Assembly (NCBI GenBank): GCA_046753585.1
Contig: JBHHTX010000001.1
Coordinates: 1-45,316, forward strand
DNA from: Mariprofundaceae bacterium
GTDB taxonomy: Bacteria > Pseudomonadota > Zetaproteobacteria > Mariprofundales > Mariprofundaceae
DNA: 45,316 nucleotides
Direction of reading: 5' to 3'
The notes under the pieces are model-generated. The model searched no databases. It was not told the DNA's origin and saw only the letters and a program-made list of their open reading frames with translations. Position numbers and translations under genes: made by a program. This document shows positions 1 to 45,316 of the stretch, piece after piece. How positions within the stretch are numbered: the stretch's first letter is position 1; the number at the start of each line of letters is the position of its first letter.

Positions 1-474
1 GATGTCGAAGATGATCGCAAACCCAAAACCAACCCTTTGAATGCCAACTTCGATAAAAAGGAGTTCAAGGAACTTTGGGAGCGGATTAATCACAAGGCTG
101 TTTATCGCGTGGAGTTCGATTCGCCGGAACTGGTTCGCAAGTGCATCGATGCATTGGAGTCCGACCTGCATGTGACCCCGCTCCAATATACGGTTCAATC
201 CGGCATCCAGGGTGACCAGATTGATGATGATCAGCTCAAGAAAGGAGAAGGGTTCAAGCTTGAAAAGACCGAGAAGGCTGAAGAAACAACCTCAGTTCAC
301 TCCATGGTAAAATACGATCTGCTGGGTAAATTGGCAGAAGAAACCAAACTTACCAGACAGACTATCGCGGAGATCCTTTCAGGCATTCAGCCAGTGCGCT
401 TCGCGCAGTTCAAAATGAACCCGGAGCACTTCATCGCAGAAGCCGGTCGCCTGATCAATGAGCAGAAGCTATGA
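1..474 (+). pseudogene. res: Type III restriction enzyme Res subunit, region preceding the nuclease domain. The 5' end lies outside the window. Frame 1 stops prematurely at 472-474.
   Basis: Frame 1 is open from base 1 ([45 protein letters not shown]...). I recognise this stretch as typical of the distal part of type III R-M Res proteins. The natural continuation (nuclease domain) is in frame 2 (458..910), overlapping by 17 nt, which is a classic frameshift signature. Confidence 0.55.
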
Positions 475-910
475 GTCGGATATCTTTACTGCCGCCCAGA
501 GCAAACAGGATTTCACCAAGGCAGGCTCAAAACTGCAGCGGCACATTTATGATTACGTTGTCACTGATTCAAAAGTCGAGCGTGACTTCGTTACTGAACT
601 CGATACCAGTGCCGAGGTGGTGGTCTATGCCAAGTTGCCTCGTGGCTTCCTGATTCCGACTCCTGTTGGTGATTACAACCCGGACTGGGCCATCTCCTTC
701 AAAGAGGGAAGCGTCAGGCATATCTATTTCGTTGCAGAGACAAAAGGCTCAATGTCCTCAATGCAGCTCCGAGCTGTTGAAGAAAAGAAAATTGAATGTG
801 CCCGTAAATTCTTCGATAAGCTCAATTCTCGAATCACAACGGATCGGGTGAAGTATAATGAGGTGACTGATTATGGGAAGCTGATGACGTTGGTTGGAGC
901 AGGGAATTAA
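458..910 (+). pseudogene. res: Type III Res subunit C-terminal PD-(D/E)XK endonuclease domain, frame 2. Probably the second half of the frameshifted res gene.
   Basis: [30 protein letters not shown] contains the D...E-x-K nuclease motif found at the C-terminus of type III Res proteins. The ORF begins inside the end of the frame-1 ORF. Confidence 0.6.
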
Positions 911-1060
911 ATGACCCAGCTATGAGGGCATAGAAGACTTCATGGGTGACGAAGACTCAGCTTGATCATTAAATTGATTGCTGTTTTCGGTTGAAGCACT
1001 TGCTAGAATAAACAATGCGCCTTAGGGGTCAGGTCTTGAAAGTTGAATAAGGTAACATAG

Positions 1061-1210
1061 AGTATCTATAACCCTTCGCGCATTCAATTAGACGGAGCTG
1101 TCCACCATGTGACCTCCCGTGGAGATGGCAGCGAAGATATTTATCTGTCTGATGATGATCTCGTTCTGTTTCTCGATGTACTGGCACATGTGGTCGATTG
1201 TTTTACCTGG
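1061..1210 (+). pseudogene. N-terminal remnant of an IS200/IS605-type Y1 (RayT-like, REP-associated) tyrosine transposase
   Basis: The in-frame translation is SIYNPSRIQLDGAVHHVTSRGDGSEDIYLSDDDLVLFLDVLAHVVDCFTW. It matches the conserved N-terminus of this family (PR-I...YHV-x-RGN....IF..DDxD...FL). A TAG at 1058-1060 lies directly upstream and there is no start codon at the expected place. Similarity is lost after W (1210), and the HUH and catalytic Tyr parts are absent. Confidence 0.5.
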
Positions 1211-1570
1211 GAATTACTAAAACAGTTCACTAATAGAAACTTATTGTGGAGCTTACGGTCGTGTTTTTCGGACTTTAGCCCGCATTTTTCATGAGATTGC
1301 GGATATATGGCGCAGACCAGGTATTCCAGGCGAAGTTTTCAGGTGAAAAAGCATAGCTTTAGCTATGGTTTGAGACTAAAGGCTTCGATATGGTGCGGCT
1401 GGGCAAGCCAGATGCCGCAAAAGACAAAACGTCATTTGAGAAAAGTGAATATTTGCCACCAGCCGATTGTTATCCATAAGAAAAATAATTACGCCCCTCT
1501 GTTCTCATGAAAAACGCGGACAAGATGTTAGAGCACGGATCCTGTTTTGATAAACCTCTCTCATGAACAG

Positions 1571-2194
1571 CTATTGAAATATCTCCATAAGAATTTTTGA
1601 ACGCAGATCTTCCATGCCACGCTTGTCCAGGCTGGAGACAGGCAAGGGCGCAAGCATGCCACCAAGGGCCTGACGCATTTCCCTTAGTCGTTTGGTTCTG
1701 GCATTACCGGATAGCTTGTCCGACTTGGTGGCAACCGGTTGCCAGCGCAGGCCTTCAGCATTTAGCCATTCGATCAATTGCAGGTCGATCACCTTTGGCC
1801 CGTGCCTGATATCCATCAGAATCAATACCAGATCCGGGCCGATGTGACTTACCAGATAGGCCTCAATTAAACGTGACCATTGTTTCTGCTCTGACTTGGC
1901 GGCCCGCGCATAGCCGTATCCCGGTAAATCAACAATAAGAAGGCGATCGTCAACATTGAAAAGATTGAGCAAGCGTGTACGACCTGGCTGCTTGGATACT
2001 TTAACCAGATTTTTTCGACCAAAGAGCGCATTCAACAGAGAGGATTTACCTACATTTGAATGCCCCGCTATTGCAATGTGAGGCAGGGGAATGTCAGGAA
2101 AGTCGTCAACATTGGAGACGGATTGCACAAACTTCGTGTTTGGCCAGCGAATTTCTGTACACATGAGAGCAGCATGGCTGTTCATTTTTAGCAC
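1571..2194 (-). CDS. engB: Ribosome biogenesis GTP-binding protein EngB/YihA (start probably the ATG at 2185)
   Basis: G1 motif GHSNVGKSSLLNAL, followed by VSKQPGRTRLLNLF and DLPGYGYA. Length and motif order are typical of EngB. Confidence 0.9.
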   Translation of the reverse strand: MLKMNSHAALMCTEIRWPNTKFVQSVSNVDDFPDIPLPHIAIAGHSNVGKSSLLNALFGRKNLVKVSKQPGRTRLLNLFNVDDRLLIVDLPGYGYARAAKSEQKQWSRLIEAYLVSHIGPDLVLILMDIRHGPKVIDLQLIEWLNAEGLRWQPVATKSDKLSGNARTKRLREMRQALGGMLAPLPVSSLDKRGMEDLRSKILMEIFQ

Positions 2195-2257
2195 TGCAAG
2201 CTTTTGCAGATGTTAGTTGTGGCTGACGTGCGGGGGCGCCTCTGATAAAGTGCCTAA

Positions 2258-3283
2258 ATGTTGAGCAATCCTCCTGTAACGCTGATAAAAGGCTTTAACC
2301 TGGGTGAGCTGCACATCAGTTCGCCTGTTGTTTTAGCCCCCATGGCCGGCATTACGGACCTTCCCTTCCGGCGAATCTGCAAGCGCTTCGGCGTAGGCCT
2401 GATGGTGAGCGAGATGATTGCCTCAAGAGCCATTGATGCAGGCCATAAACGTACGGAATTAATGGCGGAAATTGGCAAGGATGAGCACCCAATCGGTATT
2501 CAGATTGCCGGCTCCGACATTGCTTATATGAAAGACGCAGCGATGTGGGCCGTAGATCATGGTACGGACTTTGTAGATATCAATATGGGTTGCCCGGTGA
2601 AGAAGATTTGTAAGCAGCAGGCGGGGTCAGCATTGCTCAAAGATGAAGCACTTGTTGGAAGAATTCTTACTGCTGTGGCCGGGGCAGTATCTGTACCGGT
2701 GACTTTGAAAATAAGAACCGGATGGGATGAGCAGCAAAAAAATGTTGAGCGCATTGCCCGAATAGCTGAAGAGAGTGGCATGAAAATGTTAACGGTTCAC
2801 GGCCGGACACGGGCTCAGATGTTTCACGGCAAGGCCAACTGGCATGATATTGGCCTGGCAAAAGCGGCGGTGTCTATTCCGGTGATTGGTAATGGTGATA
2901 TTGTGGATGCTGCCTCTGCCAGGGAGATGGTAAGGGTTTCTAATTGTGATGGAGTCATGGTCGGCCGGGCAGTACAGGGCAACCCCTGGGTATTGGCAGA
3001 AGTAAGTGCCGCCTTGTCAGGTGAACCGGCTCCACCTGAACTCACAGCCGGGGAGCGATGGGAGGTGGTAAGTGAGCATTTACACGCGCTTGCCGATCAC
3101 TATGGCACTGAAACCGCCTCAAAATTGGCCAGAAAGCATGTGATCTGGTACAGCAAAGGACTGCCAGCTGCTGCTGAATTCCGACGCCATTTTCAGCGCT
3201 TGCCGGATTGGGCAGGAATGCTTGTGGAGGCTGAGCGATTCTTTTCAGGCCTTGAGGAGCGGGGGATGGCATATGCAGCTTGA
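2258..3283 (+). CDS. dusB: tRNA-dihydrouridine synthase B (NifR3 family)
   Basis: LAPMAGITDLPFRRICKRFG, DINMGCPVKK and HGRTRAQ motifs. It sits directly upstream of ntrBC, as in the nifR3-ntrB-ntrC operons. Confidence 0.92.
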   Translation: MLSNPPVTLIKGFNLGELHISSPVVLAPMAGITDLPFRRICKRFGVGLMVSEMIASRAIDAGHKRTELMAEIGKDEHPIGIQIAGSDIAYMKDAAMWAVDHGTDFVDINMGCPVKKICKQQAGSALLKDEALVGRILTAVAGAVSVPVTLKIRTGWDEQQKNVERIARIAEESGMKMLTVHGRTRAQMFHGKANWHDIGLAKAAVSIPVIGNGDIVDAASAREMVRVSNCDGVMVGRAVQGNPWVLAEVSAALSGEPAPPELTAGERWEVVSEHLHALADHYGTETASKLARKHVIWYSKGLPAAAEFRRHFQRLPDWAGMLVEAERFFSGLEERGMAYAA

Positions 3284-4283
3284 CGGCATTCCCATCACAT
3301 CGGTTCCCTTACCGTTGCTGTTACTCAATCAGAAAGGGTTTGTGCAGGCTGCTAATTTTCTGGCGCAGGAATGTTTGGAGATATCAAATCAGCGATTGAT
3401 TAACCAGCACCTTTCAGAAATTTTTTCTCCGGATTCAGAGGTGCGGCGTTTGTTGAAGCGGCTTGCAGTTACTGGCGAAGCGGTTTCCAATCATTGTCTC
3501 CACCTGGGCAATGCCAATATACCGTTTACACTGCATGCCAGGCCCTTTGCCGACGGAGTAGCCGTACTTCTGGTGGCCGAGGCCATTCGTCATGAAGTGA
3601 ATGCTTATTTGAAGCAGAAAGAGATGGCTGAAGCCGTCGCCCGCATTGCTCTGGAAATGGCACATGAGATCAAAAACCCGCTGGCCGCACTTCGGGGCGC
3701 TGCCCAGTGGCTCTCGGAGCGTCCTGAATCCGAGGATGCGAAGGAGGCTACCCGAATGATGATGGCGGAGGTCGATCGCATCAGTGAACGTGTGGATGAT
3801 TTTCTTCAACTCGGCACACCTTCCAGCGCAGGCATGCAACTGGTCAACATCCATTCTATGCTGGAGGAGGTTTGCAATCCCATTGCTGAAGTTCATCTAC
3901 AGCGTGTGTTTGATCCAGGTCTTCCGGAAATTATGGTGAACTCGTCGCGCCTCAGGCAAGCTATTGAAAACCTTTGGACAAATGCGCTGGAGGCAGGTTC
4001 CCGGAAAATCGAATTGCACACCCGGGCGCTATCAAGCACACGCCTTCCCGAGTACAACGGCCCTGTCATTGAAATTCTCATTGTCAGCGATGGTGCGGAT
4101 ATTCCTGAGCAATTGATCGACCATATATTTGAGCCCTTTGTAACTGGCAAGCAACGCGGTAGCGGCCTGGGCCTGGCTATCGTTCAACGTATCATGCAGG
4201 AGCATGACGGGCGAGTAATATTTGATACAAAACCTGGCCGCACAACATTTACGCTGCAGCTTCCGCTTCGGGGCATAAGGTAA
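3273..4283 (+). CDS. ntrB: Nitrogen-regulation sensor histidine kinase NtrB-like (PAS + HisKA + HATPase)
   Basis: H-box AHEIKNPLAALRGAAQ; N, G1 and G2 boxes (NLWTNALEA, FEPFVTGKQRGSGLGLAIV). I prefer the ATG at 3273 (GGGGGA upstream, 11-nt overlap with the dusB stop) over the ORF-track start at 3222. Confidence 0.85.
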   Translation: MQLDGIPITSVPLPLLLLNQKGFVQAANFLAQECLEISNQRLINQHLSEIFSPDSEVRRLLKRLAVTGEAVSNHCLHLGNANIPFTLHARPFADGVAVLLVAEAIRHEVNAYLKQKEMAEAVARIALEMAHEIKNPLAALRGAAQWLSERPESEDAKEATRMMMAEVDRISERVDDFLQLGTPSSAGMQLVNIHSMLEEVCNPIAEVHLQRVFDPGLPEIMVNSSRLRQAIENLWTNALEAGSRKIELHTRALSSTRLPEYNGPVIEILIVSDGADIPEQLIDHIFEPFVTGKQRGSGLGLAIVQRIMQEHDGRVIFDTKPGRTTFTLQLPLRGIR

Positions 4284-5689
4284 TGCGTGCACTGATCGTT
4301 GACGATGATCAGGGGATTCGCTGGATACTTGCCCGGGTGCTTCAGGAAGAGGGATATGAAGTCAGCCAGGCTGAAACTCTGGCCGAGGCAACACATAAAG
4401 CTGGTCAGCAAACTCCTGAGCTTATTTTTCTTGATGTTTATTTGCCGGATGGCAGCGGTTTGAAAGCCATGCAGGAAGGCATGTTTGCAGCCCCTGTAAT
4501 ACTGATGACGGCAGAAACAACCTTTGATAATGCTGCCCTGGCGTACAAAGCCGGTGCTATTGAATATCTGCCGAAACCATTTGATCTGGATGAGGTTCGA
4601 TCATTAGCCAGGCGGATCAAGCCCTCGGATGATACTGTTTCAACTGACGGGTCACACAGTGTCGATCATGACATCATTATTGGCAGAAGTGCTGTTATGC
4701 AGCGTCTGTTTCGCACACTTGGCAAGGTGGCGGCCTCTGACCTGACGGTGTTGATCACCGGGGAATCCGGAACAGGTAAGGAGCTGGTTGCCCACATACT
4801 GCATGATCAAAGTCGCCGGGCAAAAAAACCGTTTGTTGCCATCAACACGGCAGCGATCCCATCAGAATTACTGGAATCCGAACTGTTTGGACACGAGCGT
4901 GGTGCTTTTACCGGAGCTGATCGCTCTCGTCCCGGAAAATTTGAACAGGCTGATGGAGGCACGCTGTTTCTTGATGAAATCGGTGATATGCCTCCCTCCT
5001 TGCAGGTTAAGTTGCTCAGGGTTCTTGAGGAAGGACGTGTCCAGCGAGTTGGCTCTAAGGAAAGCAGGCCGGTCAATATCCGTTTACTGGCTGCAACGCA
5101 CCAGAATTTACTGCAGAAGATTGCCTCAGGAGATTTTCGGGAAGACCTTTACTATCGACTCAATGTGATCCCGGTAGCGATTCCGGCACTGAGAGATAGA
5201 AAAGATGATATACAGGAACTGGCTGAACATCTTCTCAAGGAAACTGCAGAAGAGCTGACCATGCAGCCCCCCATTATGCTTGACGAGGCTCTGGGCTTGT
5301 TAAGATCATACGACTGGCCGGGCAATGTGCGTGAGTTGAAGAATGTGATGCGCAGGTTGGCAGTGTTGACTCCCGGGGCCACAATCACGCTTTCCGATGT
5401 TGCCCTGGCCCTGGGCAACCACAGTCAGGGAGAAACGCAGGAAGAAACTCTGCCCGAGGCTGTAAGCCGTTGCCTTCAGCATTATTTTGACCACCTTGGA
5501 TATGCCAGGCCCTCTAATCTCCATCGCCACTTGCTTGAACAGGTCGAACCAGTTTTATTGTCACTGGTTTTAGAGCGCGTTAAAGGAAACCAGATCAAGG
5601 CGGCTGAAATGCTGGGGCTTAATCGCAATACGGTTCGCAAACTATTGAAGCAGTATGATATTGATCCGGCCGTTTATCGGAGATCCTAG
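4283..5689 (+). CDS. ntrC: Sigma-54-dependent response regulator NtrC (receiver + AAA+ + Fis-type HTH)
   Basis: Receiver MRALIVDDDQGIRWIL...DVYLPDGSG; AAA+ GESGTGKE, GAFTGA (GAFTGA loop) and FLDEIGDM; C-terminal HTH NQIKAAEMLGLNRNTVRKLLK. Confidence 0.92.
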   Translation: MRALIVDDDQGIRWILARVLQEEGYEVSQAETLAEATHKAGQQTPELIFLDVYLPDGSGLKAMQEGMFAAPVILMTAETTFDNAALAYKAGAIEYLPKPFDLDEVRSLARRIKPSDDTVSTDGSHSVDHDIIIGRSAVMQRLFRTLGKVAASDLTVLITGESGTGKELVAHILHDQSRRAKKPFVAINTAAIPSELLESELFGHERGAFTGADRSRPGKFEQADGGTLFLDEIGDMPPSLQVKLLRVLEEGRVQRVGSKESRPVNIRLLAATHQNLLQKIASGDFREDLYYRLNVIPVAIPALRDRKDDIQELAEHLLKETAEELTMQPPIMLDEALGLLRSYDWPGNVRELKNVMRRLAVLTPGATITLSDVALALGNHSQGETQEETLPEAVSRCLQHYFDHLGYARPSNLHRHLLEQVEPVLLSLVLERVKGNQIKAAEMLGLNRNTVRKLLKQYDIDPAVYRRS

Positions 5690-6333
5690 CCCGCATTATT
5701 GTTTGCAGCCCTCTCGGCCTGGGAGGGCCGGAGGTAGGCAGGTAATAGAAATCGGGGCAGGAGGGATAGTTCAACCGAGTTAGTTGACGCCAGAACAGCT
5801 TTGCCCAGGGCCTGAGACCTGCCTGTCTTCAGTTCCAAGCGATGCCACTCCGATAAGTCAACGGGCGGTTCACTCTGGCTTGCAAAGGAGCCTGGCTGAA
5901 TCTCGAGAACCTGACTCCAGGCAAGGCTTTGATCATCTTGCAGTGCTTCTCCCCCGGCAAAGTACCCGACATATGCATCACCGGCGCGGGCATCCTCAAA
6001 AACACAGATCGGCGCTTCGGAGTCAGTTTGAATTGCAGTGATTGCAAGTGAAGAGATGCCAAGCATAGGAAGTTTCAGACCAGTATTGATACCGGCCAGG
6101 GTTGATGCTGCGATACGCAAACCTGTGAATGAGCCTGGCCCAAGACCAAGCGCCAAAAGATCCAGATCGTTCCAGCTGAGTCTGGCTTCGGCCAATACCT
6201 TTTCCAACAGGGGGAGAATGGCTACGGAGTGCGGATTCTTGCCTTCGCTTTCGGCTTCAAACTGAGAGCCGTCGCTTCTCAAAACCGCACTGGCTGCATG
6301 CCCACAAGCGGCATCCAAAGCCAGAATATTCAC
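5686..6333 (-). CDS. tsaB: tRNA t6A37 biosynthesis protein TsaB (YeaZ)
   Basis: MNILALDAACGHAASAVL... and GPGSFTGLRIA motifs. About 215 aa. Confidence 0.85.
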   Translation of the reverse strand: MNILALDAACGHAASAVLRSDGSQFEAESEGKNPHSVAILPLLEKVLAEARLSWNDLDLLALGLGPGSFTGLRIAASTLAGINTGLKLPMLGISSLAITAIQTDSEAPICVFEDARAGDAYVGYFAGGEALQDDQSLAWSQVLEIQPGSFASQSEPPVDLSEWHRLELKTGRSQALGKAVLASTNSVELSLLPRFLLPAYLRPSQAERAANNNAG

Positions 6334-6355
6334 TGCTTAGAGGAGCTTGTTAACA

Positions 6356-7240
6356 CTAATCCAGAAAATCACGTAAAAATGTTTTGAATTCAGCGCCATA
6401 TAGCTGGTTTCGAACTCCCAGGGCTGCATTTGCCTTGAGGAATCCCAGGGGGTTGCCTGCATCGAAACGGTCACCTTCTATGATAACCCCGTAGACAGGT
6501 TGCTCTTTGGCAAGCCTGTGAATCGCATCGGTAAGCTGGATTTCACCTTGTATACCAGATGAAGTGTGTTTGAGGTAAGAAAAGATACTGGGAGAAAGAA
6601 TGTAACGGCCAATGATAGCCAGATCTGATGGAGTTTCGGCAGGATCCGGTTTCTCAATCATTCCGTTTATCCGCAGCAAACCATTTTTATCGCTGGCTTC
6701 AACCATTCCATAATGCTTACTGAGATGTTTTGGTATCCGGGTAAGCCCTATGACAGAAGCCCCGGTTTGTTTGTAAATCTCCCTTAATTGCTGCAGTGCC
6801 GGTTTCTCGGCAATAATCAGTTCATCAGCCAGAGAGACAGCAAAATATTCTTTGCCCACCCAGTGCCTGGCACAATAAATGGCATGACCCAGACCCAGCG
6901 CCTGTTTTTGCCGAATATAGGCCACATCGGCCATATGCGCGATACGTGAAACTTCTTTGTAGAGGGATTCCTTGCCAGCCAGCCGCAAATTGTTTTCCAA
7001 CTCTGCCGAGACATCAAAATGATCCTCAATGGCGCGCTTGCCCCGGCCGGTAACCATCACAACCTGATCCAGCCCGGTAGCCAGTGCTTCTTCCACTCCA
7101 TACTGAATCAGCGGCTTATCCACGATAGTCAGCATTTCCTTTGGGCTGGCTTTGGTCGCCGGAAGGAAGCGGGTACCCATGCCTGCGGTCGGAAAGATTA
7201 CTTTGCGCAGGTGATCAGACATGATCGCAGCAGCACTCAT
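6356..7240 (-). CDS. galU: UTP--glucose-1-phosphate uridylyltransferase
   Basis: KVIFPTAGMGTRFLPATKASPKEMLTIVDKPLIQY, VMVTGRGKRAIEDHFD and LGLGHAI are hallmark GalU motifs. Confidence 0.93.
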   Translation of the reverse strand: MSAAAIMSDHLRKVIFPTAGMGTRFLPATKASPKEMLTIVDKPLIQYGVEEALATGLDQVVMVTGRGKRAIEDHFDVSAELENNLRLAGKESLYKEVSRIAHMADVAYIRQKQALGLGHAIYCARHWVGKEYFAVSLADELIIAEKPALQQLREIYKQTGASVIGLTRIPKHLSKHYGMVEASDKNGLLRINGMIEKPDPAETPSDLAIIGRYILSPSIFSYLKHTSSGIQGEIQLTDAIHRLAKEQPVYGVIIEGDRFDAGNPLGFLKANAALGVRNQLYGAEFKTFLRDFLD

Positions 7241-7252
7241 GAACAGTTCAGC

Positions 7253-8476
7253 TCAGGACAGACGTCCGTAGGAGTGCAGGCCGGACAGATACATATTAAC
7301 CCCTACAAAGCAGAACAGGGTAATGACAAAGCCGGCAACAACCCACCAGGCAAGTGATGTTCCACGCCAGCCATGGGTAATCCGCACATGCAGATAGGCC
7401 CCATAAACCAGCCAGACAATAAGGGCCCATGTTTCCTTGGGATCCCAGGACCAGTAACCTCCCCATGCCTCAGCAGCCCAGGCAGCTCCCAGGATGGTGG
7501 CAAGTGTAAAAGCAGGAAAGCCAACAGCCACGGCCTTGTAGGTGAGATCGTCCAGTTGATCCAGAGTTGGAAAAGATGATAACAATTTGGCTGCCCTGCC
7601 CTTTTTCTCCAGGTGGGTTCTTAGCAGATACATAATCCCGGTACCGCAGGCGACGGCAAAGGCGCCATAACCGACAAAATTCAGGGGGACATGTATCTTC
7701 ATCCAGTAGGATTGAAGAGCCGGTACCAGGGGTTTTATATCCGCCTGTCCGACAGAACCCAGCCAAATACCGAAGAACACACCGGCAGCGACCAGCGGCA
7801 TAATAAATGCTCCCAGAGTGCGCACCCTGTATCGATGTTCCAGTGACAGGTAAATCAGCGTGGTAATACAGAAAAGCAGAATAAAGACTTCATAAAGATT
7901 GGAGACAGGGGCATGACCGATATCAGGGCTGATCAAATATGATTCATACCAACGCAGCAAAAGAGCTGAGCCGCCCGCATAAACCCCAAGCCAGGCACTC
8001 ATGGTTCCCAATTTACCAATAAAGGACTCGGGCGCGAACAGGTTCATGAGATAAAGCACAGCTGAAAATATAAATATGGTATTCATGGCCATGACAATAC
8101 GACCGGAGATAAGACCGGTCTGATCCTCGTAGCTGATGAGGGAACGATGGGGCTCGAGCAATGCAAAACAACTAGCGAGCAAAAGCATGAGGAGTGCACC
8201 GTCAAGCCATGGCACCAGGGTAGAGGAAAATTTTGATTCAACTGCATCCGGTTTGAGGAAACAGATTGCCAGGGAGCCAATCAGGCCCGCAGTGGCACCC
8301 GACCCACCCCAAAGCATGAGAAGGCGCGACGGGTTGGTTTCATAACCATCCAGGCCGAAGAAATACAGTGCAGAAAGGCCGACGATTGCACCAAGATAGG
8401 TATAGAATCGGGCAAATCCTGTTTTACCCGCGTTCATACTATAAAAATTCCAGTTAGCGGTCGCAACTGCTGTCAT
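7253..8476 (-). CDS. ccsA: Cytochrome c biogenesis protein CcsA (system II heme lyase/heme channel)
   Basis: Polytopic membrane protein with the W-rich WWD motif WGGYWSWDPKETWALIVW. It lies adjacent to and overlaps resB. Confidence 0.9.
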   Translation of the reverse strand: MTAVATANWNFYSMNAGKTGFARFYTYLGAIVGLSALYFFGLDGYETNPSRLLMLWGGSGATAGLIGSLAICFLKPDAVESKFSSTLVPWLDGALLMLLLASCFALLEPHRSLISYEDQTGLISGRIVMAMNTIFIFSAVLYLMNLFAPESFIGKLGTMSAWLGVYAGGSALLLRWYESYLISPDIGHAPVSNLYEVFILLFCITTLIYLSLEHRYRVRTLGAFIMPLVAAGVFFGIWLGSVGQADIKPLVPALQSYWMKIHVPLNFVGYGAFAVACGTGIMYLLRTHLEKKGRAAKLLSSFPTLDQLDDLTYKAVAVGFPAFTLATILGAAWAAEAWGGYWSWDPKETWALIVWLVYGAYLHVRITHGWRGTSLAWWVVAGFVITLFCFVGVNMYLSGLHSYGRLS

Positions 8477-10170
8477 GATTTTCCTCCTGCTGACTCTATT
8501 GAACGCAGATTGTCATCCAGCTTACTTAAAATATCATGAAATTCTTTTTCAAACTCCATACGGTTACGATTACTCATGCCCGCGAAACGAACCTGGACAC
8601 CTTTGCCTTTGGCCTCCAGTACAGCCCAAAGTTTGCGGTGTGGAAAATAAAACATGATGCACAGACCAATCACCAGGATTCCGCTGCCAACCCAGACAAC
8701 GTTAATGCCAGGATCGTTGGTGAGCTGCAAGCCGGTATAATAGACTTGTTCATAGTCATCGAGAATGGGAACAAATGGCCATGGAAAGGATTTCAGACTG
8801 TTGACGCTTTGAATCAACCTGAGGCCCATGGCTTCCAGATTATCCGGTTTTTGCTCTCCGAAAACCTCAAACAGGGCGGAGCGGAAGGCTTCCAGTGAGG
8901 CCTCTTCCTTGGATACCTTCGGATTTTTTAAATTACGGCTAAATGCATTGAAAGTTTTCCATTCGTTTACATTGGTGAAATCCATACCCATATAGAAAGG
9001 CTGATAGTCAGCAGCATTGCCGCTAAACGAAATCATGATGAGATGCCCCAGGTTCTCTCCATCAATATCAAACGGGTTCATGAAACTCTTGACCTTTACC
9101 GTTTTAAGTTCCGGCCCACGCAGGATGTATTCGATGGCAGGGCCCAGGTCAACAAGATTACGGGGTTCATCCGGGCCGGCAACATTTTCAACGTTGAATG
9201 GCTTGAAGTCAGTAAACTCCAGGCTTAACCCGGTTTCCTCGTCGGTAAACTTTTCATATACCGTACCCTCCACCGCATCAATCTGGCCAGAGCCATCCAG
9301 GCGAAAAAGTTTGAGCTTAAGCTTTGAGCCGCCATCGCCAAAGGAAGCCTGATAGACACTAACGCCTTTATAATATAAAGGTTCGTTGACAATGATATCT
9401 GAAGTCAGAATCTCTTTTCCATCTTCAAGAATGGTCAGGTTGCTCTTGAACTCCTTGGGTTGGCCGGAAGGATAAAAGTCGATATTGAAATCATTGCAGC
9501 GGATAGAAAACGGCATGTTGAGGGATGCGAGTTTTGTACCTTTGAGGAAATTGATTTGCTGCATGGTTCCGCCTTCAGGAACCGCCATATTGCCTCGAAA
9601 ACCGAATTGTACACTGAGCAGTCCGCCAGTGAGGATAATCAGGATAGCTGCATGCACCAAAATATAACCTGACTTGTTATAGCGGCCCTTATCCGCCCGC
9701 AGATAAACACGATCATCACACTTTTCCGAACGCAAGCGCCAATTTTTCAGAAGGGATTCTATTTTTCCTTGAATGGGCTCGATTCCGGATGCATTGATAT
9801 TCCACTGTTTCAGGTGATGGAAACGCTGCAGGGACTTGTCGGCAATGATCACCCGGTTACGGCGCATTTCCTTGAGCATGCGCGGCGTGTTGCGCCATAA
9901 ACATACGATCAGGGAAACCATCAGAAAGCCGAGCAGGCATATAAACCACCACGAATGGTACATATCAAACAGGCCGAGAAGTCGAAAGACTCCATACCAG
10001 AGTGGCCCAAACTGGCTGAAGTAGTCGGCCTGCTCCTGATTCTGGATGAGGACAGTGCCGATAACCGATGCGAGGGATAAAATGACAAGCAGCACGATTG
10101 CCAGGGACATGGATCCCAGTCTGTCGATATAAGGCTTAAACTCTTCTGAAATAGAACTCATGGCAGGCAT
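8473..10170 (-). CDS. resB: Cytochrome c biogenesis protein ResB/Ccs1 (system II)
   Basis: N-terminal TM pair with LAIVLLVILSLASVIGTVLIQNQ, a large periplasmic domain and a C-terminal TM. There is a 4-nt overlap with ccsA. Confidence 0.88.
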   Translation of the reverse strand: MPAMSSISEEFKPYIDRLGSMSLAIVLLVILSLASVIGTVLIQNQEQADYFSQFGPLWYGVFRLLGLFDMYHSWWFICLLGFLMVSLIVCLWRNTPRMLKEMRRNRVIIADKSLQRFHHLKQWNINASGIEPIQGKIESLLKNWRLRSEKCDDRVYLRADKGRYNKSGYILVHAAILIILTGGLLSVQFGFRGNMAVPEGGTMQQINFLKGTKLASLNMPFSIRCNDFNIDFYPSGQPKEFKSNLTILEDGKEILTSDIIVNEPLYYKGVSVYQASFGDGGSKLKLKLFRLDGSGQIDAVEGTVYEKFTDEETGLSLEFTDFKPFNVENVAGPDEPRNLVDLGPAIEYILRGPELKTVKVKSFMNPFDIDGENLGHLIMISFSGNAADYQPFYMGMDFTNVNEWKTFNAFSRNLKNPKVSKEEASLEAFRSALFEVFGEQKPDNLEAMGLRLIQSVNSLKSFPWPFVPILDDYEQVYYTGLQLTNDPGINVVWVGSGILVIGLCIMFYFPHRKLWAVLEAKGKGVQVRFAGMSNRNRMEFEKEFHDILSKLDDNLRSIESAGGKS

Positions 10171-10221
10171 CCTAGTTTAGATATCGAACGCAAAAAAGTC
10201 ACAACTTGAACCCGGTTAAAA

Positions 10222-10812
10222 TCAAACCCGCCTTAATTGATGAATTTGTGAGCCTTTTACCATCAATAATGACGATGGCTGTCCTGTCGATTGAATGCCC
10301 TGCACTCCGGATCGTAAAAAACGGTGCCAGCGCATTGTTGAAGATATATACGGTAGCTGTACCGGCTTTCCCTTGCGGTTAAGGCTGCTTGAAATCAATA
10401 AACCTCCGGATTTGAAGGCAAGATGCCTGCATGCCTGATTTCCATCCACGCGAATAGCCAGGTAGCCTTTCCGATAACAGCTTCCCGGCAGCCCGGGCTT
10501 GCCAGGAAAGATGATGGTTGTACTTCCGGGCCAGCAATGCTGCATGGCCTTTCGCAGAGCCGGTGTCCATCGACGAACCCAAGTTGCTGCCTCCCTTTTC
10601 GACGCTGCCAGAAGGAGAAATGGCCCTTTCCTTTGTTTGAACCGTTGCAATAAGCACACGGCCTCGGGCTTCCCGGGGTGAGCTGCAAGGCCTGGAAGTG
10701 TGGATGTGCCACAGGCAACGAGCTTGCCATTGTGCAGTAATGGAGCCAGGCGTTGACAGCGCAGCTTGAGACTTGCGTCAATCCTTTGGAATGGCTTGCT
10801 GATGACGGTCAT
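10222..10812 (-). CDS. tsaC: YrdC/Sua5-domain protein, probable L-threonylcarbamoyladenylate synthase (start uncertain; the ORF-track start overlaps purE by 35 nt)
   Basis: The YrdC-fold motif order is present: GKLVACGTSTLPGLAA, FKQRKGPFLLL, WPGSTTIIF, LAIRV, ISSSLNRKGKP. Confidence 0.65.
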   Translation of the reverse strand: MTVISKPFQRIDASLKLRCQRLAPLLHNGKLVACGTSTLPGLAAHPGKPEAVCLLQRFKQRKGPFLLLAASKREAATWVRRWTPALRKAMQHCWPGSTTIIFPGKPGLPGSCYRKGYLAIRVDGNQACRHLAFKSGGLLISSSLNRKGKPVQLPYISSTMRWHRFLRSGVQGIQSTGQPSSLLMVKGSQIHQLRRV

Positions 10813-11242
10813 GAATCATGGATTTTTGCAAGCCTTGGTCACCCAGGGCAAGTATCTGAAGGCTTAGCAAAGCTGCATTTTTAGCACCGTTGATACCCAC
10901 CGTTGCTACCGGAATGCCAGGCGGCATCATAACCGTGGACAGCAAGGCGTCCTGGCCATTCAGGGGGCCGGCAGCTATGGGAACACCTATTACGGGTCTG
11001 GTAGTATGTGCTGCCACGGCACCGGCAAGATGGGCGGCCATGCCGGCGGCACAGATAAAGACCTGACAACCGCTTGCTTCGGCATCTTTGACCGTTTGAA
11101 TAGTAGCTTCAGGGGTTCGATGGGCCGAACGGATCAATACCTTGTGCGCCACGGCATATTCATCAAGTACCGCAATCGCTTTTTCCATCACTGGCAAATC
11201 GCTTTTGCTACCCATTAATATTAACACCTTTAATGCTTCCAT
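10778..11242 (-). CDS. purE: N5-carboxyaminoimidazole ribonucleotide mutase (class I PurE)
   Basis: [16 protein letters not shown] and [23 protein letters not shown] motifs. Confidence 0.93.
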
Positions 11243-12520
11243 TTATGCCTCCTTTCTGTCTACGGCGCGAAAGCCAATGTCCCGACGGTAAAAACCACTG
11301 GGCCAGTCGAGACATTGCATGGCCCGATAAGCACTTTGTTGAGCCTCGGACACTGTATCGCCCAGGGCATTGATGCCGAGTACGCGGCCACCGCTATTTA
11401 CAATCCTACCGTTTTTTTTCGCCGTGCCGGCATGAAAAACCGTGGCTCCAGCCGATTCGATTTCATCCAGACCGTTAATTACCTGGCCTTTTTCATAAGA
11501 TCCCGGATAGCCGCTTGAAGCCACGACAACCGTTAAGGCTGCCCGTTCATCCCAGGCAAGCTTTGTGCCGGCAAGGTGACCATCTGCTGCGGCCAGCAGA
11601 ACCTCGCCAAGATCAGATTTCAACCGGCTCATCAAAGGCTGGCATTCCGGGTCACCAAATCTGACGTTATATTCCAGTAACCTTGGCCCCGCAGCAGTCA
11701 ACATAAGACCGCAATAGAGGATGCCGATATATTCCATTCCTCGGGATTTCAAGGCATCAACAGTGGGTCTGGCCACATGTTGTATGGCAAATGCAGTAAT
11801 TTCAGGCGTTACACATGGTGCAGGAGAATAGGCGCCCATGCCGCCGGTATTTGGCCCCAGGTCACCATCCAGTTGACGCTTGTGATCCTGGCTGGAGTCC
11901 AGCCACAGTATATCATCACCGGAGATAAGAAAAAAAAGGCTGGCCTCTTCGCCGGAGAGAAACTCCTCAATCACAACTTCCCTGCCTGCATTGCCGAAGC
12001 TTGTTCCCGAAAGCATATCTCTTGCTGCCGTGATAGCTGTTGCTACATCTTCGGCAACAATCACACCCTTGCCTGCAGCCAGACCAGATGCCTTGATCAC
12101 GATTGGTGCACCCCATTTCCGAATCGTTTCTTCGGCAAGCTTGATATCTGAATGGGTTTCAAACCTTGCTGTCGGCACTCCGGCCTCAGCCATCAACTGT
12201 TTCGAGAACGCCTTGCTGCCCTCGAGTTGTGCAGCATCTTTCCCCGGACCAAAAACTGAAAACCCTTTTTCACGCAATTGATCGGCGAGTCCCAGCACAA
12301 GGGGTACCTCAGGTCCTATCACCACCAGATCCGGTTTTGCCTTGCTCGCCAGATCAAGTTGACCCGCAACATCATCCGCATCGATATTTACACAACGTGC
12401 ATCATTGATGATGCCGGCATTCCCCGGCGCGCAGATTATCTCTGATACACTGGGGCTGCGTTTCAGCTTCCAACACAGCGCATGCTCACGTCCCCCGCCA
12501 CCAACCACCAACACTTTCAT
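11243..12520 (-). CDS. purD: Phosphoribosylamine--glycine ligase
   Basis: MKVLVVGGGGREHALCWKL, APGNAG, ATP-grasp core and GGRVLG near the C-terminus. Confidence 0.95.
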   Translation of the reverse strand: MKVLVVGGGGREHALCWKLKRSPSVSEIICAPGNAGIINDARCVNIDADDVAGQLDLASKAKPDLVVIGPEVPLVLGLADQLREKGFSVFGPGKDAAQLEGSKAFSKQLMAEAGVPTARFETHSDIKLAEETIRKWGAPIVIKASGLAAGKGVIVAEDVATAITAARDMLSGTSFGNAGREVVIEEFLSGEEASLFFLISGDDILWLDSSQDHKRQLDGDLGPNTGGMGAYSPAPCVTPEITAFAIQHVARPTVDALKSRGMEYIGILYCGLMLTAAGPRLLEYNVRFGDPECQPLMSRLKSDLGEVLLAAADGHLAGTKLAWDERAALTVVVASSGYPGSYEKGQVINGLDEIESAGATVFHAGTAKKNGRIVNSGGRVLGINALGDTVSEAQQSAYRAMQCLDWPSGFYRRDIGFRAVDRKEA

Positions 12521-12579
12521 TTATAAATCTCCATTTGATACAGGCTTTTGTTAATCAGCGTTCATCCGCATCTCTCCAC

Positions 12580-14124
12580 TCAATGTCGGAAATGGCGAAT
12601 GCCTGTAAACACCATGGCCAGACCATGCTCATCTGCTGCTGCGATGACTTCCTCATCGCGAACGGATCCTCCCGGCTGAATCACTGCTGTTGCTCCTGCT
12701 ACTGCCAGGGCATCGACACCATCACGGAAGGGGAAGAATGCATCGGAGGCGATGCATGAACCCCTGATGGCTTCGCCACCGTGGCGTGCTGCAATCCGTG
12801 TTGAGTTAACCCTGTTCATTTGCCCGGCACCAATACCGAGTGTGACCTTCTTTTTAACAAACACAATTGCATTGGATTTTACATGCTTGGCTACTGTCCA
12901 GGCGAACAATAAATCATTCCATTCATCTTCATCAGGCTGGCGTTTTGACACAAGCCGGCATTTTGAACGATCAAGCCGATGTGCATCGCGTTCCTGTACA
13001 AGCAGTCCACCATTCACCCTCTTGAAGTCCCAGCCTCCGGAAACCGATTCCGCTCCGGGAGCCAATAACAGGCGGAGGTTTTTCCTGGTGGCCAGTTTTT
13101 CGCGTGCCGCATCGGAAAAGCCGGGGGCAATGACAACCTCCATGAAGGTTTCAGAAATCAGGGTGGCGGTCTCTTCATCCAGCGTATGATTGAAAGCTGC
13201 AATACCGCCAAAGGCAGAGGTGGAGTCTGCTGCCCGGGCTCGTTCATAGGCCAGCGACTGGCTTGGTGCCAGCGCTACCCCGCAAGGGTTGGCATGTTTA
13301 ACGATAACAGCTGCGTTTTCCGAAAAATCACGTACACAGGCAAAGGCTGCATCGGCATCAGCGATATTGTTGTAGGAAAGTGCTTTTCCCTGCAAAACCT
13401 CACAATCAGCCAGCGATAAACCTTCATCTTCGGGATCAGCATAAAAGGCACCAGCCTGATGCGGGTTTTCACCGTAGCGGAGTTCATCTGCCGTTTTGAT
13501 AAACTGGCGTGTAAAAATATCCGGAAACTTGCGTTTGCTCCCATCTGTATTGAGTGAGGAGAAGTGGTTGCTAATGGCTCCGTCATAGCTGGCTGTATGC
13601 GAAAATGCCTTGATAGCCAGAGCCCTGCGTTTGACCTCATCCATGGAGTCCGCTTCTAAGGATTGCAGCACATCGGCATAATCGAGCGGATCAACAACAA
13701 CAGTGACATATTTATGGTTTTTGGCAGCTGACCGAATCATGCAGGGGCCACCGATATCAATATTTTCGATGGCATCTTCCAGTGTGCAGTCCATCTTTGC
13801 CACGGTTTCACGAAAGGGATACAAATTGACGACAACAAGGTCGATGCAGCCGATATTGTGTTCGCGCATAACTTCAGCATCTACATCGCGTCGAGCAAGA
13901 ATGCCGCCATGAACTTTGGGATGCAGTGTTTTGATTCGGCCATCCATCATTTCCGGAAAGCCGGTGTAGTCGGAAACATCGCGAACCGGTACGGCTGATT
14001 CTCGCAGCAAACTCGCGGTGCCGCCGGTAGACAGAATTTCAATATCCATCTTTACAAGCTGGCGGGCAAAATCCACCACCCCAGTTTTATCGGAAACGCT
14101 GATCAGGGCTCGTTCCATTGGCAT
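12580..14124 (-). CDS. purH: Bifunctional AICAR transformylase / IMP cyclohydrolase
   Basis: [34 protein letters not shown], and C-terminal QPGGSVRD...RHFRH. Confidence 0.96.
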
Positions 14125-14213
14125 GTAATTACTCCGGGTGAATTAATCTAATAGGATATGGAAAGCTACCCGTCCCTTCCATCAAGGCAAGAACAGCAAA
14201 ACGGTTTTTTCGC

Positions 14214-15530
14214 TCATCGTTTTCTTCCCGGCCTGTTTCTTGATGGTGCCCTGCCGGAAGGCTTCTTTTTCTTGCCCGGCCTGGACTGCTCGCGATCTTC
14301 CTTGCGTAAGCCCTCCGCAGTAGATCCGGGATGCGTCGGCGTGCCGATATCCAATATGCAGTGATCCCAGTCCGGTATTGGAATGGCGTGGCCGATGAAA
14401 GCCTCGATGTCCGGCAGGCCAAAGCAGAAACGTTCACAGGCAAAGGAAATAGCAACACCCGAGCTGCCGGCACGAGCCGTGCGTCCGATGCGATGCACAT
14501 AGTCTTGTGCATCCTGAGGCAGATCATAATTAAAAACATGACTTACATCGTTGATATGAAGACCACGACTGGCAACATCCGTAGCAACCAGCAGATGTAG
14601 CTTGCCTGAGGTAAAGTCCTTCAGGATACGCAGGCGTTTTTTCTGCCGCACATCGCCGGAGAGAATGCCAACTGCAAAGCCATAGCGGGCAAGATTTCCG
14701 GCTACCCGTTCACCTGTTCGTTTCTCATTGATAAAAATCATGCCGCGCTCGACCTTGCTTTGTCTGAGCAGACTGATCAGCAGCGGAAACTTTTCATCCA
14801 TGGCAACGTGATAAAGTGATTCAACTACACCCTCAGCCGTAATGCAGCCTTCCTCGGCGCGTAGCTTTACGGGGTCATTCATGTGCTCATAGGCCAGTTC
14901 CAGCACACGGTGGGATAAGGTTGCAGAAAATAGCATGGCCTGGCGCTCATTGTATTTTGGCAGGCGACGCATCAGAAAACGCAAATCCTTGATAAAACCA
15001 AGGTCAAACATACGGTCGGCCTCATCCACCACCAACATTTCACACTGGCGAAGGCTGTAACAGCGCTGTTTAAAATAGTCGATGAGCCGTCCGGGCGAAC
15101 CAATAAGGATGTCAACGCCCTGCTCAAAGCCCTTCCTTTGTTTGTCATAATCCACGCCGCCATAGACTGTATGCAGCTTCAGCTTAGTGTGCCTTGCGAG
15201 AATTTCAGCATCCCTGGAAATCTGTACAACCAGCTCACGTGTCGGTGCAATAATCAGGGCCCGGAGATGACGGGTCTTGCGATTAGTTTTTGGCTTCTGA
15301 TTCAACAGATGTGTGATGATGGTGATGAGAAAGGCTGCGGTCTTACCCGTACCCGTCCGCCCCTGACCCGCTACATCTTTTCCTGCAAGCGAAACCGGCA
15401 GGACGGCTTCCTGAACAGCTGTTAACTCGGTAAAGCCCAGACCATCAATGGCTTGAGTAAGCTCGCCGGGTAAATTCAAATTATCAAAACGCATTGCTTT
15501 CCCTTCATACGGGCCAGTGATCAGCCTCAT
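14214..15530 (-). CDS. rhlB: ATP-dependent DEAD-box RNA helicase, RhlB-like (start possibly the ATG at 15494, MRFDNLNL...)
   Basis: Motifs GQGRTGTGKT, PTRELV, VVDEADRM, SAT and HRIGRTARAG. The basic C-terminal tail and overall order match RhlB closely. Confidence 0.8.
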   Translation of the reverse strand: MRLITGPYEGKAMRFDNLNLPGELTQAIDGLGFTELTAVQEAVLPVSLAGKDVAGQGRTGTGKTAAFLITIITHLLNQKPKTNRKTRHLRALIIAPTRELVVQISRDAEILARHTKLKLHTVYGGVDYDKQRKGFEQGVDILIGSPGRLIDYFKQRCYSLRQCEMLVVDEADRMFDLGFIKDLRFLMRRLPKYNERQAMLFSATLSHRVLELAYEHMNDPVKLRAEEGCITAEGVVESLYHVAMDEKFPLLISLLRQSKVERGMIFINEKRTGERVAGNLARYGFAVGILSGDVRQKKRLRILKDFTSGKLHLLVATDVASRGLHINDVSHVFNYDLPQDAQDYVHRIGRTARAGSSGVAISFACERFCFGLPDIEAFIGHAIPIPDWDHCILDIGTPTHPGSTAEGLRKEDREQSRPGKKKKPSGRAPSRNRPGRKR

Positions 15531-15563
15531 ACAGGTGTGTTTTTTTGAGGTGGTCCAATAAGT

Positions 15564-16280
15564 TCAGCCGCCGATTTCTCTGGTCGAGGATTCAATTTGC
15601 TCTTTGACTTTCTCCAATATGGCATTTCGAGAACTGTTTGTCACTTCCTCCTCTGAAATAAAGGGCAGGAAGCGAACTCTGATGAGGCCCGGCTTCTTGA
15701 TAAAACCGCGGCGCGGCCAGATATGGCCAGCATTGTGCGCCATCATCAGAATACCAACTCCTTCACGCTTGGCCAGCATAATGCCGCTGGCTTGATAGTT
15801 GCCAGTGACTCCCTGCGCTTGCCGGTGACCCTCAGGAAAAATCACAACCCAACGCTTTCTTTCTAGAAATTCCTGGCCCTGATTCATGATCTGTTTCAGT
15901 GCTTCACGCGGATTACTGCGTCTAATGGCAATGGCATCAAGCACCCACAATGCCCAGCCGAAGATCGGAATATAAAACAGTTCACGTTTAAGTACCCATA
16001 CAAATGGAGACACCAGTGAGGGCATAGCGATCGTTTCCCAGGCAGACTGGTGTTTTGCCATAACAACGCAGGGTTGTTCCGGTACATGTTCACGTCCTTG
16101 AATCTCAACACGGATGCCGCAGATGATACGGGCCAGAAACAAAGTTGTGCGTGACCAGGCCACAGCCCAGAACCAGGCTATATTAAAGCCAAATGGTCGT
16201 AACACTATAATCAATATAGAGAAAAACGGCGTAAGAAAAAAGAAGCAGCAGTTAAAGAGGATAGAGCGCAGAATCAGCAT
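15564..16280 (-). CDS. plsC: 1-acyl-sn-glycerol-3-phosphate acyltransferase
   Basis: N-terminal TM, acyltransferase HxxxxD variant (KHQSAWET) and FPEGHR motif. Confidence 0.85.
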   Translation of the reverse strand: MLILRSILFNCCFFFLTPFFSILIIVLRPFGFNIAWFWAVAWSRTTLFLARIICGIRVEIQGREHVPEQPCVVMAKHQSAWETIAMPSLVSPFVWVLKRELFYIPIFGWALWVLDAIAIRRSNPREALKQIMNQGQEFLERKRWVVIFPEGHRQAQGVTGNYQASGIMLAKREGVGILMMAHNAGHIWPRRGFIKKPGLIRVRFLPFISEEEVTNSSRNAILEKVKEQIESSTREIGG

Positions 16281-16843
16281 GGCCGCTCCAGTATGATGTC
16301 GGTAGCTGTACGCAAATCCGGATAGATCGGAATGCCCGGCTCAATCTTGGTGGCCTGCCTGTAAATAGTGTTCGCATCACCGTAGCCAGTTCTGACCAAA
16401 GCCGGCTTGACTCCGGCAGAAACAGCGGCCTGAACATCTCTGATAGAATCTCCGATCAGCAAGACAGAGGATGCCTGATCTTCCAGACCTAATTTTTTCA
16501 AGGCTTCAAACACGAGCCCCGGTTCAGGTTTTCGGCAATAGCAACCATGATCCGGAGCATGTGGACAGTAGGCGGCATGAGCAATGTGCCCTCCGGCTTC
16601 GGCAATAGCAGTCATCATCCTGGTATGAATAGTGCCGAACATATCCTGATCAATCATGCCTCTACCCAGGGCGGATTGATTGCTGACAATGGCTACAGGA
16701 ATGGCAGCAGCACCAAGTCTGGCTATGGCCTCAAGGCTGCCAGGAACTGGCCACCATGCATCAGGACTCAGTATATAGTCAGGAGAATCAACGTTGATTA
16801 CACCATCCCGATCCAGCAGCACGGCTATGGGTCGATTTTTCAT
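16274..16843 (-). CDS. gmhB: D-glycero-beta-D-manno-heptose 1,7-bisphosphate 7-phosphatase (HAD-IIIA)
   Basis: DRDGVIN nucleophile motif, Zn-binding C-x-H...C-x-C (YCPHAPDHGCYCRKP) and GDSIRD. Confidence 0.85.
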   Translation of the reverse strand: MKNRPIAVLLDRDGVINVDSPDYILSPDAWWPVPGSLEAIARLGAAAIPVAIVSNQSALGRGMIDQDMFGTIHTRMMTAIAEAGGHIAHAAYCPHAPDHGCYCRKPEPGLVFEALKKLGLEDQASSVLLIGDSIRDVQAAVSAGVKPALVRTGYGDANTIYRQATKIEPGIPIYPDLRTATDIILERPC

Positions 16844-16904
16844 ACGGGAAACGGTATCGACGTGACGATAGAGTTACAACAATGCTGATTGGCACGTATT
16901 TAGA

Positions 16905-16935
16905 AACAAAAAGAGCAGCCCGTGGGCCGCCCTCT
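16905..16935 (-). terminator. Rho-independent terminator downstream of the membrane-protein gene
   Basis: The minus strand reads AGAGGGCGGCCCACGGGCUGCUCUUUUUGUU. This is a GC-rich stem of about 9 bp (two G-U pairs) with a 4-nt loop, followed by a U-run. Confidence 0.6.
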
Positions 16936-16958
16936 GTGTAGTCGCTTGCACATCCTGG

Positions 16959-17543
16959 TTAATTAAAAACCGGAAAGTGCCCGCTTGATGCCATAAAGAA
17001 CAGCATTGGAATCGACAACAACGTATTGAGACGGGATGCCATCAACGCTTTCTTACCAGCTGCAGCCTTTTCGTCAGCAGTAGCTTCTTCGATGCCGATA
17101 ATTTTTTTCTGGGCGGGCCAGATGATGAACCAGACATTGAACCACATGATAATGCCGAAGGCGGCACCAATACGGATATCCCAGCCGGCTGCAGAGCCCA
17201 TATTCATATACAGTATTAGGCCAAAGATAAGAGTGAACATAGCTCCCCAGCGGAACCACCACAAGGCACGGCGAACAATGCTGCACTCTTTGAACAAGTC
17301 AGCCTTGGTATCAACAGACAAGCCACCCATTGATGGAACCTGTACAAAATTAAAGTAGTAAAGGAGACCTATCCAGGTGATACCGGCCAGGAAGTGTCCC
17401 CAGCGGGCAAGACCATTCGGATCCAGGCCCTCATAGCTGCCGCCGGAAGCAATCGTTGTCTTGATGCCGATTGCGATCAGAACAAGGGTAAGAATAAAGC
17501 CGGCACCAATGGTCCAGCGATGATCCTGAAATATTTTCATCAT
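16959..17543 (-). CDS. Integral membrane protein of unknown function. It may be related to the membrane (N-terminal) domain of PuuD-type urate hydroxylases; that family call is low confidence.
   Basis: Four to five hydrophobic helices; conserved-looking HFLAGITWIGLLYYFNFVQVP. I place the start at ATGATG 17543, preceded by AGGAG at 7 nt. The ORF-track extension to 17672 has no support. Confidence 0.6.
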   Translation of the reverse strand: MMKIFQDHRWTIGAGFILTLVLIAIGIKTTIASGGSYEGLDPNGLARWGHFLAGITWIGLLYYFNFVQVPSMGGLSVDTKADLFKECSIVRRALWWFRWGAMFTLIFGLILYMNMGSAAGWDIRIGAAFGIIMWFNVWFIIWPAQKKIIGIEEATADEKAAAGKKALMASRLNTLLSIPMLFFMASSGHFPVFN

Positions 17544-17721
17544 GATAAACTCCTGATGGATTTTTTTGTCGGCGCAAACTATACCCGGATTCGGGATTAT
17601 CAAGTACCTTGAGTTTTTATGGCCTTTACCCATGCTATATCTGACAGACGTTATTTTTACACTTGCATCCAAGTGTGTTTTAACCTACCACTAGGGTTTA
17701 GGAAACGCTTGGGGTTAATGT

Positions 17722-18006
17722 ATGTCGGAAATAAAAGCAAAGGGTCGCAGGAAGTTTGGCAAGCGAGATGTGATTGTCGTGCTATTTGTTGTCATTATTA
17801 TTGTGATCCTGAGCCTTGGCACACAGGAAAGGCGAACGGCGGCAACACCTGATAACGATATTCACCGGGCGGTTGCGTCCCGGGCTGCGTGTATATCATG
17901 CCATGGTTCCGGAGGCCAACGGCCGCAACCGCCCGGGCATACCAAAGCCGACCAGTGTTTTCAGTGTCATTTGCAGCCATCCACCTGGAAAGGAGGAGAA
18001 TCATGA
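17722..18006 (+). CDS. Small membrane-anchored diheme c-type cytochrome (94 aa)
   Basis: One N-terminal TM helix (VIVVLFVVIIIVILSL) and two CXXCH motifs (CISCH, CFQCH). Each is preceded by a His (IHRAV..., PGHTK...). The stop overlaps the nadK start (ATGA). Confidence 0.7.
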   Translation: MSEIKAKGRRKFGKRDVIVVLFVVIIIVILSLGTQERRTAATPDNDIHRAVASRAACISCHGSGGQRPQPPGHTKADQCFQCHLQPSTWKGGES

Positions 18007-18872
18007 AGGTTGGAATTGCCATCAAGCCCGGAGAACCCAGGGCCAGAAAACTGGCTATGGATCTCTATGGCTGGCTACTTAAACATGATCAGGAAGTCTG
18101 GATGGCCGAACCTTGCCTGATGGATATGCCGGGGTTGCAACGTTTAGCACTGGAACAGATGTCACAATCTGTTGAACTGATGATCGTTTTGGGTGGTGAT
18201 GGTACCTTGCTGCATGTGGCCCGCCGCTTTATCGGCTCGTCCACGCCAATTATGGGCATTAACCTTGGCCGGCTCGGATTTCTTACCGAGACACCTATAG
18301 GCAGTATGTTTGATGCGGTTGAGAAAGTTATAAGGGGCGAAGGCAAAGTAGAACGCAGGTTCGGTTTACTGGTTGAAGTCTGGCGAAGTGAGCAACGTTT
18401 TACTACTGGCTACGCTATCAATGATGTTATTCTGCAACGTAACGAGCACCCTCGCATGATCGAATTCGAAACGCGCGTTCAGAATCAGTTTGTATTTTGT
18501 CTGCGCGGAGACGGGCTTATACTAGCTACACCAGCTGGCTCCACTGCCTATGCCCTTTCCGCTGGAGGGCCAATTGTTCACCCCAGATTGCCTGCTATCA
18601 GTGTTGTACCTATTTGCCCGCATATTCTTTCCAACCGTCCTATCGTGGTTCCGGCTGAAGATGTTATCGAGCTTAAGGTGATAGAAAGTCCGGCCCCGGT
18701 AGCCCTGAATCTGGATGGCCAGGAACATTCCGTGCTGGAGCAAGGAGACCGGGTAAGGGTGGAAAAGGCAGGTTATGTCTCTATTGTTTATTTGCCCGGT
18801 CGTAATTATTACGGGGTTCTGCGCTCGAAACTTCATTGGGGAGGCCGAGACAAAAAAGAACATGCTGACTGA
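18003..18872 (+). CDS. nadK: NAD(+) kinase
   Basis: MKVGIAIKPG..., GGDGTLL, NLGRLGFLT and ATPAGSTAYALSAGGPIV motifs. AGGAGGA lies 5 nt upstream of the ATG at 18003. The ORF-track start at 17889 overlaps the cytochrome gene. Confidence 0.92.
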   Translation: MKVGIAIKPGEPRARKLAMDLYGWLLKHDQEVWMAEPCLMDMPGLQRLALEQMSQSVELMIVLGGDGTLLHVARRFIGSSTPIMGINLGRLGFLTETPIGSMFDAVEKVIRGEGKVERRFGLLVEVWRSEQRFTTGYAINDVILQRNEHPRMIEFETRVQNQFVFCLRGDGLILATPAGSTAYALSAGGPIVHPRLPAISVVPICPHILSNRPIVVPAEDVIELKVIESPAPVALNLDGQEHSVLEQGDRVRVEKAGYVSIVYLPGRNYYGVLRSKLHWGGRDKKEHAD

Positions 18873-20526
18873 ACTGCATGTTTGCCAATTTGCGCTGATC
18901 GATGAGGTAAGGCTGGAATTTCATCCCGGCATGACCGTGTTCAGTGGTGAGACCGGAGCCGGAAAGTCGATTTTGGTTGATGCTCTGGGAGCTGTTTTTG
19001 GTGTACGGGCCGAGCGCGAATGGGTACGCCATGGCGCCGAGCGGGCGGAAATATCGGCAGTGCTGGAAGGTATCAGCAAATCGCTGTGGATCTGGCTGGA
19101 AGCTGAGGGCCTGGAACCGGATGAGCAGCTGATTCTCAGGCGCCTCATCAGCGTTGACGGGCGCTCCCGCGCCTATATCAATAACAAACCTGTTCCTATA
19201 AAAACCCTGCAACTCCTGGGCTCAAGAATTCTCGATCAGCATGGCCAGCATGAACATCAGGCCATGTTGCGGCCAGAGTATCAACGCCATTTACTGGATG
19301 AGCGCCTTTGTCCAGCCGTGCTTGAAGCATGTCGGGATACATTTCGGCGTTGGCGACGGGAGAAGCAGGCACTTGCCGACCTGAAGGCACAGTGTGACGA
19401 AAGTCAAAAACAAGAATCCTGGCTCAGAGATGAATTGCGAAGGTTACAGGCACTGGAGTTGGAAGATGGTATCGGTGACAAGCTACGCCGTCAGGTCAAA
19501 AACGGTCGCCATTTCACCCAGATCCAGGAAGCCCTGACCACTTGCCTGTCCGCCCTGGAGGATGGTGACCCCACTGTACGTAATTTACTGGCAAAGTGTG
19601 CGCAGGCACTGGGTCCGGTAGCGGAGTTCAGGCCGGAATTTAGAGAATGTCTTGATATATTGGGCCAAATGGATGCTCTGCTCGGCGAACTGGAGCCCAA
19701 CTTACGACCCATTCTGGAGGAAACGTTTGACTCTCAAACTTTGGCCCGGGCAGAGGACAGCCTTATGCATCTTCAGGATGCCATGCGTCGCCATCATACA
19801 GATGAACCGGGCCTTATTCGCCTGCTTGATGATATGGAGGTAAGAATATCCGGTCTGGAAACCGCCAGCTGGGATTTGGAGAAGCAGGAGAAACAGTTGC
19901 AAGCGGCAGCTCAATCATATCAACAGGCAGCCGGAAAGCTCAGCAAGACAAGAAATCAGGCAGCCGATGAGCTTTGCCTGGCATTGAGGCCTTTTATGGA
20001 CCGGCTGGCCCTTGATGGTATGCAGGTCAGGATAAATGTTGAGTCAATGGATATGAATGATTCCCGATGGTCTGCTGAGGGTTGGGATGAGGTTCAGTTT
20101 ATGGCCTCATCCAATCCCGGTGAACCCTTCCGGCTTCTGGCTTCTATTGCATCCGGTGGAGAGTTGTCCCGCCTTGTTTTAGCCCTGAAAGGTAGCGGGG
20201 CACTGAAAACAGCTCCGGAAATGGCAGTGTTTGATGAGGTGGATGTCGGTATCGGTGGAGAAACAGCATGGAGTGTTGGTGAATTGCTTGCCTCTATGGG
20301 CGGAGACAGGCAGGTGCTGGTGGTCTCTCATCTGCCACAGGTAGCAGCATGCGCGAATCATCAAATTTATATTCGTAAACAGGAAAAGGATGGTCGGACC
20401 TTAATTGTTTTCGATTCACTTAAGCCACCTGACAGGCTGGAGGAGTTGGCTCGTATGTTAGGTGGTTCCAGCACCAGGAGCAGGGAGCATGCCGCTCAAA
20501 TGCTGCGACGGGGAGAATCTGCATGA
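18862..20526 (+). CDS. recN: DNA repair protein RecN
   Basis: MLTELHVCQFALIDEVRLEF, Walker A GETGAGKS, long coiled-coil, signature SGGELSRL and Walker B VFDEVDVGI. Confidence 0.95.
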   Translation: MLTELHVCQFALIDEVRLEFHPGMTVFSGETGAGKSILVDALGAVFGVRAEREWVRHGAERAEISAVLEGISKSLWIWLEAEGLEPDEQLILRRLISVDGRSRAYINNKPVPIKTLQLLGSRILDQHGQHEHQAMLRPEYQRHLLDERLCPAVLEACRDTFRRWRREKQALADLKAQCDESQKQESWLRDELRRLQALELEDGIGDKLRRQVKNGRHFTQIQEALTTCLSALEDGDPTVRNLLAKCAQALGPVAEFRPEFRECLDILGQMDALLGELEPNLRPILEETFDSQTLARAEDSLMHLQDAMRRHHTDEPGLIRLLDDMEVRISGLETASWDLEKQEKQLQAAAQSYQQAAGKLSKTRNQAADELCLALRPFMDRLALDGMQVRINVESMDMNDSRWSAEGWDEVQFMASSNPGEPFRLLASIASGGELSRLVLALKGSGALKTAPEMAVFDEVDVGIGGETAWSVGELLASMGGDRQVLVVSHLPQVAACANHQIYIRKQEKDGRTLIVFDSLKPPDRLEELARMLGGSSTRSREHAAQMLRRGESA

Positions 20527-21041
20527 TTCACGTCCGTGCTGCCGAAATTGGCGATGTCGAAGCAATTTTCGACCTCCTCCAGCCTTTTGCCGATCAGGAG
20601 ATTATTCTGCCGCGATCCAGAGATGATATTTATCAGCATCTGCAGGAGTTTATAGTAGCCATTTGCGATGACAAATTGCTAGGTGCAGCAGCAGTGCACA
20701 TTTATGGCTCGAATCTGGCTGAAATCAGGTCGTTGGTGGTGAATCAGCAACATCACGGGACTGGTCTGGGACGTATGCTTGTTGAAGCCTGTGAGAAATG
20801 GGCATCTGGACTGGGTGTGGCCTGTGTTTTCGCGCTTACCTATGCCCCGGATTTTTTTAAGCGCCTGGGATTTTCGATCGTTGCCAAGGAAAGCCTGCCC
20901 CATAAGATTTGGACAGTCTGCGTGCATTGCGCCAGATTTACCGATTGCGATGAAGTTGCCGTTCAAAAGAATCTATCCGGCGCGCGCATCAAACCAATGA
21001 AGTTGATCCCTATACTTGAGAGTCACTTACGAAACGTATGA
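20523..21041 (+). CDS. GNAT N-acetyltransferase resembling the acetyltransferase domain of N-acetylglutamate synthase (short NAGS type)
   Basis: IRAAEIGDVEAIFDLLQPFADQEIILPRSRDDIYQHLQEF parallels the ArgA C-domain. The acetyl-CoA motif QHHGTGLGRML is present. Confidence 0.7.
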   Translation: MIHVRAAEIGDVEAIFDLLQPFADQEIILPRSRDDIYQHLQEFIVAICDDKLLGAAAVHIYGSNLAEIRSLVVNQQHHGTGLGRMLVEACEKWASGLGVACVFALTYAPDFFKRLGFSIVAKESLPHKIWTVCVHCARFTDCDEVAVQKNLSGARIKPMKLIPILESHLRNV

Positions 21042-21087
21042 GCTTTGCAAGTGGCTTGTCCGTGATTGTGTTAGTATCATACGAGGC

Positions 21088-21447
21088 GAGGAGTGGTTCG
21101 GATGGTCGCGACACGTTTCTTACCCGTCGAGGAAAGTCCGGGCTGCACAGGGCAAGGTGCCGGATAATGTCCGGTGGGTGTGAACCCAAGGAAAGTGCCA
21201 CAGAAAATATACCGCCGGGCTTTTCCCGGTAAGGGTGAAAAGGTGCGGTAAGAGCGCCCCGCTCCGAACGGTAACGGTTGGAGGCATGGTAAACCCCACC
21301 TGCTGCAAGGCCAAATAAGGAAACGCTGAGCGTTGCCCGCGCAAGTTTCCGGGTAGGCTGCATGAGCTGTCGGGCAACCGACAGCCTAGATGAATGACCA
21401 TCCCTCCTTTAGCGGAGGACAAAACCCGGCTTACAGAACCACTCCTC
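21088..21447 (+). ncRNA. rnpB: RNase P RNA, bacterial type A
   Basis: Universally conserved GAGGAAAGUCCGGGCU, GGUAAGGGUGAAA.GGUGCGGUAAGAGCGC, AGAUGAAUGA and ACAAAACCCGGCUUA blocks. P1 pairs GAGGAGUGGUUC (5') with GAACCACUCCUC (3'); P2 pairs GGAUGGUC with GACCAUCC. A U6 run follows the 3' end. Confidence 0.95.
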
Positions 21448-21477
21448 TTTTTTCTGTGCCGATGAGAGAACAGGAGA

Positions 21478-21969
21478 TTGATTCAATCAGGAGAAAGCGT
21501 GGAAAGCAATATTGCCAATGCAGCCAAGACCAGAAAGCTTAAAAAATATTTTGAGCGACACGGGCGCATATTTATTGTGGTTGATGCCACCAGGGATGGA
21601 GTGGTGCTTCCTGATCATTTACGGGAAGATCCCGCCTTAAAGCTTATACTAAATGTGCGCATGCCCCAGCCGATTTATTTTCGTGATGGCTACCTTGAGT
21701 CTACTTTTTCCTTTTCCGGCCAGTCATTTGCCTGCCATATACCCCTGGAAGCGATATGGGCTGCCTACTTATCAAACCAGGAAATTGATAACGGTATCAT
21801 GTGGGAAGAAGATATGCCCGAATCAGTTCGTGAGGTTCTCAACGCAGTTCGGGATCTGCAAGGAAACGACCCTGACCGGACGGCAGTTCAGGCCAAGGAT
21901 GCCAACGTACCGGAGGCGGAGACAAGCAAGACTCAAAAGAGCAAAAAACACCTGCGAGTCATAAAATAA
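21478..21969 (+). CDS. sspB: ClpXP adaptor SspB (stringent starvation protein B). A GTG at 21499 preceded by AGGAGA is a plausible true start.
   Basis: The core RIFIVVDATRDGVVLPDHL...LILNV...FSFSG....IPLEAIWAAY parallels SspB. An acidic linker and a C-terminal ClpX-binding tail HLRVIK (compare LRVVK) follow. Confidence 0.75.
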   Translation: MIQSGESVESNIANAAKTRKLKKYFERHGRIFIVVDATRDGVVLPDHLREDPALKLILNVRMPQPIYFRDGYLESTFSFSGQSFACHIPLEAIWAAYLSNQEIDNGIMWEEDMPESVREVLNAVRDLQGNDPDRTAVQAKDANVPEAETSKTQKSKKHLRVIK

Positions 21970-21970
21970 T

Positions 21971-22906
21971 ATGCATCTGAGAAGTCCTCTGCCTGTGTTT
22001 CTGGTAGTTCTACTCGGGCTATTGCCTTCAGCTGCGCAGGGAAATGCCGATAGCCGACTACAGGTTTCTCTTACTCAGGAAGGGCAGGTTCTTCGTCGGC
22101 CACCCATTGAAGACATGGTTCGTTCTTCCCTGCCGACATTATGGGATCGTCTGATACCCAGAAATCATCGTGCTCAGGCGGACAGGCTGGCTGCTTCATC
22201 AAAGCTTGTAAGTCGCATTGTTCCCGGCCGCGAACTATCGCTGGTGGTGTTTAATGCCTCAGCAGTTTTTTATTTGTTGAAGCAGTCCCGATTACCTTAT
22301 ATTCCCTCCTCCCCCTATTTCAATCTGAAGATAGTCGTTGAAAACAGCTTTGGCTCTCCAATGAAGCAATCACAACAACTGCTCCATCAACGAGCACTCG
22401 AAATAGCTGAGCAGTGGGGCATCGGGCTGGCAGAAACTGCTCCGGCGCTGGTCATTACATGGCGCTGGTTGAATCAGAGCAATCAGGTTGAGATGTCAGT
22501 TCGGGGCAATACCCGTTTACAGGAATATACCGAGGTGCAATTGCTGCCTCCCGGTGATCCGGCAAATGCGCTCAGCCAGTTACTTGAGGAAGTGATGCTG
22601 AAAGCCCGGGATGCCTATGCTGTTAATACCCGGATCAGGCAGACTGAAACCCAACAGAAGAATATCAGTAATATCGAGGGGACCCTGATTATTAACCGCC
22701 CCATGTCGTTGAGCGAACAGGTAGTAATCGAGTCGGGGCTGGAGTCTGAACGTCGGGTCAAGGTCCTGATTCCAGAGTCTTACACCCCACAGCGTCAATC
22801 CTACCGCTTGATCCTGCGTAGTCAGGATGACACCTGGCTGGCGCCATGGTTTCGCCGTCGTGGCATGGCATTGAGTTTGACCCCTGAAGGTTGGCTGGTA
22901 CGTTGA
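21971..22906 (+). CDS. Secreted protein of unknown function (possibly DUF2066-like; low confidence)
   Basis: Signal peptide MHLRSPLPVFLVVLLGLLPSAAQG. No motifs I can assign. It is packed between sspB and pgsA/hda. Confidence 0.6.
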   Translation: MHLRSPLPVFLVVLLGLLPSAAQGNADSRLQVSLTQEGQVLRRPPIEDMVRSSLPTLWDRLIPRNHRAQADRLAASSKLVSRIVPGRELSLVVFNASAVFYLLKQSRLPYIPSSPYFNLKIVVENSFGSPMKQSQQLLHQRALEIAEQWGIGLAETAPALVITWRWLNQSNQVEMSVRGNTRLQEYTEVQLLPPGDPANALSQLLEEVMLKARDAYAVNTRIRQTETQQKNISNIEGTLIINRPMSLSEQVVIESGLESERRVKVLIPESYTPQRQSYRLILRSQDDTWLAPWFRRRGMALSLTPEGWLVR

Positions 22907-23454
22907 AGCAAAACATTATTAATTTCCCCAATATGCTCACCTTAAGCCGGATTCTGATTACTCCCTTTCTGGTGTTTATGATTCTGGAACAGCAGGCTTT
23001 ATTAGCCCTGGCTGTATTTATTTTCGCTGGCCTGACCGACATGCTGGACGGGTTATGGGCCAAACGCTTTCACCAGGAAACAGATATTGGCGCGCTGCTT
23101 GATCCTATAGCCGATAAACTGTTGCTGGTTAGCTGCATTGTTGTTCTGTTCAGCATCGGGCATGTGCCCCTGTTTTTGTTCCTGGCTGTTATTTTCCGTG
23201 ATGTCATTATAATCGTTGGTGCTATTGCCTATGAACTGGTAACGCACAAGCTGAAAATGGAGCCAAGCTGGTTTTCCAAGGCCACTACAGTAATGCAGCT
23301 TGTTTATACTGCTGTTGTGCTTCTTAATATGGCTACCCCGATTTTATCCATGCTGGTAGATATAACAGCCTGGCTGACATTTGGGCTGACCTGTATTTCA
23401 GGCTTGCACTATATGATAGTCTGGACATTGAAGGCGATGCGGACAGAACCTTAA
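22891..23454 (+). CDS. pgsA: CDP-alcohol phosphatidyltransferase, probable phosphatidylglycerophosphate synthase
   Basis: The D-G-x2-A-R-x8-G-x3-D-x3-D motif is present as DMLDGLWAKRFHQETDIGALLDPIADK. About 185 aa and polytopic. An alternative TTG start at 22903 overlaps the upstream stop. Confidence 0.75.
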   Translation: MAGTLKQNIINFPNMLTLSRILITPFLVFMILEQQALLALAVFIFAGLTDMLDGLWAKRFHQETDIGALLDPIADKLLLVSCIVVLFSIGHVPLFLFLAVIFRDVIIIVGAIAYELVTHKLKMEPSWFSKATTVMQLVYTAVVLLNMATPILSMLVDITAWLTFGLTCISGLHYMIVWTLKAMRTEP

Positions 23455-24179
23455 TGCGTCAGCGTCTGCTTAATTTTGAAATTTCTCCTGCCCACTCTTA
23501 CGGTGAATGGATTCGGCATGCCGGCATTGAGCCTGTGCACAATCGTATTGCCCTTTGGCTGGTTCACGGCGGCAGACTCTGGTTAAGCTCCGGGGAACCA
23601 TCCGGCAAAACCCACTTCCTGAAGGCATTGCAACAGGAACACCCCTTCCTGGGGCTGCTCCGTCTTGATCAACTGCATGCTTCGTCCTCCATCAGTGAAG
23701 TTCAGAAATGGCTGGATTTTCTGGATCCGTATGCGTTTTGGCTGGTTGATGTTCCTGCCGGGGCCTTGCCTTATGCTACTGGCACCGCCTTGTTTCACCT
23801 GATTGAACGGGCTCGCACAATGCAACGCCCTTTTCTTGTTTCCTGGAGGTGTCCTGAAGAGGAGCTGGCACCACCGGAATTGAGCAGCCGTCTTAAGGCA
23901 ATGGATCGCCTCGCCATGCCCGCGCCGCACTCGGATGAAGATTTACGTGCAGTACTTCGTTCTGTTGCAACATCCCGGCAATGGCAAGTGGATGCTGCCA
24001 TCATCGATTTATTAATTCTCCATCTGCCGAGGAAGTTAACTACGCTCATTGAGGCCTTACACGTCCTGGAGAGAACCTCACTGGAGGAGCGTCGCAGCCT
24101 GAACAAAACATGGGCTCGCCAGTTTCTTCGCTGCCAACAGGAGAAAGATGCCCAGACGGGTTTATTTGCAGAGAATTAA
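23454..24179 (+). CDS. hda: DnaA regulatory inactivator Hda/HdaA-like AAA+ protein
   Basis: P-loop SGEPSGKTHFL. The C-terminal half (SSRLKAMDRLAMPAPHSDEDLRAVLRSVATSRQWQVDAAIIDLLILHLPRKLTTL) follows the Hda pattern. About 240 aa. The start overlaps the pgsA stop (TAATG). Confidence 0.6.
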   Translation: MRQRLLNFEISPAHSYGEWIRHAGIEPVHNRIALWLVHGGRLWLSSGEPSGKTHFLKALQQEHPFLGLLRLDQLHASSSISEVQKWLDFLDPYAFWLVDVPAGALPYATGTALFHLIERARTMQRPFLVSWRCPEEELAPPELSSRLKAMDRLAMPAPHSDEDLRAVLRSVATSRQWQVDAAIIDLLILHLPRKLTTLIEALHVLERTSLEERRSLNKTWARQFLRCQQEKDAQTGLFAEN

Positions 24180-24408
24180 ACACTTTATGCGCCAAATGGA
24201 CTCTTCATAAGTTCCTTGTAAAAGTTGTGATGCCGCCTCAACTTGCCCTGACAAATCAGCGTGTAGGAAGTGAAATATGAAGTCAGGCAAGGAAATTTAC
24301 CATCAGAGCAAGCAGCTTGTTGAAGCAGCCTTTTTTCATCATTCGGCTACCATAACTCCAGGCAAGCGGTTCTTGTCTGTGTCATGGCCATATCAAAACC
24401 CCTTGTCT

Positions 24409-24759
24409 TCAGACAGTAAAAGAGGCCCCACAGCCGCACTCACCCTTTTTATTCGGATTGGCAAACACAAAACCGGAGGAAAGTGCATCCTCCTGATAAT
24501 CAAGTCTCAGACCGATCAGGGCCTGTTTGTATGAAGCCGGATCGATATAGATGGAAAAACCTTCAAACCTTTTAACGTAGTCGTCATCTTCGGGCTCGTC
24601 AGCATAATCCATCACGTACTTCAGACCGGAGCAACCGGCGGCACGCACCGAGATCCTGACACCAGCATATCCCTGCTTTTTTGCCGTCTCTGACAATCGA
24701 TTCATTGCAGCAGAGCTCAGCTCCATGTCAGGTTCAGGAAAATGTGTTGTTTCATTCAT
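24409..24759 (-). CDS. iscA: A-type iron-sulfur cluster carrier (HesB/IscA family)
   Basis: GCSGLKYVMDYADEP and C-terminal ECGCGASFTV, giving the three conserved Cys. Confidence 0.85.
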   Translation of the reverse strand: MNETTHFPEPDMELSSAAMNRLSETAKKQGYAGVRISVRAAGCSGLKYVMDYADEPEDDDYVKRFEGFSIYIDPASYKQALIGLRLDYQEDALSSGFVFANPNKKGECGCGASFTV

Positions 24760-24784
24760 CTCAGTTCCACCAGTTTGACAATAT

Positions 24785-25975
24785 TCAGATAGCCCCGGTC
24801 ATGCTTAACAAACGCTGGCGAATAGCACAAAGCTCATCAATGAGAGCATAACCATCCTCCAGGCTGTTGCCCGGCCCAAAACTTATTCGCACACTATTTC
24901 CTGCAGTTTCCCTGGAATGGCCCATGGCCAGCAGGACATGCGAGGGATCCCTTTTGCCGGAAGAACAGGCAGAACCAGAAGCAATGGCAAATCCGGCCAG
25001 GTCCAGCTGCATTAACAGGGTTTCCCCATCGAAACCGGGCAGACTGAACATGCTGGTATTGCCGACACGCTCAGTTTTCTCAGCGTAAATATCAACATCC
25101 GGCAAACGTTCTTTCAGACAATTCTCAAAACTGTCGCGCAAAGGTTCAAGTGCAGAAAAATCGTTCACACCCAGAGCTGCGGCAAAACCGGCAATGCCAG
25201 GTACATTTTCCGTCCCGGATCGTCTGCCCCTTTCCTGACCTCCGCCAGGTGCTATCTCCTGCAACTGACGGCTTTTGTGCACAATCAGTGCCCCCACTCC
25301 CTTCGGCCCGCCAATCTTATGGGCCGAAAAGGAAACAAAATCTGCTCCCCATGCCTCCAGATCTACAAGCGTTTTTCCCAATGCCTGCACTGCATCGACC
25401 AGCAACGGTATTCCTCTTTCCCGGCAGATATCACCAACTTCAGCAACCGGCTGAATAGCACCGGTCTCATTGTTCACAGCCATCAAACAAACCAGACGCG
25501 TATTTTCTGTCAGCTTTTCAACCAATTTCCCCGCCTCGATCACTCCATTTTCATCCGGTGGCACAACAACAAGCTCCCAGCCCGCATCGGCAAATCGCTG
25601 CAAAGGTTTCAAAACTGACGGGTGTTCGATGGCTGAGGTAAGAATTCGTCCGGGTTCTTGTCTTGAGAGCCAGCCATGAATGGCCAGGTTATTAGCTTCG
25701 GTGCCGCCAGAAGTGAACACTACAGAAGATGCATCACTGCCAACAAAACCGGCCAGACAATCTCGCGCATCATCAATGATGTGACGGGCGGCGCGTCCCG
25801 CCCAATGTATGCTGGATGCATTTCCGGGTATTTCCTTTGCAGCCGCACACCATGCTGCGATTGCCTCGCTTACCGGTGGGCAGGTGGCGTTATGATCCAG
25901 ATACCGCTGCAATTTTATGATGCCCGCCGCCTGTTTCTGCATTCGAGTCATTTTCCTCAATCGGCGAAAGCTCAA
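24785..25975 (-). CDS. iscS: Cysteine desulfurase, group I (IscS/NifS-like). The start is uncertain; every candidate start overlaps the iscR 3' end.
   Basis: YLDHNATCP, PLP-lysine region SFSAHKIGGPKGVGAL, and active-site loop SGSACSSGKRDPSHVL. Confidence 0.85.
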   Translation of the reverse strand: MSFRRLRKMTRMQKQAAGIIKLQRYLDHNATCPPVSEAIAAWCAAAKEIPGNASSIHWAGRAARHIIDDARDCLAGFVGSDASSVVFTSGGTEANNLAIHGWLSRQEPGRILTSAIEHPSVLKPLQRFADAGWELVVVPPDENGVIEAGKLVEKLTENTRLVCLMAVNNETGAIQPVAEVGDICRERGIPLLVDAVQALGKTLVDLEAWGADFVSFSAHKIGGPKGVGALIVHKSRQLQEIAPGGGQERGRRSGTENVPGIAGFAAALGVNDFSALEPLRDSFENCLKERLPDVDIYAEKTERVGNTSMFSLPGFDGETLLMQLDLAGFAIASGSACSSGKRDPSHVLLAMGHSRETAGNSVRISFGPGNSLEDGYALIDELCAIRQRLLSMTGAI

Positions 25976-26393
25976 TATCGGCCAGACTTACCCTGCCCCG
26001 AGTTACATCTTCCAGACTCACAACATCAAGGAAGCGAAAAATATGCTGGCGCAGGGATATCCATAAATTGTGTGTGGCACAACGCTTGCCATTATGACAA
26101 CCCGGCATGGCATCACGGCAAACCGTCGTGCGAATAGGCTCATCAACAGCACGAATCACATCAGCAACTGAAATATCACTTGCCTGATTATTGAGCAAAT
26201 AGCCGCCCCCGGGGCCTCGCACTGAACGAACCAGGCCATTTTCGCGCAGGCGGCGGAAGAGTTGTTCCAGATAAGACAGGGAAATGTACTGACGCTCTGA
26301 TATTACCCCGAGAGTTACAGGTCCCTCAGCCTGATGTCTGCTTAGATCAACCATTGCAGATACAGCATATTGTCCCCTGGTGGTCAAACGCAT
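25890..26393 (-). CDS. iscR: Rrf2-family Fe-S cluster regulator IscR
   Basis: MRLTTRGQYAVSAMVDL and the wHTH ISLSYLEQLFRRLRENGLV. The cluster-ligand region is C-x5-C-x5/6-C (TTVCRDAMPGCHNGKRCATH). It sits upstream of iscS. Confidence 0.88.
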   Translation of the reverse strand: MRLTTRGQYAVSAMVDLSRHQAEGPVTLGVISERQYISLSYLEQLFRRLRENGLVRSVRGPGGGYLLNNQASDISVADVIRAVDEPIRTTVCRDAMPGCHNGKRCATHNLWISLRQHIFRFLDVVSLEDVTRGRVSLADIELSPIEENDSNAETGGGHHKIAAVSGS

Positions 26394-26470
26394 AAAGCCT
26401 CCTGAACCTGTAAAATAGAACGAAAATCATGCTTATTAAGTAAGTGCTGAATAAGCGCGTCGAAACCTAC

Positions 26471-26495
26471 ATTTCCGACTATTTTAATCAAGTAC
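26471..26495 (-). promoter_or_regulatory. Candidate type-1 IscR operator upstream of iscR
   Basis: The minus strand reads GTACTTGATTAAAATAGTCGGAAAT. By hand count it matches 21 of 25 positions of the type-1 consensus ATASYYGACTRwwwYAGTCRRSTAT as I remember it. It lies 78-102 nt upstream of the iscR ATG. Confidence 0.5.
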
Positions 26496-26522
26496 TTCGT
26501 GTCATTCCGGACCAGGAGTCAG

Positions 26523-26669
26523 TCGGACTTAGGGTAATCGTAGTGAGCAGGTGGGGGAACAAGTCAAAGACGGCATGATTTTAAGGCGCATAGTGGTAAC
26601 TATGCAACGATAAATGAGGATGGTTTGGGCCGTTATCCCTGTCGCGCCGTAGATTACTCATAAGTCCGA
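26523..26669. repeat. Element of about 147 nt bounded by imperfect 17/18-nt inverted repeats, with an internal perfect hairpin
   Basis: TCGGACTTAGGGTAATC (26523-26539) pairs with GATTACTCATAAGTCCGA (26652-26669); 16 positions pair, with one indel and one mismatch. An internal hairpin GCATAGT-GGTA-ACTATGC sits at about 26588-26605. Confidence 0.45.
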
Positions 26670-26676
26670 TAGACCC

Positions 26677-27417
26677 CTAGATGCCACCGCCGCCTAAAAA
26701 ATGTTCCAGGATTTTGTGTTCTGACCTGATATCCTTCTTCAGACTTGCCTCCTCATCTTTTTCGGACGGGTGGGAAACCCCATGCAACTCATCCACCCGA
26801 ACATTTACATCATCAACTAGATGCAATACGTGCTCGATAACCCGGGCAATCGGATCCGGCATTAGATGGTGATCAAGGCTGACTTTCCCGTCGACTATCG
26901 TTTCCGCTGCACCAACGACACAACCGGGAATTCCTACTACGGTTGAATGGGGGGGGACATCTCTGAAAACCACCGAATTTGCTCCGATTCTTGAATGTTC
27001 GCCAATACTGATCGCTCCCAAAACCTTGGCGCCAGCTCCAACGATAACCCCTTCCTTCAAGGTAGGATGACGCTTGGCCTTTTCTTTGGTCGTACCACCA
27101 AGGGTTACACCGTGGTAGAGGGTAACATCGTCACCGATCTCGGTAGTCTCACCAATGACAACACCCATACCGTGATCGATGAAAAAACGCCTGCCAATGG
27201 TTGCACCCGGATGAATCTCTATTCCTGTCAGCCAACGTGCGAAATGTGAAAGCAGCCGGGCCAACCATTGAAAACGGTGATTCCACAACCAATGGGACAA
27301 CCTGTGCAGCCACACGGCATGCAGGCCAGGATAGCAGCTTACAACCTCCCACTTCGAGCGAGCAGCAGGATCTCTGTCAAAAACGATGCCTATATCTTCT
27401 TTGATTCTATTCCACAT
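26677..27417 (-). CDS. cysE: Serine O-acetyltransferase (short, Bacillus-type CysE)
   Basis: [21 protein letters not shown]... and the hexapeptide-repeat core [27 protein letters not shown]. The start at 27417 matches the N-terminus of short CysE proteins. The ORF-track TTG at 27462 adds 15 unsupported residues. Confidence 0.9.
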
Positions 27418-27515
27418 GGTGCACGCAATGTATCGGCGATGCCTTAAGGGTGCAATTGTCAAGAAGCAAACTGCATGAAAACAGGCGGGGCTACCCGCCT
27501 GTTTCTTTTCAAGCC

Positions 27516-29609
27516 TTAATCTTCGGAGCCTTCATCCAGGGCTTTCATGGAAAGCCTTATGCGGCCATTTCTGTCTACATCCAGAACCTTCACCTTCACT
27601 TCCTGACCCTCGGCCAACTCATCAGTAACCTTTTCAACACGATGTTGAGCAATTTGAGAAATATGCACCAGGCCATCTGAATTTGCTGTGATGCGAACAA
27701 AAGCACCAAAGTCCATAATCTTGACTACCTTGCCGGAATAAATGCGTCCTACCTCGACTTCAGCAGTGACATCATCAATGCTGGCACGGGCTGCAGTAGC
27801 AGCGGCTTCCGTAGTGGCAAATATTTTTACCGTTCCATCATCCTCAATGTCAATCTTGGCACCGGTTTCCTCTACAATGGAACGTATAACTTTTCCTCCC
27901 GGCCCGATCAGATCCCTGATCTTGTCGGTATTGATCTTCAGCATAAACATGCGCGGCGCATGTTCCGACATTTCTGTGCGGGAAATGCTGATTGCCTTGT
28001 TCATCTCGCCAAGGATATGTATCCGACCAGCCTTGGCCTGATCAAGAGCTACAGCCATAATTTCTCTGGTCAAACCGGAAATCTTAATGTCCAGCTGAAA
28101 GGTGGTGATACCTTCACTGGTTCCTGCCACCTTGAAATCCATATCACCAAGGTGATCTTCATCGCCAAGAATATCGGACAACACAGCATGGCCGTCATTC
28201 TCTAGAATCAGGCCCATGGCTATACCCGCAACCGGGGATTTGATAGGAACTCCGGCATCCATGAGGGCTAGCGATGTGCCGCATACCGTGGCCATGGATG
28301 ATGAACCATTGGATTCGGTAATCTCCGAAACCGCCCGAATGGTATATCCAAAATCTTCCGGGCCGGGAATTACAGCTTCAAGGCCACGCTTGGCCAGTTT
28401 ACCATGACCGATTTCACGCCGTCCCGGAGGGCCAAAGCGACGAACCTCGCCGACCGAATAAGATGGGAAATTATAGTGCAGCATGAAGCGCTGTTTGGAT
28501 ACACCCTCAAGATTCTCAACCATCTGCTGATCTGAATCGGTTCCCAGTGTTGCTGTTACGAGCGCTTGTGTTTCCCCGCGCGTAAACAAGGCAGACCCAT
28601 GTGTCCGTGGAAGTACACTCACCTGGCAGTCAATGTCCCGCACCTCCGTGGTGGCACGCCCGTCAATCCGTGGTTTTCCTTCAATAATAGCCCGCCTGAC
28701 AACTTTCTTTTCCAGACCTTTCAGGGCATGGGAAACATCATTGGCCTCATACTCCCCGGCTTCACCGGCAAAACGCTCCTGCGCATCCAGACGAAGTGCA
28801 TCCAGCCGGGTACTTCGTTGTTGTTTATCCGTAATCGCATAAATCTCGCGCACATCATTCTCAAATGCCTGATCAATCGCGTCCTGCACCTGTTCATTTC
28901 CAGCAATGTCAACAGTCATTGCTTTCCTGCCGACATCCTGAGCCAGGGCTTCAATCGCTTCAATTACCGGCTGCAAACCTGCATGCCCGAACATGACAGC
29001 ACTTAACATGGTTTCTTCAGAAAGCTCTTTGGCCTCGGACTCAACCATGAGTACAGCTTCCCGTGTGCCGGCAACAACAAGATCCAGCTCAGATTCTTCC
29101 ATCTGCTGATAGCTCGGGTTAAGCACAAATTCACCATCGATATAAGCAACCCGGGCTGCTGCAATCGGGGACTGGACGGGAATGCCGGAAATCCACAAGG
29201 CTGCAGAAGCCCCGTTGATTGCCATAATATCCGGATTATTCTCTTCATCAGCAGAAATCACCGTGGCAATAAGCTGTGTGTCGTGGAAATAACCCTTTGG
29301 AAACATGGGCCTGATGGGCCGATCAATTAACCTTGAGGTCAGCACTTCCTTTTCAGACGGGCGACCTTCACGTTTGAAGAAACCGCCAAGGAAACGTCCG
29401 GCAGCATAAGTTCTTTCCTGATAGTGAACGGTCAATGGCATAAAATCCACGCCCTGTAGAGGCTGCTTGGCCGCACATGCCGCAACCAGCAGGACGACAT
29501 CCCCATACTGGAGACGCACTGCGCCATCTGCTTGTCGGGCAATTCTTCCGGTTTCAATGCTGAAGTCGCGACCGCCGACTTTTACCGACTGTGTCTTAAT
29601 ATTAAACAT
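27516..29609 (-). CDS. pnp: Polyribonucleotide nucleotidyltransferase (PNPase)
   Basis: Two RNase PH domains, then KH ([15 protein letters not shown]) and S1 ([18 protein letters not shown]) domains. 697 aa. Confidence 0.97.
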
Positions 29610-29650
29610 ATCTTATTGTCCTTTTGGTAAAGCAGGCAGAGAGCATGAAT

Positions 29651-29704
29651 AAAAAGGGGACAGTTTTACTTTCTTACTCTGGAAAAGTAAAACTGTCCCC
29701 TTTC
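29651..29704 (-). terminator. rpsO terminator / pnp leader hairpin
   Basis: Perfect 20-nt arms AAAGGGGACAGTTTTACTTT (29653-29672) and AAAGTAAAACTGTCCCCTTT (29684-29703) with an 11-nt loop. On the minus strand the stem is followed by a U-run. It lies 19 nt after the rpsO stop. Confidence 0.85.
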
Positions 29705-29722
29705 TCAATACTTAGATGAGAC

Positions 29723-29992
29723 TTAATGTCGCAGACCCAAGCGCTCAATCAGGTTACGATACCGATTGAAGTCTTTGGTCTTTAAATATCTTAAGAGATT
29801 CCGCCGGGTGCCAACCATTTTCAGCAGTCCTCGCCGGGAGTGGTGATCCTTGTGATGGGATTTAAAATGCTCACTTAAATGGAGAATGCGTGCGGTTAGT
29901 AAAGCCACCTGCACTTCCGTAGAACCGGTATCGCCATCACTAAGCTTGAAATTTTCGATGATTTCATTCTTCTTTTCTGTCGCCAAAGGCAT
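29723..29992 (-). CDS. rpsO: 30S ribosomal protein S15
   Basis: 89 aa; [33 protein letters not shown] pattern. Confidence 0.97.
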
Positions 29993-30233
29993 GCTCTATT
30001 CTACCTCTTTACTATCTTTTTCGTTTTTTGGAGCCGGAACGCTAGCGTCAGCCTCAGGTACTTGCAACGACTACAAACGCTTTGTAACCCCCAAAATGAA
30101 AGTGTTCGCTTTTTCCGAAATAGAAATGCCATCTTAGGCATTGCTGGATATAGGCATTTATGAAGGCCGAACCCTGAATGATGAAACATTCAAACGAGGG
30201 CATTTCTACATTCCGTTGACAGTTATTGCCGTA

Positions 30234-30989
30234 TCATAACTCCAGCCAAACCGGGGCATGATCGGAAGGACGTTCTTTCTTTCGCATGTCCACACCCACG
30301 CCGCACTCAAGCGGTGTTAGTGCATAACTTGTCAGAATGTGATCAATTCTGAGGCCCCAGCCTCGTGGAAATGCGGCCAGCCGGTAGTCCCACCAGGTAT
30401 ACATGGGTTCATCTGTTTGCAGCATGCGTACGGAATCGTTGAATCCAAGGCTCAGCACTTGACGAAATTTTGCCCGTTCTTCATTCGAACACATGATCTT
30501 TCCCCGCCAACGCTCAGGCTTATGAATGTCAATATCCTCCGGAGCAATATTAAAATCACCCAGCAGCACGATGTTTTCGTACTCGGCAAGTTCAGCTTTA
30601 AGGGTGATCAGGAGCGCATCCAGCCAGTCATGTTTGTAGGCATATTTATCTGAGCCAACCTCCTGACCGTTCGGGATATAAACATTGAGAATACGAACGT
30701 CATCAATACTGGCAGCCAGAAAACGTCGTTGGGGGTCATTCAGCCCGACAAGATCCGTCTTGATATTCTGGGCCTGACCTTTGCTTAGTATAGCGACACC
30801 ATTATACGTTTTCTGCCCGCTGAAACAGACGTTATAACCAGCCGCCTCAATAGCATCCCTGGGAAATCTTTCATCAGGAAGCTTGGTTTCCTGCAATGCC
30901 AAAATGTCGGGCTTGGTCTGATCAAGCCATTCCAGAACATGCGGCAAGCGGACATTCAGGGAGTTCACATTCCAGCTCGTGATTATCAT
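30234..30989 (-). CDS. xthA: Exodeoxyribonuclease III
   Basis: SWNVNSL, LQETK, GDFNIAP and SDHAPVW motifs. Confidence 0.93.
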   Translation of the reverse strand: MIITSWNVNSLNVRLPHVLEWLDQTKPDILALQETKLPDERFPRDAIEAAGYNVCFSGQKTYNGVAILSKGQAQNIKTDLVGLNDPQRRFLAASIDDVRILNVYIPNGQEVGSDKYAYKHDWLDALLITLKAELAEYENIVLLGDFNIAPEDIDIHKPERWRGKIMCSNEERAKFRQVLSLGFNDSVRMLQTDEPMYTWWDYRLAAFPRGWGLRIDHILTSYALTPLECGVGVDMRKKERPSDHAPVWLEL

Positions 30990-31792
30990 ACGTCCATATT
31001 TACCGGAGCTTTCTTTTTCTGCAAATAAATGATCCAGCTCAGCCCTGCTGCGAACATCAAAAAGGAAAGCAGCATGCCCATCGTTATCGATGCAAACAAA
31101 AAACCGAGTTGTGCATCGGGCTGACGGAACAGCTCACAGAATATCCTGGCCGTAGCATAAGCAATGAGAAACAGGGCAACGCGCGTTCCATCCGGCCATT
31201 GCCGTTTACGGGTGAACCAGAGCAGGCAGAATAAAAGAACTCCCTCGAGCATCAATTCATATAGTTGGCTCGGATGACGAGGTTCAGGTCCGGCATGGGC
31301 GAATACCATAGCCCAGGGGACATCGCTTACACGTCCCCATAATTCGCCATTGATAAAATTTCCCAGCCTGCCAAAGGCCAGAGCCAGTGGCGCTGCTACA
31401 AAGAGGCGATCGCAGAGTGTAAGAAAAGGGAGTTTATTTTTTTGACAATACCACCAGCCAAACAAAATCGGGCCAAGCAAGCCGCCGTGAAAAGACATGC
31501 CGCCTTGCCAGACATAGAGTATTTCAACGGGATGCTGAAGGTAGTAAGCCAGGTTGTAAAAAAGAATGTAGCCGATTCTTCCGCCGGCCACGACGCCGAG
31601 AATCAACCAGGTAAACAAGCCTTCGAAATGTTGTGCCGGGACGCTTTGTTCCCACTCTCCACGCTCCTTAAGCTGGTACCTGGCGAGCCAGTGCACGGAC
31701 ATGAAACCAAAGATATACATAAGGCCGTACCAGTGAATGGCAATTGGGCCGATTTGTAAGGCAACGGGATCAAAATCCGGGTGTATAAACAT
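30986..31792 (-). CDS. lgt: Phosphatidylglycerol--prolipoprotein diacylglyceryl transferase
   Basis: IHWYGLMY, GGRIGYILFY, GGMSFHGGLLG, GRLGNFINGELWGR and HPSQLYE motifs. Confidence 0.95.
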   Translation of the reverse strand: MFIHPDFDPVALQIGPIAIHWYGLMYIFGFMSVHWLARYQLKERGEWEQSVPAQHFEGLFTWLILGVVAGGRIGYILFYNLAYYLQHPVEILYVWQGGMSFHGGLLGPILFGWWYCQKNKLPFLTLCDRLFVAAPLALAFGRLGNFINGELWGRVSDVPWAMVFAHAGPEPRHPSQLYELMLEGVLLFCLLWFTRKRQWPDGTRVALFLIAYATARIFCELFRQPDAQLGFLFASITMGMLLSFLMFAAGLSWIIYLQKKKAPVNMDV

Positions 31793-31793
31793 A

Positions 31794-32609
31794 CTAAACC
31801 ACTGTAAGCAGGACTACACCAAGGGCAACCCTGTAGAGCACAAAGGGCTTCATGCCCATATGTTCAATAAAGCGTAAAAAGTAGTGGATACAGAAGTATG
31901 CACTGACTGCCGATACAATATAGCCAATAAGCAGTTCGGAAACCCCAGTGGACAGTTGATCCTGAACAAGAAGGTCCTTTGTTTTCATTGCTCCAGCCAG
32001 AAAAATGACCGGTATGGACAAAAGAAATGAAAATCGTGCCGCCTCCTGGCGGGAATAACCCAGCATCAGTGCAGCAGTTATGGTAATTCCCGATCGTGAT
32101 GTTCCCGGGATCAGAGCCAGGGCCTGAGCCAGCCCGATCATCATGGCCTGCCTTAATGTCCAGCTGTTCTCGCTCCGGCATTTACTGCTTTTTATATCCG
32201 CCCACCAAAGCAGCAGACCAAAAACTATGGAGGCAACAGCGATAACGGCAACAGACCTTAACTCAACTTCAACAACATCCTTGAACATCAACCCGGCAAG
32301 ACCCACCGGAATTGTGGCCAGCAAGACAAACCAAGCCATTTTGCCATCGGTATCCACCTCCCAGGAGCGGGCCTGGATGGTACGCGCAAAGCCTTTTACC
32401 ATGAAGCTCAAGTCTGAGCGGAAGTAGTAAATCACGGCTGTCAGAGAACCCAAATGAACAATGCAATCAAAGGCCAGGCCCTGATCCGGCCAGTCGCTTA
32501 TCATCGGTACCAGAGCCAGATGGGCCGATGATGAGATAGGCAGAAACTCTGTCAGTCCCTGAATCAGGGCAAGAACGGCAGCCTGCAGGCCATCAATACT
32601 TTTAATCAT
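31794..32609 (-). CDS. uppP: Undecaprenyl-diphosphate phosphatase
   Basis: GLTEFLPISSSAHL and PGTSRSGITI motifs; eight-TM profile. Confidence 0.94.
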   Translation of the reverse strand: MIKSIDGLQAAVLALIQGLTEFLPISSSAHLALVPMISDWPDQGLAFDCIVHLGSLTAVIYYFRSDLSFMVKGFARTIQARSWEVDTDGKMAWFVLLATIPVGLAGLMFKDVVEVELRSVAVIAVASIVFGLLLWWADIKSSKCRSENSWTLRQAMMIGLAQALALIPGTSRSGITITAALMLGYSRQEAARFSFLLSIPVIFLAGAMKTKDLLVQDQLSTGVSELLIGYIVSAVSAYFCIHYFLRFIEHMGMKPFVLYRVALGVVLLTVV

Positions 32610-32731
32610 GGGTGCTCAACTCTTACTTGCTAAACCTTGCACAACAAGCTGGTATTTCCCTTGCCAGCTTTATTCTATAAATCCTGGCGATCATCGCGGC
32701 TACACATGGCTAAAGCAGACAGGAGAGATCG

Positions 32732-34555
32732 ATGTTATCAGGACTTTTAAGCAGAACCTGGCATTTCTTGGATGTTGCGCGTCGCATCATTGTGAACCTG
32801 CTGTTCGTCTTCATTGTTCTTGGACTTTTAACAGTAATTCTGACGCAGCGTCCCGATGTTCCCGATGGCGTGGCGCTGGTTCTTAATCCGAGTGGAGCGC
32901 TTGTGGAACAGATTACCGGCTACTCCCCCGACCTGACCTTTGGCACACCAAGAACAGACCAATCCTTAATGAAAGATTTACTGCACGCTATCGATATTGC
33001 TCGCGATGATGCCCGCATCAAGCTGATGTTTCTGGATCTCAAGGATATGGAGTCCAGTTCATTATCCAAACTTCAGGATTTACGTGGTGCTATTCTGGCT
33101 TTCAGAGCTTCAGGGAAAAAGGTGATTGTGGCTGCGGATTCATATACCCAGTCCCAATATTATCTGGCTGCGGCGGCTGATGAGGTTTATCTGCATCCCA
33201 TGGGTATGGTGATGCTGTCCGGATTTGGCCTGTACCGGAATTACTTCAGGGATGCCCTGGACAAGTTGAGTATCGATATGCACGTTTTCTCTGTTGGCGA
33301 ATACAAGTCCGCTGCTGAACCTTTGATTCGTAACAATATGTCGCCACAGGCGCGTAGTTCCAATACGGTTTGGCTGAACCAGCTCTGGACGGCTTATAAG
33401 CAGGACATTTCAACTTCACGCGGCATCAGGCCGGAGGATCTGCAAGCCGTGCTCAGCCAGCCATCACAATATTTACGGAAGCATCAGGGAAACATGGCCA
33501 GCCTGGCGCGGAACACTGGCCTGGTGGACAGACTGGCCTCACGTCAGGATGTGGAAGAAGGTTTGATAAAAGTTGTTGGAGTGGATAAGGAGGGTGGCAC
33601 ATTTCGTCAGATTAGCTACAGAGAATATTTACGGGCGATTGATAGCGATATCATGCACATTCCGGCAAAAAGTCCAAATAAGTTGGCCATCATCATTGCC
33701 AACGGTTCTATTGTCGACGGCGAACAGCCATCGGGTACGATCGGCGGAGATACGATGGCCGGTGTTCTCCGTTCAGCCCGAATGAATGATGATATCAAGG
33801 CAGTTGTGTTGCGCGTTGACTCGCCGGGTGGAAGTGCTTTGGCTTCGGAGGTGATTCGCCAGGAAGTGGAGAAAATTAGGCAGAGTGGTAAGCCGGTCAT
33901 TGCATCGATGGGGAGTCTTGCTGCCTCCGGCGGATATTGGATATCAATGGCAGCGGACGAGATCTGGGCAAGCCCAGTCACCCTTACCGGTTCCATAGGT
34001 GTGATCGGGTTGTTCCCGAACTTGCATCGGAGCATGGAAAGTCTGGGTATTCACACGGACGGAATTGGCACCTCACCACTTGCCGGAGCAATGCGTCCTG
34101 ATCGTCCCCTGAACCCGGAGGTTGCGCGGACGTTCCAGATGGGTGTAAATCATATCTATGACCAGTTCGTGCAACAGGCTGCTGCCGGCAGAGGTATGGA
34201 GAAGAAAGAAATGGATCAGATCGCCCGTGGAAGAGTCTGGTCTGGAGCAGATGCTCTGAAAATCGGCCTGGTGGACAAGCTTGGCGGTCTGGATGATGCG
34301 GTTGTCTCGGCAGCTGAACATGCAGACATCAGCGATGATTACGAAATCATGTATCTGGAAAAAGAAAAAACACTTCAGGAACTTTTGTTTGAAGACTTGT
34401 TTAGTAACGCCAGCACATGGTTTGGAGAAAAAATCGCCGGAGTCGTTCCTGCCATTGAACCCCTGTCTTCCATTGCCCGTGAATTACGCCTTCTTACATC
34501 TTCCGGCAATGGTGTCTACGCCTACTGCCCATGTGGGGATGCATTGATTGAGTAG
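32732..34555 (+). CDS. sppA: Signal peptide peptidase SppA, 67K type (tandem S49 domains)
   Basis: N-terminal TM, two ClpP/S49 repeats, catalytic-Ser region ASGGYWISMAADEI and DSPGGS. 607 aa. Confidence 0.9.
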   Translation: MLSGLLSRTWHFLDVARRIIVNLLFVFIVLGLLTVILTQRPDVPDGVALVLNPSGALVEQITGYSPDLTFGTPRTDQSLMKDLLHAIDIARDDARIKLMFLDLKDMESSSLSKLQDLRGAILAFRASGKKVIVAADSYTQSQYYLAAAADEVYLHPMGMVMLSGFGLYRNYFRDALDKLSIDMHVFSVGEYKSAAEPLIRNNMSPQARSSNTVWLNQLWTAYKQDISTSRGIRPEDLQAVLSQPSQYLRKHQGNMASLARNTGLVDRLASRQDVEEGLIKVVGVDKEGGTFRQISYREYLRAIDSDIMHIPAKSPNKLAIIIANGSIVDGEQPSGTIGGDTMAGVLRSARMNDDIKAVVLRVDSPGGSALASEVIRQEVEKIRQSGKPVIASMGSLAASGGYWISMAADEIWASPVTLTGSIGVIGLFPNLHRSMESLGIHTDGIGTSPLAGAMRPDRPLNPEVARTFQMGVNHIYDQFVQQAAAGRGMEKKEMDQIARGRVWSGADALKIGLVDKLGGLDDAVVSAAEHADISDDYEIMYLEKEKTLQELLFEDLFSNASTWFGEKIAGVVPAIEPLSSIARELRLLTSSGNGVYAYCPCGDALIE

Positions 34556-34777
34556 GGTGGTTTCCATACCATTGAACCACGCTTCCCAGCCTCAGCCAGG
34601 TATCAACAGCGCCAGCCTTGTATAATTTTGGTCATAATTGGGTAAATCTGTTCCTGAATTTCTAACCGCACGCCTCACCATAGGAACCCGTGGAGGTACA
34701 ACCAAGAAAACTTTTCCTGGCTTAATTACGTCCGGATGCCATGCCCCGGACAGCAAGGTAAAACAAATCCCGGAAAT

Positions 34778-35380
34778 CTAATGAAGGTAACGCGTCGCTT
34801 CCAAATGTTCGGGGTATCTGACGAGCACACGTTCATACCTGGCTGCAGCCAGATCTTTTTTCCCCTGCCAGGCATAAGCACGTGCCAGGTAAATCAATGT
34901 GGTCGCATCGGATGGATAGTAGCTTGAAAACAGGGAGGCGTGTTTTTCCAGCGTCTGCCATTGTTTCAAGCCTTCTTCACATACCATTAAACGGGTATTG
35001 GCCGTATAATTTAATGGCGACTTAGCCAGTACCTGCTTTAGATAACGCATGGCTTCCTTCCATCGTTTCTGTGCCATCAAAGGCAGAGCGATTCCGAGCC
35101 TGGCATCAAATGATCGTGTGTTCTGCTCCAAAGCCTGCTGATATGCCTTTATAGAATCGTTGAAATTACCCTGAAGATAGTTCAGCCAGCCATACCGTAA
35201 GCGGGCAAATTCATGATCTTCCCCCTTACCCAATAAAGGCACCAGTACGGCAGCTGCCTTTTCGTATTCACCCTTCGCTTCCAACGTATAGGATGAGCTC
35301 CATGGGCTACTGTTTTCCTCAGCCGAGGCAATATGCACACAACATAGTAGAGCAATCAGAATCAACATTGATCGATACAT
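34778..35380 (-). CDS. Periplasmic TPR-repeat protein (last gene of the candidate operon)
   Basis: Signal peptide MYRSMLILIALLCCVHIASA, followed by about 4-5 TPR-like helical repeats (...AIKAYQQALEQN..., ...EAMRYLKQVLAKSP..., ...LAAARYERVLVRYPEH...). AAGGAGA lies 8 nt upstream of the ATG. Confidence 0.75.
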   Translation of the reverse strand: MYRSMLILIALLCCVHIASAEENSSPWSSSYTLEAKGEYEKAAAVLVPLLGKGEDHEFARLRYGWLNYLQGNFNDSIKAYQQALEQNTRSFDARLGIALPLMAQKRWKEAMRYLKQVLAKSPLNYTANTRLMVCEEGLKQWQTLEKHASLFSSYYPSDATTLIYLARAYAWQGKKDLAAARYERVLVRYPEHLEATRYLH

Positions 35381-35395
35381 TATTTATTCTCCTTC

Positions 35396-36295
35396 TTACC
35401 ATTGTTTGGAAATATTCAGATAAAGAAACCGGTTGTCGTAGCTGTCACCGATATTGTTATTCAGGTAATTTTCATTGCCGCCTACCATCAGTAAGCGAAA
35501 AGATTCTGCCAATCGCCACTGCAAACCGAGGGAAAGAGAACCTCGCTGGATATCGGCAAGATTGTAAACAACGGCGGCATCACCATCGACAGCATAAATT
35601 CTTTCACCTGCAAGACCACTGACCTGCAACTTTTCCAGCCGGTGCCAGGCACCCGGGTCAAACCAGTGCATCCATTTAGCCTCAACAGCAGTAGTATTGT
35701 TTTTGCTCTGGGCCCGCAAGCTATTGCTAGGATCGATAAAATATCCTCTGAGCTGAATCCAGTCAGATGAGTCATTGAAGGCGAAACCGAACGTGGGGGT
35801 GAACTGGTGTACTTCCAGATTATTCAGATACTTTGAATAGGCATAGCCGAAATCGACATACAATGTCTTGGCGTAATTCATAAACGAGAACTGTGGCGCG
35901 ATTACTTTGACATGGTCCGTATCACCGGTAATATCGTTGTTGTATATGCTGTGCCCGTCAATTCGCAACGTCAGCGGGCCGGGAATTGCATCAAAATACA
36001 AATTGTAATGCAGGCTTCCGTATAGTGCCTGCTGGTTGATATCGTTCATGGTATTAAACTTCAGCCTGGTGTAGTTACCTCCCAGAGAAAATCCACCCTG
36101 TTCAAGATAATCAGCACTTAAAATCAGGCCACCTCCGGCAATGGAGCTGCGATTTGCTGAACCACTGTAATTGCCATAAATTCCCTGAACATCAGTTTTG
36201 ACAGACCAGTCTCCCTCAGCAGCCATACATGCATACTGCATATTTAACATGAACCCTGTAATCACAAGGCCAAAGGTCAGACATCGTTTTTTCAT
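35396..36295 (-). CDS. Outer-membrane beta-barrel protein, uncharacterised family
   Basis: I take the start as ATG 36295 (GGGAG 6 nt upstream), giving MKKRCLTFGLVITGFMLNMQYACMAAEG. After the signal peptide there are alternating-hydrophobicity strands rich in Y/G/N, and a C-terminal aromatic residue (...YLNISKQW). The ORF-track start at 36442 overlaps the upstream gene. Confidence 0.7.
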   Translation of the reverse strand: MKKRCLTFGLVITGFMLNMQYACMAAEGDWSVKTDVQGIYGNYSGSANRSSIAGGGLILSADYLEQGGFSLGGNYTRLKFNTMNDINQQALYGSLHYNLYFDAIPGPLTLRIDGHSIYNNDITGDTDHVKVIAPQFSFMNYAKTLYVDFGYAYSKYLNNLEVHQFTPTFGFAFNDSSDWIQLRGYFIDPSNSLRAQSKNNTTAVEAKWMHWFDPGAWHRLEKLQVSGLAGERIYAVDGDAAVVYNLADIQRGSLSLGLQWRLAESFRLLMVGGNENYLNNNIGDSYDNRFLYLNISKQW

Positions 36296-36317
36296 AAAGC
36301 GCTCCCGTTTGCCTGTA

Positions 36318-38483
36318 TCATGTTTTGATTTTCCATGCAGGAATACCTGCATCCGCCTTTTGGCCAAGTTCCAGCAGAGAAGCTTCAAATGTTGTGTTCC
36401 CGCTAAGCAGCGTAATATTTTTGCAACCAAGTCGGGGCTCAATACATACCGTTGTTGTGGCCTTCAGGCCGGAGCCAAACGGTAGTTTAAGATGGTGTTC
36501 ACCGCGTTGCTGCCAGTTCTCTCCATTCCATTGACGCAGATAATGGCTGTCGATACCGCTGCCCATCGGCAATAACAACCAGTTTATCAGGCGTTGCGTC
36601 CTGGTTGTTGGAATCAGATGCCTTGAAGGTTGATCTCTCCAGGACAGTTCACCTTCCGTAAATGGCGTTAACCCCAAGGCAAGCAACCATGTATCCAGCA
36701 AGGCATCAACCGGCCCTTCGCGGTCATAAAATGCAAGCAAATTATCCTGACAGGTAAATGCTGCACTGGCTCCGGAATCAGTTACCAGCCTTAACTGGCC
36801 TGAATGGTTCAGCGAGATATGCATGTCTCGCTCGCCTGTTTCTCCATTTTCTGTGACCCGGTAACAGAACTCCCTGCCTACGCTTAATTTCAGGCTTTCA
36901 AGTAAAGCTGCTTCAACCTTCGGCGTTTTCACCCGCTCGCCAGCCAATGGACGGACAAATAGCTTGAACTGAGCCCGGGAGTTTTCTTCGGGCTGGTGCA
37001 AAACGGTGCTGAGATGAAAAGGGTGCGTGGGGCTACCCAACGTTTCTCCCCATTGAACATGCAAGTGCAAATGAGGCTGTGGAGAACGTCCTGAACTGCC
37101 GCATTCAGCCAGTTTTTGGCCCGGGTTAACGTACATCCCTGTTTCTACGCTGAGACTTCCCTGCTTCAAATGCGCCAAAAGGGCAAATAATCCATTATTC
37201 ATACGAATCAGCACATGATTGCCCCAGTTGTTATCCATATCCACCTGGCCGGGTAAATTATCCGGAAGACTGTCCAGGGTTTTCACCACGACCCCTGTAA
37301 CAGGAGAAAGGACAGGCAGGCCAAAACAATAATAGTCATTAAGACCGGCACCATCGGTGCGATAACTCTCTGCGTTTTCAACAATATAAAAATCAAGTGC
37401 GTGCTGCCAGGGTGGCTGGTGCGTGTGTGGCCCGTCAAAACCTTGATAAATTTCCCATTGGCCATAAAAGGGGGCCAGCACAGGCAGACTACCGAATTCA
37501 CCATGCCGAGCCAGAGCCAGACGGGCTCGTTCCGAACTTTTTTCAGGCAATGCCGGATCTTCCAGAATAACTTGCAGAGATTTTGAAGCCGGTCGTTTGG
37601 TTAATGCCAGCAGAATAGTTGCGGTGGTAATCAGAAAAGGCAGCGCCATCACCGGCAGGCCATATACCAGCATAAATGTTTCCGTGGCGGAGGTTACCAG
37701 CGCGGCAACTACAGCGCCGACCATGGCCAGTAAAAAACTCTGCAGGCCCGGAACTGTGAATATGCCACCCAGAGCCATGGCAACAAGAATAAAATTAAAA
37801 CCGTTCCATGCAACAAGGTCAGGGTGGGGACTTCCGGTCAGAAACGCATAGGTTGCATAGCCGCAGAGAAAACCTGCAATGGCCAACAGCATAAGATAAC
37901 GGGATGTAATGGCCAGTCCGATCAACATCAGCAGGCCGGCAATCGGATGTGGAGAAAAAAATGCGGAGCCCAGCGCGGTCAGGAATTGATCAACAGATGG
38001 TGACACAAGTTCCTCGTAGGGAGCCAGCGGTAGCAGGTAACGACTGAGCGTGCCGTAACTGTGAGCGGCCAGAGTTACGGTCAGGGCAACCACTACAAAT
38101 GGCAGACTCAGTGCTGGCAAGCGATCCAGACGCCACAATACATCAGCCATCGCTACAGTCGCAAATACGGCCAGCAAAGCTCCCAGCACAATCAATACAC
38201 CGAGATAGAAATCAAGTTGGTAATAGGCTCCCAGAGACAATCCGACCAGGAGACTGTTGTAGACATGTAAGCCACTCTCAAGGTTTCTGAATTTCAGCAG
38301 CCTGGCCGTGAACATGCCGACCGCAGCCGCCAGGAGCCCGGAAAGTCCTATATTGGGAAAGTAGAACGTGGCAATGAGAAACAGGCTGCCAACCAGCGGT
38401 CTTTCAGCAAATAGAATCGATCCATAAGCCCTGACCAGACCGGCTGCTGTTTTCTCGAAAGTTTTCAGTGGTTTATCAGACAA
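36318..38483 (-). CDS. Fusion protein: urea-transporter-family (UT) channel domain, M23 zinc metallopeptidase domain, and an uncharacterised C-terminal domain of about 240 aa
   Basis: The UT two-fold internal repeat is visible: YGSILFAERPLVGSLFLI / LGSAFFSPHPIAGLLMLI; GLHVYNSLLVGLSLG / WNGFNFILVAMALGG; LPALSLPFVV / LPVMALPFLI (aa ~15-297). The M23 motifs are HALDF (HxxxD) and PHLHLHV (HxH), with GNHVLIRM between them (aa ~335-480). It has a TTG start, 2 nt after the decarboxylase stop. Confidence 0.85.
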   Translation of the reverse strand: MSDKPLKTFEKTAAGLVRAYGSILFAERPLVGSLFLIATFYFPNIGLSGLLAAAVGMFTARLLKFRNLESGLHVYNSLLVGLSLGAYYQLDFYLGVLIVLGALLAVFATVAMADVLWRLDRLPALSLPFVVVALTVTLAAHSYGTLSRYLLPLAPYEELVSPSVDQFLTALGSAFFSPHPIAGLLMLIGLAITSRYLMLLAIAGFLCGYATYAFLTGSPHPDLVAWNGFNFILVAMALGGIFTVPGLQSFLLAMVGAVVAALVTSATETFMLVYGLPVMALPFLITTATILLALTKRPASKSLQVILEDPALPEKSSERARLALARHGEFGSLPVLAPFYGQWEIYQGFDGPHTHQPPWQHALDFYIVENAESYRTDGAGLNDYYCFGLPVLSPVTGVVVKTLDSLPDNLPGQVDMDNNWGNHVLIRMNNGLFALLAHLKQGSLSVETGMYVNPGQKLAECGSSGRSPQPHLHLHVQWGETLGSPTHPFHLSTVLHQPEENSRAQFKLFVRPLAGERVKTPKVEAALLESLKLSVGREFCYRVTENGETGERDMHISLNHSGQLRLVTDSGASAAFTCQDNLLAFYDREGPVDALLDTWLLALGLTPFTEGELSWRDQPSRHLIPTTRTQRLINWLLLPMGSGIDSHYLRQWNGENWQQRGEHHLKLPFGSGLKATTTVCIEPRLGCKNITLLSGNTTFEASLLELGQKADAGIPAWKIKT

Positions 38484-38485
38484 AA

Positions 38486-39880
38486 TTATTTTTGCTTTTG
38501 GGTCTCTACTGAGCAGAGGTGTGCCGGAATCCTCTCCTGTGCCGTTACCGCTTCCAGATCCTCAGCGGCACGTACTACCGAGACCTGTTGATCCGTATGC
38601 ACCATTACGACATTCGGGCGATATTCGATAAACTGCATCCACTGGGTGTTGTTGTAAGCGCCAACCGGACTGAAAATAAGCGCATCACCAATGCTAAGCG
38701 GGGGCATCATCACCGACGAGCGCATTACATCGATATTCATACAAAGCGGGCCGTACAACACGGTATCTTCCGGCACACCTTCCAGTTCCCGTGTTGGCAT
38801 AACCTGATGATTGTACCAGAAGCTGGTGAACAGGACATTGACGCCGCCATCGAGAACCACCGAGCGACGGCCATCCGGCATGCGCTTGTTGGCAACCACG
38901 GACGTGACAAGAATCTCCGTGTCATCCACCACTGCCCGGCCACTTTCCAGAATTAACCGTGGTCGACCCTTGCCCTGCAAGTCGCGTTCTCTGGTGGCGT
39001 CATTCAATGCGGAACAAATGGCGTCAGCATACTGATCCATGCTGGGGACAACCTGCTCCGGCGGTAGATACGTTCCCTGCAGGGAGTTCATTGATGCAAA
39101 ACCACCGCCGATATCGATGCTTTCAATGCTGCAACCGGTTCTTGATTCCACCGCATCCATAAAAGAACACATGATACGAACCTGGGCCGCATAGGCGCGG
39201 GGATCAAGCACAAAAGTGCCCAGGTGGCTGTGTAATCCAGTCAGGTTCAGATGCTTGCTTTCACCCAGAATACGGGCTGCATCCATCGCCTGACCGGATT
39301 CGATATTAAAACCGAAACGGCTCCAGGGTTCAGTGAATCCGGTATCAAAATTCAAACGCATGGTCAGATCAATCTGCTTATCAGCCCCGGCAGCCACATC
39401 TTCAAGCAAATACAGCTCATCCAGATTATCCAGATGAATACGACCACCCTCCGCTACTACGCGTTCAAGAATAGGCCGCTCCTTGTGGGGGCCATTGAAC
39501 AATATTTTCTCAGCCGGCACACCCAGCGATCGGGCTTTTTCATATTCAAAGGCAGAAACCACCTCTGCCCAGGCCCCTTCCTGATGCAGTGTATTGCAAA
39601 CTGCTGCCAGATAATTGGTTTTGTACGACCAGCTGTAGGTAATATTGGAATACCGTGTTTCAAAGGCACGTAACAATTTACGCACATTATCGCGCAAGCG
39701 TTTCTCCGACAGAATAAACAGCGGTGATCCGAACTCTTCCAGCAGAGGCGCAATGGTTGCGCCTTCAAAGCTGTCCTGAAAATGACTACTGCCGGCACTG
39801 CCAAACTTGTTTAACGATCCGATCCGGTGCGGCGTCAAGGTGGGTTTACTCCATGTTTTTTTACCTTCTTTCTGACTCAT
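38486..39880 (-). CDS. Type III PLP-dependent decarboxylase (Orn/DAP/Arg decarboxylase family 2, LysA-like); substrate unknown
   Basis: FGSPLFILSEKRLRDN, PLP-lysine motif YSWKTNY, DIGGGF, and C-terminal beta-barrel part with GPLCMNIDV and GAY. There is a 4-nt ATGA overlap with the upstream ATP-grasp gene. Confidence 0.85.
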   Translation of the reverse strand: MSQKEGKKTWSKPTLTPHRIGSLNKFGSAGSSHFQDSFEGATIAPLLEEFGSPLFILSEKRLRDNVRKLLRAFETRYSNITYSWSYKTNYLAAVCNTLHQEGAWAEVVSAFEYEKARSLGVPAEKILFNGPHKERPILERVVAEGGRIHLDNLDELYLLEDVAAGADKQIDLTMRLNFDTGFTEPWSRFGFNIESGQAMDAARILGESKHLNLTGLHSHLGTFVLDPRAYAAQVRIMCSFMDAVESRTGCSIESIDIGGGFASMNSLQGTYLPPEQVVPSMDQYADAICSALNDATRERDLQGKGRPRLILESGRAVVDDTEILVTSVVANKRMPDGRRSVVLDGGVNVLFTSFWYNHQVMPTRELEGVPEDTVLYGPLCMNIDVMRSSVMMPPLSIGDALIFSPVGAYNNTQWMQFIEYRPNVVMVHTDQQVSVVRAAEDLEAVTAQERIPAHLCSVETQKQK

Positions 39881-40971
39881 GCTGCCTCTCCGTCCATTTT
39901 ATTCGTGTTTGCGGCATAGTTACCGTGTATTGCCATGGATTCAAATGTACTCAGATCAATGACAGTTTCCTGTGCATAGCGAATCATCATCATGCCTGTT
40001 TTCGGCTCCTCAAGTTTCGGCTTCCGGCCCATTATCAGTTCAACCAGAACGGCCGGCAGATTGCTGCCAGCTTTAGCAGCCAGGTAAATCCAGGCCGGAA
40101 AACGCGGGTTAATTTCAATCAGCAGATATTGTCCATCCGATTCTTTAAGCATTTCCACTTCCAGCGGGCCCGCCCATTGTAGTTCCTGCACCAGTTTCAG
40201 AGCATCTTCCTGCAACTGAGCATCCTCGATGGTGACACATGACCAGGCCTTGCCCTTATCGGTTACAGCCTGTTTTCGCATCATCACCGAACCCAGAAGT
40301 TTGCCCTTACCGTCACCGACAGCAGTCAGGTTCACTTCATGGCCTTTGACGTAACGCTGAACGAGTACAGGATACCCCCAGCTTGCTGCAACCCGCTTGA
40401 ATGCTTCGGCACCTTCATCGGCATTGTGCACAATGCTGGCGTCATAAAAGACCCCCTTCACAACCATCGGGTATTTCCAGCCATCTTCGTGGCAGCTATA
40501 GAAGAAACGGGCGCTGGTAATGTTTTTTGTTTCCGGATAACGGATGCCGGCACTCTTCGCCAGATCACCCAGCCTATCCTTGTTGCGATCACGTAACTGA
40601 TTGACATCGGGTATTAACATCCGAATGCCCAGGTGTTCAAACTCGTGGAGCAAACGGCTAAAGCTGAGAAGCTCTGCATCCAGGCAGGGGATGAGGACAT
40701 CAATGGATTCCTGCTCCCGAATAAAATGCATGCGCTCCATCAGTTGTTGCTCTCCGGCCGAGGGATACGGTAGCAGGTATGCTGTATCACATATTTCATG
40801 CAGGTAAAGTCCTGGATCAAGCACATCATACCCCAGTCCGACAATACGAATCTGCTCTCCATGCGCTAATCTCAGGCAGCGGGCAACTGCCAGACCGGGA
40901 CCCGGATTATCCGGCTTGGCATTCATGCCGGTGATAGCAATGGTTAATTTGTTCTGGCCGGATGTACTCAT
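39877..40971 (-). CDS. ATP-grasp superfamily carboxylate-amine ligase (PylC/CPS-like)
   Basis: N-terminal pre-ATP-grasp Rossmann region (LTIAITGMNA...); ATP-binding YPMVVKG, LVQRYVKGHE, and Mg/ATP motif LLIEINPRFPAW. Both ends have 4-nt ATGA overlaps. Confidence 0.85.
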   Translation of the reverse strand: MSTSGQNKLTIAITGMNAKPDNPGPGLAVARCLRLAHGEQIRIVGLGYDVLDPGLYLHEICDTAYLLPYPSAGEQQLMERMHFIREQESIDVLIPCLDAELLSFSRLLHEFEHLGIRMLIPDVNQLRDRNKDRLGDLAKSAGIRYPETKNITSARFFYSCHEDGWKYPMVVKGVFYDASIVHNADEGAEAFKRVAASWGYPVLVQRYVKGHEVNLTAVGDGKGKLLGSVMMRKQAVTDKGKAWSCVTIEDAQLQEDALKLVQELQWAGPLEVEMLKESDGQYLLIEINPRFPAWIYLAAKAGSNLPAVLVELIMGRKPKLEEPKTGMMMIRYAQETVIDLSTFESMAIHGNYAANTNKMDGEAA

Positions 40972-41786
40972 GTCAGGAATTTGCGCAACTGGCCGGAAAA
41001 ATCTGTGATATCACGCTGGGCATTGGCTTTACTGACTTCGAAATCACGGACAATAGCAACGAGAAGTGCCTCGGCATCGTTGCTGTGTTGTAGAAAATGC
41101 ATTATATACATACCCACTTCGTTGGCGGTAAAGCTTCGTCCATTAACCGGATCAAAGACAAAGCCACTGTCGTTCAAAGCTAGCCTTTGCATCACGTCCA
41201 TGGACGGGAAGATGTTATTGCCGGATTCATTTTTTTCCCATGGTAATTGATTCATCAATCGCTCCTTTTGCCTGTTCCGGTCAGGGTTTTCGGGATTCCA
41301 GGCACGGTAGATTGACCGCATCAAATGATCATTTAAAACGTCCGATGCAATCCCTATGGGTGTTGAACTCAACAGCTCTATTCTTGTCTGTATCACACGC
41401 TGAAACTGAGACCGACAGATTTCCAGTTGTTGGCGCAGATACGGTGTATCCATTGGCTGACAACACAGGAAATTCAACAAAGACTTATCTTGCAGTAAGT
41501 GCTGCAACAGATAAATCAGGCCATCACGACCTGCCGGCATTGCTTCCAGCAACAAACGAAGCTTGTCACCACGTGTTTCCACCCAGTTGGCAAGCATGGC
41601 CTCCTTGGATGAGAAATGCCGAAACAGTACACCGTCGGATATATCGGATTCTCTGGAGACTTGCTGGGTTGTCAGAAAGGCCAACTGATCCCTGGCCGCA
41701 ATACAATCGATGGCAAGTAGCACTTGCTGACAGCGCTTTTTTGTGGTCTCAGTTTTGAGCTGATGTTTACCCATATGCCGCATCAA
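40968..41786 (-). CDS. TetR-family transcriptional regulator with a C-terminal PqqD-like (RiPP-recognition-element-type) domain
   Basis: TetR HTH TTQQVSRESDISDGVLFRHFSSKEAML (aa ~38-66). The C-terminal ~77 aa, LALNDSGFVFDPVNGRSFTANEVGMYIMHFLQHSNDAEALLVAIVRDFEVSKANAQRDITDFSGQLRKF, follow the PqqD-family pattern (small beta-sheet, then a 3-helix bundle, ending D-[VI]-x-x-F-x-x-x-L). Confidence 0.75.
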   Translation of the reverse strand: MMRHMGKHQLKTETTKKRCQQVLLAIDCIAARDQLAFLTTQQVSRESDISDGVLFRHFSSKEAMLANWVETRGDKLRLLLEAMPAGRDGLIYLLQHLLQDKSLLNFLCCQPMDTPYLRQQLEICRSQFQRVIQTRIELLSSTPIGIASDVLNDHLMRSIYRAWNPENPDRNRQKERLMNQLPWEKNESGNNIFPSMDVMQRLALNDSGFVFDPVNGRSFTANEVGMYIMHFLQHSNDAEALLVAIVRDFEVSKANAQRDITDFSGQLRKFLT

Positions 41787-41913
41787 AAATGAGAGTGTTT
41801 ACTTTCACAAGCTTTTTTTGCGTGGCTCTGTAAATAATAATTCAGCCTCCTTCTATTTTTAAATAAGATCGAAACAGGATTGTCACTTAACTGCCCGGAA
41901 TTTTGCAAGAAGT

Positions 41914-43077
41914 TCATGTCTTTTCCCGATTGATCCATTTTTCGGCCGTTGCTACGCTTATAAAGGATCCCAGAATAAGGAAACTGCCCTGTTTCAAGCC
42001 GCACACCTCTGCCTGCAAGGCATCTGCGAGGCTTTTATAGCTCGCGTCAGATGTTCCATTCATTGCGGCGGATGTAATAAGCCGCCCCGTATACGGGCGA
42101 AGCAGGTTTAGTGACCCGCTCAGACAACGATCCTCGCGACAAAAAACAAAGATTGCCTCAAAAGGGGTGGCCAGGGTCTCCAGGCTTGGAAGCAAGGCCT
42201 CGATGGCATGCTGATTGTGCGCTGCATCAAGCCAGAAACGCATTTCCCCCCGTTCAATGCATTGCAACCGCCCGGGAATAAGGGTTGCTGCAATGACTTT
42301 CCGGGCGTGATCAAGGCTATTATTGTAATAGCCCTGTTTCTTGAGCCTTTGCACTGCAGCAAAGGCAAGATCAGCATTGATTCTCTGATGCGCACCACAG
42401 GCTGCAAGATTGGAAAGGTCTGTCGTCTGACTTAATATATCTATGTCCTGCTTATGTGAGCGCAATACTTCGGCAACCTTCGGCACTTGAGGAGCGCTGA
42501 TTGCCCATTGGCAGCCGTTCATAGCATGGGCCTTTTCACGGGCAATATCGGATAGCGACGCCCCCAGCCAGTTCTGATGATCGAGGCCAACGGGGGTAAT
42601 CAGAGCCATGTTTGCCGGTACAGCGGTGGTGGCATCAAGGCGAGCTCCGACTCCTGCTTCCAGTATCTCAACATCAACCTGCCTGGCGCTAAAAAAACTT
42701 AAGGCCAGTACCGTGGCCATTTCAAAATAGCTGGCACCAACCTCCAGCGCTTTTGGCATCAGGTCATTAAGGAGCGATAACAACTCCGTATTACTTATTG
42801 GCAGGCCATTGATTTGTATACGTTCATTAAATTGATGAATATGCGGGGAGGTATACAAGCCTGTTTTCAAACCGCAATCAACAAGTGCGCGGCTCAACAT
42901 GAAAGCGGTAGAACCTTTGCCGTTGGTACCTGCAATACGTATCCGTAATGTTGGGGTGGCCAGCACCACCTGCTCCAGAAGACTTCGCATGCGGGTATGT
43001 CCCGGCTGATAGTGACGGTCTGCAGTCGGAAGGCCCAGTTGCTTTAGCCAGAATTCAATGTTTATGGAGTTGGTCAA
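41914..43077 (-). CDS. folC: Bifunctional folylpolyglutamate synthase / dihydrofolate synthase
   Basis: P-loop GTNGKGST, Mur-ligase fold motifs (ITPVGLDHQNWLG) and DAAHN. Confidence 0.9.
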   Translation of the reverse strand: MTNSINIEFWLKQLGLPTADRHYQPGHTRMRSLLEQVVLATPTLRIRIAGTNGKGSTAFMLSRALVDCGLKTGLYTSPHIHQFNERIQINGLPISNTELLSLLNDLMPKALEVGASYFEMATVLALSFFSARQVDVEILEAGVGARLDATTAVPANMALITPVGLDHQNWLGASLSDIAREKAHAMNGCQWAISAPQVPKVAEVLRSHKQDIDILSQTTDLSNLAACGAHQRINADLAFAAVQRLKKQGYYNNSLDHARKVIAATLIPGRLQCIERGEMRFWLDAAHNQHAIEALLPSLETLATPFEAIFVFCREDRCLSGSLNLLRPYTGRLITSAAMNGTSDASYKSLADALQAEVCGLKQGSFLILGSFISVATAEKWINREKT

Positions 43078-43118
43078 GGAAAGTGAAGCTTACGGCGAAG
43101 ATCGCCAGTTTATTGAAG

Positions 43119-43994
43119 TCAGGATGTAAGGGGCGGGCGATAGGGATGATTCATTAAGTGGCCAAACAACACATCCAGATAATCTCTGACTTCTCTTCGG
43201 TCTACGATATCATCTATCAGACCGTGTTCGAGCAGGAATTCAGGTCGCTGAAAGCCTTCAGGCAATTCCTGATTCACCGTTTCCTTGATCACACGTGGAC
43301 CTGCGAATCCGATAAGGGCTCCGGGTTCAGCCAGGATGATATCTCCCAACCATGCAACGGAAGCAGATACGCCACCCATGGTCGGGTCACTCAGCAGGCA
43401 AACAAAGGGAAGTCGTGCCTCCTGAAGTTTGGCAGCAACAGCTGAGGCTTTGGCCATTTGCATCAGGGAGAAGATACCTTCCTGCATGCGGGCTCCGCCG
43501 GAGGCCGTAACGAGGAGATATGGCCATCCGTTTTCAATCGCCCGATCCATTGCCCTTACAAGTTTTTCGCCGACGACAGAACCCATACTTCCGCCCATAA
43601 AATCAAATTCAAACACCGATACGGAAATAGAGCGGCCCTTGATCGTGCCGGTAAAGTTGCGCAATGCATCCTGATTTCCTGTGCGTTTACAGGAATCCTT
43701 CAAACGATCACGATAGCGTTTTTTGTCGCGGAAATTCAGTGTATCGACCGAACGCAGGTTTTCATCGCATAACTGGAGACTATTGTTATCAAAAAGGAAA
43801 CCGGCTCGGTCTATGGCCGTGATACGCAGATGCTGAGAGCAGCTTGGGCAAACCATCTGATTTTTCACCAGTTCACGATTATAAATAGCTTCTCCACATC
43901 CCGGACATTTCTCCCACAGTCCTTCAGGGGTTCCTTCAGCACGGGAGCCCAGCATCCGCTTTGGTTTTTCGATAAATCGGGTAATCCAGTTCAT
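43119..43994 (-). CDS. accD: Acetyl-CoA carboxylase carboxyltransferase beta subunit
   Basis: N-terminal Cys4 zinc ribbon CPGCGEAIYNRELVKNQMVCPSCSQH. The carboxyltransferase core has GGSMGSVVGEK and GGARMQEG. Confidence 0.95.
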   Translation of the reverse strand: MNWITRFIEKPKRMLGSRAEGTPEGLWEKCPGCGEAIYNRELVKNQMVCPSCSQHLRITAIDRAGFLFDNNSLQLCDENLRSVDTLNFRDKKRYRDRLKDSCKRTGNQDALRNFTGTIKGRSISVSVFEFDFMGGSMGSVVGEKLVRAMDRAIENGWPYLLVTASGGARMQEGIFSLMQMAKASAVAAKLQEARLPFVCLLSDPTMGGVSASVAWLGDIILAEPGALIGFAGPRVIKETVNQELPEGFQRPEFLLEHGLIDDIVDRREVRDYLDVLFGHLMNHPYRPPLTS

Positions 43995-43997
43995 ATC

Positions 43998-44783
43998 TTA
44001 TAAAAGGAGTTCGTCTACCTGGGAAAGCATTCGAACATGTGGAAGATTAAGGGCTTCCACCTCGGCCGTCAGGATATTCAGGGTCTCCGGTTTCATGTGG
44101 TAAAGGTATACGGGGATATCTCCCAGACCTTCAAATTTATTCAATTCCTGTGCCATGAGCTTCGGTGTCATGTGGCCACTAATATTTGCCAGACGTTCAT
44201 ACTCATTGGGAAAGGAGCAGTCGACGATCAATCCTCGAAGGTTGGGCTGCTGGTTGGCGATTTCCCAAATTCGACTGGTCTGGCCGGTATCTGCAGTGTA
44301 AATAAACTGAAGGTCATTCTGCTCAAGCAAAAAACCGGTGCAGGGGACAGGATGATTAACGGGTATGGGGGTTATGCTCACACCATCAACCTCAACAGCA
44401 ACTTCTGCTTGAATGGTCTCAAATTTTAGAATGGGGTCGGATCTTGAGGGAATTTTAGTAAAATCAGGCCAGATTTTTTCATTGAAAAAATGTTTTTCCA
44501 TTACTTTCAGGTTTTCAGCCAGGCTGTGCACATGTAGCCGACGATTTTTGTTGGCTCCCCCCATGCGTTTCAAGGCTCGGTTATCAGCAAGAAAAGCAAT
44601 GCCCTTGATATGATCCAGGTGAGTATGTGATACAAAGATATGGCGAATGCCATGCTGCTCTTTCAGAGTCAGGGCAGCCGTTGGTGAGCCTGCATCGATA
44701 AGAATGCTATCGTTAACAAGAAAAGAGGTGAGGTCGAAACCCTGTAGCTGGCCTCCATAGCAACCCAGTACCCTAAACTTCAT
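43998..44783 (-). CDS. Metallo-beta-lactamase-fold hydrolase resembling class II 3',5'-cyclic-nucleotide phosphodiesterases
   Basis: MKFRVLGCYGG...SFLVNDSILIDAGS...IFVSHTHLDHIKG has the HxHxDH metal motif. The N-terminal LG..GG and overall length (261 aa) are as in the PDEase_II family. Confidence 0.65.
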   Translation of the reverse strand: MKFRVLGCYGGQLQGFDLTSFLVNDSILIDAGSPTAALTLKEQHGIRHIFVSHTHLDHIKGIAFLADNRALKRMGGANKNRRLHVHSLAENLKVMEKHFFNEKIWPDFTKIPSRSDPILKFETIQAEVAVEVDGVSITPIPVNHPVPCTGFLLEQNDLQFIYTADTGQTSRIWEIANQQPNLRGLIVDCSFPNEYERLANISGHMTPKLMAQELNKFEGLGDIPVYLYHMKPETLNILTAEVEALNLPHVRMLSQVDELLL

Positions 44784-45316
44784 GAGCGCTTCAGACCCAG
44801 TCGAATACTACTGGCAGCATGTTCCATAGCGGCAATCATGGCACAAGTATCGCCAAGATGCTTCTCAATTTGACCGACAAAATAACTTCCGACTACAATT
44901 CCGTCAGCAAACTGGCCAATTCGCCTGGCCTGATCGGGGCCATGAATACCAAACCCGACACCAACAGGCAGGCTGCTTAGCGGACGAATGGCTTCGACTT
45001 TTTCCTTAATTTCATCGATATCTATAAGTTTTGCCCCCGTAACACCAGTCAGGGAAACATAATAGAGAAAACCGCTGGCAGATTCCGTCACCAGCCGACA
45101 TCGTTTGGACGAGGAAGTTGGTGCCAGCAGCCGAATACTATGCAGGTCCGAAGCATACATGGCGGCATCGAATTCAGCCGACTCTTCCGGGGGAAGGTCT
45201 ACGATGAGAACGCCATCGCCGCCGCTTTGTTTCACTTTCAGGGCAAAATTTTCATAACCCAGGACATAGGCAACATTGGCATAACCCATAAAGACAATGC
45301 CCAGTTCAGGATGTGC
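44780..45316 (-). CDS. trpA: Tryptophan synthase alpha chain (3' part; the N-terminus lies beyond the window end)
   Basis: The frame stays open to base 45316 (..AHPELGIVFMGYANVAY). Motifs: GVDGVLIVDLPPEE, YYVSLTGVTGA and VGFGI. Confidence 0.9.
   Translation of the reverse strand, partial: AHPELGIVFMGYANVAYVLGYENFALKVKQSGGDGVLIVDLPPEESAEFDAAMYASDLHSIRLLAPTSSSKRCRLVTESASGFLYYVSLTGVTGAKLIDIDEIKEKVEAIRPLSSLPVGVGFGIHGPDQARRIGQFADGIVVGSYFVGQIEKHLGDTCAMIAAMEHAASSIRLGLKRS

Follow-up and report, generated by a model that had tools for sequence, protein, structure and literature searches.

A conserved bacterial cassette joining a PqqD-type protein, a CPS-like ATP-grasp ligase, a PLP decarboxylase and a UT-M23 fusion

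Six genes packed on the minus strand of a 45,316-nt stretch of DNA from a Mariprofundaceae bacterium, analysed as a whole and hereafter called the window, make up a cassette (34778–41786) whose gene order recurs in about 100 unrelated bacterial genome fragments. The cassette is a single autonomous, horizontally shuffled unit with an invariant core of four proteins: a PqqD/RRE-type protein, an ATP-grasp enzyme resembling carbamoyl-phosphate synthetase (CPS), an FslC-like decarboxylase, and a fusion of a UT domain, an M23 domain and a C-terminal domain. This core is usually accompanied by a 14-strand outer-membrane (OM) porin and, as a partner in the periplasm, a TPR protein. The cassette is undescribed in the literature or in curated families. 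Tentatively, and with a probability of roughly one in three (about 0.35), we propose that it carries out peptide-guided ligation and decarboxylation, after which the product would be cleaved at the UT-type channel and leave by way of it and a dedicated porin.

Comparison of 101 non-identical loci revealed hardly any variation in the order PqqD, ATP-grasp, decarboxylase, UT-M23. PqqD adjoins the ATP-grasp gene in 93 of 94 loci, the decarboxylase comes next in 71 of 72, and UT-M23 follows in 56 of 56; the TPR gene is present in 40 of the 43 loci long enough to judge and the barrel, which is dispensable in some lineages, in 36 of 43. Identity falls to 42% for the ATP-grasp protein among the 101 loci and to 27–46% for the core proteins, and the flanking genes vary from locus to locus. 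The initial annotation had proposed a self-contained module and had set neighbourhood comparison beforehand as a test able to refute it; the set co-occurs, in the same order and between differing flanks, in these 101 distinct loci, which points to a self-contained, co-inherited module in differing chromosomal contexts. Likewise, the absence of a characterised pathway or family for the gene set held up, because all NCBIfam matches were below their cut-offs, neither a paper nor a curated family model matched the whole cassette, and the literature gave only a 2026 mention of the UT plus M23 architecture, listed without a function (PMC12998343).

In the window, all six ORFs lie where they had been placed, with ATGA overlaps at 40968–40971 and 39877–39880 and gaps of 2 nt between decarboxylase and UT-M23, 22 nt between UT-M23 and barrel, and 15 nt between barrel and TPR. 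There is no enrichment of terminator-like sites (9 observed versus 7.9 expected), and the cassette shows no GC anomaly. Its flanks are, as described before, the convergent sppA and the folC-accD-MBL-trpA string; uppP and lgt are also near in the window and, like sppA, are not kept beside the cassette in other loci. The ORF list starts the barrel gene at TTG 36442, but ATG 36295 is most likely its start; for the regulator, ATG 41774 is the probable conserved start. Variable stress-type regulators (TetR, AraC and two-component systems) adjoin the cassette, and metal-resistance or RND genes are near it in some loci.

The gene at 40968–41786 (minus strand) encodes a predicted regulator/chaperone fusion, matching Pfam TetR_N (9.1e-06, 25.8 bits versus a cut-off of 24) and PqqD (6.7e-07, 30 bits versus 23.4). 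After an N-terminal TetR-type HTH (residues 38–66) and a TetR-like body, the C-terminal part is a PqqD/RRE-type domain (residues about 200–269; 40980–41159), and the best NCBIfam match of the protein was the lasso-peptide PqqD chaperone, below cut-off. Across 99 loci conservation is high in the PqqD part (RLALxDSGFVFDPxSGxSFxxN...ERDxxEF), and the C-termini of the PqqD proteins vary, which argues against a LysW-type carrier. Fusion to TetR, present in about 23 of the 99 loci, is lineage-specific; the others have free-standing PqqD proteins, of 80–105 aa in most relatives.

Directly upstream of the TetR-PqqD gene, a putative operator/promoter motif (CTTGTGAAAGTAAACACTCTCATTTTTGAT; 41782–41811, minus strand), with the inverted repeat TGAAAGT-N4-ACTCTCA at 41790–41807 inside it, aligns in all Zetaproteobacterial loci, whereas the surrounding sequence does not. 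The motif is unique in the window versus 0.07 matches expected. Its core occurs once per locus with a TetR-PqqD gene, twice in Endoriftia-like loci, and is absent from the 87 other loci, including those with only free-standing PqqD; the palindromic motif is found only in lineages in which PqqD is fused to a TetR head. Possible −35 (TTGTGA) and −10 (TTTGAT) elements, 17 nt apart, agree with the consensus at 8 of 12 positions, too few to pass the threshold of the scan, and the pair might yield a near-leaderless transcript from around ATG 41774. A small ORF at 41783–41917, initially considered a gene and candidate precursor, was discarded because it is not conserved as a peptide in any relative, including the 91% identical locus L001, and overlaps the conserved operator/promoter. 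No lineage contained a conserved small ORF upstream of PqqD or downstream of TPR, and about 100 loci yielded no cluster-encoded precursor or scaffold peptide, either within the cassette or next to it.

The predicted cytoplasmic ATP-grasp ligase (39877–40971, minus strand) matched Pfam ATPgrasp_Ter (8.7e-11) and other ATP-grasp families, its best NCBIfam match reaching 104 bits versus a cut-off of 390. Profile searches of the PDB returned the CPS large chain and the uncharacterised 2pn1 as best matches, followed by biotin carboxylases, Ddl and PylC, with no match to RimK, LysX or MdnC. The E-x-N Mg/ATP motif (EINPRFP) is invariant, and at least 3359 homologues were retrieved at E≤1e-5. The enzyme belongs to the CPS-like, PRK12767/ATPgrasp_Ter clade and not to the RimK/graspetide clades. 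The strictness of its adjacency to PqqD argues that the ligase is RRE-dependent.

Pfam assigned the product of 38486–39880 (minus strand), also predicted to be cytoplasmic, to the fold-type III PLP decarboxylases (Orn_Arg_deC_N, 1.9e-33; Orn_DAP_Arg_deC, 1.5e-13), and NCBIfam scored it below cut-off for both lysA (199 bits versus 297.9) and FslC (196 bits versus 500). Among solved structures, the best match was the N-citrylornithine decarboxylase FslC (7kh2, 2.3e-50), ahead of the best diaminopimelate (DAP) decarboxylase (7.8e-37) and BtrK (4e-21); the enzyme is closest to FslC and nearest the N-acyl-ornithine type. A family-specific N-terminal motif, W..P...G..NKFG, is kept in 88 sequences.

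The fusion protein (36318–38483, minus strand) begins with a UT channel domain (residues 16–294, 37602–38438; Pfam UT, 1e-53; TIGR03441, 111.6 bits, below the cut-off of 274.6), and its AF2 model, at pLDDT 87, aligns structurally with UT-B, UT-A and dvUT (TM 0.76–0.86). Fold (TM about 0.8) and membrane-domain length are those of the urea channels Yut, dvUT and UT-B; unlike these, the fusion is below the urea_trans_yut cut-off, has 420 extra residues (the M23 and C-terminal domains) and replaces the threonines of both LPxxTxPF signatures by S126 and A280, each near-invariant in the family, and no urease genes are linked to it. UT channels carry small amides, and those characterised are passive and bidirectional. 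The M23 metallopeptidase domain (residues about 333–480, 37044–37487; Pfam Peptidase_M23, 1.4e-12) was matched by Foldseek to DipM, EnpA, Csd1/2, lysostaphin and LytM, and 40 homologues keep H355, D364, H438, H471 and H473 without exception. On plasmids, its nearest relatives come from Thermus and haloarchaea and are stand-alone, TM-anchored proteins; haloarchaea are not known to have murein. The M23 domain directly follows the last UT helix with no TM segment between them, and the N- and C-termini of UT-B are intracellular (PMC12998343); from this homology and the positive-inside rule, a cytoplasmic position is predicted for both the M23 and the C-terminal domain. The initial annotation was right about the three parts of this inner-membrane protein, and its peptidase and extra domain are now predicted to lie on the cytoplasmic face and not in the periplasm. 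The C-terminal domain (residues 484–721, 36321–37034) is mostly beta and confidently modelled (pLDDT about 90), without a Pfam or PDB-sequence match by single sequences or profile; among 1.84 billion representatives, 135 clusters match it, nearly all at the C-terminus of 700–770 aa proteins. One variant (locus L106), of 533 aa, lacks this domain.

The last two genes encode an OM barrel that carries a signal peptide and ends in an aromatic residue (35396–36295, minus strand) and a TPR protein of the periplasm, which bears a cleavable type-I signal peptide (34778–35380, minus strand). The barrel had no Pfam or NCBIfam match, and each Pfam domain predicted earlier for the other proteins was recovered. 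The AF2 model of the barrel (pLDDT 92.9, 14 strands) was closest by Foldseek to the monomeric 14-strand channels CymA and OmpG (TM 0.53–0.69), which makes it OmpG/CymA-like; signal peptides and the terminal W/F are conserved among its homologues, all named ones being annotated 'hypothetical protein'. The TPR protein matched many Pfam TPR families (TPR_19, 5e-14), and signal peptides occur in all its orthologues. The products span cytoplasm, inner membrane, periplasm and OM, as first suggested. The pair recalls the TPR-barrel pairs AlgK/AlgE, PgaA, BcsC and Slam, but barrel and TPR are here separate small proteins, barrel identity to OmpG/CymA is only 8–13%, no match to the DUF560, PgaA or BcsC families was found, and TPR_Slam was weak, below cut-off.

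The reading that we prefer builds on the conserved gene set, the folds of the fusion and the barrel and the intact catalytic motifs. In the cytoplasm, the RRE domain would present the carboxylate of a peptide, which may be a scaffold or substrate encoded elsewhere, to the ATP-grasp ligase, which would couple it as an amide to the side-chain amino group of an Orn-, Lys- or DAP-type diamino acid. The decarboxylase would then take off the alpha-carboxylate left free, in the manner of FslC acting on N5-citrylornithine, leaving an N-acyl-diamine (putrescine/cadaverine-like) end that the M23 domain could clip off at the cytoplasmic mouth of the channel. A small linear amide/amine product might leave by way of the UT pore, in which Ser/Ala has taken the place of the central Thr/Thr constriction, and cross the OM by the OmpG/CymA-like barrel, the TPR protein serving as adaptor in the periplasm. 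The TetR-PqqD fusion of Zetaproteobacteria may also repress the cassette, its RRE domain sensing the same peptide; the restriction of the operator motif to loci with such a fusion gene speaks for this.

Parts of this scheme have counterparts in known systems. FslA and FslC reportedly act in rhizoferrin synthesis in Francisella, and there, as in SbnH/PvsE-type NIS steps, a LysA-like fold-III decarboxylase acts once ornithine has been amide-ligated at its distal amine; the cassette ligase, however, is an ATP-grasp enzyme and not an IucA/IucC NIS synthetase, its decarboxylase is well below the FslC cut-off, no siderophore uptake genes are linked, and PqqD, UT-M23, porin and TPR have no counterpart there. 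In butirosin synthesis, BtrJ and BtrK, with BtrI, are said to pair an ATP-grasp enzyme with a LysA-like PLP decarboxylase on a carrier-tethered amino acid, but the cassette has no acyl carrier protein, and any tether would be a peptide held by the RRE. PQQ and PEARL/3-thiaglutamate are scaffold-peptide pathways; in these and other PqqD-type RRE systems, such as lasso peptides, the RRE adjoins an enzyme and a protease belongs to the set. MccD and MccE reportedly aminopropylate microcin C, and the fold-III decarboxylase of the cassette could be a tailoring enzyme like MccE. The cassette differs in having no linked precursor, a CPS-like ATP-grasp partner that is not a known RRE client, and an M23 protease fused to a UT channel. 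By analogy with PCAT (C39 plus ABC), a cytoplasmic-face peptidase fused to an inner-membrane transport protein might couple cleavage to release, although the cassette has neither ABC nor C39 and its membrane part is a passive, narrow channel. The following weigh against the peptide-guided scheme: the missing precursor or scaffold ORF, the grouping of the ligase with CPS-like enzymes and not with the peptide- or protein-modifying RimK, LysX and MdnC, and the UT pore, which is very narrow and would admit only a small linear product.

A purely small-molecule pathway is the next to consider, and we regard it as rather unlikely. The ligase, related to CPS and biotin carboxylases, would activate a small carboxylate, be it bicarbonate/carbamate, citrate or an amino acid, for joining to ornithine or lysine, and an FslC-like step, FslC itself acting on a small N5-acyl-ornithine, would give an N-acyl- or N-carbamoyl-diamine that leaves by the UT-type channel, whose fold is confirmed, and the porin. 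The product could be a substituted urea, polyamine amide, metallophore building block or compatible solute. The lack of a precursor gene agrees with this pathway, as do the adjoining stress-type regulators and the occasional metal-resistance or RND genes. PqqD and M23 would then be protein adaptors or gates and not act on a peptide substrate, which leaves two of the four core components without a role despite near-constant PqqD adjacency and invariant M23 catalytic residues, and no IucA/IucC-type synthetase, TonB receptor or uptake gene accompanies the cassette.

A classical RiPP, with an RRE-bound precursor encoded elsewhere in the genome, ligation and decarboxylation, leader removal by M23 and a mature peptide as product, is improbable. 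UT-M23 would act like a peptidase-containing exporter or only anchor the protease at the membrane; the RRE beside a modifying enzyme, the intact protease and a barrel of a type that could pass solutes of about 1 kDa agree with it. One gammaproteobacterial lineage has tandem 98-aa genes and a C39 peptidase nearby, but the 98-aa proteins have Sec signal peptides and are lineage-specific. Moreover, about 100 loci yielded no precursor, the ligase is outside known RiPP clades, and peptides that are folded or bulky cannot fit through a UT pore.

Still more doubtful is cell-envelope editing, in which the substrates of the enzymes would be precursors of peptidoglycan or recycled stem peptides on the inner side of the membrane: the LysA-related enzyme would decarboxylate the D-centre left free in meso-DAP bound to a peptide, or in a diamino acid that has been ligated, the ATP-grasp enzyme would add a residue as D-aspartate ligase does, and M23 would trim stem peptides, altering wall charge or OM tethering. 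Characterised M23 enzymes are mostly murein endopeptidases, weak NCBIfam matches included MepM, DipM and ShyC, the set has an OM and a TPR protein, and uppP, lgt and sppA lie near; yet M23 is predicted to be cytoplasmic with relatives in haloarchaea, these neighbours are not kept elsewhere, and UT and PqqD are left unexplained.

We give slightly less credit again to uptake or sensing of an external small amide or urea-like compound through porin and UT, followed by processing by ligase and decarboxylase. Bidirectional passage through UT channels, the porin and the variable regulators would suit it, but an ATP-consuming ligase plus decarboxylase has an anabolic logic, no urease or other urea-metabolism, amidase or deiminase gene was linked in any neighbourhood examined, and RRE and M23 would lack a role. 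Fortuitous adjacency of unrelated genes, which has nothing in its favour except the absence of a known pathway, is virtually inconceivable and counted as already refuted by the order shared among about 100 loci with such divergent cores and unrelated flanks.

The six cassette genes lie on the minus strand at 34778-41786 and together span about 7 kb. The initial annotation described them as tightly packed, and the ORF listing of the window agrees, with ATGA overlaps at 40968-40971 and 39877-39880 and remaining gaps of 2 nt (between the decarboxylase and UT-M23 genes), 22 nt and 15 nt. Terminator-like hairpins are not in excess (9 seen versus 7.9 in shuffled sequence), and base composition is unremarkable. 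The flanks were also as previously described: a convergent sppA adjoins one end of the block, and the other end borders folC, accD, an MBL-fold gene and trpA. The ORF of the fifth protein, a predicted outer-membrane barrel, is listed from a TTG at 36442 and would overlap the preceding gene; the ATG at 36295 has GGGAG ahead of it, yields a normal signal peptide and agrees with all orthologues, placing the gene at 35396-36295. Pfam bore out every earlier domain call: PqqD plus TetR_N, ATP-grasp (best family, ATPgrasp_Ter), Orn_Arg_deC_N plus Orn_DAP_Arg_deC, UT plus Peptidase_M23, and TPR. The barrel matched no Pfam family.

A genome scan with the UT-M23 protein as query returned 22 loci, all from Zetaproteobacteria, and every sufficiently long one contained all six genes in an unchanged order. 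The folC/accD flank recurs in only one of these loci (L001, 91% identical), indicating that the window comes from a Mariprofundus-like zetaproteobacterium and that the block occupies different places in related genomes. The order is also maintained in homologues of about 50% identity on long contigs from Magnetococcales, metagenomes, a Tevnia tubeworm endosymbiont and a 3.79-Mb Endoriftia-like genome. Scanning metagenomes with an alignment of ATP-grasp proteins turned up at least 497 encoded relatives, from which 80 loci with 84% to 42% identity were retrieved. We then counted genes by tblastn with the six window proteins over 101 non-identical loci, taking as denominators the loci long enough to tell. 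PqqD was found beside ATP-grasp in 93 of 94 loci, followed by the decarboxylase (71 of 72) and UT-M23 (56 of 56), with the barrel present in 36 of 43 and the TPR protein in 40 of 43; several loci had no barrel detectable by tblastn. Exceptions were L037, where PqqD and ATP-grasp stand alone before glyS, and the low-GC locus L106, in which a 635-aa FG-GAP-repeat protein sits between PqqD and ATP-grasp and UT-M23 is a 533-aa protein without the C-terminal domain. From these counts and exceptions, PqqD, ATP-grasp, the decarboxylase and UT-M23 are the invariant core of the cassette, and the outer-membrane pair is a frequent accessory. Named sources comprise Zetaproteobacteria, Gammaproteobacteria (including the Tevnia endosymbiont), Magnetococcales and Desulfurivibrionaceae, and the cassette also occurs in loci with a GC content of 0.32-0.44. 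PLSDB plasmids contained no full-length UT-M23, only stand-alone M23 relatives.

The low-GC loci that diverge most have, in place of the 300-aa barrel, a 406-aa protein with weak matches to TPR/DUF7840 (L096, 12891-15693), and L100, L102, L108 and L110 show similar spacing. In L096, the TPR gene is followed by a CMAS-like SAM methyltransferase gene, and a divergent AraC-type regulator gene lies upstream. A barrel-like 301-aa protein and a 187-aa protein are encoded upstream of PqqD in L106 (3217-11038).

None of the six proteins scored above a family cut-off in NCBIfam, the curated naming models, and therefore no curated functional family covers them. In the literature searched, we found no description of the cassette and nothing relevant on Zetaproteobacteria together with urea transporters; a 2026 survey gives UT+M23 as a domain architecture with no function attached (PMC12998343). 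Public records label the proteins only as 'urea transporter', 'carbamoyl-phosphate synthase large subunit', 'ATP-grasp domain-containing protein' or 'hypothetical protein', labels that invite false inferences on nitrogen metabolism in iron-oxidising and symbiotic chemolithotrophs. An identity as an anti-phage defence system was discarded, as PADLOC models matched none of the six proteins.

The UT-M23 protein (gene 36318-38483) joins a urea-transporter-fold channel, an M23 peptidase and a C-terminal domain. In an AlphaFold2 model built with 40 homologues from sequence databases (pLDDT 87), residues 1-300 overlay UT-B, UT-A and dvUT of Desulfovibrio with TM scores of 0.76-0.86 in Foldseek, and Pfam UT matches at 1e-53; the match to TIGR03441 is below its cut-off (111.6 versus 274.6). 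Both LPxxTxPF pore threonines are substituted, by S126 and A280, residues nearly invariant in the family, and no urease or urea-metabolism gene was linked in any of the neighbourhoods examined. Because of the replaced threonines and the lack of linked urea genes, the annotation as a urea transporter is probably wrong in substance.

Residues ~333-480 of the model match LytM/M23 domains in Foldseek, in line with Pfam, and the zinc and catalytic residues H355, D364, H438, H471 and H473 are invariant in the 40 homologues. The first histidine stands 8 residues from the aspartate, versus the usual HxxxD; at the canonical histidine position conservation is weaker, and H355 is therefore probably the ligand. 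No hydrophobic segment follows the tenth UT helix, both ends of the UT membrane domain are rich in Lys/Arg, and the termini of UT-B are intracellular (PMC12998343). On these grounds, a cytoplasmic location is predicted for M23 and the C-terminal domain, which is unusual within the M23 family. The C-terminal domain (484-721) has a confident fold in the model and matched nothing in Pfam or among PDB sequences, either with single sequences or with a profile; it forms 135 clusters among 1.84 billion representatives, almost exclusively at the end of the UT-M23 family. The top 50 matches listed for the whole protein in Foldseek were UT and M23 structures, plus one cyanophage chain.

In the decarboxylase (gene 38486-39880), the PLP-lysine, GGG, E(S/P)GR and Cys motifs are intact. 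Its closest solved structure is the N-citrylornithine decarboxylase FslC (2.3e-50), followed by the best diaminopimelate (DAP) decarboxylase (7.8e-37) and BtrK (4e-21). LysA-like paralogues such as FslC, SbnH, BtrK and MccE typically take as substrate a diamino acid that has been acylated beforehand on its distal group. Scores fall below the cut-offs of both the LysA equivalog TIGR01048 (199 versus 297.9 bits) and the FslC model NF041039 (196 versus 500 bits), and an IucA/IucC (NIS synthetase) gene was present in none of the neighbourhoods examined. Residues 8-27 belong to a family-specific N-terminal extension with the motif W..P...G..NKFG, conserved in 88 distinct sequences from all lineages; the segment could serve to dock a partner, for instance the peptide-binding RRE.

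The ATP-grasp protein retains the EINPRFP metal/ATP motif. In PDB sequence and profile searches its nearest relatives are the large chain of carbamoyl-phosphate synthetase (CPS), the uncharacterised 2pn1 and biotin carboxylases, with Ddl and PylC further away and no match to RimK, LysX or MdnC. Among 99 PqqD proteins, the beta-strand region is strongly conserved and the C-termini are variable. By its sequence, the domain looks like an RRE rather than a LysW-type carrier; a LysW-like role with a conserved acidic C-terminus was rejected on account of that variability.

The barrel has a signal peptide and a terminal Trp/Phe, and neither single-sequence nor profile searches matched it to Pfam or PDB sequences, including any DUF560, PgaA or BcsC family. 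Wherever a source names its homologues, they are 'hypothetical protein'. AlphaFold2, with 39 homologues, predicts 14 strands (pLDDT 92.9), and the best Foldseek matches of the model are the monomeric channels CymA and OmpG, with PgaA, BcsC and PelB lower. A type-I signal peptide is present in the TPR protein, whose matches are to generic TPR families only. The pair was also compared with the TPR-plus-barrel systems of Slam/type XI secretion and synthase-dependent polymer export; TPR_Slam scores 28.5 bits versus a cut-off of 35.2.

The cassette is real, widespread, compact and mis-annotated; what we infer is its product and mechanism. Within the core, a peptide is suggested by two of the proteins, the PqqD-type RRE and the M23 peptidase. 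A small amide or amine is what the CPS-like ligase, the FslC-like decarboxylase and the UT fold, together with the channel and the porin, would suggest. A single reading uses all these parts, and we give it a probability of about 0.35: the CPS-like ATP-grasp would carry out a peptide-templated ligation, followed by decarboxylation; M23 would cut off the modified end at the channel mouth; and the product would be released through the UT pore and then the 14-strand porin. Against it stand the lack of any precursor or scaffold gene linked to the cassette and the CPS-like clade of the ATP-grasp.

Both points would be accommodated by a purely small-molecule route, a less likely alternative that leaves the two peptide indications aside. 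A classical RiPP pathway with an unlinked precursor gene is improbable. An RRE does stand beside a modifying enzyme in 93 of 94 loci, but no precursor is found in or next to the cluster, no small ORF being conserved ahead of PqqD, beyond TPR or between the genes across about 100 loci, and the ATP-grasp is not of the MdnB/MdnC clade that defines graspetides.

Envelope editing, which the M23 domain would suggest, appears quite unlikely. Matches to the MepM, DipM and ShyC models of NCBIfam all score below 30 bits versus cut-offs of 300-740, and the predicted sidedness is not that of an extracytoplasmic murein DD-endopeptidase or LytM factor. Moreover, the nearest plasmid M23 relatives are TM-anchored stand-alone proteins from Thermus and several haloarchaea; haloarchaea are not known to have murein, which weakens a role in peptidoglycan. 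Uptake or sensing would make use of the same channel and porin, and would leave the RRE and M23 components without an evident part; we consider it very unlikely. Chance adjacency is practically negligible, since the neighbourhood analysis by which the proposed module was to be checked found the set recurring, with the core order nearly invariant, over 101 loci.

Returning to peptide-templated ligation and release, a more specific version is that UT-M23 is an unrecognised processing-coupled release machine. A cytoplasmic M23 would free a small amine or amide fragment from an RRE-held scaffold peptide, already modified by the CPS-like ATP-grasp and FslC-like decarboxylase, and the fragment would pass straight into a re-tuned urea-type channel and leave through the 14-strand porin. 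This version is doubtful as a whole; if true, it would represent a new class of peptide-templated small-molecule pathway and the first physiological role beyond urea for a bacterial UT channel. The broader logic, if true, would add a new RRE client enzyme class, a cytoplasmic role for an M23 peptidase, a UT-fold substrate other than urea and a new dedicated release route across two membranes. Even with the wrong mechanism, the cassette is a well-defined, compact and conserved gene set that can be expressed heterologously and whose product is directly assayable.

The nearest precedents are FslA/FslC, BtrJ/BtrK, MccD/MccE, RRE-dependent scaffold pathways, UT channels and OmpG/CymA, with PCAT exporters by analogy only, although the cassette misses at least one defining feature of each. 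We class it as kin to biosynthetic modules that are RRE-assisted or that pair an amide ligase with a decarboxylase; the UT-M23 release device might still turn out to be new in category.

The TetR head of the regulator is confined to particular lineages. Of 99 PqqD proteins, about 23 are fusions of 260-280 aa, and the others are free-standing proteins of 80-105 aa. In the window protein, TetR_N matches with 25.8 bits (cut-off 24), and the PqqD domain also scores above its Pfam cut-off. A 30-nt motif stands directly before the fused gene in all Zetaproteobacterial loci, within otherwise unalignable DNA; it occurs only once in the window and contains the inverted repeat TGAAAGT-N4-ACTCTCA (41790-41807). 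The motif core appears once per TetR-PqqD locus, twice in Endoriftia-like loci (before TetR-PqqD and again ~270 nt before the free-standing PqqD) and in none of 87 other loci. We read the repeat as a putative TetR-PqqD operator. It would lie between a weak -35 (TTGTGA) and a -10 (TTTGAT), with the start at or near ATG 41774, which is conserved; the alternative starts TTG 41786 and ATG 41783 are not kept in relatives. No Shine-Dalgarno sequence precedes the gene (41772-41811), and the position of ATG 41774, ~7 nt past the -10-like TTTGAT, suggests that the regulator transcript is leaderless.

The sORF at 41783-41917, upstream of TetR-PqqD, had been put forward as a candidate precursor gene and did not hold up, its peptide being conserved in no relative. 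We dismissed it because its similarity is that of a conserved DNA motif, the only 'conserved' residues being the operator translated in two frames.

Cassettes without the TetR head adjoin OmpR-type two-component pairs, hybrid sensor kinases or AraC; with regulators of such varying type beside it, conditional expression seems a constant theme of the cassette. A hybrid sensor kinase of ~900 aa follows the TPR gene on the same strand, after a gap of 41-95 nt, in several Mariprofundus genomes (L003, 13828-16566, and the equivalent positions in L005, L006, L007 and L021); the domains of the L003 kinase, the only one scanned, are HAMP-HisKA-HATPase-REC-Hpt. In other taxa, the OmpR-type pairs are located just upstream of the cassette. 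Endoriftia-like loci (L027, 2420-7514; L029, L034 and L112) have both a full TetR-PqqD gene, adjoining a large multicopper oxidase gene that is split or IS-disrupted in some genomes, and a free-standing PqqD heading the cassette. Between the two lie the second operator copy and a short ORF resembling a TetR N-terminus (MKDMLSGLDRLAAQAGLL), which together look like a decayed duplicate of the fusion. The whole region is inside a mer/copper/RND metal-resistance island.

Stand-alone M23 proteins with an N-terminal multi-TM region are encoded on a Thermus plasmid (L115, 5635-6594) and a Haloplanus plasmid (L116, 5593-6669). They share with the cassette M23 domain the unusual motifs G.PD..SHSW, DYYxFG.P[VI]LAP and CG.SG.SSEPHLHF, a similarity that points to a distinct membrane-anchored M23 subfamily, archaea included.

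Small proteins are encoded beside the cassette in some lineages. Two tandem 98-aa proteins, 97% identical to each other, are encoded beside it in a gammaproteobacterial lineage (L024, 3178-7050; L030, 2203-5713), with weaker copies in L047, L051 and L053. Both have a Sec signal peptide, and both contain two cysteines and a TEGG motif. Their orientation relative to the cassette differs between L024 and L030, and they are accompanied by a Peptidase_C39 protein, a SPOR/DUF3187 protein and a TPR-methyltransferase. In some low-GC loci (L094, L099/L100 and L108), an ORF of ~90-100 aa ends just before PqqD. Its middle is LTxxQ/Spy-CpxP-like and its tail Gly/Pro-rich (e.g. ...GPPSMRPPGGPPGGGGPSMR); it is probably an envelope-stress protein, whose Gly-rich end stands beside an M23 system.

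Follow-up and report, generated by a model that had tools for sequence, protein, structure and literature searches.

We identified, at positions 36318..38483 on the minus strand of the window (the whole 45,316-nucleotide stretch of DNA analysed), an uninterrupted open reading frame of 721 codons with a TTG start, which encodes an inner-membrane protein. Its N-terminal half is a complete pore of the urea-transporter (UT) fold, and its C-terminal half is, as judged from the sequence, a catalytically equipped M23 zinc peptidase together with a family-specific beta half-barrel, here termed X. Urea channels have two threonines in the pore; in the alignments, the more critical one is alanine in the fusion, and the predicted pore does not contain the standard urea filter. 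The fusion is the fourth gene of a six-gene cassette of approximately 7 kb, ordered as a PqqD-like protein, an ATP-grasp ligase, an FslC-like PLP decarboxylase, the UT-M23-X fusion, a porin and a TPR protein. Given this fixed linkage to three cytoplasmic proteins and an outer-membrane pore, the fusion looks like part of an envelope-crossing small-molecule pathway. In the reading that we favour, to which we give a probability of roughly 0.35, the cassette enzymes would build an amide-linked conjugate, from which a small product, freed by the fused peptidase at the mouth of the pore, would exit via the two pores.

The UT-M23-X architecture, with a length of 700-790 aa, was found again in hundreds of protein clusters, as well as in 342 species genomes, indicating that the fusion reflects neither chance nor misassembly. 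All three parts (UT, M23 and a C-terminal domain of unknown kind) that a first-pass annotation of the same DNA had proposed for this frame were confirmed; the strand of the frame, minus, had not been given there. None of the plasmid records searched contained the fusion or the cassette, and only distant stand-alone M23 relatives surfaced among them. The UT plus M23 architecture alone has been catalogued, in one paper from 2026, without function or context; our literature search found no paper combining UT, M23, ATP-grasp and PqqD, and none describing the cassette.

The UT domain (residues 16-294; 37602..38438, minus strand) matched the Pfam UT family (PF03253) with an E-value of 1e-53, scoring 182.9 bits against a cut-off of 25. 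This match covered profile positions 4-291 of 292, indicating that both channel halves, the internal repeats, are present, as in the UT/SLC14 channels dvUT, bovine and human UT-B, and UT-A. A family profile aligned end to end, over approximately 300 residues, with the solved UT-A, UT-B and dvUT chains, and the UT/SLC14 motifs YNxxLVGL / FNxxL and LPxx(T)xPF are kept. When residue conservation was scored over 118 full-length fusion homologues, the pore motifs were near-invariant, under strong purifying selection. Thus, the UT domain is more than an anchor, in agreement with the earlier view that the channel is intact.

In contrast, the selectivity filter differs from that of the UT/SLC14 channels. 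The pair of filter threonines is important in urea channels, and the T334V substitution in UT-B abolishes urea flux (PMC12171576). Alignment of the LPxxTxPF motifs to UT-B placed neither threonine in the fusion: the position of the first (Thr172 of bovine UT-B) is occupied by S126, serine in 117 of the 118 homologues, and that of the second (Thr334 of bovine UT-B) by A280, alanine in 111 and threonine in 6. The equivalent of UT-B W335, directly after the second filter threonine, is leucine or isoleucine in the fusion family. The assignment to the UT family is upheld by a full-length HMM match, whereas the pore-lining residues of a urea channel are in part replaced.

These substitutions bear on the reading carried by the databases, which name such proteins "urea transporter" or "urea transporter/MepM/NlpD", and in which the protein would be an ordinary urea transporter with an incidental cell-wall hydrolase domain. 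The high Pfam UT score accords with this, but the NCBIfam urea-transporter equivalog (TIGR03441, yut) scored 111.6 bits, far below its cut-off of 274.6, and the filter threonine is alanine. Moreover, we could not find urease or urea carboxylase genes among the ORFs scanned in the 45-kb window, nor urea-metabolism genes among the conserved neighbours in 85 loci; the fusion instead has five unrelated genes as constant neighbours, including biosynthetic-type genes and the gene of a porin, and it bears a 420-aa extension, M23 domain included, that is predicted to be cytoplasmic. We regard the database reading as very improbable. Among iron oxidisers, methanotrophs, sulfur oxidisers, magnetotactic bacteria and marine Halieaceae, hundreds of "urea transporter" annotations are probably wrong, and such annotations mislead inferences on the nitrogen cycle from metagenomes.

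The UT and M23 domains are connected by a conserved K/R-rich linker (residues 295-334, PALPE..ERARLA..R; 37482..37601, minus strand), which contains seven K/R residues, no hydrophobic segment, and the invariant residues P310, P313, E314, R321, L322, R326, S332 and P334. The hydropathy profile revealed no TM segment past residue 297 of the fusion, and no signal peptide was found between UT and M23. The N-terminus and the linker, which flank the UT domain, are both K/R-rich, and UT channels span the membrane with 10 TM helices and keep the N-terminus inside the cell (PMC12171576, PMC12998343). Taken together, hydropathy, the positive-inside rule and the homology with solved UTs predict a cytoplasmic location for both the M23 domain and the C-terminal domain. 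The predicted location thus differs from the extracytoplasmic one typical of characterised M23 members, and cleavage of peptidoglycan cross-bridges in the wall, which the first-pass annotation had named as an activity of M23 enzymes, is therefore unlikely.

The M23 metallopeptidase domain (residues ~335-491; 37011..37481, minus strand) matched Pfam Peptidase_M23 (PF01551) over residues 388-479, with an E-value of 1.4e-12 and 48.1 bits against a cut-off of 28.7, and its profile matches included LytM, zoocin A, ShyA, DipM and lysostaphin chains. The motifs of LasA-type M23 enzymes (LytM, lysostaphin, zoocin A, ShyA/MepM), that is the Asp, the "AHL" His and "PHLHxH", are kept, although the fusion differs from these proteins in being joined to a channel, in its predicted cytoplasmic location, and in an H-x8-D spacing, where known M23 enzymes have the canonical HxxxD, followed by an insertion of ~20 aa after the Asp motif. 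Most closely related to it are M23 proteins of Thermus and haloarchaea that are anchored in the membrane, with 37-44% identity over the M23 domain.

The residues H355, D364, H438, H471 and H473 are invariant in all 118 full-length homologues, and the domain also contains two invariant cysteines, C386 and C461. With none of the five ligand or catalytic residues substituted, the zinc site looks intact and the domain is not a degenerate regulator of the LytM type. The full zinc site previously read as HALDF ... HLHLH is thus supported in its ligands, but not in its first histidine: H361, the His of HALDF, is tyrosine or phenylalanine in 17 of the 118 homologues, and distant M23 relatives have tyrosine at this position while keeping the histidine at H355. 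Judged by conservation, the first zinc ligand is probably H355, which gives the H-x8-D spacing.

The C-terminal domain X (residues 492-721; 36321..37010, minus strand) returned no Pfam, NCBIfam or PDB sequence match and no convincing solved relative, so that the earlier description of this region as unrecognised holds. Its AlphaFold2 model (pLDDT 94.6, pTM 0.90) is a beta half-barrel with a few helices. Foldseek placed LolA, LprG and RseB as the best PDB matches, with an E-value of ~1e-3, TM-scores of only 0.3-0.41 and an rmsd of 10-12 Å, and homology to LolA, LolB, LprG or RseB is therefore unsupported. The modelled domain resembles these unclosed beta-barrels in being a half-barrel, but is predicted to be cytoplasmic and is without sequence similarity to them. 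A phmmer search with X against 1.84 billion representatives identified 134 proteins, mostly of ~650-790 aa, in which the domain occupies a constant position; about 50 of the matches were shorter and are probably fragments. Domain X thus appears almost confined to the UT-M23-X fusion.

We considered whether the C-terminal half may serve a regulatory role, with a pore that conducts urea, ammonia or a similar molecule, M23-X as a plug or sensor for a ligand from the neighbouring enzymes, and peptidase chemistry of secondary importance. Regulatory LytM-type domains, for example those of EnvC and NlpD, have usually lost the catalytic residues, whereas all five catalytic and zinc residues are invariant in the 118 fusion homologues. 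The change in the filter residue that matters most for urea and the lack of nearby urea-metabolism genes likewise argue against a regulated channel of this kind. The conserved linker between pore and M23, the weak likeness of the half-barrel to the ligand-binding LolA and LprG folds, and the ankyrin repeats and EF-hands that other UT fusions carry as regulatory modules C-terminal to the pore (PMC12998343) are in its favour; on balance we consider it unlikely. The gating suggested in the first-pass annotation, of peptidase activity by the permeant, may nonetheless occur.

We investigated the genomic context of the fusion across related loci. In essentially all of the 85 loci with enough flanking sequence, the fusion was the fourth gene of the six-gene cassette, and in the window the start and stop codons of the cassette genes overlap or abut, with the TTG start of the fusion gene situated 2 nt past the stop of gene 3. 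All ORFs of at least 30 aa were clustered across 86 loci, and nothing recurred apart from the six genes of the cassette and the shadow ORFs of these genes. When the window and six loci were scanned against Rfam, RNase P RNA and tRNAs were the sole matches; none of them was close to the cassette, and the window contained no tRNA. A role in anti-phage defence was rejected, as none of the six cassette proteins had a PADLOC match.

Gene 1 (40968..41786, minus strand; 272 aa) encodes a fusion of a TetR-like repressor, which makes up the N-terminal ~190 aa, with a PqqD-like domain of the RRE type; Pfam matches were to TetR_N at 38-66 and PqqD at 210-269 (PF05402, E-value 7e-7, above the cut-off), and the real start is probably an ATG at 41783 or 41775. 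The PqqD part was found in every locus with enough flank and is conserved in 71 loci, and the TetR part was found in the Zetaproteobacteria, Magnetococcales, Desulfobulbaceae and some Gammaproteobacteria. Just upstream of this gene lies an operator-like palindrome, GTGAAAGTAAACACTCTCA (41790..41808, minus strand), present as 1 copy in the window with 0 expected by chance. In a relaxed form, the palindrome is present as a single copy in every one of 24 related loci, in each case directly ahead of cassette gene 1. A TetR-like extension at the N-terminus of the PqqD protein could be detected in nearly all of the 24, locus L015 being an exception. The palindrome is thus, in many lineages, a putative operator, GTGAAAGT-N4-ACTYTCA, for the TetR domain fused to the PqqD protein. 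A frame of 13-24 codons upstream of gene 1, considered as a precursor peptide, proved to be this conserved DNA palindrome and not coding sequence. Upstream of the operator, we noted a weak sigma-70-like promoter match (TTTAAA-18-TATTAT; 41834..41863, minus strand) by consensus only, and such matches were not enriched over shuffled sequence.

Gene 2 (39877..40971, minus strand; 364 aa), whose start overlaps the stop of gene 1, encodes an ATP-grasp ligase with Pfam matches to ATPgrasp_Ter, ATP-grasp_3 and Dala_Dala_lig_C, and with only sub-threshold "CPSase-like" matches in NCBIfam; it is 48-90% identical across loci. Gene 3 (38486..39880, minus strand; 464 aa) encodes a PLP-dependent decarboxylase of the Orn/DAP/Arg family (Pfam Orn_Arg_deC_N and Orn_DAP_Arg_deC), and is the most conserved member of the cassette, with 58-95% identity. 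Its closest solved relative is the N-citrylornithine decarboxylase FslC (7KH2, E-value 2e-50), the substrate of which is a side-chain-acylated amino acid. The gene 3 motif GPLCMNID resembles GPSCMQHD of FslC, the CES motif of LysA is missing, and a conserved N-terminal extension of ~38 aa contains the motif W-x-K-P-T-[LI]-x-P-H-R-x-G-x-LNKFG.

The nearest large families of these enzymes belong to cell-wall metabolism (Dala_Dala_lig_C, LysA and the M23 DD-endopeptidases), and SPOR-domain proteins adjoin the cassette in the Methylococcales. Both observations could fit a pathway in which the three enzymes act in the cytoplasm on meso-DAP stem peptides, as precursors or in recycling, with the Ddl-like ATP-grasp enzyme ligating, the LysA-like enzyme decarboxylating the free D-centre of peptide-bound DAP, M23 cleaving, and the pores handling a by-product. 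However, the decarboxylase is nearer to FslC than to LysA and is without the C-E-S motif, the closest M23 relatives include proteins of haloarchaea, organisms without murein, and the cassette contains no Mur, Mpl or Ldc genes. A role in handling peptidoglycan peptides would also leave the dedicated porin and the TPR protein unaccounted for, and we consider it decidedly unlikely.

Genes 5 and 6 encode envelope proteins. Gene 5 (35396..36295, minus strand; 299 aa), with a signal peptide and a C-terminal Trp, has no Pfam or PDB sequence match and was identified by fold alone as an outer-membrane beta-barrel: its AlphaFold2 model (pLDDT 93) contains 14 strands, and its best Foldseek matches were CymA and OmpG (TM-scores of 0.53-0.67, E-value ~1e-8). 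This predicted porin is syntenic in 74 loci. Gene 6 (34778..35380, minus strand; 200 aa), syntenic in 67 loci, encodes a secreted or periplasmic TPR protein with a signal peptide and matches to multiple Pfam TPR families, and all of its homologues have signal-peptide-like N-termini. A sub-threshold TPR_Slam match raised the candidate of Slam or type XI secretion, which was rejected, as the barrel is best matched by OmpG and CymA and has no DUF560 match.

The direction of transport may also be the reverse of that favoured here, such that a small amide-type compound would be brought into the cell by the porin, TPR protein and UT pore, M23-X would hydrolyse it in the cytoplasm, and the ATP-grasp enzyme and decarboxylase would convert the pieces. 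UT channels are passive and in bacteria normally serve uptake, the folds nearest to that of the porin are OmpG and CymA, both of which serve uptake, and the peptidase is situated at what would be the cytoplasmic exit of the pore; the cassette has a TetR-type repressor or an adjacent two-component system as its regulator, as do many substrate-induced catabolic operons. Against this, ATP-grasp ligases and decarboxylases of the FslC, BtrK and LysA types are typical of biosynthesis, the PqqD-like chaperone has no known catabolic role, and the clustering of ORFs in 86 loci revealed neither a conserved periplasmic binding protein nor conserved downstream catabolic enzymes. We therefore judge uptake and assimilation to be unlikely.

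In the export pathway that we favour, the ATP-grasp enzyme, acting in the cytoplasm, would couple an amino acid through its side chain to a carboxylate partner, which may sit on the PqqD-like chaperone, and the FslC-like decarboxylase would then strip the alpha-carboxylate from the tethered amino acid. The cytoplasmic M23 domain, with the half-barrel X as a binding platform, would hydrolyse an amide bond, so that a small and polar amide or amine is freed where the UT-type pore opens to the cytoplasm. The remodelled filter (Thr to Ala, Trp to Leu) would pass this product and not urea, and the product would cross the periplasm, with the TPR protein as a periplasmic partner, and exit via the dedicated porin. 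The gene context accords better with the suggestion in the first-pass annotation, that the channel has been repurposed for a small amide-like product, than with urea transport. UT pores are narrow, passive and bidirectional, and two points count against export: such a pore would not favour a charged amine, and would give export no energy coupling. More tentatively still, the cassette might exemplify a new type of envelope-spanning pathway, in which a UT-fold pore is recruited for a non-urea permeant released at the cytoplasmic face, by the fused zinc peptidase, from a carrier- or peptide-bound intermediate that the ATP-grasp ligase and the decarboxylase would produce. If true, release of the product would be coupled to membrane passage without ATP, UT-fold proteins would have a new class of permeant and a bacterial UT protein its first physiological non-urea role, and a secreted or periplasmic metabolite would be expected in organisms of redox interfaces.

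The fusion invites comparison with the peptidase-containing exporters, such as the C39 peptidase-ABC transporters and the ClbP-type prodrug peptidases, in which processing and export are coupled. By analogy, a peptidase is joined to membrane passage in both cases, and the fusion could represent a passive-channel counterpart of these systems. In contrast, it shares no sequence or fold kinship with them, has a passive UT-fold pore and not an ATP-driven pump, and bears a zinc M23 peptidase instead of a cysteine or serine peptidase, and we found no cargo peptide.

The pairing of an ATP-grasp enzyme with an FslC-like C-M decarboxylase recalls the carboxylate siderophores (PvsA/PvsE of vibrioferrin and FslC of rhizoferrin), although, unlike these pathways, the cassette has no IucA/IucC-type synthetase, TonB-dependent receptor or MFS exporter, and the UT pore would appear too narrow for a siderophore. 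We did not adopt a role in stalk formation or as a siderophore system of iron oxidisers, as the cassette occurs in unrelated lifestyles and without siderophore synthetase or receptor genes.

A second likeness is to small-molecule pathways templated on a carrier or peptide, namely LysW/LysX/LysK and, with a PqqD-type RRE plus peptidase, PQQ and mycofactocin. Elements shared with them are a PqqD-like domain, an ATP-dependent ligase and a tailoring enzyme, together with a metallopeptidase, which could serve for product release. In contrast to these pathways, we found no carrier protein gene, no precursor peptide gene and no radical-SAM enzyme, and the C-termini of the cassette PqqD proteins are not conserved acidic tails. 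Membership in the RiPP or peptide-cofactor pathways is thus suggested by the PqqD-like domain but not by a precursor gene, as no conserved ORF of at least 30 aa that could encode a precursor peptide was found in or beside the cassette in the 86 loci.

Finally, we identified the cassette in several bacterial phyla, namely in the Zetaproteobacteria, Methylococcales, Halieaceae, Thiotrichales, Magnetococcales, Rhodospirillales, Nitrospirae, Desulfobulbaceae and Burkholderiales. These included the cultured strains Congregibacter variabilis IMCC43200, Ghiorsea bivora (fusion protein WP_051937943.1) and Mariprofundus sp. EBB-1, so that the proposed pathway, being encoded by a compact and self-regulated cassette, is open to direct testing.

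The fusion of a urea-transporter (UT) channel to an M23 peptidase and a C-terminal domain X (UT-M23-X) is encoded at 36318-38483 of the minus strand, the only strand on which the frame is open, as 721 codons with a TTG start 2 nt past the stop of the upstream gene. The first-pass annotation had placed UT and M23 in one ORF, and this was borne out, with the strand now given as minus, by Pfam matches above the curated cut-offs to both UT (residues 16-294, practically the full profile, E 1e-53) and Peptidase_M23 (residues 388-479, E 1.4e-12). When compared with the PDB, a profile of 23 homologues aligned over about 300 positions with the solved UT-A, UT-B and dvUT chains. LytM, zoocin A, ShyA, DipM and lysostaphin aligned as well, the alignment covering the C-terminal half of the M23 fold. 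HMM matches and motifs assign the protein to both the UT fold family and family M23.

We identified more than 700 matches to the fusion among 5.8 billion protein clusters; the best 120 of these were nearly all UT+M23 proteins of 685-770 aa, 48-100% identical, and included three shorter, partial entries. When one genome per species was scanned, relatives turned up in 342 species, the closest in Zetaproteobacteria, which points to a Mariprofundus-like source for the window, and others in Methylococcales, Halieaceae, Thiotrichales, Magnetococcales, Rhodospirillales, Nitrospirae, Desulfobulbaceae and Burkholderiales. UT-M23-X is a conserved family and no accidental fusion. A 2026 survey of UT architectures reports UT+M23, for bacteria, among the combinations not known before, with function and gene context absent (PMC12998343), and the architecture itself is already catalogued.

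Across 118 full-length homologues, the residues of the UT signature were essentially invariant (N76, S77, L79, G81, L82, W117, P123, L125, P128, F129, F176, F229, N230, P277, P282 and F283), which argues against the UT domain being a mere membrane anchor and, with the practically whole profile matched, agrees with the earlier view of an intact channel. The selectivity-filter threonines of bovine UT-B are Thr172 and Thr334, and the T334V substitution stops the passage of urea, water and NH3 alike (PMC12171576). These threonines align with Ser126 (117/118) and Ala280 (111/118) in UT-M23-X, and the Trp following the second with Leu or Ile, so that the filter is a remodelled one. Databases name these proteins 'urea transporter', and the corresponding reading, a plain urea transporter joined to a wall hydrolase, is highly improbable. 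The protein departs from functional urea transporters in three respects: it lacks the filter threonine pair, it scores 111.6 bits with the NCBIfam urea-transporter equivalog, whose cut-off is 274.6, and it has no genomic link to urea metabolism, with no urease or urea carboxylase genes in the window.

UTs have ten transmembrane helices and an intracellular N-terminus (PMC12171576, PMC12998343). In UT-M23-X the hydrophobic segments end by residue 297, and Lys/Arg residues number four in the N-terminus and seven in the post-pore linker, with none in the long loops 150-185 and 205-232. Together these place M23 and domain X, whose side of the membrane had been left to a topology check, in the cytoplasm, a prediction that departs from the usual extracytoplasmic location of M23 enzymes.

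Five M23 residues (H355, D364, H438, H471 and H473) were invariant in all 118 homologues. The first-pass annotation had described a full zinc site beginning at a 'HALDF' motif; a full site is supported, but the His of that motif, H361, is probably not a ligand, being replaced by Tyr or Phe in 17 of 118. Stand-alone, membrane-anchored M23 proteins of Thermus and haloarchaeal plasmids, 37-44% identical over residues ~338-477, keep H355 as His and have Tyr aligned at H361. On this evidence the site seems complete: H355, D364 and H473 are the likely zinc ligands and H438 and H471 the likely catalytic histidines, within an unusual H-x8-D spacing followed by an insertion of about 20 residues. C386 (116/118) and C461 (118/118) are also conserved in this domain, and could be structural, redox-active or metal-binding. 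The closest stand-alone relatives (~320-360 aa, for example at 5635-6594 of the Thermus thermophilus plasmid locus L086 and 5593-6669 of the Haloplanus plasmid locus L087) have hydrophobic N-terminal segments. Some are haloarchaeal, and since haloarchaea are without murein, this M23 subfamily may act on a substrate other than peptidoglycan.

Domain X (residues 492-721) is confidently modelled by AlphaFold2 (pLDDT 94.6, pTM 0.90) as a beta half-barrel that also has three short helices. The C-terminal region had been said to match nothing recognisable, and indeed the 23-homologue profile gave no sequence match in the PDB there, while the best PDB fold matches (LolA, LprG and RseB) reached only E ~1e-3 and TM 0.3-0.4, and thus provide no convincing relative. 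With phmmer, 134 proteins among 1.84 billion representatives matched domain X, most of ~650-790 aa with the domain in unchanged position; the shorter ones are probably fragments, although some may be stand-alone copies. The M23-X portion might act as the plug or sensor of a ligand-gated channel, which we consider unlikely.

We consider it probable, at roughly 85%, that six genes encode a dedicated envelope pathway which has nothing to do with urea nutrition and in which UT-M23-X is the inner-membrane part. The fusion gene is preceded, on its own strand, by genes for a TetR_N+PqqD protein, an ATP-grasp ligase and a PLP decarboxylase of the Orn/DAP/Arg family. Downstream, a 299-aa protein that belongs to no family, begins with a signal peptide and ends in Trp is followed by a secreted TPR protein. 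In the model of the 299-aa protein (pLDDT 93), 14 strands form a barrel, and the folds that match it best are those of the monomeric porins CymA and OmpG (TM 0.53-0.67). Homologues and the signal peptide set its start at the ATG at 36295, and argue against a 348-aa ORF (35396-36442, minus strand, TTG start) that would share 125 nt with the end of the fusion gene. Four loci from distant lineages carry the six genes in identical order, and when 85 loci were searched by tblastn with the six window proteins, the complete ordered set was recovered wherever the contig was long enough. Reaching from cytoplasm to outer membrane, these parts always travel together: in the cytoplasm two enzymes and a PqqD-like chaperone, in the inner membrane a pore with a peptidase on its predicted cytoplasmic face, in the periplasm the TPR protein, and in the outer membrane a second pore. 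All-against-all clustering of every ORF of at least 30 aa in the cassette loci yielded no seventh conserved gene.

The decarboxylase has as its closest solved relative the N-citrylornithine decarboxylase FslC (E 2e-50) and shares its 'C-M' motif, which points to a substrate amino acid already joined through a side-chain amide. DAP decarboxylases carry 'C-E-S' at this position, and cytoplasmic processing of DAP-containing cell-wall peptides seems rather improbable. Ahead of the LysA/FslC-homologous core, the first ~38 codons (39767-39880, minus strand) form a strongly conserved extension (W-x-K-P-T-[LI]-x-P-H-R-x-G-x-LNKFG) to which the PqqD-like protein might bind.

For the envelope pathway, we tentatively propose that the ATP-grasp enzyme would form a side-chain amide conjugate, which the FslC-like enzyme would decarboxylate; M23, with domain X as binding platform, would then cut an amide bond at the mouth of the remodelled pore, freeing a small polar product to cross the inner membrane and leave through the porin. 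This specific scheme is the likeliest of the readings considered but less likely than not: a narrow passive pore would be an odd amine exporter, and no precursor peptide was found. Uptake and assimilation by the same pathway is unlikely. The scheme resembles peptidase-containing exporters in logic, and PvsA/PvsE- or FslC-type chemistry in its ligase-decarboxylase pair. The combination of PqqD and peptidase recalls the PQQ, mycofactocin and LysW-type templated pathways, but differs in that their defining carrier gene or precursor peptide was not found for the cassette. The initial observation of a fusion stands, and its interpretation is partly supported. As far as the searched literature shows, four features have no earlier description: the apparently active peptidase with its predicted cytoplasmic location, the altered filter of the pore, domain X as a module specific to the fusion and, most of all, the invariant cassette of six genes.

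Just upstream of cassette gene 1, we identified a palindrome, GTGAAAGT-N4-ACTYTCA (41790-41808, minus strand), that occurs nowhere else in the window, where chance would give 0 copies, and once in each of 24 loci (for example L003 4687-4706, L030 448-467 and L082 3495-3514). In nearly all of these, L015 excepted, the PqqD protein has a detectable TetR-like extension, and the palindrome is likely an operator through which an unusual repressor, the TetR-PqqD fusion, regulates its own gene. Genes for a response regulator of OmpR type and a HAMP/HisKA sensor kinase adjoin the cassette in roughly 7-10 loci of diverse lineages (L066 7572-9733; also L015, L040, L045, L049, L076, L080 and others), which suggests an alternative mode of regulation.

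In Methylococcales, the cassette adjoins a tandem pair of 98-aa ORFs, a C39 peptidase that stands alone and a SPOR-domain protein of ~600 aa whose barrel part is Phenol_MetA_deg/DUF3187-like (L001 1178-5050; L005 1203-4713; also L032, L035, L036, L046, L050 and L069); these genes may form a bacteriocin-like unit of their own or extend the system in this lineage. Housekeeping genes (purD, purH, pnp, recN, nadK, cytochrome c biogenesis, accD, folC and trpA) make up the remainder of the window. No riboswitch was found, and none of the six cassette proteins matched a defence system. The gene for a bacterial RNase P RNA of class A lies in full length at 21090-21449 on the plus strand (Rfam RF00010, 330 bits), so that mechanical ORFs there, on both strands, are probably no genes. 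Finally, a 237-aa ORF at 16959-17672 (minus strand) resembles, in its C-terminal third, the Urate_ox_N membrane domain (PF06181, E 4e-14, partial profile).
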